A DNA stretch of 40,016 bases from a virus (taxonomy: Duplodnaviria > Caudoviricetes): positions 1-40,016 of the IMG/VR virus record IMGVR_UViG_3300032261_000031. The stretch is one strand, 5' to 3'. This document shows, in pieces, positions 1-40,016 of this stretch. The position numbers and the translations under genes were made by a program. Numbering within the stretch: position 1 is the stretch's first letter; every line of letters begins with the position of its first letter. The notes below the pieces were generated by a model. That model was not told the origin of the DNA, did no database searches, and saw only the letters and a list, made by a program, of their open reading frames with translations.

Positions 1-202
1 GAAACTCAGAACAGCGGCGACGGCCTTTTGCGTTAGCTTACCTAACCCACCCGCAAATGATAGCGTAGCCGCCAACGCCTGCGCGTAATGATGAAACCCG
101 GCGGTGACAAGTGCTCCGGTGAATGAGAGTGTCGCTGTTAATGCCAGCGTCGAGTGGTGAACGGCGGCGGTCGCCATCGCACCGACAAACGAAAGCGTGG
201 CA
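1..202. repeat. Terminal overlap, copy A (near-identical to 39815-40016)
   Basis: Direct comparison: 1-40 identical, 10 mismatches within 41-75, and 76-202 (127 nt) identical to the window end. Implies a circular or terminally redundant genome of about 39,814 bp. Confidence 0.95.
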
Positions 203-900
203 GCAAAGCTTGACTTGACCGTTGTCTTGAAAAGCGCGCCGGAATCGGACAGCGTTGCGGTGATACTTTTGGAAATCTTGCGCGTCTGCGCACTGACGAA
301 GCTTAACGTTGCCGTGATGCCGTGAGATGTTTGTCTGATGAGCGCGCCGAGAAAACTGAGTGTGGCGGCGAACGCTTTATTGATTTGCTTCGTCAACGCG
401 CCGACGAACGAAAGCGTTGCGCTTAGTCCGTGAGCGATCCGGCGAGCAAGCGCGCTGACGAAAGAGAGCGTTGCGGTCAACGTTCTGCCGGTTTGCTTAA
501 CGAGCACCGCCGAGTCGGTCAGCGTGGCGGCGAGCGCGAGAAAATGGAGTGCGCCGCGCGCGAGCGCGCCGACAAATGAGAGCGTCGCTGCGAACGCGCT
601 CTTGATCACGCTTTTTGTGATCGCGCCGACGAAAGAAAGCGTGGCCGTCAAACCGTGCGCGATTGCTCGCGAGATCGCGCCCGTGAAACTGAGCGTTGCC
701 GTGCTCAAGTGCTTTGTCAGGAGCGTGATCGCTCCGACAAATGACAGCGTTGCCGTCATCAGATGATTGGTTCGAATCGCCTCGGCGCTCACGAAGTTGA
801 ACGTTGCCGCGAATGTTTGCGTATACTGCTGCGCCGCTGCGGCGAGCATTGGCGGCTTGAGCCGCCTCGGAATCGGAAATACTCTACCCCATCTAGCCAT
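1..900 (-). CDS. N-terminal part of an ~554-aa protein with 18-aa repeats (ATLSFVGA...), putative virion fibre; continues across the junction into 39814-39050
   Basis: ATG at 900 with TAAGGAG upstream. No stop from 900 to 1 in this frame (checked codon by codon). In frame with ORF 39050-39991. Missing from the ORF track because it runs off the contig end. Confidence 0.85.
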   Translation of the reverse strand, partial: MARWGRVFPIPRRLKPPMLAAAAQQYTQTFAATFNFVSAEAIRTNHLMTATLSFVGAITLLTKHLSTATLSFTGAISRAIAHGLTATLSFVGAITKSVIKSAFAATLSFVGALARGALHFLALAATLTDSAVLVKQTGRTLTATLSFVSALARRIAHGLSATLSFVGALTKQINKAFAATLSFLGALIRQTSHGITATLSFVSAQTRKISKSITATLSDSGALFKTTVKSSFAATLSFVGAMATAAVHHSTLALTATLSFTGALVTAGFHHYAQALAATLSFAGGLGKLTQKAVAAVLSF

Positions 901-917
901 ATTTCCCTACTCCTTAC

Positions 918-1625
918 TTAAAAGAATGATGCGCGTTTGATTGCTTGGTTGACTGACAGTGTCATACCGACCGGAGAGGGTGAGACTTTGAACGAAGCCC
1001 CTACTCCTTGCAGTGTGGAAATGTTGGTCGTGACCGAAGCGGTTGATACCACCGTGTCTGCTCCCGAATTTGACGTCGTGCCAGTCGCGTAACCAAACGC
1101 CCAATGCGTTGTAGAACTACTCCCGTTGTTACTTCCCGCTGCGGTGAAGGTTGCGTTGTTGGATGTAAATGTGCAATTCCCCGTATTGCTAGAAGTGTAA
1201 GACAAATACGATGCCCCAAGCAGCAACTCCCCGACCGTAGCGTCTGCTGCCGCGAGCGTGACAGTAAGCGGGGAAGTCGCCCCGTTTCCAGAGCCAGTCT
1301 GATCTTGCGGCGAAGCTGTGTTTCCGGAAAATTCTGCTAACTGCGCGTTTATGGTCGCGCCGGTAACTCCCGCAAAAGTCGGAGCGGAGTCGCTACCAGC
1401 CGCTACTTTGTAGAATATGGCCGGGAAGAGCGTTGTTCCGGCCGAGACGGCTTTCGTCCATCCCGAAGGGGTAGCAGTAAGAACCGTTCCTGATGACTGA
1501 AAAACGAAAGCGACGAGTAGGTTGTTTGCATTCCTATTCTCGTTCGTGCCCCATGCGGGAGTGACACTCGCGCTAAGAGACCCGGTCGAGACTGCTCCTA
1601 TCGTGCCTACAAGTGCGTAAGCCAT
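918..1625 (-). CDS. Ser/Thr/Ala/Gly-rich beta-type protein, putative accessory virion or receptor-binding module
   Basis: 235-aa ORF tightly packed in the minus-strand structural operon. Composition fits a virion beta-sandwich. Codon usage is visibly more AT-rich than the core genes. Confidence 0.6.
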   Translation of the reverse strand: MAYALVGTIGAVSTGSLSASVTPAWGTNENRNANNLLVAFVFQSSGTVLTATPSGWTKAVSAGTTLFPAIFYKVAAGSDSAPTFAGVTGATINAQLAEFSGNTASPQDQTGSGNGATSPLTVTLAAADATVGELLLGASYLSYTSSNTGNCTFTSNNATFTAAGSNNGSSSTTHWAFGYATGTTSNSGADTVVSTASVTTNISTLQGVGASFKVSPSPVGMTLSVNQAIKRASFF

Positions 1626-1632
1626 CTAAGAA

Positions 1633-2121
1633 TTACTCTTCCCAAATGATGTAGCAATAAGCGTTGACCGCAGCAGCCGCCGTTACGCGGATTCGCAAGA
1701 ACTTGGAAATCGGCACTTCCGGCTCGCGTCCGAGCGGAAACTGTTTGAGATATTGATTCGTCGGCGCGACAAATTGAACGTCGAACATTCTTGTTGCCGT
1801 GATCGTTCCCTCGGCGGTCGCCGAGTGTCCGGTCGCGGACGCGCCGCCGACGCAGAGCGACGCGGGCGCGTTCGGGTCGCCCCACAACGTCGGCGTAACC
1901 GACGTGACTGTAGCCGCGACATCAGTTTGGAGAAACTCGACTTTGATCGGTGTCGCCGCCGCGCTGCCGTCGAACGAAATGCCCCACTCAGCGATAATGA
2001 TGCCGGTTGTCGCGGGAGTCGCGACTTGGAGCATTGATTTGATCGTTGTGCCGGTCGTGACCGCGACTTGCGCGGCTGTCGTCGGAGATACGCCGTTGGC
2101 CGCGAAGTAAAGCTTTCTCAA
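1633..2121 (-). CDS. Putative virion structural protein
   Basis: 162 aa, TTG start with GGAGGT just upstream. Beta-rich (EWGISFDG...SKFLRIRV), in operon context. Confidence 0.6.
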   Translation of the reverse strand: MRKLYFAANGVSPTTAAQVAVTTGTTIKSMLQVATPATTGIIIAEWGISFDGSAAATPIKVEFLQTDVAATVTSVTPTLWGDPNAPASLCVGGASATGHSATAEGTITATRMFDVQFVAPTNQYLKQFPLGREPEVPISKFLRIRVTAAAAVNAYCYIIWEE

Positions 2122-2147
2122 CTGCTTAACCTCCGCTCGCGATGGTC

Positions 2148-2654
2148 TCAGATCGAGACTGAAATAATGTTGGTTGAACCGCAGTCAGCGCACTTTTGCA
2201 CTTTGCCCTTGCCGTGTTTGCCGGTGCGAAGTTGTAAGTTTTCAAGTCGGTTGTCTCCTTTGTTGCCGTTGATGTGATGAACCGTTTCGTGAGGTTCAAG
2301 ATAGCGTTCCAGATGTTTTTCCATGACAAGACGGTGCTCCTTATATTGGCCGCTCTTATAAGCATTCGGATGGTCGGGCGCATAAACGAGGATGTAACCT
2401 TCTGCATCCTTGCGCCGATATTCGCCAGCATCTCGGTAACATTTCCGAGAGCAATATTTTTGAGTTGTGTTATTGACGGGACGAAAAATAACGCCGCAGA
2501 AAGCACACTTAGACTCGGCTCTGCTAGGTTGCCTACCTTTTGGTGCGCATTGCCTAGAACAAAATCGACTCGGTCTATTCTTTTTCCACGGGTGATATTT
2601 TTGACCACACTTTTCGCAAGTTCTCGTGACACTTGGTGCTCTTCCTTTAGCCAT
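2148..2654 (-). CDS. HNH homing endonuclease (HNH_3 type) with Cys-rich zinc-binding repeats
   Basis: EHRLVMEKHLERYLEPHETVHHINGNKGDNRLENL motif, CxxC...FCSRQC and YCSRKC repeats, lower GC than neighbours. Confidence 0.9.
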   Translation of the reverse strand: MAKGRAPSVTRTCEKCGQKYHPWKKNRPSRFCSRQCAPKGRQPSRAESKCAFCGVIFRPVNNTTQKYCSRKCYRDAGEYRRKDAEGYILVYAPDHPNAYKSGQYKEHRLVMEKHLERYLEPHETVHHINGNKGDNRLENLQLRTGKHGKGKVQKCADCGSTNIISVSI

Positions 2655-2691
2655 AATTGACCGAATAACATAGCTAACCCCCTAAGTCAAC

Positions 2692-3537
2692 TCACCCGCC
2701 CGATGCGATCGTCAGAGAATATGTGAACTGAATGGAGTCGCCCGAGTTGACTCCGATGCCGGTGAACTGCCGATGGTCCCACATGATCGGACGGATTAGA
2801 TAGGTGTCAGCGTTAACCGGCGCGGTCCCGGCGAGACCGGTCGCGGTCAAATACCACGCCGGAACGGTGATAACGCTGGTTGTGTTCGACGTGACAAGCC
2901 CCCACGATACGCGCGTCGCGTTCGTGTTGTCAAAGATCGACATCTGCTGACCCATGACGGTCGCGCTCGACGCCGTCAGCGTTGTGCCTGTCGTCGTGCC
3001 GGTCGTCGCGGTTCCGGCGGTGAAGGGCGAGCCGGTCGCGTCCGTGAGCGCGGTGGCAGCGGGCAATGTGCTGCCGTAAGAGAACAGTCCCCACTCTTGG
3101 ACAGTCTCGGTGCCCGTGTAATTGATGGTCGCGACCGTTTGATATTTCTGCAGGTTCGCCGCCGAGACCAAGACTTGCGTTCCGGCGACCGGCGTTTGTC
3201 CACCGAAGCCGGACGGCGTGTTGAGCTTGATGTCGGTCGCCGCCGCGGCGGTCGCGCTGGTCCCAGACGCATGATACTTCATCTTGGCGAAGAGCGAGTT
3301 GAGCGCGTTGGTCGCGGACCACAACGCATCGTTGGCGAGGGCAAGCGCGCCGACGTTGGTCGTGAGTCCGCTTCCAAGATCGCGCTCTTCCGCGAATCGC
3401 TCGTAAGGGCGAAAGATTTTTGCGTTCAAGTTCGAGTAGAAGACGATGCCGCCGGGAAAGCGTGATGCTTCGCCGTCGTAGTCCGGCACGATCGCGATGC
3501 GCCCGAAGTAGGGCAGTTTGATTATCAATGGTTTCAT
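2692..3537 (-). CDS. Putative tail-fibre/collar-type structural protein
   Basis: 281 aa, Thr/Gly-rich. TVQEWGLF and GDSIQFTYSL motifs resemble the N-terminal attachment domain of phage tail-collar fibres. Confidence 0.6.
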   Translation of the reverse strand: MKPLIIKLPYFGRIAIVPDYDGEASRFPGGIVFYSNLNAKIFRPYERFAEERDLGSGLTTNVGALALANDALWSATNALNSLFAKMKYHASGTSATAAAATDIKLNTPSGFGGQTPVAGTQVLVSAANLQKYQTVATINYTGTETVQEWGLFSYGSTLPAATALTDATGSPFTAGTATTGTTTGTTLTASSATVMGQQMSIFDNTNATRVSWGLVTSNTTSVITVPAWYLTATGLAGTAPVNADTYLIRPIMWDHRQFTGIGVNSGDSIQFTYSLTIASGG

Positions 3538-3650
3538 TTTTGTTTTTCCTTCTTTGCTTTGATCAGTTTGGCGCTGAGATCGCCTCTGAAAGCTAATCGC
3601 GATCCTTCTTTGAAGATCACGGACAAAAGTTTGCGAATAAAATTGTTCAT
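3534..3650 (-). CDS. 38-aa microprotein (MNNFIRKLLSVIFKEGSRLAFRGDLSAKLIKAKKEKQK)
   Basis: Fills the gap exactly, with ATGA stop/start overlaps to both neighbours. Confidence 0.6.
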   Translation of the reverse strand: MNNFIRKLLSVIFKEGSRLAFRGDLSAKLIKAKKEKQK

Positions 3651-4282
3651 CCCCAGATAAATTGAACCATCCCGTTTGCCCCGGCGGCGCCGCCGCCGCC
3701 GATGGAGTTCACGTTTGCGCCACCGCCACCGCCGGGCGCAGTTCCTGCCTGAGGCGGTGTCGACGGCAAAACGAAGCTCGCGCCGCCCGCGCCGCCGTCA
3801 GGCGATGCGCCAGCACCACCGGTCGCGCCAACAGAATTGTTGCCAGCGTTGTTGACCGAGCCGCCCGTGCCAGCAGTGCCGCCTATGCCGGGCGTGTTCG
3901 ATTGGCCGCCGCCCCCGCCACCGACGTTCGCGATGTTGACGAGCTGTCCGCTGCCTCCCGCGCTCGACGCGACGCCGGGGCTGCCGTTGGTCGAACCGAC
4001 CGAACCGGCACCGCCCGCGCCGACCGACCACGAAACCGTGCCCGCCCCAAATCCTCCCGGTCCCGAGTAAACCGTGACGTAACTCTCGGCACCGCCACCG
4101 CCGCCGTTTGGATTATTCGCGCCGAGAAATTGCGAGCCGCCACCGCCTCCTCCGACGACTTTCACGGTCAAGACGGTTGAGAGCGCCGGAATCGTTTCCG
4201 TGCCGCTGCCGCTGGTATAAGTATCGGTCAGCCCGGCGAACCCGGCTTCACCCACTCCTGCAACAGCGAGCGCAGTGGTCAT
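3647..4282 (-). CDS. Glycine-rich tail-fibre-associated protein
   Basis: VVGGGGGG...VGAGGAG...APGGGGG...GANGMV pattern typical of phage Gly-rich fibre domains. Confidence 0.75.
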   Translation of the reverse strand: MTTALAVAGVGEAGFAGLTDTYTSGSGTETIPALSTVLTVKVVGGGGGGSQFLGANNPNGGGGGAESYVTVYSGPGGFGAGTVSWSVGAGGAGSVGSTNGSPGVASSAGGSGQLVNIANVGGGGGGQSNTPGIGGTAGTGGSVNNAGNNSVGATGGAGASPDGGAGGASFVLPSTPPQAGTAPGGGGGANVNSIGGGGAAGANGMVQFIWG

Positions 4283-4662
4283 TGGTAATAAATGTTTATG
4301 TTGAGATCGTCCGCAGCCACTGGCGCGGAGCTATTGTCCGGCAATCCGACGACGGTCGTGATTGCGATCCCGGTCGTGTGCGCGATCCCTATCGGGAAGA
4401 AGACATTGGCCGCGCTCAATCCGGGCAAGACAAGCGTGTAGTATATGCCAGCACCGGCGGTCGGCGTAGCAGCAGAATTGTGAAAACATAACTTACGCGC
4501 AGCAGAATTAGAGTTGTAAACATACCATCCGTAGACTTGGCCCGGCGAGTTCTTGATCACGTTCTGGTTCGTCGAGGCCGCCGATTCCAGATGAAAAGTC
4601 AAACAGCCGCCAGCGACCGGCGCGGTCGTGATGAAAATTCCTTTGGTGATCGTGCTAGGCAT
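4279..4662 (-). CDS. Small beta-rich virion protein (decoration/spike-like)
   Basis: Likely start ATG 4662 (MPSTITKG...), overlapping the upstream gene end. VIKNSPGQVYGWYVYN beta pattern. Confidence 0.6.
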   Translation of the reverse strand: MPSTITKGIFITTAPVAGGCLTFHLESAASTNQNVIKNSPGQVYGWYVYNSNSAARKLCFHNSAATPTAGAGIYYTLVLPGLSAANVFFPIGIAHTTGIAITTVVGLPDNSSAPVAADDLNINIYYQ

Positions 4663-5422
4663 AGAAGTGCGCGTCCTGCAGATACCAAGTCGTCCCGGTG
4701 TAACCGCAGACGACGACGATGTTGGTCTGCGTGTGGTCGCAATCCCATTCAAACAACAGCGTGCCGCCGGTCGAGGTGTCGAAGATTTGCACAATCGTCG
4801 AAACGCAGGCCGCGCTGACGTTCAAGTAAATCGAGTTCACGTCCCCAGCGGAGATGTTGGCGTGCGGGAGGGAAAACGTGCAAGTGCCGCTCGCCGCGGT
4901 CACGGTTATGTTGGTCAACTGCGTTGCGAGCGCGCCCTGCGTCGAGTTGGTGTTCCCAGCCGCGCTCATCGTGACCGCCTGATACGAGTTGCCGACGGCG
5001 CTGATCCCGAGCGCAACTATGTTCCAGCGCGACACGCCGTCGGAAGCGATGAGGAGCGATTGATACGCCTGCGCGAGAACGTAACTGGTCGCGCCCGCAA
5101 TCGTGTCCGTCCCATTGCGCGCGACAGTGATCGAGTTTGTTCCGGTCAAGGTTCCGATGGCATCGACCACGCGCAGGATCCGCCCGGCGCCGTAGCTCGC
5201 GGCGGTCGGCAGCGTCCACGTCCACGCCTGGGTGAACGCAACGGTCGTGTAAACGAGCACGTCGGTGGGTTGCATCGCGTAAGCGGCGTTGCCCACCCCG
5301 GTCGGTTTCCAGAGCAAACTGATCGTCGATTGTTTGCTGGTGGCCGCTTGCGTTACGGCAAAAATATCGCTCTGACCTAAGGTCGAGGCAGACGGGAGCG
5401 CGGAGAATTTGACGTTGGCCAT
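4655..5422 (-). CDS. Tail fibre-like protein
   Basis: N-terminus MANVKFSALPSASTL...DIFAVTQ is typical of phage fibre attachment segments. TWTLPTAA...ITVARNGTDTI...LIASDGVSRW resembles T4 gp9/gp10-like repeat domains. Confidence 0.7.
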   Translation of the reverse strand: MANVKFSALPSASTLGQSDIFAVTQAATSKQSTISLLWKPTGVGNAAYAMQPTDVLVYTTVAFTQAWTWTLPTAASYGAGRILRVVDAIGTLTGTNSITVARNGTDTIAGATSYVLAQAYQSLLIASDGVSRWNIVALGISAVGNSYQAVTMSAAGNTNSTQGALATQLTNITVTAASGTCTFSLPHANISAGDVNSIYLNVSAACVSTIVQIFDTSTGGTLLFEWDCDHTQTNIVVVCGYTGTTWYLQDAHFYA

Positions 5423-5503
5423 CGCGTGGAACTCCGCTTTGGTTGATAAGCGCGAACCGTTCGCTTGTCAATTTCCGGCGCCGGTTTTATGGTCGGGATC
5501 GAG

Positions 5504-6019
5504 ATGCAGGTCGAGATCAAGTGCGCGCACGACGAGATCGTTCCGCTCGCGGACCTGCGTCCCAACCCGCGCAACCCCAACACCCACCCGGCCGACCAGA
5601 TCGCGCTCCTGGCCAAGATCATCGCCGCGCAAGGCTGGCGAAACCCGATAGTCGTCTCCAGCCGAAGCGGGCTCATCACCAAAGGCCACGCCAGGCTCGA
5701 GGCCGCCCGGCTGATCGGCGCCGAGACCGCCCCGGTCGACCGCCAGGATTACGCGACCGAGCAGGACGAGGTGGCCGACATGATCGCCGACAATCGCATC
5801 GCCGAGCTGGCCGAGCTCGACCGCTCGATGCTGCGCGGGCTGGTCGAGGAGCTCGACACCGGGGCCTTCGACATGGACCTGACCGGGTTCAGCCACGCCG
5901 CTCTGGAGGAGCTGATGACAGCGGCCCCGCCGGAGAGCTTCGCCGCGCTCGGGGACGACCTCGACGTCGACCATCGCTGCCCGAAATGCGGCTATCGTTG
6001 GAGCGGGAGGCCGGCGTGA
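5504..6019 (+). CDS. ParB/Srx-like N-terminal domain protein with C-terminal zinc ribbon
   Basis: LRPNPRNPNTH, GWRNPIVV, GHARLEAA, IADNRIAE and CPKCGYRW motifs. Typical partner of phage DNA methyltransferases near terminase. Start could be 5489 or 5504. Confidence 0.9.
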   Translation: MQVEIKCAHDEIVPLADLRPNPRNPNTHPADQIALLAKIIAAQGWRNPIVVSSRSGLITKGHARLEAARLIGAETAPVDRQDYATEQDEVADMIADNRIAELAELDRSMLRGLVEELDTGAFDMDLTGFSHAALEELMTAAPPESFAALGDDLDVDHRCPKCGYRWSGRPA

Positions 6020-7062
6020 AGTGGCTGGCGAACTTCCTCAAACCCAGCAAACGGTTCCACAGGCGCTTCAAGTATCACCTGGACGAGCCCTCGCCCGTCG
6101 TGCTCGCGTCCGGCGGGCTGGGCTGGGGCGGCGACGCCTGGTTCATAGCCTCCGACGACCGGGCCTGGCTCAGGCCGGTCAAGGGTTCGAAGCCTCCCTA
6201 CCGCGTCCCGTCGATGGAGGAGATCGCCAGGACGCCTCGCAACGGCTCCAGAATCGCCTCCACGTTCTCCGGGGCCGGGGGGTCCTGCCTGGGATACCGG
6301 ATGGCCGGGTTCGAGGTCCTGTGGGCGAACGAGTTCGTTCCCGGCGCCCAGGAGAGCTATCGCGCCAACATGGAGCCCGGCTGCGTCCTGGACGGCCGCG
6401 ACGTGCGAACGGTCGCCCCGGAGGACGTCTTGGGCGCGCTCGGCCTCGCGAAGGGCGAGCTCGACGTGCTGGACGGTTCGCCGCCGTGCCAGGCTTTCTC
6501 GACCGTGGGCCGCAGGGAGCGCGGCTGGGGCAAGGAAAAGGTTTACGAGCACGGCGCGACCCAACGCAACGAGGATTTGTTCTTCGAATACGCGCGCCTG
6601 TTGCGCGGGCTCATGCCGCGAGCGTTCGTCGCCGAGAACGTGGCGGGCCTGGCCAGGGGCGTCGCCAAGGGCTACTTCCTGGACATCCTGGCCGAGCTCA
6701 AGGCCGCCGGTTACCGCGTGGAGGCCCAGATACTCGACGCGAAGTGGCTCGGCGTCCCGCAATCGCGCAACCGCATCTTCTTCGTCGGCATGCGCGACGA
6801 CCTCGAGTTCACCTTCGAGTTTCCGCGCCCGTTGCCCCACCGCTACTCGATCCTGGACGCGCTCCCGGAGCTCGTCGACGAGCCGAACGGTCCGCCCCGG
6901 AAGCTGACCATCCGCGAGCTCAAGCGCCTGTGCTCGTTCCCGGACGACTTCGCGTTGGCGGGCAGCTACCGGCAGCAATGGGCGCAGCTCGGCAACAGCG
7001 TCCCGCCGACGATGATGTTCCACGTGGCGCGAGCTCTGGCCTCGGCCTTGAAACCCACTTGA
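6016..7062 (+). CDS. DNA (cytosine-5)-methyltransferase
   Basis: Motif I FSGAGG, IV GSPPCQAFS, VI ENV, VIII QSRNRIF, IX RELKRLCSFPD, X LGNSVPP. GTG start overlaps the ParB-like stop. Confidence 0.95.
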   Translation: MKWLANFLKPSKRFHRRFKYHLDEPSPVVLASGGLGWGGDAWFIASDDRAWLRPVKGSKPPYRVPSMEEIARTPRNGSRIASTFSGAGGSCLGYRMAGFEVLWANEFVPGAQESYRANMEPGCVLDGRDVRTVAPEDVLGALGLAKGELDVLDGSPPCQAFSTVGRRERGWGKEKVYEHGATQRNEDLFFEYARLLRGLMPRAFVAENVAGLARGVAKGYFLDILAELKAAGYRVEAQILDAKWLGVPQSRNRIFFVGMRDDLEFTFEFPRPLPHRYSILDALPELVDEPNGPPRKLTIRELKRLCSFPDDFALAGSYRQQWAQLGNSVPPTMMFHVARALASALKPT

Positions 7063-7118
7063 CAGCGTCGCGCGCAAGTGCGAGAAGGCAATCTCGGGGA
7101 AAGGAGTTTCCAAAAACC

Positions 7119-7337
7119 ATGAGAGGCGAACCGCCACCGAAGAATCTGCCCGAACCGCCGAAAGGCGACGAACAACCGGCGAGCGCCGACGGCTTCGCGA
7201 AGACGCCCGCCCGCCGCACCGCCGCCGAGCACGCCCGCCAACTCGACTTGCCCAAGGAAGGCGATCACGGCACATCGACCGCGATGACCTACGACGAGGA
7301 AGCGCACGAGCCAGCCGGCCCGGAGGAGAAAGAATGA
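7119..7337 (+). CDS. Hypothetical disordered protein (72 aa)
   Basis: AAGGAG upstream of ATG 7119; ATGA overlap with the next ORF. Confidence 0.55.
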   Translation: MRGEPPPKNLPEPPKGDEQPASADGFAKTPARRTAAEHARQLDLPKEGDHGTSTAMTYDEEAHEPAGPEEKE

Positions 7338-7546
7338 GATCCCCGCCGCAACCCCAGCCGAAAGGTCCGCCCGACGGGTTCTCCAAAGGACCGCACCGCG
7401 TCGAAGACTCGAAGGTCCACGCGACCCAAAGAGGAATCGCGCACCCGGACAGCGCGGCCAACGCGCGCCCGCACGGCACGATGTATCCGACCAAGATGCC
7501 GGTGATGACCGGCAAGCCGATGGTTAACGTCTCCCGCAACCGATAA
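7334..7546 (+). CDS. Hypothetical protein (70 aa)
   Basis: GGAGG upstream; packed between 7119-7337 and the TerS-like gene. Confidence 0.55.
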   Translation: MRSPPQPQPKGPPDGFSKGPHRVEDSKVHATQRGIAHPDSAANARPHGTMYPTKMPVMTGKPMVNVSRNR

Positions 7547-7551
7547 AGAAA

Positions 7552-7992
7552 ATGCAGGACGATGGCGCATCGCCGCGAGCGACGCCGCACCTAACAGCGG
7601 CTCAGCAACCGCGCGAAGACGGACGCCCCGTCGGGATCCCGTTTCGCAAGGGCGACCCGCGCATAAACCGCAAGGGCCGGGCGCGCACGTTCGAGCAGTT
7701 CCGCACCTTGGCGCAACGGATCGCGGCCAAGGAGATCGGCGACGGCGCGGGCAACTTGATCACGGTCGGCGAAGCGATCCTGCGGACGTGGGCGAAGTCC
7801 AAGGAGCCGGTGCTGCAAAAGGCTTTCATCGAATACGCGTTCGGGAAGGTGCCGGACAAGCTGGACACGCTCGGGCAGCTCGAACCCAAGACGACTTTGA
7901 TTTTGCATTATGGTCACGAGAAGGAAAAACGCGACGCGGAGCATCGAAGGCTTTCTGCCGAAGTTCCACCCGGCGCAGATCGAGATAGCTGA
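7552..7992 (+). CDS. Terminase small subunit-like protein (DUF5681-type N-terminus)
   Basis: PFRKGDPRINRKGR motif and IEYAFGK; immediately upstream of the large terminase. Confidence 0.7.
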   Translation: MQDDGASPRATPHLTAAQQPREDGRPVGIPFRKGDPRINRKGRARTFEQFRTLAQRIAAKEIGDGAGNLITVGEAILRTWAKSKEPVLQKAFIEYAFGKVPDKLDTLGQLEPKTTLILHYGHEKEKRDAEHRRLSAEVPPGADRDS

Positions 7993-9214
7993 GCGGCAAG
8001 CGCGCTACAAGGTGGTCGCGGCCGGTCGACGGTTCGGCAAGGGCATCCTCGGCGTCTCGGCGGCGTTTCACGCCGCGGCGCGGAACAACAAGTGCCGGTG
8101 GATCGCGCCGAGCTACTCGAGCGACTCGTATCAGAGCGGCTGGCGCATGGCTAGCGACCTCGCCGCCCAGATTCCCGGCGTCGAGGTCCACCTGCAAAAG
8201 CGCCAGTTCGACTTCGGGCGCGTCAACGGCGGCTGGCTGCAGTTCCGGACCGCGGAGGAGCCCGACGCGCTGCGCGGCGAGGGGATCGACTTCGTGGTGT
8301 TCGACGAGGCGGCGCACGTGACGGGGCTCGAGGAGATGTGGGAGCAATGCGTGCGCCCGTCGCTCATGGACAACCGCGGCGACGCTTGGTTCATCAGCAC
8401 GCCGTATGGCTTCAACTATTTCAACACGCTTTTTCAGCTCGGGTTTCACGACGAGGATTGGGCTTGCTTTCAGTTTCCGACCGGGACGAACCCGCACATC
8501 GACAAGCGCGAGATCGCTGACTTGCGCGCGAGCTTGCCGTTGCTGGTCGCGCGGCAAGAGATCGACGCCGAGTTCGTGCAGTTGGCCGGCGCCTTGTTCA
8601 AGCGCCAGAACATCGACGTCGTCGAGGCGGCGCCGCCGGGCGTCGCGTGGGTGCGCTCGTGGGACCTGGCCTTCACCGAGAAGACGACCGCCGATTACAC
8701 CGCCGGCGTCAAGTTGGGGATGACGGCCGACGGCACGATCGTCGTCGCTGACGTCATCGTCGGGCACATGGAATGGCCGGACGCGGTGCGCTGCATCGCG
8801 AACACGGCGCATTTGGACGGACCGGCGACGCGGCAAGGGATCGAGGTCGTGAGCGCGCAGGTCGGCATGATGCAGACCTTGATGCGCGACCCGCTCCTGG
8901 CGCGCTACGCGTTCGAGCCGATCCAGGTGCATCGCGACAAGCTCACGCGCGCGTTGCCGGTCATAGCGCGCAGCGAGCAAGGCAAGTTCGCGGTGGTGCG
9001 CGCGCCGTGGAACCAGCATTTCATCGACGAGCTGTGCGCGTTCCCGGAAAGCGAGCACGACGACCAGGTCGACGCGCTCTCGGGCGGCATGACGCTGCTC
9101 AGCGAGCCCACGGGCGCGATCACGGACGTCACCAAGATCCACGTCGGCACGCCCGCGGCCACCGCGCGGTTCAGGTCCGGCTTCAAGCCCAGGCGTTTGG
9201 TCACGGCGGCATGA
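7910..9214 (+). CDS. terL: Terminase large subunit
   Basis: Walker A AGRRFGK, LRGEGIDFVVFDEAA (Walker B), ISTP coupling motif, nuclease motifs SWDLA, ADYTA and HDDQVDA. Confidence 0.95.
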   Translation: MVTRRKNATRSIEGFLPKFHPAQIEIAERQARYKVVAAGRRFGKGILGVSAAFHAAARNNKCRWIAPSYSSDSYQSGWRMASDLAAQIPGVEVHLQKRQFDFGRVNGGWLQFRTAEEPDALRGEGIDFVVFDEAAHVTGLEEMWEQCVRPSLMDNRGDAWFISTPYGFNYFNTLFQLGFHDEDWACFQFPTGTNPHIDKREIADLRASLPLLVARQEIDAEFVQLAGALFKRQNIDVVEAAPPGVAWVRSWDLAFTEKTTADYTAGVKLGMTADGTIVVADVIVGHMEWPDAVRCIANTAHLDGPATRQGIEVVSAQVGMMQTLMRDPLLARYAFEPIQVHRDKLTRALPVIARSEQGKFAVVRAPWNQHFIDELCAFPESEHDDQVDALSGGMTLLSEPTGAITDVTKIHVGTPAATARFRSGFKPRRLVTAA

Positions 9215-10914
9215 AAGCGAACGGCGAGATCAAAGCTGCTGGCCGCCACGCGGTGCGCGGCGCGAGCGGCAGGTTCGCGAAAGCGCCTCCGACCCAGCGC
9301 ACCAACGGCGAGAGGCCGGTCGACCCGGCCTCGACGATGCGCATCCCGACCGGCACGAACCGGTTCCTGAGGCAGCGCACCACGCGCGCCGTCCAGTTCA
9401 ACTGGGTGCTGCCGATGATCGGCGCGGTCACGCCGCAATACCTCGAGATGATCCTGCGCGGCGCGCTGGCCGGCAACCACGTCCAGCAATACCAACTTTT
9501 CGAGCTGATGCTCGACAACTGGCCCGAGCTCGCGGCCGCGTGGCAGGAGCTCACCTACGGCGTGACCCGGCGCGAGATCGTGTTCGAGCCGTTCACCGAG
9601 GAAGACGAGAAGCCGACCGACAGCGCGGTCGCCAAGACCAAGCTGGTCAGCGCGGTCATGCGCCGGATGAACCCGCTCGTGCAAGAGGACGAGAACGGGC
9701 TCAAGGACACGGTGCGCGACCTGCTGGACGGCTGGCTGCGCGGGTTCGTGGTGCTCGAGGTGATGTGGCAGACGATCGAGCTTTCCGAGGCCGCGGGAGG
9801 CGGGTTCGGGACAGGGCCGCGGGCGACGGCCTGGGTCCAACCGCAGACCTACGGGTTCAACCAGCAAGGGATCCTCGGCTACAACACCGCCCAGCAATAC
9901 ACCGACACGTCGCTTTACTCGGCGCCGTCCCAAATGCAGCTGGAACCGTTCCCGCCGGACAAATTTCTCGTCGGGATCCACAAGGTCAAGAGCGGCACGC
10001 CGTTGGGCGGCCCGATGCTCCGGGCGCTGGCCTGGTGGTGGGTCGCGGCGAATTTCTCTTCCGATTGGCTGTTGAATCTGGCGCAAGTGTTCGGGCTGCC
10101 GTTCCGGTGGGCGAGCTATCCCCCGGCCGCGCCCGACGAGACGGTCGCGGTGATCACGGACATGCTCGCCAACATGGGCAGCGCCGGGTGGGCGGCGTTC
10201 CCGACCGGCGTCACGCTCGACCTCAAGGACCCGGTCCGCGCCGCCGGGGAATCGCCCCAGGGGCACCTGCTCGATCGCGCCGACAAATACGCGCGCTCGC
10301 TGATCCTCGGCCAGACGATGACGGGCACGACGATGGCGCGGGCGGGCGGCCGCGGTGGCCAGGCTTTTGGCACGGTGGAGGCGCAGTTGAAGCAGGACCG
10401 CCTGGAGGCGGCGAGCGAGTTCGTGGCCGACGTGTTCAACACCCAGCTGATCCCGTCGATCCTGCGCTTGAACTACGGCGACGCGGACGAGCCGCCCACC
10501 TGCCGGTTCCTGCAGGAGAACGAGGGCACCCTCCAGGACGCGCAGCGCGACCAGATCTTGATCAACAGCGGCGCGCCGTATCCGCTCTCGCACATGCGCA
10601 AGAAATACTCGATCCCGCAGCCCGAGCCTGGCGAAGAGGTGATGGTGCCGTTGGTCGCCCCGAAAGCGCCCGGCGGCTTCGGGGGCAACCCGGGCAGCGG
10701 CGTGGGCGAACAACCTCACCCCGAGCTCACGCTGCAGGAGAAAGCGCAGCAAGGCCAGCCGGCGGCCGAGCAGCAAGCGAACCGCGCGGCCGAGCAAGAG
10801 AAGATCGCGACGCGGCTGGAAACGATCTCGAAGATCAGCGACGACGAGCTGTTCGGGCGCGAGTTCAAGCGCCTCAGTAGCGAGCTCGTAACGAAGGAGA
10901 AACGCGATGCTTAA
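9211..10914 (+). CDS. Portal protein (Mu gp29/DUF935-like)
   Basis: Follows terL with ATGA overlap. RGFVVLEVMW, LRALAWWW, QVFGLP, ILGQTMT and LIPSILRLNYG motifs. Confidence 0.9.
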   Translation: MKANGEIKAAGRHAVRGASGRFAKAPPTQRTNGERPVDPASTMRIPTGTNRFLRQRTTRAVQFNWVLPMIGAVTPQYLEMILRGALAGNHVQQYQLFELMLDNWPELAAAWQELTYGVTRREIVFEPFTEEDEKPTDSAVAKTKLVSAVMRRMNPLVQEDENGLKDTVRDLLDGWLRGFVVLEVMWQTIELSEAAGGGFGTGPRATAWVQPQTYGFNQQGILGYNTAQQYTDTSLYSAPSQMQLEPFPPDKFLVGIHKVKSGTPLGGPMLRALAWWWVAANFSSDWLLNLAQVFGLPFRWASYPPAAPDETVAVITDMLANMGSAGWAAFPTGVTLDLKDPVRAAGESPQGHLLDRADKYARSLILGQTMTGTTMARAGGRGGQAFGTVEAQLKQDRLEAASEFVADVFNTQLIPSILRLNYGDADEPPTCRFLQENEGTLQDAQRDQILINSGAPYPLSHMRKKYSIPQPEPGEEVMVPLVAPKAPGGFGGNPGSGVGEQPHPELTLQEKAQQGQPAAEQQANRAAEQEKIATRLETISKISDDELFGREFKRLSSELVTKEKRDA

Positions 10915-11188
10915 GGTCACCGGGCAATACGTGTTCAACGTCATGGGCGACGGCGTCGAGACCGAGACGCTGATCCCGCTCCGCGGGCTCGAGCCGCCGA
11001 CTCCGATCGCGGAGGACAAGATTCCGACCGAGCTGATCGCGTTGCAGGTAGGGCAGAGCCCCGGCGGCGGAACGTGCGCGCTCGAGGACGGCGAATACGC
11101 GCACCTCTATTTCGACAAGCCGCCGCCCGCGAACAACGCGACGCAGGTCACGATCACAGCGCTCTTTGGAATCGAACGACTCGAATGA
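10907..11188 (+). CDS. Hypothetical protein (93 aa) in head module
   Basis: AAGGAG RBS; overlaps the portal stop. Confidence 0.6.
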   Translation: MLKVTGQYVFNVMGDGVETETLIPLRGLEPPTPIAEDKIPTELIALQVGQSPGGGTCALEDGEYAHLYFDKPPPANNATQVTITALFGIERLE

Positions 11189-11216
11189 AAAAAACATAAA
11201 GAAAAGGAAAACGCAC

Positions 11217-11321
11217 ATGCCAACCGACACACCGCCAGCACCGACCCAACCGAAACCAGCGCCGACGCCGGAGCCAGCGCCGCAACCCGCGCCGCAGCCG
11301 AAGCCCGCGCCAACCAGTTAG
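11217..11321 (+). CDS. 34-aa proline-rich peptide (MPTDTPPAPTQPKPAPTPEPAPQPAPQPKPAPTS)
   Basis: AAGGA upstream; PAPxP repeats; fills an intergenic gap. Confidence 0.45.
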   Translation: MPTDTPPAPTQPKPAPTPEPAPQPAPQPKPAPTS

Positions 11322-11335
11322 GAAGAAGATTTTTT

Positions 11336-11575
11336 ATGACAACCGCGAAGCATCCGCACTCGCACGCGCACGCGGCGCACGAAACGCAGGCCGAACTCGC
11401 GCCCCCGGACCAGCCAGCCGGAGCAGGCGTCGTCACTCCGTATGATCCCGGTCCATGCCCGCCGCAGGGCGGCTCGACCAGCGTGCGCCAGATGAACAGC
11501 ACGACCACGGCGACCATGACCGACTACCAGTATTGGCACTTCAAACAGCACGGGCATTACACGCCGCTGCAATGA
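11336..11575 (+). CDS. Microprotein, paralogue 1 (PCPP...TDYQYW motif)
   Basis: Shares a ~35-aa C-terminal motif with the next ORF, with synonymous differences. Confidence 0.75.
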   Translation: MTTAKHPHSHAHAAHETQAELAPPDQPAGAGVVTPYDPGPCPPQGGSTSVRQMNSTTTATMTDYQYWHFKQHGHYTPLQ

Positions 11576-11763
11576 CAACTGACGAAGAAAAATCTGTTGA
11601 ATCAGAATCGCAGGCGGCGGAGGTCGCGCCGTTGCACGCGCCGTGTCCGCCGACCGGCGGCGCGACTAGCTCGCGCCAGATGTCGAGCACGATCACGGCG
11701 CCGCTGACTGATTACCAATACTGGTTTTTCAAGATGCACGGACACCCCACCAAAGTTTCGTGA
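11572..11763 (+). CDS. Microprotein, paralogue 2 (PCPP...TDYQYW motif)
   Basis: ATGA overlap at 11572; paralogous to 11336-11575. Confidence 0.75.
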   Translation: MTTDEEKSVESESQAAEVAPLHAPCPPTGGATSSRQMSSTITAPLTDYQYWFFKMHGHPTKVS

Positions 11764-11775
11764 AAGGAAAAAATT

Positions 11776-14229
11776 ATGGCTGAAGACAATGGCAAAAAAC
11801 CTTACGGCGACGTCGAATACGCCGACCCCGGCTATCAAAAGGACAAGAAGAAGCGCTACCCGGTCGACACCGAGGCGCACGCGCGCGCGGCGTGGAGCTA
11901 CATCAACAAGGAGGGCAACGCGGGCGCGTATTCGAGCGAGGACCTGGCCAAGGTCAAGGCGAAGATCAGGAGCGCGTGCAAGAAGTTCGGGATCGAGATC
12001 GCGGGCGAAGACGGCAAGAAGGACGGCGAGTCCAAGGCCGGCGACGAGGGCGACTACGAGCAGCAATTCGTGGTGGACGGCGTCGACGACGCCGGCGGCC
12101 CGATCGAGTGCCGCGCCGCGGTGCACCTCGACCGCGTCCAGCGCAACGAGCTGGTGTTCCTGCCGGTCGGCGTCCACGCGATCACGCCCGTGAGCGGCGG
12201 GATCGGCAAACCGATCAAGGTGCTGGTCGACTCGCAGACCGCCGCGGCGATCGAGTCGCAGCGCGTGGCGATCCAGGCGCGCACGGACAAGCGCGTCTAC
12301 TTCGACTTCAACCACGAGGACGGGCGCGCGAGCTTTTGGCCGCAGACGTTCGTCTGGCGCCCGAGCGAGGGCGTGGTCGCCAAGGGCGAGTGGACCACCA
12401 GCGGGCGCATCGCCGTCGAAGGCAAGGACTTCAGGGCGTTCTCGCCCGTGTTTCACGTCGACGACAAGCGCAAGGACCCGTCGCGCGTCGTCTGTTCGGA
12501 ACACGCGAGCCCGAACATGGGCGGGCTGGTCAACGATCCAGCCTTTTCAGCTTTGCCCCTATGGGCGAAAAACGCCGGTGACAACGCCGGAGCAGGAACC
12601 AACAAACAAAAAGAAAGAGAAGTCAAAATGACTACCGAAGAAATCGCTGCGCTCCGGGCGAAACATCAGGAGCTTGAAACCAAGGTCGCGAGCCTCGCCG
12701 CCGTCGTGGCGGCGAACGCCGACGACGAACCGGCGAAGATCAAACTCGGCGCCGCGCAGGCGGAGGAGAAGGCGGCCGCGCTCGAGATCGAGACCGCGGA
12801 GCTCAAATCGCGCTCCGCGCTCTTGACCGAGCAGATCCACGCGCGCAACCGGCAGGACGCCGACGCGAGCATCAAGGCGGCGGTCGCGCGCGGCGCGATC
12901 GCGCCGAAGGACTTGGTCACGCAAGAGAAGTGGCGCGTCCAACTGACGGCCGATCCGGCGACGTTCAAGCCGATGCTCGACGCGATTCCAGGCAACGGAA
13001 AGAGGCTCAACGATCGGACCACGTATCCGTCGTTGAACAACGGAAGCGGCGTCTCGATCACGGCGGAGGACCCGTTCGCGGTCTACGCGAAGATGGCGCG
13101 CGTCTGCGCCGACTCCGTGCACGCGACCTCGCCCGACGAGAAAGGGCGCTGCGCCGAGGAGTTCAGCGCGATCTACGCGAGCACGTTCAAGGACACGGAC
13201 AAGAACCGCGACATCCGCTCGCGCCTGATCGGCTCGCGCCTGAGCGTGGCCGCGGAGGCGATCAAGGCCGGCGACGTCACCGACGTCAACCTCGGCACGA
13301 TCGCCGGAACGCTCGTCACGCAGCGGACGCTCGAGCTGCTGAAGCAGATCTTCCCGCCGCTGACGCGCTTCACGAGCGACTTCAGCGACCTGCCGGCGAC
13401 GTTCAACCAGGTCATCATGACCCGGATCATCACCATCCCGGTGGTGCAGACGTATTCGACCGCGACCGGCTGGACCGACACGGTGGCCGGAACGACCGAC
13501 GTGCCGATCGTCATCAGCAACCATCGCGGAGTGCCCATCACCTTCAACGAGCAGCTGCTCGCCTCGACGATGCGGCGCTTGTTCGACGAGTTCGCCGAGG
13601 CGAGCGCCTACGCGCTCGGACGCGACCTCGTGAACACGCTCTACGGAAACCTGACCGACGCGAACTTCCCGAACAACACGCTCAGCGCGTCGACCGCGTT
13701 CAACCGCGCGGCGGTGATCGACGTCGGCGTGGCGCTCACCCAGCGCGGGGTTCCGCTCGGGCTCAACAACCGGACGATGCTGCTCTGGCCGGTCGCGTTC
13801 GGAAACTTGGAGAAAGACCCCGCGATGCTGCAGTTCGCGACGAACGTGCCGCGCCCGGACATCGTGACGAACAGTCCGACTCCGGCGAGCGCGTTCGCGG
13901 TCACGGTCGAATCGTTCGACATCTACTCGCAGCCGAACATGCCGAGCAACAACGCGAACCTGGTCGGCTTCGCCGGAAGCAAGTCGGCGCTCTGCATCGC
14001 GACTCGCGTGCCCAACGACTACACGTCGATCCTGCCGGGCGCGTCGTTCGGAAACGTCCAGATCGTGACCGATCCGGACGTCGGAATGTCCGTGATGCAA
14101 GTGCAATACGTGAACCACACGCTCGGAACCGCGACGTCGCGCATAGCGCTCATGTATGGAACCGCGCCGGGGCAAAGCAACGCCGGACAACTGATCAAAG
14201 CCGCCGCGGGCTCGGGCTCGTCGCGGTAG
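11776..14229 (+). CDS. Fused Mu gpI-like prohead protease / scaffold / major capsid protein with an extra N-terminal domain
   Basis: Protease motifs FDFNHE, EWTTSG...FSPVF and GGLVNDPA; Ala/Glu/Lys coiled coil; C-terminal ~330 aa capsid-like region. No separate capsid gene elsewhere. Confidence 0.85.
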   Translation: MAEDNGKKPYGDVEYADPGYQKDKKKRYPVDTEAHARAAWSYINKEGNAGAYSSEDLAKVKAKIRSACKKFGIEIAGEDGKKDGESKAGDEGDYEQQFVVDGVDDAGGPIECRAAVHLDRVQRNELVFLPVGVHAITPVSGGIGKPIKVLVDSQTAAAIESQRVAIQARTDKRVYFDFNHEDGRASFWPQTFVWRPSEGVVAKGEWTTSGRIAVEGKDFRAFSPVFHVDDKRKDPSRVVCSEHASPNMGGLVNDPAFSALPLWAKNAGDNAGAGTNKQKEREVKMTTEEIAALRAKHQELETKVASLAAVVAANADDEPAKIKLGAAQAEEKAAALEIETAELKSRSALLTEQIHARNRQDADASIKAAVARGAIAPKDLVTQEKWRVQLTADPATFKPMLDAIPGNGKRLNDRTTYPSLNNGSGVSITAEDPFAVYAKMARVCADSVHATSPDEKGRCAEEFSAIYASTFKDTDKNRDIRSRLIGSRLSVAAEAIKAGDVTDVNLGTIAGTLVTQRTLELLKQIFPPLTRFTSDFSDLPATFNQVIMTRIITIPVVQTYSTATGWTDTVAGTTDVPIVISNHRGVPITFNEQLLASTMRRLFDEFAEASAYALGRDLVNTLYGNLTDANFPNNTLSASTAFNRAAVIDVGVALTQRGVPLGLNNRTMLLWPVAFGNLEKDPAMLQFATNVPRPDIVTNSPTPASAFAVTVESFDIYSQPNMPSNNANLVGFAGSKSALCIATRVPNDYTSILPGASFGNVQIVTDPDVGMSVMQVQYVNHTLGTATSRIALMYGTAPGQSNAGQLIKAAAGSGSSR

Positions 14230-14264
14230 AACAAACAACTTGGAGAAAGGCAAAGACAAAACAC

Positions 14265-14331
14265 TCACCCACGCGCTGCTCAGAGCGAATCCTCAGTGAA
14301 CGCGACACCCACTGGGCGGCGCGTGCGGTGA
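14265..14331 (+). promoter_or_regulatory. 19-bp RNA stem after the capsid gene, covering the RBS region of the GT9 gene
   Basis: TCACCCACGCGCTGCTCAG (14265-14283) pairs with CTGGGCGGCGCGTG-C-GGTGA (14312-14331), with two G-U pairs and one bulge. Confidence 0.6.
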
Positions 14332-14337
14332 TCACAG

Positions 14338-15267
14338 ATGAAGATCGACACGGTCAACGGCTGGTATCGCGGCGTGGGAGACATCGTCTGCTTCGCCTGG
14401 CTCGGCGAGGGGATGCTCGCCGCCGGCGAGGACGTCGAGTTCTTCGCGACCGACTGGCGCGCCGAGATGCTCCGGATGTTCTCGATGCGGACGACCGGCA
14501 GCAAGACCGACGCCGTGCTCACCATGGTCGGCTACGAGACGGCGGTCAAGCTCGGCTCGTCGCTCTCTTACTTGCAATGGATCGCGCGGCACCTGAAGGT
14601 GACCGCCGAGCCGAAGCGACCGCGGCTGGACCTCATCCCGATGGACCGCGAGATGGGGCGCCGCGACAGCGCGGACGTGCTCGTTTTCCCGAAGTCGTTC
14701 TCGCCCGTGCGCACGTGGCCGGCAGCCTACTTCGTCGAGCTCGGTCTGCTGCTGCAAAAGGCCGGCGTGAGCGTGAAATACGTGCTCGAGCAGCGCGACT
14801 ACGCGTTCTTCATGCCGTTCCACTGCATCGTGGGCCAGAGCTGGGACTACATCGCGGGCGCGATCCAATCCGCCCGGCTCGTGATCGGCAACGACAGCGG
14901 GCCGGCGCACCTGGCCGGAACGATCGGCACCCGCACGATCGCGATCCAAGGCGCGACGACGGAGCGCATCTACGCGCACATCCCCGAGGTGATAAGCTAC
15001 CGCAAGAAGGCGCTCCGCTGCGCGGGGTGCCATTGCTTGCCGCCGTCGTTCCGGGCGTCGTGCGACAGCGGTTGCCTGGAGCTTTACCGGACGTTCCCCG
15101 AAGAAGTGGCGCGCTTCGCGTTCCAGCTGTTGGAAACGCAAGAATCGGCGCGCGAATTCGCGCTTTCGCCCGTCGAACGTCAAGAATCGACCGCCGAAGT
15201 CGACTTTTCGTCCAACAACGCCCACGAGCGAGGGCCGGAACCGAGGGAGGCGTTGGCGTGCTTGTGA
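14338..15267 (+). CDS. Glycosyltransferase family 9 (heptosyltransferase-like)
   Basis: GVGDIV, RTWPAAYFVEL and LVIGNDSGPAHLAGTIGTRTIAIQG motifs; C-terminal Cys cluster CAGCHC...CDSGC. Confidence 0.9.
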   Translation: MKIDTVNGWYRGVGDIVCFAWLGEGMLAAGEDVEFFATDWRAEMLRMFSMRTTGSKTDAVLTMVGYETAVKLGSSLSYLQWIARHLKVTAEPKRPRLDLIPMDREMGRRDSADVLVFPKSFSPVRTWPAAYFVELGLLLQKAGVSVKYVLEQRDYAFFMPFHCIVGQSWDYIAGAIQSARLVIGNDSGPAHLAGTIGTRTIAIQGATTERIYAHIPEVISYRKKALRCAGCHCLPPSFRASCDSGCLELYRTFPEEVARFAFQLLETQESAREFALSPVERQESTAEVDFSSNNAHERGPEPREALACL

Positions 15268-15926
15268 AGATGGGCTTCGGCATGGACGGCATCGAGGAAC
15301 GAATCGAGTTCTACGCGAGGAACGTCGCCGAGCAGTTCGACCCGATCACCTACGTCGAGATCGGCGTCGCGGAAGGCGTGACGCTTAGCGCGGTCGCGTC
15401 GATCTTGAAGGCGAGCGGCAAGCCGTGGCGCGCGATCGGCGTCGAGCTCGCCAACGGCTACTCGTTCAACCGCGAGCGCACGCAGCAGGTCGCCGACCAG
15501 CGGCACATCCCACTCCGGTTCGTGATGCCGAACGGCTCGATCGTGCACGCGCCGTGGAACGAGGCTACGGTTTACTTCAAAGACAGCCAAAGCTTCCTGA
15601 CCGAGTGCTGGCAAGGCGAGATCGACCTCGCCCTGATCGACGGTTGCCACGGCAAGCCGTGCGTGATCCTGGACTTTTTGGCGGTCGAAGCGTTCATGGC
15701 CGACGGCGGGATCGTGATGTTCCACGACTTCGCCGAGGAGTTGAAAGGCGTCGCGCAACCGCATTGCCGGACCGGTTGCGACGTGCGCGGGGCGTGCGAG
15801 GAGCTAGGGTTGCTCAACGGGAAGCGCAAAGGCTGGCATTTCCTCGAGGCGATGATCGGCGACAAGACGCGCGGCGGCTCGGACATGGGCGTGTTCGGGA
15901 AATCGGAGGCCAAGAAAGATGCCTAA
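15264..15926 (+). CDS. Class I SAM-dependent methyltransferase (Methyltransf_24-like)
   Basis: YVEIGVAEGVT, IDLALIDGCH and GGIVMFHD motifs; GTGA overlap with the GT9 stop. Confidence 0.85.
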   Translation: MKMGFGMDGIEERIEFYARNVAEQFDPITYVEIGVAEGVTLSAVASILKASGKPWRAIGVELANGYSFNRERTQQVADQRHIPLRFVMPNGSIVHAPWNEATVYFKDSQSFLTECWQGEIDLALIDGCHGKPCVILDFLAVEAFMADGGIVMFHDFAEELKGVAQPHCRTGCDVRGACEELGLLNGKRKGWHFLEAMIGDKTRGGSDMGVFGKSEAKKDA

Positions 15927-16368
15927 CTGGATCTTGCTCACCGCCGACAACGTGCGCCTGCTGGCGACCGAAGAAACGATCATGGCCAACGCCGGGCCGA
16001 CCAACGACCTGCAGAGCTGCGTGCTCAAGGCGACCGACGTCGCGCGAGGCTACGTCGAGGGCGGCGCGAACACGATGGAGCCGCCTCCGGCGGTGCCGCC
16101 CGAGGTGGCCGACGACGTGGTCGCGATCGCGCGGGCGACCTACCTGGCGCAAGACCCGACCGGGACGCTGCTCACGCCGATCCGCCAGAAAGAATGGGAC
16201 ATGGCCATAGCGCACCTGCGCGACGTCGCCAAGCGCGTGTCGGCCGTGACCCAGGGCCACGTCACCGTGCCCGACATCACCATCGGCAAGTGGGGCTCCT
16301 ATCCGCCGGTCCAGATGCGCACGGCGTTCACGCCGCCGCCGGCAACCCCGATCCCGACGCCACCGTGA
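15919..16368 (+). CDS. Head-tail adaptor (Mu gp36/DUF1320-like)
   Basis: Size, position and the VAIAR...WDMAIAHLRDVAK pattern. Confidence 0.7.
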   Translation: MPNWILLTADNVRLLATEETIMANAGPTNDLQSCVLKATDVARGYVEGGANTMEPPPAVPPEVADDVVAIARATYLAQDPTGTLLTPIRQKEWDMAIAHLRDVAKRVSAVTQGHVTVPDITIGKWGSYPPVQMRTAFTPPPATPIPTPP

Positions 16369-17249
16369 ACGCAACCGTCACCAGATTACTTCTTGCCGCC
16401 TCGGCGTGTCCTCCACAGGAAGGCCGAGCAGTTGCTGCCCTTCTGCTTTGCTCATCAACACCGCGCCGAGCGCGGCAAGTCACCGCCTACGAGAAAACGC
16501 GCGACAAGCTGCAGGCGCGCTTCAGGAGCGCTCTGGTGCGCGTGCTCAAGTTCGCCAAGCACGAGACGCTCCGGAAGCTGCACCGATACATGTATCGCAA
16601 CCGCCCGCTGAAGGGCGCGGACGCGACGCCGGACCATTCCGATTCCGGGCAGATCGCGTTCAACGTCGACGAGCTGCGGCAAGACCTTCACCAGATGCTC
16701 GAGACGCAGCTGCCGCACGCCACCGCCACCGCGGTCGAGGAAACGCTGAGCGAGCTCGGCTACCGCGACCCGTGGTCGCTGCCGGCGCAAGCGACGCTCG
16801 ACATGGTCGCGGCGCGCAAGAACTTGATCAGCGGCGTGCCGGACGAAATCTTCGCCGACATCCAGAGGGCGATCTCCGACGGCTTGAAAGCGGGCGACTC
16901 CGTCGATCAACTGGCGCGCCGCATCGGAGCGGCGTTCAACGCGATCCTGACCGACCGCGCCGAGCTGATCGCGCAGACCGAGACGGCGGCCGCCTACGGG
17001 TTCGCGAGCAACGCGGCCGCGGAGCAGGCCGGAGTCGAATACAAGCAATGGATCCACGCCGGGCTGCCGAAAGAGCCGCGCCCGGACCACCTCGACATCG
17101 ACGGGCTGATCGTGCCGATGGACGAGCCTTACCCGGTCGGCGACCCGCCGCTCATGTATCCGCACGACCCGGACGGGAGCGCGGAGGACGTGATCAACTG
17201 CGGTTGCATCTCGATCCCGGCCACGCAAGAGGATTACGACAACCAATGA
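16365..17249 (+). CDS. Minor head morphogenesis protein (Mu gpF / SPP1 gp7 family)
   Basis: RAELIAQTETAAAY, KQWIH, PRPDH, LMYPHDP and INCGC motifs. Start uncertain. Confidence 0.9.
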   Translation: MNATVTRLLLAASACPPQEGRAVAALLLCSSTPRRARQVTAYEKTRDKLQARFRSALVRVLKFAKHETLRKLHRYMYRNRPLKGADATPDHSDSGQIAFNVDELRQDLHQMLETQLPHATATAVEETLSELGYRDPWSLPAQATLDMVAARKNLISGVPDEIFADIQRAISDGLKAGDSVDQLARRIGAAFNAILTDRAELIAQTETAAAYGFASNAAAEQAGVEYKQWIHAGLPKEPRPDHLDIDGLIVPMDEPYPVGDPPLMYPHDPDGSAEDVINCGCISIPATQEDYDNQ

Positions 17250-17776
17250 GCGCCACCGTCGTGATCAGGATCCCGCCCGAGACGCAAGCGAAGCTCGAAA
17301 GGCTGCAAGCGTTGCCCGAAGAAGTCCCGCAAGCGATCAAGCGCGGCATGGACTACGCGCTGAGCGAGGTCAGAGGTCGGATCCAAGTCGAACGCTTGGG
17401 CGGCAAAGGGCCGTATCCGCCCGAGGAACACCGCCTAGGCATCGTGACCCAGCAGCTGCAGCGCTCGCTCCGCGAAGAACCGGCCGTCATCACCGACGGC
17501 GGCGAAACGATCACGGGCTCGATAGGTTCCCCACTGTTCTACGGCGCGCTGCACGAATACGGGTGGAGCGGCACCGTGGTGCGCGGTGGTCATTCGCTAG
17601 GATTTAGTGGCGTTATTGGGCGCGCTCTTCGACGTTTAACCGGAGGCGGCGCACCATATCACATGACGATACCCGAGCGCGCGGCGGTGCGCACCGGCGT
17701 GCAGGAGAACGCGGGGTTCATCGCCGAAGAAATCGGCGCGGAAATCGACGCGTCGCTGGAGGCGACGGAGAGATGA
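17246..17776 (+). CDS. Virion morphogenesis / tail completion protein (Mu gpG-like)
   Basis: TQQLQRSL, IGSPLFYGALHEYG and IPER motifs. Confidence 0.8.
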   Translation: MSATVVIRIPPETQAKLERLQALPEEVPQAIKRGMDYALSEVRGRIQVERLGGKGPYPPEEHRLGIVTQQLQRSLREEPAVITDGGETITGSIGSPLFYGALHEYGWSGTVVRGGHSLGFSGVIGRALRRLTGGGAPYHMTIPERAAVRTGVQENAGFIAEEIGAEIDASLEATER

Positions 17777-18243
17777 GCCAGCTCGTCGGATTGCAGAACG
17801 CGATCATCGGCCGGTTGACGGCGGTCGACCCGACCGTTCCCGCGCCCGTGCCGGTGAACGGACAAGTGCAGTGGATCACCGAGAACATCGGCGACCTCGG
17901 GTTCAACATCGCCAGGTTGACCGGCCACGTCGGCATCGTCGGAATCGTGACGACGCCCGGCGGCGGCAAGCTCTACAAGACCGGGATTTACCCGATCGAG
18001 TTCCGCTGCACGGTCGAGATCCAACTGCAAGAGAACGTGACGATCAATCGGGGCGCGAGCGGGACGCAGATCGCGTCGCTCACCCTCGTCGAGTTCATCA
18101 TGCAGCGCGTGCATTTGTTCTCGCCGCACGGACACCGGGCCGACCGAATCGAGCTGGCCTCGGTGCCTTTCAAGATGGTCACCGACCATCCGATCCTGGT
18201 TTACAACGTCAACTTCACCGCGCCGCTCGTGATAGGGAAATGA
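17773..18243 (+). CDS. Putative tail terminator
   Basis: 156 aa, between the gpG-like and tail tube genes. Assigned mainly by position. Confidence 0.55.
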   Translation: MSQLVGLQNAIIGRLTAVDPTVPAPVPVNGQVQWITENIGDLGFNIARLTGHVGIVGIVTTPGGGKLYKTGIYPIEFRCTVEIQLQENVTINRGASGTQIASLTLVEFIMQRVHLFSPHGHRADRIELASVPFKMVTDHPILVYNVNFTAPLVIGK

Positions 18244-18247
18244 TCTT

Positions 18248-18499
18248 ATGAACGAACCATCGCCGCAATTCCTCGTCGTCGGACAAGAAGTCATCTTCGT
18301 CGGCGCGGGCAAACGCCCGCACCACGCCACGATCACGGAGGTCTTGACCGATCGCGCCGCCCGGCTCGTCTCGAAGGACGGGCAAGCGACCTCGGTCAGC
18401 GAGTATAGCGAGACGGGCGAGGTCAACACGTTTCACTTTCCGCCTGTTGCCAAAGCCTCGGCGACAGCGGAAGCAAAATCAGAGGCACCAAAAAAATAA
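18248..18499 (+). CDS. Hypothetical protein (83 aa)
   Basis: Packed in operon with host-like codon usage. Confidence 0.6.
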   Translation: MNEPSPQFLVVGQEVIFVGAGKRPHHATITEVLTDRAARLVSKDGQATSVSEYSETGEVNTFHFPPVAKASATAEAKSEAPKK

Positions 18500-18511
18500 A
18501 GGACCAACACA

Positions 18512-19276
18512 ATGGATTACGGAGTAACCTACTCGAAAGAGCGCCTCACCGGACGAGGCTATTTCACCGCCACAGGTTCGACCAACGTGATCGACCTCGG
18601 CAACGTTCAAATGTTCGAAAGCGATTTCGGCATCAAGCGCAAGGAACATTTCGCGGCCCGGCGCGGAGTGCTCGCCCTGGACCGATACGACGCGTTCAGC
18701 TCGATGGGAGTCTGGCACATCACGCTCGACGAATACGTGACGCCGATGCTCCCGCTCCTGTGGAGCGGCACGGCGAACGTGGCGTTCACGCAAGCGGCGC
18801 AGCCGGCGGGGACGACGTTCATGACCACGCTCTCGCCTGGGCAAGGGGCGAACATCGGCTTCTACGGGCTTTATTCGGCGAGCTTGACCAGCCCCGCGAG
18901 CAAGGTCGAGGGACCGACCGCCGACTACGTGATCGACCGCGGCGGCGGCAAGCTTTACATCCCGCTGGTCTCGACGATCGCGGCGTCCACGGCTTGCACC
19001 GTCACCTTCGGAGCGCCGGCGCTCACCTACGACTCGATCACCGCGCTGACGACGCTCAACCGGCCCGGCACGTTCGAGCTGCAAGGTGAGGACGACTCGC
19101 TGGCCGGTCAATCGACGACCGGCACCGGTCCGGTCGCGCCCGTGCGCTACATCTTCACGTTCCCGTGCATCCTCTCGGCGGACAAGAGCGGGCAGTTCAA
19201 GCCGGACACGTTTCGCGAGACGATCCTGTTCGCGACTTTGACGAGCCCGATGACGGTGAAGCGCCTGACGATCTAA
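18512..19276 (+). CDS. Major tail tube protein (non-contractile tail)
   Basis: GRGYF...DLGNV N-terminal pattern; upstream of chaperones and tape measure; no sheath gene seen. Confidence 0.75.
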   Translation: MDYGVTYSKERLTGRGYFTATGSTNVIDLGNVQMFESDFGIKRKEHFAARRGVLALDRYDAFSSMGVWHITLDEYVTPMLPLLWSGTANVAFTQAAQPAGTTFMTTLSPGQGANIGFYGLYSASLTSPASKVEGPTADYVIDRGGGKLYIPLVSTIAASTACTVTFGAPALTYDSITALTTLNRPGTFELQGEDDSLAGQSTTGTGPVAPVRYIFTFPCILSADKSGQFKPDTFRETILFATLTSPMTVKRLTI

Positions 19277-19281
19277 CGCCT

Positions 19282-19641
19282 ATGGACAAAGCAACCGAAG
19301 AACTGATCACGGTGGCTGGCGGCATCGACTTGACGGTCAACTTCCAGAACGGCAACGGCAGCGAAGTCGTGAAGGTGCGCCAGATTCCCATCAGCAAACT
19401 GCAAGAGTATCTGAACGGACTCGGCGACGAGGCGAAGACGATCGAGCTCTACTGCGACAAGCCGAAAGGCTGGGCCGACACGCTCACCCTCGAGAGCGCG
19501 ACCCAGATCGCCGACAAAGGGCAAGGGCTCAACAGCCCTTTTGTCGAAGCTTGGTGGAAGCGACAAGCGATATGGCGAGAAATCCAAATGCCGTGGGTGG
19601 CCGCCGTGACCACCACCGAAAACGCCGAGACCAAAAAGTAG
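19282..19641 (+). CDS. Tail assembly chaperone (gpG-like)
   Basis: Between tube and tape measure; ends ACC AAA AAG TAG. Confidence 0.7.
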   Translation: MDKATEELITVAGGIDLTVNFQNGNGSEVVKVRQIPISKLQEYLNGLGDEAKTIELYCDKPKGWADTLTLESATQIADKGQGLNSPFVEAWWKRQAIWREIQMPWVAAVTTTENAETKK

Positions 19642-19895
19642 ATGACCGCGTTTCGCTCGGCCAACTCTGCGCGTCAGTCGCTTATCACTACCACCTGACG
19701 CCAGCGCAAGTCGCCGAGTTCAGCGGGCAGCAGCTGATGCTGTGGCTGCGCCGCGCCACCGTCGAGACGGGCCGCGCCAAGCTGCTCGACTTGGACGTGG
19801 CGGTCGTTCCCCACGCCGAACAACCCGATCGCGCGCTGCGCAATCTGCGCGAGAATCTGCTACAGATGATGGAGGAACGAGATGGCGACCGCTGA
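19635..19895 (+). CDS. Tail assembly chaperone extension (gpT-like), probably reached by -1 frameshift
   Basis: Open -1 frame overlapping the chaperone stop. YHLTPAQVAEFSGQQLMLW resembles gpT-type segments. No clear start of its own. Confidence 0.65.
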   Translation, partial: KVDDRVSLGQLCASVAYHYHLTPAQVAEFSGQQLMLWLRRATVETGRAKLLDLDVAVVPHAEQPDRALRNLRENLLQMMEERDGDR

Positions 19896-22074
19896 CAGCA
19901 CCCTGCAAGTCGACGTCGTGACGACGGCGGACTTGTCCGGCGTGAGGCAAGTCCAGGCCGAGACGAGCAGGGTCCAAGAGTTGTGGGCGGTCAACCTCAA
20001 CACGCTCGGCAAGGTCAACGACGAGATCAAGAACCAGCAGGGCAATTGGACGACGGTCGCGCGGTTGACCGAGGACATCGAGCGCCATTTGCTCAACCAC
20101 GTCACGCACATCAGGGGCGTCGGCTCGGCGCTGGCCGAGGTGAACGTCGGCTTCGCGCTGCTGGCGGGAGCCGCTGCGGGCATCGTTCTGGCGATCAACA
20201 AAGCCGACACCGAGGAACGGAAGTTCGTCGCGACCGTGCAGGCGGCCAACGCCGAGATAGCCAAGACCTCCGAGCTGTTCACGCGCATGGCCCAGGCGGT
20301 GACCAGCGAGGAAGATCTGTCGCGGCTCGCGACCGAATTCGCGACGAAGCTCGACGACGCGAACAACAAGATCGCCGAGTTCTCGCGCAAGTCGGAGCAA
20401 CCCATCGGCTTCTGGCACGCCATCCTCGACCTGGTCGCGCAAGTCGGCGCGGCCACGCAACTGGGGACGGCGGTGGACCCGTTCATCGCCGCTACCCAAA
20501 GGGCGCACGACGAACTGCTGAGGGAGCGCGACGCGTTGCTCGAAGCCGAAATGGCCTCCCGCCAGCTCGCCCAATCGCAATTGGATTGGGTGGATACCTT
20601 GCCGCGCACGCAAGCGGGGATCAACCAGGTCCAGACCCAGATCGAGTTCTGGAAGCAACGCATGCAGGAGGCGCAGGCGATGGGCACGGCCGGCATCGCG
20701 CTTTGGATAGAATACGCGCGCGTGGTCGAGAACCTGCAGCGGGTTTTGAACTTGCTCACCAACGAGTTCAACTCGCTCGCCGCCGTGCAGCAAAGGCTCG
20801 ACGCGCAGACCCGGCTCGCCAACGCGGCCGGCAACGAGACGCTCACCCTTCGGGCCAAGATCGTCAACGCTTGGTATGAGGAATACAACGCCTCGAAGCT
20901 CGCCGGCTACACCGAGGAACAAGCGCAACAGAACGCGGCGCAAGCGGCCTACAACACGCAACGGCTCGCCGGCGCCGCGCTTTCGGCCAAGGACGCGCAC
21001 AAGGACCTGACCGCCGCGCTGCGCGAGGAGCACGCCATGCTTCAGCAGATCCGCGCCGAACAGGAACTGACCAAGACCGCGCCGTTCATGGGCGCGGACG
21101 AAAAACAGGTGGCATTGCTGCGCGAATACGGCGCTGAGATGGCCGAGATCGAGGCCGAACTCGCGCGGATCAGCAGGCTGAAAGTCGGAGTGACCGACCC
21201 GGTGGAGATGGCGCAACTCAACGCCCAGACGCTGCAATTGCAAAATCGTTGGCGACAGATCGCGCAGGAGCAATCGGCGCTGATGCACCCATTGCAGGCG
21301 CAATTGCAGACGTGGGTCAACAGCTGGGGCACGGCGGTCCATCAGATCGGGACATTGATCGAGGACACAATCGGCAAGGCGTTGGAAAGTTTGAACACGT
21401 GGATCACGACCGGAAAGTTCAACCTGCAATCGTTCATGCAGCAGATCGAAATGCTCGGGCTCAAGCTGGTCGAGCAACTGATTTTGCAGCAGGCAATGGC
21501 GCTGATCAACTCACGCATAAACGCCGAGCTGGCGCGGATCACCGGCGGCCAGATCGCGGCCGCGATGGCTCCGGCGGCCACGGCGGCCACAATCGCGACC
21601 GAAGGCGCGGCGGCGGCAGACGCGCCGTGGCAAGTGGCTCTCGCGCTCAGTTCGGTCACCGGAATATTGGGCGGCGGCGGAGGCAGCGCGTCAGGAGGGT
21701 TCCACGCGGGCGGCGAGATCCCCCGTTTTCACAACGGCGGTCTTTCCAGCGATGAGCGGCTCATCGTCGCGCAAGCGGGCGAGATCGTGATGCAGCGCAG
21801 CGTGGCGCAGGCAAATCGCGATTTCCTTTTGGCGATGAACGCGGGCGTGATTCGTCACCGTGGCGGGGAGATTCCGCTCGCGCTGCGGCATTCCGGTGGC
21901 GAGATCGGGCGTTATCACGACGGCGGCGCGGTCGGCGGGAGCACGCTCGGCGGCGTGCACGTTTATGCTTTCACGGACATGCAGGCGTTGCTTAAGCAGA
22001 TGGCGTCGGCCAAAGGACAGAAGGTCATCTTCGACACCGTGAAAGGGCAGCAAATCAACTTGGGCATCGGATGA
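19882..22074 (+). CDS. Tape measure protein
   Basis: 730 aa, Ala/Gln/Glu-rich and helical; C-terminal FHAGG/FHNGG/HSGG/YHDGG repeats and GEIVM. Confidence 0.9.
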   Translation: MATADSTLQVDVVTTADLSGVRQVQAETSRVQELWAVNLNTLGKVNDEIKNQQGNWTTVARLTEDIERHLLNHVTHIRGVGSALAEVNVGFALLAGAAAGIVLAINKADTEERKFVATVQAANAEIAKTSELFTRMAQAVTSEEDLSRLATEFATKLDDANNKIAEFSRKSEQPIGFWHAILDLVAQVGAATQLGTAVDPFIAATQRAHDELLRERDALLEAEMASRQLAQSQLDWVDTLPRTQAGINQVQTQIEFWKQRMQEAQAMGTAGIALWIEYARVVENLQRVLNLLTNEFNSLAAVQQRLDAQTRLANAAGNETLTLRAKIVNAWYEEYNASKLAGYTEEQAQQNAAQAAYNTQRLAGAALSAKDAHKDLTAALREEHAMLQQIRAEQELTKTAPFMGADEKQVALLREYGAEMAEIEAELARISRLKVGVTDPVEMAQLNAQTLQLQNRWRQIAQEQSALMHPLQAQLQTWVNSWGTAVHQIGTLIEDTIGKALESLNTWITTGKFNLQSFMQQIEMLGLKLVEQLILQQAMALINSRINAELARITGGQIAAAMAPAATAATIATEGAAAADAPWQVALALSSVTGILGGGGGSASGGFHAGGEIPRFHNGGLSSDERLIVAQAGEIVMQRSVAQANRDFLLAMNAGVIRHRGGEIPLALRHSGGEIGRYHDGGAVGGSTLGGVHVYAFTDMQALLKQMASAKGQKVIFDTVKGQQINLGIG

Positions 22075-24284
22075 TCGCGCGGATTATCACTTGGCAATCG
22101 ACGCAGGTCGGTTTGCTAGTCGCGCCGCCGGAATGGGGCGCGGGCGTGAAACTCGCGTTGGAACTGCCGACCGACGTCAGCAAAGTGCCGATCACGTTCG
22201 CCGAGTCCCGGCGCAACTTCGCCCAGACCGCCCGCTACACGATGACGTGGCGCTCGTATCTGGCCGACGCGGCGAGCGCGACTGAGCTTCGCCTGTTCCT
22301 GACCCGCATCCGGAGCGAGTCGATCCTCGCGCCACTTTGGCCAGACGTGTGCGAAACCACCGTGGCCTCGCTCGCCGGGGCAACCAGCTTCACCGCGTTT
22401 GATAGCCCGGTCCGCAGCGGAAGCAATTGGCTGGTGGCGGCGCCGGACTTTAGCGTTTGGGAGATCGTGACCGTGACTGGCATCACCGGCACGGCAGGCG
22501 CTTACACGATCACGCTTTCGCCGGGTGCCGTGAACGCTTGGCCGGTCGGGACGTGGCTTTTCCCGCTCATGCTCGGGCGCTTGGAGAAGAGGCCGCAGCC
22601 GGAGGCGATCACCGATGAGACCCTCGATGTCGAGATGACGATTAAGGAAAGCAGCGATTACCCTTACAACGTCGCGACCACGCCCGTCACCCTCACCACA
22701 GTCGGCGGCAACATTCCCAGTTTCTCCGCACTGCCGCTTTGGGACGTGGCACCGAACTTTGCCCGCCCGCTGGATTGGACCGAGATGCCGGACGTTTTCT
22801 ATCAGCAGGTTGGGTTCTTGCGCCGGGAGCAGCTGCGCGATTACCAGCACAAGGTGCCGCGCGGGCAGGAGCTGGAATTTTATCAAGCGGACCGCACCTC
22901 GCTCTCCAAGATTGAAACCTTTTGGCGGAACTCGTTGGGAACCACCTTGCGGTTTTGCGTCCCGACTTATCGTGGCGATTTGCGGATGCTGGCCGACACG
23001 CCGGGCGGCGCCGCGCTCATCCGGTGCGAGAAAAGCTTCTTTTCCGATCCGAGCCGGGAAACGCAACCGGGCGACCCGTTCATTGCGCTGATCGACATTA
23101 ACAGCGTGGTGACGCCTTATCAGGTCACGACGACGGACCTACCGACTGAAACCGACTTGAACGCGACCGTGAATGTCGCGGCTTTCCCCGCTGCGAGCAC
23201 GATTGTGAGCGCGTTGCTGCTCGCCCGATTTGCCGACGCCAAGTTGGAGTGGGATTACACGACGCCTTACCTCGGCACAGCACGAATCAAGTTTGTCGAT
23301 CTCCCGGCGGAATATGCCGGGGACTTCCTGAGCAGCACGCTCATCCTCGAAAACGGCACCGACACGTTCGTGACCGAGGACGGGCTAAATTTTCTCATCA
23401 CCGAAGCGACCAGCGTGCTGCCGCCAGTGCTGCCCCAGCCCGCTTACCTGTTCATTCTGACCGAGACCGGCATCACCACGTCGCGCTACACGTCTTACGA
23501 GAACACGATCACGATCGCGTCGGGCAATTACGCGGGCACTTACACCCCGGCGCCGTTCGCGTTCGACAAAGTGAAAGTGACGCTGAAACTCGACCAGGAA
23601 AAAATGGACATTCAGTCGTTCAAGTTTGTCGGGAATCCTTTGAACAAGCTGTGGCCGTTCGCGCTCGACGGCATTCTGACAATCGAGATCGTAGAAGTGG
23701 ACTCGCAAAATCCCTCCTCGACCACCGCGATCTCGCGCTTCTACGGCGATGTGTGGTCGATTGATTCGGCTTACAAAGCGGTCGGGATTCCGTTTGGCAA
23801 TTTATTTGACCGCAAATTCCCACGCTTTCTGTTTCAAGTGACGGACAACTACCAGCAGTTCAGTGCGCCAACGCAAATCTCGGCCGCGTCGTTTCTTTAC
23901 ACCGGCACGCTTCCGGCCACGATCAACACGACGTCGCAAACAATCGGCGTCACGAGCGCGACCGCTTACGCGCAAGTGCAATCGTTTTTTGCCGGAGGCT
24001 GGTTGGAGACCGGCACGGGCGCGAACTTCGAACGCCGGTCGATCATCGAGTCAACGCCATCCGGCACCGCCAACGTCGTCACCCTTTACATCGACCGACC
24101 GTTGCTCAAAGCGACCGGCTCGCAGAGCGTGAATTTTTATCCCGGCTATGATGGTTCGATCATTCAGTGCGACAATAAATTTAATAACCGGATAAATTTC
24201 GGCGGGCACCCGTTCATTCCGAACATCAATCCCGGCGTGAGAGCGATCAAACCGAAGGCGACGAAGGGCGGCAAGAAAGCGTGA
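22071..24284 (+). CDS. Fused distal-tail / baseplate hub protein (C-terminal BR0599/DUF2163-like)
   Basis: C-terminus YPGYDGSIIQCDNKFNNRINFGGHPFIP matches the BR0599-type consensus. N-terminal half is Dit-like by position. Confidence 0.75.
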   Translation: MIARIITWQSTQVGLLVAPPEWGAGVKLALELPTDVSKVPITFAESRRNFAQTARYTMTWRSYLADAASATELRLFLTRIRSESILAPLWPDVCETTVASLAGATSFTAFDSPVRSGSNWLVAAPDFSVWEIVTVTGITGTAGAYTITLSPGAVNAWPVGTWLFPLMLGRLEKRPQPEAITDETLDVEMTIKESSDYPYNVATTPVTLTTVGGNIPSFSALPLWDVAPNFARPLDWTEMPDVFYQQVGFLRREQLRDYQHKVPRGQELEFYQADRTSLSKIETFWRNSLGTTLRFCVPTYRGDLRMLADTPGGAALIRCEKSFFSDPSRETQPGDPFIALIDINSVVTPYQVTTTDLPTETDLNATVNVAAFPAASTIVSALLLARFADAKLEWDYTTPYLGTARIKFVDLPAEYAGDFLSSTLILENGTDTFVTEDGLNFLITEATSVLPPVLPQPAYLFILTETGITTSRYTSYENTITIASGNYAGTYTPAPFAFDKVKVTLKLDQEKMDIQSFKFVGNPLNKLWPFALDGILTIEIVEVDSQNPSSTTAISRFYGDVWSIDSAYKAVGIPFGNLFDRKFPRFLFQVTDNYQQFSAPTQISAASFLYTGTLPATINTTSQTIGVTSATAYAQVQSFFAGGWLETGTGANFERRSIIESTPSGTANVVTLYIDRPLLKATGSQSVNFYPGYDGSIIQCDNKFNNRINFGGHPFIPNINPGVRAIKPKATKGGKKA

Positions 24285-24285
24285 A

Positions 24286-24879
24286 ATGAACGTCGCGTCC
24301 TACTTCGACGACTTGGAAAAAGCCAGCGCTCTTAACGTTGAAGCGCGGAGTTGGATAGGGACGCCGTTCCGCGAATACTACCAGCAGAAGTTCACGCCGG
24401 AAGACGTCAAAGGTGTCGGTGGCGGCATAGATTGTGTCGGGCTGGTGCAGGAGATATTTGCTCGGATCGGGGCGACTGAGCAGTTCGTGTTCCCACGGGA
24501 AAGCTCCGATTATCAGGCGCACGGGCTGGGCGAAAAAATACTTCGGTGGATGCGCGGACAGGTCGAGGACCCGCAGAGCGAACGCCTGTCGGAAATCTTG
24601 ATCGAGCTGGCAATACCCGAAGACGTTACAGACCCGAATGCCGTAACACCGCGCGATTTCTTTAAGCCGGGCGACATCTGTGTGCTCCGACACGGCAGCC
24701 TGTTCCATCTGCCGCTCATAATCGACAATCATTTGCACATCGTCAACGCGCTGCCGCGCCTCGGCGTGGTCGAAGGCACCATGCAGGACTCCACCTTCAG
24801 CAGCCATCTGGTCGCCGTTTTCAGATTGCGAGGCGCCGTGCTGACGTCCGAACCGGAAAGCGCGGCGGAGAAAAACTGA
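24286..24879 (+). CDS. NlpC/P60-family tail tip protein
   Basis: ARSWIGTPF, GIDCVGLV and PGDI...H motifs; canonical position between hub and central fibre. Confidence 0.85.
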   Translation: MNVASYFDDLEKASALNVEARSWIGTPFREYYQQKFTPEDVKGVGGGIDCVGLVQEIFARIGATEQFVFPRESSDYQAHGLGEKILRWMRGQVEDPQSERLSEILIELAIPEDVTDPNAVTPRDFFKPGDICVLRHGSLFHLPLIIDNHLHIVNALPRLGVVEGTMQDSTFSSHLVAVFRLRGAVLTSEPESAAEKN

Positions 24880-24880
24880 T

Positions 24881-27547
24881 ATGGGATTTTGGGGCAACAC
24901 ATCGCAGCAGCAAAAGCAGCAGAAGAAGTATGCCAACATCAACACTGACCAGCTCAATTCAACTCAGCAAGCGACCCCGGTTAAATACTTGGCCGGGCGC
25001 AGCTACGTCGCGGGCGATTATCTGTCGCCGTGCTACAACGTGGTCGCGAAGCCGGTGAAGACGCAGACAGGAAAATCGGAGACCAGCACGACCGGCTACA
25101 AGTATTACGCCGATTTCGCGTTGGTCTTTTGCACCGGCGGTCGGCACCCGGTCGACGCGGTTTACAAGGTTATCGTCGACTCCGACATCCGATGGACCGG
25201 TAACATTCAGCGCGTGCCAGGCGTCGACTACGAAACGATCACGGTCGACGGACTCGGCACGATCAATCTTTATTGGGGCACCGAGACGCAAGCGATAGAC
25301 ACGATCTTGTTGAGCCCGCGCAGCGTCCCGATCGGCGGCGCGGGCGACCCGCAGGACCTGACGACCTATCCGCCTAACCAAGCGACCGGCGGCGCGCCAG
25401 TTTACGCTGGCGTGGCGGCGGGCGACCCGAACCCATACAGCGGCCACTACGATTACCACCCCGCATATCGCGGCCAATGCTACGCGACGTTTCCCGGCTG
25501 GTTTTTAGGTCGAGACCGGACCAACGTGCAGAACATCCAGCTTGAGCTTGAACGCGGTTGCCCCTTTTTCGGGACTGACGTCTTCGCCGACCCAAGCGGC
25601 AACGGGATCAACCCGATCGCGGTGCTTTACGATTGGCTGACCGACGGGAGGTTCGGGATGGGGCTTGCCGATTCCCAGCTTAATCAGCAGATGTTTCAAG
25701 CCGCTTTCAACGCGCTCGAAACCGGATCGCTCATGCCGGGGCGCATCTCGCCGATGATCGCCACCCAGGACGATTTCCGCAAAGCGGTCGCGACGCTGCT
25801 CGAATATTTCGACGGCTGGATCCGGCGCAACGGTCAGGTGATCGAGTGCGGAATGTGGAAGCGCGGGACCGACGTGGTGAGCGTCGCGACCCTGACAGAC
25901 GACGACTTGCTGCACGATCCCGAACTTGAACCACAGGGATGGTCGACGACCCAGAACGAAATCACCGTGGTCTACAAGGACAAGGACCATCACTACAACG
26001 ATTACGTCCAGAGCTACCGCGACGCCACGAACTTTCGCGTGACCGGTCAGCCGCGCCAGATGAGTTATCAGCGCCCGTGGATCACCGATTTCAACATCGC
26101 CAAGACCTACGCCCGGCTGGTCGGCCAGTTCATGTCGATGCCGATCACCCAAGGCACCTTGACCGTGAAGCGGGAATGGCTGACCAACAACGCGATGCTG
26201 GCCGGAACCGTGTTCACTTACAACTCGTCATTCTACGGGCTCAGTTTTCTGATGCGCCTTTACGAGATCGAATATCCAGCAGACAAAGCGGCCGAGGCCA
26301 CGCTAACGGTCGAGTGGGAACGTGGCCAATGGCCTGCGATGTATTTGGCGCCGGGCGTCCACGGCCCCGGCGGATTCGTTAGCGGACCGCGCGCCATCTT
26401 CCAAAGTCAGATGAGCGAGATTCCCTACATCCTCGCCGATCACGCATTCCTGACCCAGCTCGTCCCGTTCGCCGTGCGCGGCAACGTCGACGTGCAAGGC
26501 TACCGGATTTGGGTGAGCTTCGACGGCGGGCAAACTTACCAAGTGCTGCCGAACGCGGCCTCGACCTCGATGTTCGGTTCGATGGGGCTGGTCAACACCG
26601 CTGTGCTCGCAACGGACACGACCATCCTGACCAACCTTTACGGAGTCGATCTGGACGAAGTCATCAGCCAAAACGCCGCGCAACAAAACAACGACACGCT
26701 GCTCTGCTTGATCGCGGGCGAGATGATGAGTGTCGGCACGGTGAGCGCGCTCGGTGCCGGACTTTACTCGATCAACGTGATTCGGGGGCGTTACGCGACT
26801 ACGCCGCAGGCGTATCCAATCGGGCAGTTCATGGCGTTCATTTACCGGGATCGCTTGCGTCTGCTCGATAACGCCCAGTTCGTGCCCGGCTCGACCGTCG
26901 CCTACAAATATCAACCGTTCACGGCTGCGGCTGACTTCGATCTCGCGTCGATCCCGGCGAACTTTTACACCGTCATCGGCTTCGGCACCGTCCCGCTGCC
27001 GGTGCTCGCGCCGCCGCCCGGTCCTTTCAACGCCAGTGTTGCGGTAACGTGCAGCGCTGCGCCCGCTGGGTTCACGATCCGATATACCCGCGACGGAACG
27101 CCGGTCACGTTGTCGTCGTCCACATGGCCGGGCGGCGGCGCAGCGATCACGCTTAGCGCGTCGACCCTGATTCGGGTGCGTTTTATGGCTGGTAGCGGGC
27201 AGCAATCCGGCGAGATCCAAGGGCAATATACGCTCACGACCGGAACGCTGCCGACCGCGCAATGCAGCGCGCCGAGCTGGTTGTTCAGCGGAACGGTCGG
27301 CTCGACCAGCGGTAACATGACGTTGAGCGCGACCACGGCGGGCTCGACGATTCTTTACAGCTTGAATGGCGGCGCGAACACGACTTACACCGGACCGGTT
27401 TTCATGGCCTGCACCTCCGGCGGAGATGTGATTGAATTCTGGGCGACTAAATCGGGTTTGTTAGATTCCGCGCACACGATCGTCGATAACACAAAGCAGA
27501 AGCAATACGGAGGCACCGGGAGCAGCGGAGGACACCTGCCGCAGTGA
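24881..27547 (+). CDS. Central tail fibre / host-specificity protein (gpJ/megatron-like) with C-terminal Fn3-associated repeats
   Basis: PAYRGQCY, NPIAVLYDWLTD and RGRYATTP motifs; C-terminal IRYTRDGT and ILYSLNG repeats. Confidence 0.85.
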   Translation: MGFWGNTSQQQKQQKKYANINTDQLNSTQQATPVKYLAGRSYVAGDYLSPCYNVVAKPVKTQTGKSETSTTGYKYYADFALVFCTGGRHPVDAVYKVIVDSDIRWTGNIQRVPGVDYETITVDGLGTINLYWGTETQAIDTILLSPRSVPIGGAGDPQDLTTYPPNQATGGAPVYAGVAAGDPNPYSGHYDYHPAYRGQCYATFPGWFLGRDRTNVQNIQLELERGCPFFGTDVFADPSGNGINPIAVLYDWLTDGRFGMGLADSQLNQQMFQAAFNALETGSLMPGRISPMIATQDDFRKAVATLLEYFDGWIRRNGQVIECGMWKRGTDVVSVATLTDDDLLHDPELEPQGWSTTQNEITVVYKDKDHHYNDYVQSYRDATNFRVTGQPRQMSYQRPWITDFNIAKTYARLVGQFMSMPITQGTLTVKREWLTNNAMLAGTVFTYNSSFYGLSFLMRLYEIEYPADKAAEATLTVEWERGQWPAMYLAPGVHGPGGFVSGPRAIFQSQMSEIPYILADHAFLTQLVPFAVRGNVDVQGYRIWVSFDGGQTYQVLPNAASTSMFGSMGLVNTAVLATDTTILTNLYGVDLDEVISQNAAQQNNDTLLCLIAGEMMSVGTVSALGAGLYSINVIRGRYATTPQAYPIGQFMAFIYRDRLRLLDNAQFVPGSTVAYKYQPFTAAADFDLASIPANFYTVIGFGTVPLPVLAPPPGPFNASVAVTCSAAPAGFTIRYTRDGTPVTLSSSTWPGGGAAITLSASTLIRVRFMAGSGQQSGEIQGQYTLTTGTLPTAQCSAPSWLFSGTVGSTSGNMTLSATTAGSTILYSLNGGANTTYTGPVFMACTSGGDVIEFWATKSGLLDSAHTIVDNTKQKQYGGTGSSGGHLPQ

Positions 27548-27551
27548 TTTT

Positions 27552-27788
27552 ATGTTCAAGCATCGCTCGACCGTTGACGTGGTTGTGATCTTGCTCTCGG
27601 CGATGGTTTCGTTTACCATTTTCGCTGCGGCGATGGGAACGATCATCGGCAAGATCATCAATCCGAAAATGGAAACCACCAACGCCGCTGAACTCATCGC
27701 GAACACGATCACCACGGTGGTCGGCGCGCTCGTGGGTTTCATCGGCGGACGCGCCGTCGGACGCAACGAAGCGAACGGCGAAAAATGA
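27552..27788 (+). CDS. Holin-like two-TM protein
   Basis: Two hydrophobic segments; precedes the endolysin candidate. Confidence 0.6.
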   Translation: MFKHRSTVDVVVILLSAMVSFTIFAAAMGTIIGKIINPKMETTNAAELIANTITTVVGALVGFIGGRAVGRNEANGEK

Positions 27789-28165
27789 AGCAGCACCATG
27801 TCACGGCAACGAGCTTCGCGGACCCGGACGACGTCGCCGCGTTCAAACGCTGCAAGGCGCAAGGCAAGTCGGACCAGGAATGCTTCAAGGTCGGCGATAA
27901 CGGGGTCGGTTGTTGGGGCGATGATACGACGACATCTGAGCCGGCTTGCGCGCTTCCTCCGGAAGCCATGATCGCGAAGTGGGGCAGCGTGAAGGCCGCC
28001 AAACACAAAAAGGTTTTCGTCGCGGTGAAAGAGCGCGGCGTCACGTGCGTGCTCAAAGACCGATTGCCGCGCGGCGTCGAGAAGATCGACCTCAACCCCG
28101 GCGCGTGCACCGCGCTCGGACTCACGCCGCCGGTGAAGACGCGGGCGACTTGGGAATGGTTTTAA
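27785..28165 (+). CDS. Putative endolysin, RlpA-like double-psi beta-barrel
   Basis: ATSF...ACALP...VLKDRLP...IDLNPGACTALG parallels the RlpA/DPBB pattern; adjacent to the holin-like gene. Confidence 0.65.
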   Translation: MKQHHVTATSFADPDDVAAFKRCKAQGKSDQECFKVGDNGVGCWGDDTTTSEPACALPPEAMIAKWGSVKAAKHKKVFVAVKERGVTCVLKDRLPRGVEKIDLNPGACTALGLTPPVKTRATWEWF

Positions 28166-28187
28166 CTCAACAAACGAAAGGAAAACA

Positions 28188-28370
28188 ATGCCACTCAAAA
28201 AAGGCACATCGAAAGAAACGATAGGCAAAAACATCGGCGAGTTCCACAAAGGACCGACCTTCGCCGCGACCAAGGCGAAGTCCGGCAAGGAAGCCGCCGA
28301 CAAGCAAGCGGTCGCCGTCGCGCTCAGCAAGGCGCGCGAGTCGGGCGCGAAGATTCCGAAAAAGAAATGA
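28188..28370 (+). CDS. Small basic phage protein (MPLKKG...KQAVAVALS family)
   Basis: Recognisable widespread phage microprotein motif; AAGGA upstream. Confidence 0.75.
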   Translation: MPLKKGTSKETIGKNIGEFHKGPTFAATKAKSGKEAADKQAVAVALSKARESGAKIPKKK

Positions 28371-28377
28371 CGCCGCC

Positions 28378-28509
28378 ATGATTCACCAAATCTCACTGAT
28401 CGTCGCCGCGATCCTGCTTCTGCTCGCCGGGCTCAACGTCGGGCACGAGCGCGTGTCGTTGGGCTGGATCGGCTTGTTCTTTTTCGTCGCCAGCTTCCTC
28501 GTCCATTGA
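28378..28509 (+). CDS. 43-aa two-TM membrane microprotein
   Basis: MIHQISLIVAAILLLLAGLNVGHERVSLGWIGLFFFVASFLVH; below the ORF-track cutoff. Confidence 0.6.
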   Translation: MIHQISLIVAAILLLLAGLNVGHERVSLGWIGLFFFVASFLVH

Positions 28510-28963
28510 CGAACCGGCGCAGAACGCGGCTCGCCTCGCGGCGGTTCCGCGCGTCGTTCCACCAAAGGTTGATTCCCGAGGGGTGCGGGAAGAACAGGAA
28601 CTCGTTGCCGTAGTCGCGGACCGTGCGCGAGAGGAAGGGGCCGGAAACGCCGAAGCATTTCCCGACCGCGCGCCCGAGCAGGACGAACCTCGTGTTCCGG
28701 CGCCTGGCCAGCTCGCGCGAAGCCTTCGAGAGTCCCTCGGGCACGCGGAACGCGTCGCCCTTGCCCGACTTGCCGTGGAACTGGGCGTTCAGGTTGAATC
28801 TCTCCGCGGCCGCGTAAAACGTCGCCTCGGGCATCCCAAGCATCTCGGCGAGCTTTCGGCCGACGCGACCGGCGCAAGCTTCCCGCCGACGGCGGCGCTC
28901 GGAAAGTCTCGCGGCGGCCCGGCTGGGTCCTTGACCGACGACCACGAACTTCTTCCGTTTCAT
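28433..28963 (-). CDS. Uracil-DNA glycosylase superfamily protein
   Basis: VVVGQGPS (motif A), VLLGRAV and FPHPSG (motif B). Likely start ATG 28963. Confidence 0.8.
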   Translation of the reverse strand: MKRKKFVVVGQGPSRAAARLSERRRRREACAGRVGRKLAEMLGMPEATFYAAAERFNLNAQFHGKSGKGDAFRVPEGLSKASRELARRRNTRFVLLGRAVGKCFGVSGPFLSRTVRDYGNEFLFFPHPSGINLWWNDARNRREASRVLRRFVNGRGSWRRKRTSRSSPTTRARARR

Positions 28964-29232
28964 TTCCACAAGATGTAGCCGCGCTCGCGCGCCTCCCTCG
29001 CGTGCGAGTGAATCCACTCGTGGTGCGTCTGGCAGACCGCCATCCAGAAAGAAACGTCGTTCAGTTTCTTCCCGGAGCGTCCAGCCTTGTGGTGCACGTG
29101 CCGGGAACGGAAAGAACAGCCCGAGAATTGGCAGAGCGGATAAGCGCGCAGGAACTTGCCTTTCAAGATCAGATAGTCGCCGAGCGCGATCCTCCGAGCG
29201 TCGCTGACGCGTTTAAGTCGGGTTCGCTTCGT
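28960..29232 (-). CDS. Small HNH nuclease
   Basis: C-x4-C, HVHHKAGR and VCQTHHEWIH motifs. Start uncertain (TTG 29166 or ACG 29232). Confidence 0.75.
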   Translation of the reverse strand, partial: TKRTRLKRVSDARRIALGDYLILKGKFLRAYPLCQFSGCSFRSRHVHHKAGRSGKKLNDVSFWMAVCQTHHEWIHSHAREARERGYILWK

Positions 29233-29416
29233 CGCCGTTCCTTTCGTTTTCTTCGCGCCCGAAAAACGCGCCGAGCTTCTCCATTTCCCGCAAGTCCTCG
29301 AGCACGATCCGCTCGAGCTCCTCGCGCAGCCCGTAAGGCACGGTCACGTTCATCACGGCCAGATACCGGCAAACCTTGGCCACGATCCGGCGCGCGGTGG
29401 ACCCGCTCACGCCCAT
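29213..29416 (-). CDS. Hypothetical protein (67 aa)
   Basis: Likely ATG 29416; packed in operon. Confidence 0.5.
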   Translation of the reverse strand: MGVSGSTARRIVAKVCRYLAVMNVTVPYGLREELERIVLEDLREMEKLGAFFGREENERNGDEANPT

Positions 29417-29751
29417 TTGGCTATCTCCAAGAGCCGGGCGACGGCGCGCGCGTGACCGTATTTGGTCGCCAGATATCGGTAGACGAAATTGCCGACGCTG
29501 GCGTCCGGGTGTTTTTCCTTCCAGCCGGCGAGGTAAGCGGACATCAAAGCGACCATGAAGCGCGCGTTCTTTTGGTAGCGCTTGCCGAAACCCGCCGCGG
29601 ACATTCGGAGCCGGTGGTTGAACGCGAGCGCGTCGACGTTCGCCTCGGACTTGCCGCGCTTCTCGAACTCGGAGCAGAGCTCGGCCAAGACGATGTCGGC
29701 GTCCTCGCGCTGCCAGTTCTCCCAACGGGTGCGGCTTCTTTTTCTCGTCAT
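29407..29751 (-). CDS. Hypothetical protein (114 aa)
   Basis: ATG 29751 overlapping the upstream stop. Confidence 0.6.
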   Translation of the reverse strand: MTRKRSRTRWENWQREDADIVLAELCSEFEKRGKSEANVDALAFNHRLRMSAAGFGKRYQKNARFMVALMSAYLAGWKEKHPDASVGNFVYRYLATKYGHARAVARLLEIAKWA

Positions 29752-30041
29752 AAGAGTTGCATTTGGTCGGTTGGCGGCGGCTTCGGTTCTTCGCGGCGAA
29801 CCCAACGCGGAAACGAGTCGGCGTCGATCGTGGAATCGTTCTTCAGCCTGAGCCCGTCCAACACGTTGCCGACGACGAGGAAACTTTCCCATCGCCGAAA
29901 ATTGCGATAGGTCGGGCAGAGATCGGTCTTGAACCACTTCTTGTCTCGCGCGCCCTGAAAATAGACGCGGATGAAGGCGGTCGCGTTGTCCGAGCCGTTC
30001 TTTTGCGGGTCGATCTTCGTGATCTTAGCCGTGATCGTCAT
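29748..30041 (-). CDS. Hypothetical protein (97 aa), possibly OB-fold
   Basis: Beta-rich pattern, GAGGG upstream. Confidence 0.6.
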   Translation of the reverse strand: MTITAKITKIDPQKNGSDNATAFIRVYFQGARDKKWFKTDLCPTYRNFRRWESFLVVGNVLDGLRLKNDSTIDADSFPRWVRREEPKPPPTDQMQLL

Positions 30042-30333
30042 GTTTGCCCTCGATTTTTTGGAGCGACCGCGGAACCTCGCCGAGCAAACCGTGCTCGCGC
30101 GCTTCCCGGAACTGATCGAAATACCGGGCGGCGTTGAAGAACACGACCGCGCCGCTGCCGGTTTCCCCGACGTTGTCGGGATGGCGCGCGAACCAATCGA
30201 CGAACGCTCGGGGCGGGTGCGGGTGCCAGTCGTGGTAAACGAACTGCGAGAAGTGGACCTTGCGCAATTTCTCGCCGCAGTTCGCGGCCTTGCAGAGCCG
30301 CCCGATCTTTTGCATCCGCTCGTGTCTGTTCAT
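30025..30333 (-). CDS. Hypothetical protein (102 aa)
   Basis: ATG 30333 overlapping the initiator stop; GGAG upstream. Confidence 0.6.
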   Translation of the reverse strand: MNRHERMQKIGRLCKAANCGEKLRKVHFSQFVYHDWHPHPPRAFVDWFARHPDNVGETGSGAVVFFNAARYFDQFREAREHGLLGEVPRSLQKIEGKHDDHG

Positions 30334-31082
30334 CGTTCTTCTCCGTAAAGGCGGTCTTCCATTTCTTTGCGCTCGCGTTCGCGCCGTTCCTCCCTCGGGT
30401 CCGGCGGGCGCGCGGGAGGTTTCGGGCGTTGGTTCTTGGGCTCGAACAGCCCGCGCCAGTTGTTGCGGATCGATTGGTCGAGGACCTCGAGCTGGTCGGT
30501 TTCCGAGAACTTCTTCAACCAGCGGACCTGAGCTCGAAACATCTTGTCCCAATCCTTCGGCGCGTGCCCCATGTCGCGCCGGACCTTGGTCCATTCGACG
30601 AACTTGGCGCGCACCCCCTCCCTCAACTCTCCCCCTATCTCATAAGCAGAAGCAGATGCAGATGCAGCGTTTTCAACGGTGTTAACCACGTTAACCTTTT
30701 TGTATTTAACATTCTTCAATTTCCTTCTGCGCTTCCGTTGATAATCCCTGAAGTATGAACGCCTTACCTCCTGGTCGCGAATGCTGCGATAGTGCCCGTA
30801 GTTGACGATTTGCCATCCCCAATCGCGCGCCGAGTCGAGAGGCACCAAACGCTTCCCCTCCTCGAGTTGTGATCTGCTGTTAACATCCGGTTGACACAAT
30901 TCGTTCACATAGCGCCGCACTTGCTCCAGCGGAACGTTGGTCCGCCGGGCGATCGCCTCGACCGTCATGTCGACCGCCCCCGTTTGGTCCGCCAAGACCA
31001 GCAGGTCCATGAACATGCGGCGGCAGTTGTAGTCTTCAGCTATGCTGCTGTCGTAAATTTGCTCGAAGACCTTCGCGAACAC
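30330..31082 (-). CDS. Replication initiator (replisome-organiser type, N-terminal winged HTH)
   Basis: FAKVFEQIYDSSI, LADQTG...AIARRTNV, GWQIVNYGHYR, basic linker, C-terminal DQSIRNNWRGLF; internal AT-rich patch. Confidence 0.75.
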   Translation of the reverse strand: MFAKVFEQIYDSSIAEDYNCRRMFMDLLVLADQTGAVDMTVEAIARRTNVPLEQVRRYVNELCQPDVNSRSQLEEGKRLVPLDSARDWGWQIVNYGHYRSIRDQEVRRSYFRDYQRKRRRKLKNVKYKKVNVVNTVENAASASASAYEIGGELREGVRAKFVEWTKVRRDMGHAPKDWDKMFRAQVRWLKKFSETDQLEVLDQSIRNNWRGLFEPKNQRPKPPARPPDPREERRERERKEMEDRLYGEER

Positions 31083-31091
31083 GTCGTTCCT

Positions 31092-31120
31092 ATTAAATAC
31101 CGTATTTAACAGATGTAAAC
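31092..31120 (-). promoter_or_regulatory. Putative promoter of the replication operon with overlapping palindrome
   Basis: Minus strand reads TTTACA-N16-TTTAAT. Perfect inverted repeat TTAAATAC-C-GTATTTAA at 31093-31109. Confidence 0.6.
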
Positions 31121-31159
31121 GATTTTTTTCCGGCCCGTGAATTTTGCCAACGGTTCGGT

Positions 31160-31188
31160 GTTTACATTTGCCATCCGTTGGGTATCGT
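31160..31188 (+). promoter_or_regulatory. Putative promoter of the RAMP operon (repeat copy 1)
   Basis: GTTTACATTTGCCATCCGTTGGGTAT, 25/26 identical to 33756-33781; TTTACA-N16-TATCGT. Confidence 0.7.
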
Positions 31189-31198
31189 CTCGAGCATT

Positions 31199-32056
31199 AT
31201 GAGCAAAGCAATACTGAAGCAGAAATCGAAAAACCGCGTCGGCGCGCAGGCTGGGGTGTTCGCCGACCGGTTCAAAAACCCGAAAGCGAAACCCAACGGC
31301 GAGGCGGAGTTGGAATTCACGCAGCTGCAGCGCGGCCGCGTGACGTTCTACATCGTCGGCAAGACACCGCTGATCATGAACCGGATGAGCCAGAAGGTCA
31401 TCCGCGGCTTGCTCGCGCCGCCTGGACCGAAGACCAAGGCGGAGAAGCAAGGCTCGATCAAGCACAACCCGCTCGAGGAGTTTCGGGCGAGCGCGCACAC
31501 GCTGCGCGATCCCGAGGCGCCGACGTTGTTGGCGATGCCGGCGACGGCGTTCAAGGGCGCGTTGCGCGACGTGGCGGTCGACATCCCGGGCGCGGCCAAG
31601 GCGCAGATCGGCCGGTTGACCTACATCAACGAGGAATACGTGCCGATCTACGGCGCGCCGCAGCTCTTGATGAGCGTGGTGCGCAACTCGGACATGAACC
31701 GGACGCCCGACGTGCGGACGCGCCTGATCATGCCGCAATGGGCCGCCGTCGTGACGATCACGTTCCAAGTGCCGCTGCTCACCGCCACGCAGATCCGCGA
31801 CCTGTTCGCGGCCGCGGGCGAGATCATCGGCGTCGGAGACTTCCGGCCGCAGAAGGGGCGCGGAAACTACGGGCAGTTCGTCCTGACCACCGCCGAGCAC
31901 ATCGAGCCGATCATGGCCGAGGGCGGCAGGGAAGTGCAAACGCAGGCGTTGGAAAAGCCGGGATTCTACGACGTGGACAGCGAAGAGTTGTTTATGTGGT
32001 ATGACTTAGAGATGGAGCGCAGGGGCCGTTCCAAGAAGGACGGTGACGCGCAATGA
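31199..32056 (+). CDS. Stand-alone RAMP-superfamily (Cas7-like) RNA-binding protein; candidate effector of the adjacent pentamer-repeat RNA array
   Basis: IVGKTPLIMN (first strand with TPL), MPATAFKGALR (cf. RAMP IPGSSLKGALR), Gly-rich loop GVGDFRPQKGRGNYGQF. No other cas gene recognised. Confidence 0.8.
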   Translation: MSKAILKQKSKNRVGAQAGVFADRFKNPKAKPNGEAELEFTQLQRGRVTFYIVGKTPLIMNRMSQKVIRGLLAPPGPKTKAEKQGSIKHNPLEEFRASAHTLRDPEAPTLLAMPATAFKGALRDVAVDIPGAAKAQIGRLTYINEEYVPIYGAPQLLMSVVRNSDMNRTPDVRTRLIMPQWAAVVTITFQVPLLTATQIRDLFAAAGEIIGVGDFRPQKGRGNYGQFVLTTAEHIEPIMAEGGREVQTQALEKPGFYDVDSEELFMWYDLEMERRGRSKKDGDAQ

Positions 32057-32526
32057 GGCCGACCAAACTTCAAGAGCGCGACCGCAAGGCGCTGCGCAAG
32101 CTGGAAAAGGACGGAAGGTTGAACAAGCACGACGTCGTGGACGCCGCGCGCGACCCGAAGAGCGCGCTGCATCGGCACTTCACGTGGAGCGACAAAAGAT
32201 GCGGCGAACTGCATCGGGCCGAGGAGGCGCTGTCTCTCATCGAAAGCTATCACGTTCAAATGGTGATCGTCGACCAAGTTATCGACGATCTTCCTTTTTA
32301 CGTGAACGATCCGAGCAAGTCGGCGAAGGATCCCGGTCACATCGCGCTGCCGAAACTGCAGGAAGACAGGCGGCTCGGACTGATCGCGCTCCGAAACGAA
32401 GCGGAGCGGGTTCACTCGGCGCTGACGCGAGCGCGCGGCATAGCGGTCGCGCTCGGGCTGCAAAGCGAACTCGAAAACATGCTGATCGACATGTCGTCCA
32501 TAGTTCAACGAATGAGGGCAGCCTAA
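32053..32526 (+). CDS. Partner protein of the RAMP gene (VVDAARDPKSALHRHFTW family)
   Basis: ATGA overlap with the RAMP gene; ends 13 nt before the array; helical; function unknown. Confidence 0.75.
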   Translation: MRPTKLQERDRKALRKLEKDGRLNKHDVVDAARDPKSALHRHFTWSDKRCGELHRAEEALSLIESYHVQMVIVDQVIDDLPFYVNDPSKSAKDPGHIALPKLQEDRRLGLIALRNEAERVHSALTRARGIAVALGLQSELENMLIDMSSIVQRMRAA

Positions 32527-32539
32527 ACGAATGGGAGGA

Positions 32540-33552
32540 GGCAGACACGGCGCGGTTTGAGCTGGATGGGCTAGGTGGCTTGAGGAGAGGCATGGTGAGG
32601 CAGACAAGTCGTGGAAAACATGCACCGGGTTGGCTGGGTCGGGTATGGCAAGGCGCGGCAGACTTAGCGAGGCTTGGCTTGCCCGCTTTCTGGTCCGGTC
32701 GGGCACCGCGGCGCGAGGCCGGGCGAGGCAGGCAGGGTCCGGCCCGGCGAGGCCGAGGCGGGGTTTGGCAAGGCGCGGTATGGCTTGGCCGAGTGTGGCC
32801 CCGGCGCGGCGAGGCAGACGTGGAAGGACAGGACGCGGCGCGACATGGTCGGACTTAACTAAAAGATGGGCACGGAGGGTCAGAACACGGATGGGCGACG
32901 ATAGTTGTGGCGACGCAGACGCGGTTCGATCCGGCGCGGTTAGGCATGGACTTGGCCGGGCTAGGCGCGGACAGTTCTCGCGGGGCGAGGCAGACAAGGA
33001 CGGGCTGGGCCCGACGGTGGTTAGTCAAGCAGCGGCAGCGAAGGTCACGTTAGCGACCGGATGGGACAGAATCGGCGCGGCAGGTTTGGATAGGCGTTGT
33101 CGAGAATGGAGAGACACGGCACGGTTTGGCGAGGTGAGTCACGGCAGACGTGGTTAGATCCGGCGTAGCAAGGAATGTCATGACCGGACAGGATTCGGTT
33201 CGGCGGCGCAAACAAGGCAGGGACCGGTATGGTCGAACGAGAACTCGACTGGCGCGCAGTGAAATGAAAGGCTCGGACAGGCAGACGTGGCGAGACAAGT
33301 CGCGATTCTGGCCGCGAGAGGTCGGGCGAGAAGTGACCGGGCGCGACGAGGCAGACGAGGTCGGGCATGGTCCGGCGCGTCAAGAAAACGACCGGCATGG
33401 CGCGGGAAGATTAGGTAGGACGCGGCAGACGTGGCCAGGTTGGGCTCGGCAACGACGGATACGGGAAGGTGGGACATGGAACTTTCCGGCTTGGTAGACG
33501 CGGCAGACGTGGTTCGGTTCAGCGTGGCGTGGCGTGGTTCGGTTCGGCAGGC
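32540..33552 (+). ncRNA. Array of 14 units built from GGY-NN-like pentamers and delimited by GGCA-GAC-like markers; putative guide-RNA array
   Basis: Markers at 32540, 32599, 32657, 32727, 32813, 32914, 32989, 33079, 33143, 33207, 33280, 33350, 33424, 33502, 33546. Unit lengths 59, 58, 70, 86, 101, 75, 90, 64, 64, 73, 70, 74, 78, 44. Strong 5-nt periodicity and G-strand bias. The repeat is directly visible; the RNA function is inferred. Confidence 0.8.
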
Positions 33553-33577
33553 GAAAAAAAATTGGAGAGGAAAAAAA

Positions 33578-33712
33578 ATGAAAGCAACGAAGTCGGAGAT
33601 CAGCAAAGTGATGGCGTTTCTCGGCAGCAAGACGAGCGCGCGGAAGAAACGAAGCGCGCGCGCGAACGCGAAGCTGCCGAGGCCGCGGCGGAAAAGGCGG
33701 CGTCATAAGTGA
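33578..33712 (+). CDS. 44-aa highly basic peptide, putative nucleic-acid binding
   Basis: GGAGAGG RBS; MKATKSEISKVMAFLGSKTSARKKRSARANAKLPRPRRKRRRHK. Confidence 0.65.
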   Translation: MKATKSEISKVMAFLGSKTSARKKRSARANAKLPRPRRKRRRHK

Positions 33713-33755
33713 TTCGTAACCAGCCGCTTAAGCGATGAAATAATCGCGTTTTTTC

Positions 33756-33784
33756 GTTTACATTAGCCATCCGTTGGGTATATT
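33756..33784 (+). promoter_or_regulatory. Putative early promoter (repeat copy 2)
   Basis: GTTTACATTAGCCATCCGTTGGGTAT-ATT; TTTACA-N16-TATATT. Confidence 0.7.
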
Positions 33785-33792
33785 GATGACTG

Positions 33793-33951
33793 ATGAACAC
33801 AACACAAGGTCAGACTGTTCGGGGCGAGGCCATGTTGCTTCGCCGTTTGGAGATCAACCTCAACCGCGCCATCGACAAATTCGTGGCGCTCGCGGATCGC
33901 TGGTTCTTCACGCCGATCCTGTTCAGGGGAGGCGACGCCAGCGACTTCTAA
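33793..33951 (+). CDS. Hypothetical 52-aa protein, probably leaderless
   Basis: ATG 8 nt after the putative -10; MNTTQGQTVRGEAMLLRRLEINLNRAIDKF... Confidence 0.5.
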   Translation: MNTTQGQTVRGEAMLLRRLEINLNRAIDKFVALADRWFFTPILFRGGDASDF

Positions 33952-33993
33952 AGTGTGGTCAACTTCCGCGCTCACTCTGTCGAGCGCGGTCTG

Positions 33994-34410
33994 ATGAACA
34001 CAAAGCAAACCAAAATAGTAACGGGCGCACGCAAAGCGGTGCGCGTCAGTGACCCACTTCCGCAGACTTCACCTGATGTAGCTGCTGAAGTTGCTGAACG
34101 ACATCAGGAAACGCTGCGTCACATAACGGACGCGGGCAATGCGCCGCGTGATATTTCAGATGGACTAGACGCAGCTATCAAAAAAGCTAGGGGTGACCGT
34201 CGCAAGTCTCTGATTTTGCTCAAGGAAGCGGAACAAAATAGAGCCTCTTGGTCACTAGCCAAAAAGCAAGCAAACTCGATTAACGTCAAGCTATCACAGG
34301 AAATTAATAGAGAAAACTGGCTAGAAATTTTAACATTAGCTTACGAATTAAAATCTCTAGCTTTCGAAAGCTATCATGCCGCAATCGCCCGCGCAGAGGA
34401 GGGCAAGTAA
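33994..34410 (+). CDS. Hypothetical protein
   Basis: Likely ATG 33994; AT-rich 3' part. Confidence 0.55.
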   Translation: MNTKQTKIVTGARKAVRVSDPLPQTSPDVAAEVAERHQETLRHITDAGNAPRDISDGLDAAIKKARGDRRKSLILLKEAEQNRASWSLAKKQANSINVKLSQEINRENWLEILTLAYELKSLAFESYHAAIARAEEGK

Positions 34411-34411
34411 T

Positions 34412-34684
34412 ATGACGACACCAAAACAATCGGTAACGGACTCGGGCAATGCGCCGAGTAGCATAAAAGATTGGCAGAAGTCGCCAATGAGTAAGAAACG
34501 TGACCACATTCCGCCGACAGAATACAAAGCGATTCTGCGTCGGTTGCGCAAAGCGCAAAAAACAAACTCCGACCTTGCAGCATCACTCCGGGAAACCGGA
34601 AAAAGCATAGCCTCGGAATACGCTGAGGGAAGCGCGTTCGCCTTTTGGCAAGCCGCCCGAATCCTAACCGGAGAAGCAAAATGA
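34412..34684 (+). CDS. Hypothetical protein (90 aa)
   Basis: GAGGAGG upstream of ATG 34412. Confidence 0.6.
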   Translation: MTTPKQSVTDSGNAPSSIKDWQKSPMSKKRDHIPPTEYKAILRRLRKAQKTNSDLAASLRETGKSIASEYAEGSAFAFWQAARILTGEAK

Positions 34685-34862
34685 GCGAGACACTCCAACT
34701 CTCGAAGGGCGGTGCAACTCGTTGTCCGCGCGGCGGAGCGGCGTTGCAAGTTTGGCAGCGCAAACAATGGGGCGATTAAAACAAACTTCGGTAGATACGC
34801 CTTCGGGTGTTCGGCTACCCCGCTTCGGTCGCGAATCCTTTGTGCCGCGCCGGAGCGGTAAG

Positions 34863-35228
34863 ATGAACATGGAAGACAGACAGAAAGACGTGGACCCGCC
34901 ACAGCAATGTGAGCATGGGTATTTAACCATCGGCGACGATGAATGTCCGGTTTGCCATCAAATCGGGATGCAGGAAATTCGCAACAACCAGATCAAGGAA
35001 GCGAGCGAGCAGCACTTCTACTGGTTCAACGAGGCGTGCAACGCCTTGGACCGGATGCGCGCGATCGCGTTCAACATGGCGACACAGGACGCGCTCGCGT
35101 TCTCGGAGGCCAAGAAGCAGTTCGACCTCGCGCGCAGCCGCTGCAAGGTCGAGTTCGAAATCCTGCACAAAGCGATGGTGGCGCGTTTGAGTGGCCATGA
35201 AACCGACGGTCCTGAGCTTATTCCCTAA
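34863..35228 (+). CDS. Hypothetical protein with CxH...CxxC zinc-binding motif
   Basis: CEHG...CPVC; GGAG upstream. Confidence 0.6.
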   Translation: MNMEDRQKDVDPPQQCEHGYLTIGDDECPVCHQIGMQEIRNNQIKEASEQHFYWFNEACNALDRMRAIAFNMATQDALAFSEAKKQFDLARSRCKVEFEILHKAMVARLSGHETDGPELIP

Positions 35229-35625
35229 TGCGAGCGCGGAGTTCCAACGCCTTAACGCTGGTCTTGGACTACCGCCCGCCGAGCCTAAACCGGCTGCTCC
35301 AGAAGCACTGGTCGATCGCGCACCGCGAGAAGCGGCGAGCGATTCGCGCGTTAAGCTCAGCTATCTCGCGCGCATTGTGCGACCTCTCGACCCCGACAAC
35401 CTGGCGGGCTCGACTAAATACATCACTGATGCGCTTGTCCGATGCGGCCTCGTGGATGGGGATTCGCCAGAAAAGATCGAGATCGCGTGGGCGCAAGAAA
35501 AGGTCGCTCACTACGACGAGGAAGCGCTCGTCATCACAATTTCGGGTCTTGAAAGAGACCGAAGTCGGAGCGCGGCAACCGACGAAAGCGCCGCAAAACC
35601 AAAAAACAGAAGGAAAATAAAATGA
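35197..35625 (+). CDS. RusA-like Holliday junction resolvase, catalytic part
   Basis: RPLDPDNLAGSTKYITDALVRCGLVDGDS fits the RusA-type DxDN...K...DAL...D pattern. Confidence 0.75.
   Translation: MKPTVLSLFPNASAEFQRLNAGLGLPPAEPKPAAPEALVDRAPREAASDSRVKLSYLARIVRPLDPDNLAGSTKYITDALVRCGLVDGDSPEKIEIAWAQEKVAHYDEEALVITISGLERDRSRSAATDESAAKPKNRRKIK
35228..35620 (+). CDS. Overlapping-frame ORF carrying a RusA-like N-terminal motif
   Basis: LTLVLDYRPPSLNRLLQKHW...REKRR; TAATG overlap with the upstream stop. Confidence 0.45.
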   Translation: MRARSSNALTLVLDYRPPSLNRLLQKHWSIAHREKRRAIRALSSAISRALCDLSTPTTWRARLNTSLMRLSDAASWMGIRQKRSRSRGRKKRSLTTTRKRSSSQFRVLKETEVGARQPTKAPQNQKTEGK

Positions 35626-36710
35626 TAGCAGGAATAACGCTGCCAGCTTTGGCGGCGCAGATCAAAAAAGAACACGCCGAGAAGCGCGACTTCATCGCGC
35701 CGACCACGCAGCTGAATTTCCGCGCCAACGCGGAACGCGGCGCGATCGAGTTTCGGCCCAACGGGGGCGCGGTGCTCACGGAACCGACCGAGCACTGCCT
35801 CGCGCAAATCTGCCAGCGAAGCGGAATCCCGAAGCCTTACGCCGACAGGATGCGCGGAGACAATGCCGAACTGCTCGCCACCAACATCAACTGGTGGTGG
35901 CAGCACAAGCCTGAAAAACGCATGCTTCGCACCTTTGTCAACGGCGACAATCGCGCCCGCGCGTTTCTCAGCGAACGGTATCGGCCGCTCGACAACTTCG
36001 ACCTCGCCGAGGTCGTGTTGCCGCGCTTGGCCGACGTCGGCTGCGAGGTGCTGTCCTCGCAGATCACCGAGACGAGGCTTTACATCCAAGCGGCCACGCC
36101 GAAGATGGAGCTGGACCTGAACAAGCTCAAGACCAGTGGCATCAAGCTGCGCGACGTCGATCCGGTGCAAGCCGGGATCGTCGTGAGCAACTCCGAGGTC
36201 GGAGCCGGCTCGGTGCGCATCGAGGAGATGTTGTATCGGCTCGGTTGCTTCAACGGCATGATAACCGGACACGCGGTGCGGAGGTATCACGTGGGGAAAG
36301 GCCGCAGCGAATTCGCCGAGCTCGAGGAGGCGGCGCAATACTTCACCGACGCGACCCGTCAACTCGACGACCGCGCGTTTTGGGCGAAGGTCACCGACGT
36401 CGTGAACTCGGTGTTCGACATGGGCAGGTTCACAAGCCTCGCGCAAAAGTTCGCCGACACGGCGACGATTCACTTGCCGAGCCCGAGCGACGCGATGAAG
36501 ACCGTCACGGAGCGGTTCCAACTCACCGAGCGGGAAAGCACGGGCGTGCTCGACCATCTGATCGCGGGCGGCGACAACACGCTGTTCGGGTTGGTCAACG
36601 CCGTCACCCGCACCGCCGAGGACAGCGAAAACTACGACAGGGCGATCGAGCTGGAACGCATGGGCGGCCAGATCATCGAGCTGCCGCAAACGGTTTGGGG
36701 GCGAAATTGA
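35622..36710 (+). CDS. DUF932/DUF945-family protein
   Basis: RAFLSERYRPLDN, SNSEVGAGS, YRLGCFNG and LVNAVT motifs. Confidence 0.8.
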   Translation: MIAGITLPALAAQIKKEHAEKRDFIAPTTQLNFRANAERGAIEFRPNGGAVLTEPTEHCLAQICQRSGIPKPYADRMRGDNAELLATNINWWWQHKPEKRMLRTFVNGDNRARAFLSERYRPLDNFDLAEVVLPRLADVGCEVLSSQITETRLYIQAATPKMELDLNKLKTSGIKLRDVDPVQAGIVVSNSEVGAGSVRIEEMLYRLGCFNGMITGHAVRRYHVGKGRSEFAELEEAAQYFTDATRQLDDRAFWAKVTDVVNSVFDMGRFTSLAQKFADTATIHLPSPSDAMKTVTERFQLTERESTGVLDHLIAGGDNTLFGLVNAVTRTAEDSENYDRAIELERMGGQIIELPQTVWGRN

Positions 36711-36901
36711 AAACGAAAACGTTGCCGTTGGAGCAAGTCTTGGCCGACGCCGGTTACGACGACCTCGGGCAGATGCTCGAAGCCGTCACCCTGGGAGACG
36801 CCAACGCCCCGACGCTCTGCGAGGAGGGCTGCGAGGTTGAGCCGGACGGCGTTTGCCCGCACGGACACAGGTCTTTGCTGCGCATGGCGGGCGTGATATG
36901 A
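36707..36901 (+). CDS. Small zinc-binding protein (C...C-x-VEPDG-x-CPHG)
   Basis: TTGA overlap with the DUF932 gene; recognisable phage microprotein motif. Confidence 0.65.
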   Translation: MKTKTLPLEQVLADAGYDDLGQMLEAVTLGDANAPTLCEEGCEVEPDGVCPHGHRSLLRMAGVI

Positions 36902-36916
36902 TGAGAGCGAACAGTT

Positions 36917-37035
36917 TGCTAGACTGAGTTGTGTTCATCTAGCACGCCGTGCCGCCGACCCCGCGTTACCGGGCGAAGTGGTGCGGCGTAAGATGAAAAC
37001 AAACGCAGCGCATAGGCTCGTCAACCCTGCGGTTT
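36917..37035 (+). other. Three adjacent hairpins; candidate structured RNA or leader
   Basis: Stems 36917-36923/36938-36944, 36944-36955/36978-36989 (with G-U pairs) and 37001-37008/37027-37035. Confidence 0.4.
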
Positions 37036-37102
37036 CTTATAGAGAACGCAGTCTGATGAGCAAAACAAAACGACAACATGGAGGGCTACGGCCAGAGAAC
37101 AG

Positions 37103-37747
37103 ATGAGAACACTGGGACTAGAAGACATCGAGGGGCTCGCGCACGGCGAGTCGATCCCGCGCTTCGTCGGCAGGATAGACAAGGTGTGGGACCAGAAGGA
37201 CGGCGAGGGCGAATACGGTCCGTGGTATCTGCAAAACATCGTCGTCCTGATGGACGGCGGCGAAAAGATGCAGGTCACCTGGACCGGCGAAGACGAGTTC
37301 GATCCGGACGAATGGGAAGGCAAGACCGTCGCGTTCGAATGCGGCGAGAACAAGCAGGGGAAACTTGTCGGCGTTATCCGCGACGTCCGCCACGGAAAGG
37401 ACGGCAAAATCTACAAGGGCGTCAAGGTCACGCCGGCGGGAAAGATCAAGGTGATCGAGTCCGAGGACGGCGAACAGGCGAGGCCGAAAAAGAAGGCGGC
37501 GTCCGAGAACGGCAAGCAAGACCAGGCGAAGCAGCCGTCCGACCAAGAGAAGGTGCTGGAACACGCCAAGCAAGCCAGGCGCGTGTTCAGCGTGGCGTGG
37601 GGCGAGGCCGGCGGCGTGATCGGCGAGATCGTGAAGCGGAACGACCTCGAGGAGTTGAGCATCGCCGCGCTCTACGACCTGCACCTGCGCATCGCGCAGG
37701 GGTTCAGCATCGAGATCAACAAGATGATCAGAAAGGAGCGGTTTTGA
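37103..37747 (+). CDS. OB-fold single-stranded DNA-binding-like protein
   Basis: GRIDKVWDQKDGEGEYGPWYLQNIVV...MQVTW...EGKTV pattern resembles SSB/RPA-type OB folds. Confidence 0.6.
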   Translation: MRTLGLEDIEGLAHGESIPRFVGRIDKVWDQKDGEGEYGPWYLQNIVVLMDGGEKMQVTWTGEDEFDPDEWEGKTVAFECGENKQGKLVGVIRDVRHGKDGKIYKGVKVTPAGKIKVIESEDGEQARPKKKAASENGKQDQAKQPSDQEKVLEHAKQARRVFSVAWGEAGGVIGEIVKRNDLEELSIAALYDLHLRIAQGFSIEINKMIRKERF

Positions 37748-37995
37748 GCATCCGGCGCGAAGCCACCTACATCTCGACCGACGTCTGGCGCGCCGCGTGG
37801 CTGATCGCGCGCGCGCGCGAACGCGCCTCGGTGCGCGCGGTGACCGCCGACGAAGTGATCGACGCGCTTCTGCGCGACGCGATCACGGATAAATATCCGC
37901 AGCTGTTGAAGCACAAGAAAGAGGTCGACGAGCTCGAGAAAAACCTGATCGCGAAGCTCGCCGCCGATTTCAGGAAGCCGGACGACGAAACGTGA
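37744..37995 (+). CDS. Hypothetical protein, possible ribbon-helix-helix DNA-binding protein
   Basis: TTGA overlap, AAGGAG upstream; beta-alpha-alpha pattern (ATYISTDVW...TADEVIDALLRDAI). Confidence 0.55.
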   Translation: MSIRREATYISTDVWRAAWLIARARERASVRAVTADEVIDALLRDAITDKYPQLLKHKKEVDELEKNLIAKLAADFRKPDDET

Positions 37996-38708
37996 AGATC
38001 GTGACGATCACCGACCTGCTCTACTCGATCCACCATCACCAGCATTACTTCGCCGCGCGCGCGGAGCGCCGGCGCAAGGTCATCACCGTGATCGCGGCGG
38101 TGATCTTCGTCGTGACGGTGGCGGTGGCGTTCGGGCAAGACGCAGCGTCGAAAACCCTTTTCCCCGTTCGTGTGCTCGACGAGCCGAAAAGCGCCGAAAG
38201 CATCGGAAGTGCTGGAAGCGCGAATTTAGGCACAGCGCGAGAGGGCACCCGGCGCGCCTTGCGCATACAAGGCAAGGACTCTCGCGGCGGAAGAAACGCG
38301 ACTGAGCGAACGGCGAAACTGTCCGCTCAATTTTATGAAGAAAATACGAACAAGAATAAAGCGAGTGAACGGCAAGTTATATGGCCCATACTTCGAACTC
38401 CGACCAAAGAGGAAAAACAAAAGACGCTGGAAACCAACGCTCAAGAATCTGGCGAGGTTGGCTTTAAGAACGGCAGTCCGCAAAGGCAGAATAACCAAGC
38501 CGAGCGAATGCCAGATTTGCCTGAAGCAAGCTGCCCCGAAGCAGTTACACGGTCATCACCCGAATCACGAAAATCCGCTACAGGTGGAATGGGTCTGCCA
38601 AAGTTGCCACTTAAAACTCCACCCGCAATAAGCGGCGGGGAAAAACTTTTTTATATGATGAGCAACAACAACAACGAAAGGAAAAAGGTCACGCCGCGGC
38701 GGCCGTGA
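37992..38708 (+). CDS. Hypothetical protein with one TM segment; 3' half doubtful
   Basis: VITVIAAVIFVVTVAVAFG hydrophobic helix. The distal part overlaps the HNH ORF and reads like a shadow frame. Confidence 0.4.
   Translation: MKIVTITDLLYSIHHHQHYFAARAERRRKVITVIAAVIFVVTVAVAFGQDAASKTLFPVRVLDEPKSAESIGSAGSANLGTAREGTRRALRIQGKDSRGGRNATERTAKLSAQFYEENTNKNKASERQVIWPILRTPTKEEKQKTLETNAQESGEVGFKNGSPQRQNNQAERMPDLPEASCPEAVTRSSPESRKSATGGMGLPKLPLKTPPAISGGEKLFYMMSNNNNERKKVTPRRP
38335..38631 (+). CDS. HNH-type endonuclease
   Basis: AVRKGRITKPSECQIC...LHGHHPNHENPLQVEWVCQSCHLKLH; low-GC segment. Confidence 0.8.
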   Translation: MKKIRTRIKRVNGKLYGPYFELRPKRKNKRRWKPTLKNLARLALRTAVRKGRITKPSECQICLKQAAPKQLHGHHPNHENPLQVEWVCQSCHLKLHPQ

Positions 38709-38711
38709 GGA

Positions 38712-39053
38712 TCACCCGAGCTCGGGCAAGATCTCGACGACGTTGTAGGAGTTGTTCGGGAACGTGAGTTCTTTCCCGTTGGGAAAAGTCAGTTGCCATT
38801 CCTGCCGGTAAGTGCCGGCGACGGAGACGTCGCTCGGGACCGGGCTGTAATTGAAGCTCGGGCTCGGCGTGTCGGCGGTGTTGATCGTCCCGGCTTGGTT
38901 GATCGAGATCGGCGGCGTCACGGTTTGATTCGAGAGCAGGAACGCGACGGTGCAGCCGACGAGCTGCGCCGGCGTCATCGGGACGCCGTTGATCGACGGA
39001 AAGTCGTTGAAGACGATGTTGGTGTCGTTCTGCTTGATCTCGTAGCGCGTCAT
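38712..39053 (-). CDS. BppU N-terminal-like (Ig-like) virion protein
   Basis: IKQNDT...DVSVAGTYRQEWQLTFPNGKELTFPN motif; ATGA overlap with the repeat protein. Confidence 0.75.
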   Translation of the reverse strand: MTRYEIKQNDTNIVFNDFPSINGVPMTPAQLVGCTVAFLLSNQTVTPPISINQAGTINTADTPSPSFNYSPVPSDVSVAGTYRQEWQLTFPNGKELTFPNNSYNVVEILPELG

Positions 39054-40016
39054 TTGGTCTGCGGCACTTTGAGCCCGCCGCCGGTTTTCGCAACGCCTAA
39101 GTTGCTCCTCGCTCCGGTGACCTTCAACTTCGAGCCCGCGATCCAGCCGACCAGGAATTGAAACTTGCCGATCGCGAACACGCCGACGAACGACAACGTC
39201 GCGCTGAACACCTTCGCGAGCTTGCGCTGAAACGCGCCCGCGAACGCGAGCGTCGCGGCGAACGTTTTGTTGAGCACTCGAGCGAACGCTCCGGTCATGT
39301 TGAGCGTTGCGGTGAACGTCCGCAGAACGAGCCGGAAGCGGGTCAGGATTGCCGCGCTCGAGAGAACCGCGGCGAATGCTTTGAACATGTTCTTCAGTAA
39401 AACCGCGCTGGGGGCGAAGGTGGCGGCGATTATCTTGAAGGTCCGGAGCGACTCAGCCGAGATGAAGCTTAGGTTCGCGGTCAGCGCCTGCGTGTAATGG
39501 TGCGCGCCGCCGGTTAGTTGCGTGCCGAGCCCGCCGATGAACGACAAGGTCGCCGTGAACGCCCGGCTGACGTGCTGCGTGATCGCGAGCGCGCCGATGA
39601 ACGAGAGCACCGCGCTCAAATGTTTCGCGAGCGTGCGCGTAATTGCGCCGACGAAACTAAGCGTCGCACTGATCAGTTTGGCGATCTGACGGCTGATTGC
39701 GCCGGTGAACGAGAGCGCAGCCGTAAACACTTTGGCGATCTGTCGGCTGATTGCGCCGACAAAAGAAAGGACCGCCGCCAACTGCTTGAGCGTCTTGCGA
39801 GTGAGTGCGCCCGTGAAACTCAGAACAGCGGCGACGGCCTTTTGCGTTAGCTTAACCAAGCCGCCCGCAAATGAAAGCGTTGCAGTAAGCGCCTGCGCGT
39901 AATGATGAAACCCGGCGGTGACAAGTGCTCCGGTGAATGAGAGTGTCGCTGTTAATGCCAGCGTCGAGTGGTGAACGGCGGCGGTCGCCATCGCACCGAC
40001 AAACGAAAGCGTGGCA
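39050..40016 (-). CDS. C-terminal part of the 18-aa-repeat protein that starts at 900
   Basis: Repeats such as AVLSFVGAISRQIAKVFT / AALSFTGAISRQIAKLIS; in frame with 1-900 across the overlap. Confidence 0.85.
   Translation of the reverse strand, partial: ATLSFVGAMATAAVHHSTLALTATLSFTGALVTAGFHHYAQALTATLSFAGGLVKLTQKAVAAVLSFTGALTRKTLKQLAAVLSFVGAISRQIAKVFTAALSFTGAISRQIAKLISATLSFVGAITRTLAKHLSAVLSFIGALAITQHVSRAFTATLSFIGGLGTQLTGGAHHYTQALTANLSFISAESLRTFKIIAATFAPSAVLLKNMFKAFAAVLSSAAILTRFRLVLRTFTATLNMTGAFARVLNKTFAATLAFAGAFQRKLAKVFSATLSFVGVFAIGKFQFLVGWIAGSKLKVTGARSNLGVAKTGGGLKVPQTK
39815..40016. repeat. Terminal overlap, copy B
   Basis: 192/202 identical to 1-202. Confidence 0.95.

What the first reader, a model, noticed from the sequence alone, without database searches (positions are those of the whole stretch)
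32540..33552. Array grammar: 4-nt marker plus n pentamers, with the information in the last two bases of each word
Seen: unit 1 parses as GGCA|GACAC|GGCGC|GGTTT|GAGCT|GGATG|GGCTA|GGTGG|CTTGA|GGAGA|GGCAT|GGTGA; unit 12 as GGCA|GACGA|GGTCG|GGCAT|GGTCC|GGCGC|GTCAA|GAAAA|CGACC|GGCAT|GGCGC|GGGAA|GATTA|GGTAG|GACGC. Positions 1-3 are biased to GGC/GGT/GAC/GGA while positions 4-5 vary freely, so this is not a simple satellite. NN strings of clean-phase units: U1 AC GC TT CT TG TA GG GA GA AT GA; U8 TT TA GT CG AT GA AC AC TT GA GA AC; U9 GT TA CC GT AA AT AT CG AG TC TC GG; U12 GA CG AT CC GC AA AA CC AT GC AA TA AG GC. Inference: each unit is one guide specifying about 16-38 target bases non-contiguously. 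If one target base is skipped per word (NN-x-NN-x), the skip could sit on codon wobble positions and resist synonymous escape.
Basis: partly seen in the sequence, partly recalled or inferred. Interest (0 to 1): 0.88.

Follow-up and report, generated by a model that had tools for sequence, protein, structure and literature searches.

The report
Phage VIPR guide array targeting integrases
This five-base repeat array in a soil phage is very likely the guide-RNA array of a VIPR system, an RNA-guided gene-silencing system described in 2026, and two of its 14 predicted guides match integrase genes that are probably those of rival mobile elements, so it is a new example of a known system.

Summary
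32540-33552 has a period of 5 (z 8.9). Word positions 1-3 are biased and 4-5 are free. GGCA markers split it into 14 units, of which only 5 are clean 4+5n.

Upstream lie a gene predicted to fold as a RAMP/Cas7 protein (31199-32056) and a small accessory gene. 79 of 80 viral homolog loci carry such an array.

Under the one-base skip, units 7 and 12 match the catalytic-Arg motif of two tyrosine-integrase families, mostly of Verrucomicrobiota, with skips on wobble bases. Unit 7 scores 26/34 in a Pfam-selected panel, with 0 of 200 shuffles reaching that and other skips at 22. Unit 12 reaches 24/28 but is weaker on controls. No perfect target was found, and 12 units stay at chance.

One small new detail: unit 7 keeps its target register across a 6-nt word, so an extra guide base is either tolerated or a later insertion. 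Expression and silencing were not tested. Verdict: new member of a known kind.

The parts
31161..31188 (+). sigma-70-like promoter candidate of the vipr-vap-array operon; a near copy (25 of 26 nt) lies at 33756-33781
   Evidence: (D8); consensus match only
31199..32056 (+). vipr: stand-alone RAMP/Cas7-like protein, 285 aa from the ATG (the TTG start at 31178 overlaps the promoter candidate)
   Evidence: AF2 pLDDT 82.4; Foldseek top hits Csm/Cas7-11, best E 5e-5; VIA-align Z 9.1, rmsd 3.3, 153 aligned, to a type III-B Cmr chain; 1497 homologs; phrog_4652
32053..32526 (+). vap-like accessory gene, 157 aa, predicted all-helical (low-confidence model); function not shown
   Evidence: overlaps the vipr stop by 4 nt; phrog_15946, the family of the gene after vipr in phage Brocalys; single-sequence model pLDDT 65
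32540..33554 (+). staggered vrRNA-type array: 14 marker-delimited units of 8-19 words plus a terminal marker
32989..33078 (+). unit 7, 17 words with a 6-nt word at 33013-33018; predicted guide against the catalytic-Arg (box I) motif of one tyrosine-integrase family, on the antisense strand
33350..33423 (+). unit 12, 14 clean words; predicted guide against box I of a second tyrosine-integrase family, on the antisense strand
33732..33757 (+). intrinsic-terminator-like hairpin and T run, candidate end of the transcript
   Evidence: consensus match only

Best explanation
The array is very likely the guide-RNA array of a phage-borne VIPR system, in which the Cas7-like protein encoded upstream is predicted to coat each unit and use the last two bases of every word to read DNA two bases at a time, skipping the third, and so would silence genes such as the integrases of competing mobile elements. 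Shown here: the word grammar, the gene order vipr-vap-array, the family-wide pairing of gene and array, and skip-1, wobble-phased matches of units 7 and 12 to integrase catalytic motifs. Predicted: the RAMP fold. Inferred from the published SUSP1 and P. fulva systems: co-transcription from the 31161 promoter, one protomer per word, an R-loop triplex and transcriptional repression rather than cutting. Inferred and untested: the GGCA phase shift (GGCAG sharing its last G with the next word) marks where one guide ends and the next begins; over-long words bulge one base; the host is a Verrucomicrobiota bacterium; and the purpose is to stop resident satellites or prophages from excising during infection.
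For: Period 5 with free positions 4-5. RAMP fold. The G-loop D214-F215-R216 (family consensus D-W-R) and invariant R175 have the same spacing as the SUSP1 residues D177/W178/R179 and R138 (by spacing only, no alignment). 79 of 80 viral homolog loci have a same-strand period-5 array beside the gene; the 80th ends about 360 nt after it. In 29 chosen relative arrays, 161 of 230 marker spacings of 40 nt or more are 4 mod 5. U7: 4 of 251 Chthoniobacterales-order genomes match at up to 3 mismatches and all 4 are integrase box I, 26-28 of 34 read bases. In 98 loci chosen by Pfam PF00589 alone, U7's three best sites (26/34) are all box I, 0 of 200 word shuffles reach 26, and skips 0, 2 and 3 give 22. 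U12: 5 of 15 viral seed hits reach 24/28, all in one integrase group; one of them (L088) was checked and lies beside an excisionase. All 8 variable columns among these five are skip positions (the seed positions could not vary). 9 of 23 GTDB seed hits are integrase box I, 8 of them in Verrucomicrobiota-type records. No self-target was found in the window. Two relatives' guides match other phages' genes at skip 1 on the wobble position: 24/26 on a prohead protease and 23/30 on a terminase.
Against: No perfect target was found; the best matches are 82-86%. A 22-base exact U12 pattern found 0 sites in GTDB. 12 of 14 units show no match beyond chance after allowing for the 14 units tested. In the U7 genome search the reversed control also had 2 hits. 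U12 is not significant in the Pfam-selected panel (21/28; 21 of 200 shuffles), and a non-integrase gene (L129) also scores 24/28 in GTDB. I chose U7 and U12 for follow-up after recognising their decoded motifs. Across 160 guides of relatives, skip 1 shows no overall excess (hits at 85% or more: 11, 23, 16 and 22 for skips 0-3, and 23 for shuffled guides). Only 87 of 179 words have canonical GGY. No vipr homolog was found in 121 Chthoniobacterales-order genomes.
Confidence: 0.88

Rival explanations
1. It is a VIPR array, but partly decayed: the 6/7-nt and internal 4-nt words and the non-GGY scaffolds are later mutations that break the filament phase, so only the longest in-phase run of each unit works.
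For: 9 of 14 units are irregular. In relatives, +1 intervals are rare (10 of 230), and 6-nt words there show no preferred position (13 words spread over positions 1-16). The U7 register would also be kept if the base was inserted after the guide was made.
Against: The array is identical in 4 further studies. The first over-long word sits at word 5 or 6 in 5 of 6 units (P about 0.005). The closest relative, L001 (81% identical Vipr), also has 6-nt words.
Confidence: 0.4
2. The guides mainly act on other targets (host genes, decoy repeats or RNA), and the integrase matches are incidental hits on conserved motifs.
For: The matches are imperfect, 12 units are unexplained, and motif-rich gene families give more near-matches than chance. 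Decoy targeting of host repeats is published (10.64898/2026.10.15.759431, parts 1-2 read).
Against: Two different units fall on the same catalytic motif of two integrase families, on the same strand and in the same codon phase. U7 beats 200 of 200 shuffles in an independently chosen panel.
Confidence: 0.1
3. It is a degenerate satellite or low-complexity coding repeat with no guide function.
For: The region is GC-rich, and overlapping ORFs cross it on both strands.
Against: The period is 5, not 3. Positions 4-5 are at 1.96 bits. The pairing with a RAMP gene holds in 79 of 80 loci. The matches are codon-phased.
Confidence: 0.02

Closest known systems
VIPR systems with staggered vrRNA arrays (bioRxiv 10.64898/2026.04.26.720920, fig. 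S18 legend)
   Same: Phage-borne two-gene vipr-vap locus, GGY/NN or degenerate pentamer words, 1-nt skip on the wobble position, units that overlap by 1 nt, no self-target.
   Different: 14 units of up to 19 words (the paper gives 9-16 repeats). Half of the scaffolds are not GGY. Six units carry 6/7-nt words, and one keeps its target register across such a word. The Vipr is 285 aa, about 30 aa longer than most homologs. The type (I-VII) could not be assigned because figures and data S4 were not visible.
Type II VIPR of phage SUSP1 and P. fulva prophage (10.64898/2026.04.26.720920; .720927; 2026.10.15.759431)
   Same: RAMP protein plus accessory gene; a guide aimed at a recombinase of a competing element and read at codon positions 1-2.
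   Different: No roughly 40-nt conserved tail between guides here, only a 4-nt marker. The targets are integrase families found in Verrucomicrobiota, not an E. coli F5 satellite.
Class 1 CRISPR-Cas (Cas7/Csm3 backbone)
   Same: RAMP fold with G-loop.
   Different: No repeat-spacer array and no contiguous spacers; no Pfam or PADLOC cas family hit for vipr.

Membership tests
VIPR | Stand-alone RAMP homolog with RRM core, thumb and G-loop | tested here: met
   Model pLDDT 82.4; top Foldseek and VIA-align hits are Cas7-group RAMPs (E 5e-5; Z 9.1, rmsd 3.3, 153 aligned); Gly-rich loop at residues 207-225. The thumb was not inspected separately.
VIPR | Membership of the published Vipr clade (X1U2U4 PSI-BLAST set) and type I-VII | not testable with these tools
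   Reference sequences, tables and data S1-S4 were not available; SUSP1 was not among the 30 tblastn hits in the phage collection.
VIPR | Minimal locus: vipr plus one vap gene, no cas operon or CRISPR array | tested here: met
   the same gene pair occurs in phage Brocalys.
VIPR | Adjacent noncoding array of GGY/NN or related pentamers with hypervariable NN | tested here: met
   family-wide in 79 of 80 loci.
VIPR | Viral or proviral location | tested here: met
   Terminase, portal, protease and tail genes; the tool labels G000 a virus record.
VIPR | 1-nt skip targets, skip on codon position 3 | tested here: met
   Met for U7 (26 at skip 1 against 22 at skips 0, 2, 3; 0 of 200 shuffles), supported for U12, not found for the other 12 units.
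VIPR | vrRNAs are expressed, processed and bound by Vipr; targets are repressed | not testable with these tools
   Needs sRNA-seq, pull-down and a reporter assay.
VIPR, staggered-array architecture | Consecutive guides overlap by 1 nt | tested here: met
   Phase shifts by -1 at each GGCA marker; 161 of 230 spacings in relatives are 4 mod 5. Actual RNA ends were not seen.
Type II VIPR (SUSP1-like) | Conserved structured 3' tail of about 40 nt after each repeat tract | tested here: not met
   Units follow one another directly with a 4-nt marker; no repeated 40-nt tail.
CRISPR-Cas class 1 | Direct repeat-spacer array and cas genes | tested here: not met
   No long conserved repeat and no Rfam hit; no Pfam or PADLOC cas family for vipr.

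The most novel reading that the evidence does not exclude
This Vipr lineage reads guides with built-in over-long words. A 6-nt word bulges one base and still counts as one two-read, one-skip step, which allows guides of up to 19 words (about 57 bp of target). Its array is an anti-integrase battery aimed at the catalytic motifs that no integrase of the host's mobile elements can change.
Probability: 0.35. Interest if true: 0.55.

Novelty: new member of a known kind. Interest (0 to 1): 0.32.

Why it matters
The system and its code are in print, so the finding itself is a rediscovery. It adds three things: natural target predictions for a staggered array (the staggered form appears only as a figure in the discovery paper), integrase active-site motifs as targets in a probable Verrucomicrobiota phage, and a testable exception to the strict five-base word. 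If a one-base bulge is tolerated, target prediction and guide design for VIPR should allow it. Searches of the paper library for vrRNA with bulge found 0 papers, vrRNA with staggered found only the discovery paper, and Vipr with Verrucomicrob found 6 unrelated papers. Figures and bioRxiv supplements were not visible and may already show such cases.

Tried and rejected
Self-targeting: none above chance in the window for any of the 14 units.

Chance-level seed hits only: U8 (4 viral hits) and U9 (11); U7 in viral contigs (5); U3 in viral contigs (8); U7 in metagenomes (1 hit, antisense in a long ORF, 5/14 outside the seed).

Genome pattern searches without a credible target: U3 in 301 phylum genomes (1 hit) and in 151 order genomes (8 hits against 2 control, none in an excisionase); U9 (2 of 201); U6 (1 of 251). 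U12 as a 22-base exact pattern gave 0 hits.

My recalled readings of U3 as an AlpA/excisionase motif and of U5 and U6 as integrase catalytic-Tyr motifs were not confirmed and are not claimed. U13's best site (22/30, 6 of 200 shuffles) looks like a tRNA end (recalled shape, no tRNA scan run) and is rejected after multiple testing.

Skips 0, 2 and 3 were compared only on fetched loci, not in the public collections. U1, U2, U4, U5, U10, U11, U13 and U14 were never searched in the collections.

No RNA holder was listed. NN-against-GGY variability could not be measured among strains because the laid contigs were identical, and the L001 array could not be matched unit by unit.

No Pfam, PADLOC or Rfam family was found for vipr or the array. 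The vap model was too poor for a fold search, and the Atlas gave only unnamed viral clusters. Folding of the whole array was uninformative, with no shuffle control. One search found 0 sites because of a spacing error and was redone. No earlier findings were on file.

Full report
Observation. The array starts 13 nt after the stop of a 157-aa gene and runs from 32540 to about 33554 on the + strand. Lag-5 identity is 0.406 against 0.292 in shuffles (z 8.9), and nothing comparable exists elsewhere in the 40 kb. A phase parse gives 14 units opened by a GGCA-type marker. Entropy by word position is 0.78, 1.20, 1.67, 1.96 and 1.96 bits in 81 fixed-phase words; 87 of 179 words start GGY and 30 GAY. 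Only U1, U8, U9, U12 and U14 are clean 4+5n; three units hold an internal 4-nt word and six hold 6- or 7-nt words. Contigs of four other soil runs show no difference in the array.

Surroundings. The contig is a tailed phage with terminase, portal, protease and tail genes. Upstream of the array are a promoter-like site (31161-31188), a 285-aa gene (31199-32056) and the 157-aa gene (32053-32526); a terminator-like hairpin follows at 33732. The 285-aa protein has 1497 homologs and no Pfam family. Its model (pLDDT 82.4) matches Cas7-group RAMPs by Foldseek (best E 5e-5) and VIA-align (Z 9.1, rmsd 3.3, 153 residues; the top 22 rows are all CRISPR effector chains). Of 80 viral loci with a homolog, 79 have a same-strand period-5 array beside the gene. 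In 29 arrays that I picked for having several markers, 161 of 230 spacings of 40 nt or more are 4 mod 5, 43 are 3, 16 are 2, 8 are 0 and 2 are 1. The marker grammar is therefore a family trait, while +1 words are unusually common in this window (6 of 14 units).

What is known. bioRxiv 10.64898/2026.04.26.720920 (whole text read; supplement text searched; figures not seen) defines VIPR: a RAMP gene, a vap gene, GGY/NN guide RNAs, a 1-nt skip that falls on the wobble base, repression of competing phages, seven types, and staggered arrays whose guides overlap by 1 nt. 10.64898/2026.04.26.720927 (parts 1-2 of 6) shows one protomer per word and an R-loop triplex. 10.64898/2026.10.15.759431 (parts 1-2 of 8 and passages) shows SUSP1 VIPR silencing a satellite's excision recombinase. 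10.64898/2026.10.21.760802 (passages) reports non-canonical scaffolds such as GAC/NN.

Targets, unit 12. A 16-base skip-1 seed gave 15 viral hits. Five reach 24 of 28 read bases and are one group of integrases (417 aa in the two listed, L088 and L094; L088 confirmed by PHROG and Pfam, beside an excisionase). A sixth, 22/28, is another integrase by motif. The other nine have 2-4 of 12 bases outside the seed. The guide pairs antisense with the skip on codon position 3, and all 8 columns that vary among the five are skip positions (partly built in by the seed). In GTDB an 18-base seed gave 23 hits. Nine lie on an integrase box I motif (L145 confirmed by Pfam, the rest by motif), and 8 of these are in records titled Chthoniobacterales, Verrucomicrobia(les), Akkermansia(ceae), Opitutaceae, Kiritimatiellales or Lentisphaerae (grouping these as Verrucomicrobiota is recalled). 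Against this, a non-integrase hit also scores 24/28, the 22-base pattern found nothing, and in the independent panel U12's three best sites are box I but at 21/28, which 21 of 200 shuffles reach.

Targets, unit 7. Taking the last two bases of its 6-nt word as NN, the 17 words decode to an integrase box I peptide ending TGQRL. A 24-base pattern at up to 3 mismatches matched 4 of 251 genomes of the Chthoniobacterales-centred order (reversed control 2). All four are tyrosine integrases, 26-28 of 34 read bases, with the unsearched E-W codons matched in all four (one, L153, confirmed by Pfam, and the four align). In 98 loci selected by PF00589 alone (0.86 Mb, leaving out G001 and the loci found through U7), the three best sites (26/34) are box I, 0 of 200 word shuffles reach 26, and skips 0, 2 and 3 give 22. 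With sites anchored only on the peptide read by the 3' words (8 sites in 107 loci), the four words 5' of the 6-nt word match 6.75 of 8 bases at offset 0 against 0.9-3.5 at offsets of -6 to +6, and the long word's own pair matches in 7 of 8. The eight sites are homologs, not independent events. The register is thus continuous across the long word. Whether the complex reads across it is not shown. The first long word lies at position 5 or 6 in 5 of 6 units (P about 0.005), but relatives show no such bias.

Other units and relatives. The remaining 12 units show no credible match in every test run, and eight were never searched in the large collections. Among 160 clean guides of 40 relative loci, skip 1 has no overall excess in the 3.4 Mb held, but one guide matches another vipr phage's prohead protease at 24/26. 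A guide of the closest relative, with a 6-nt word at position 12, matches a terminase at 23/30, 23 of its first 26 bases; this is weak second support for read-through, from 146 guide-model scans. The host is not shown. The integrase matches and 35-39% identical tail-protein homologs in 3 of 251 genomes of that order (no other phylum tested) point to Verrucomicrobiota, while vipr itself was found in 0 of 121 such genomes.

Mechanism and verdict. Most likely the operon is transcribed as one RNA and cut or delimited at the GGCA phase shifts. Vipr coats each unit one word at a time, and the complexes bind integrase and other genes of resident elements and repress them, with synonymous changes invisible to the guide. 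The grammar, gene context and two target classes are shown; the fold is predicted; expression, processing, binding and silencing are inferred from the published systems. It meets every VIPR feature that could be tested here, lacks the type II tail and fits the staggered architecture. New member of a known kind; interest 0.32.

Noticed in passing
L043:5296-5364 against L035:960 (+): A 13-word guide of one vipr phage matches the prohead protease gene (PF04586) of another vipr phage at 24/26 under skip 1, sense strand, wobble skipped; other skips give 19.
   Followed up: partly
L001:5352-5431 against L160 (- strand, position 999): The first guide of the closest relative, with a 6-nt word, matches a terminase large-subunit gene at 23/30, skip on wobble.
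   Followed up: partly
L357:2140-3582 (Mycobacterium phage Brocalys, NC_031262.1, gp45-gp46): A cultured phage has vipr and vap homologs and a GGCA-marked pentamer array upstream of vipr; 30 Mycobacterium and Gordonia phage records carry the vipr homolog.
   Followed up: partly
window 31160-31185 and 33756-33781: A 26-nt element, 96% identical in two copies, each overlapping a sigma-70-like promoter, flanks the VIPR module; a weaker third copy lies at 31136.
   Followed up: no
window 32599-32612, 33266-33279, 33493-33501: Mini-units of one or two words between a marker and a marker-like 4-mer; 9- and 14-nt marker spacings also recur in relatives. Internal 4-nt words are the commonest irregularity in relatives (43 of 230 intervals are 3 mod 5).
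   Followed up: partly
window 33578-33712 (+): A short, very basic ORF of about 44 aa between the array and the terminator-like hairpin; not validly searched (the frame given was wrong).
   Followed up: no
window 34019-34044, 34124-34149, 34434-34459: Three copies of a 26-nt repeat, two of them 92% alike, in two successive small ORFs (D7).
   Followed up: no
window 39642-39764: Tandem repeat of period 54, 2.3 copies, inside ORF 39050-39991.
   Followed up: no
first and last words of the 14 units: The first word starts GAC in 11 of 14 units (six read GACGT) and the last ends in GA or GC in 10 of 14, so the end words may be part of the boundary signal rather than target-specific.
   Followed up: no
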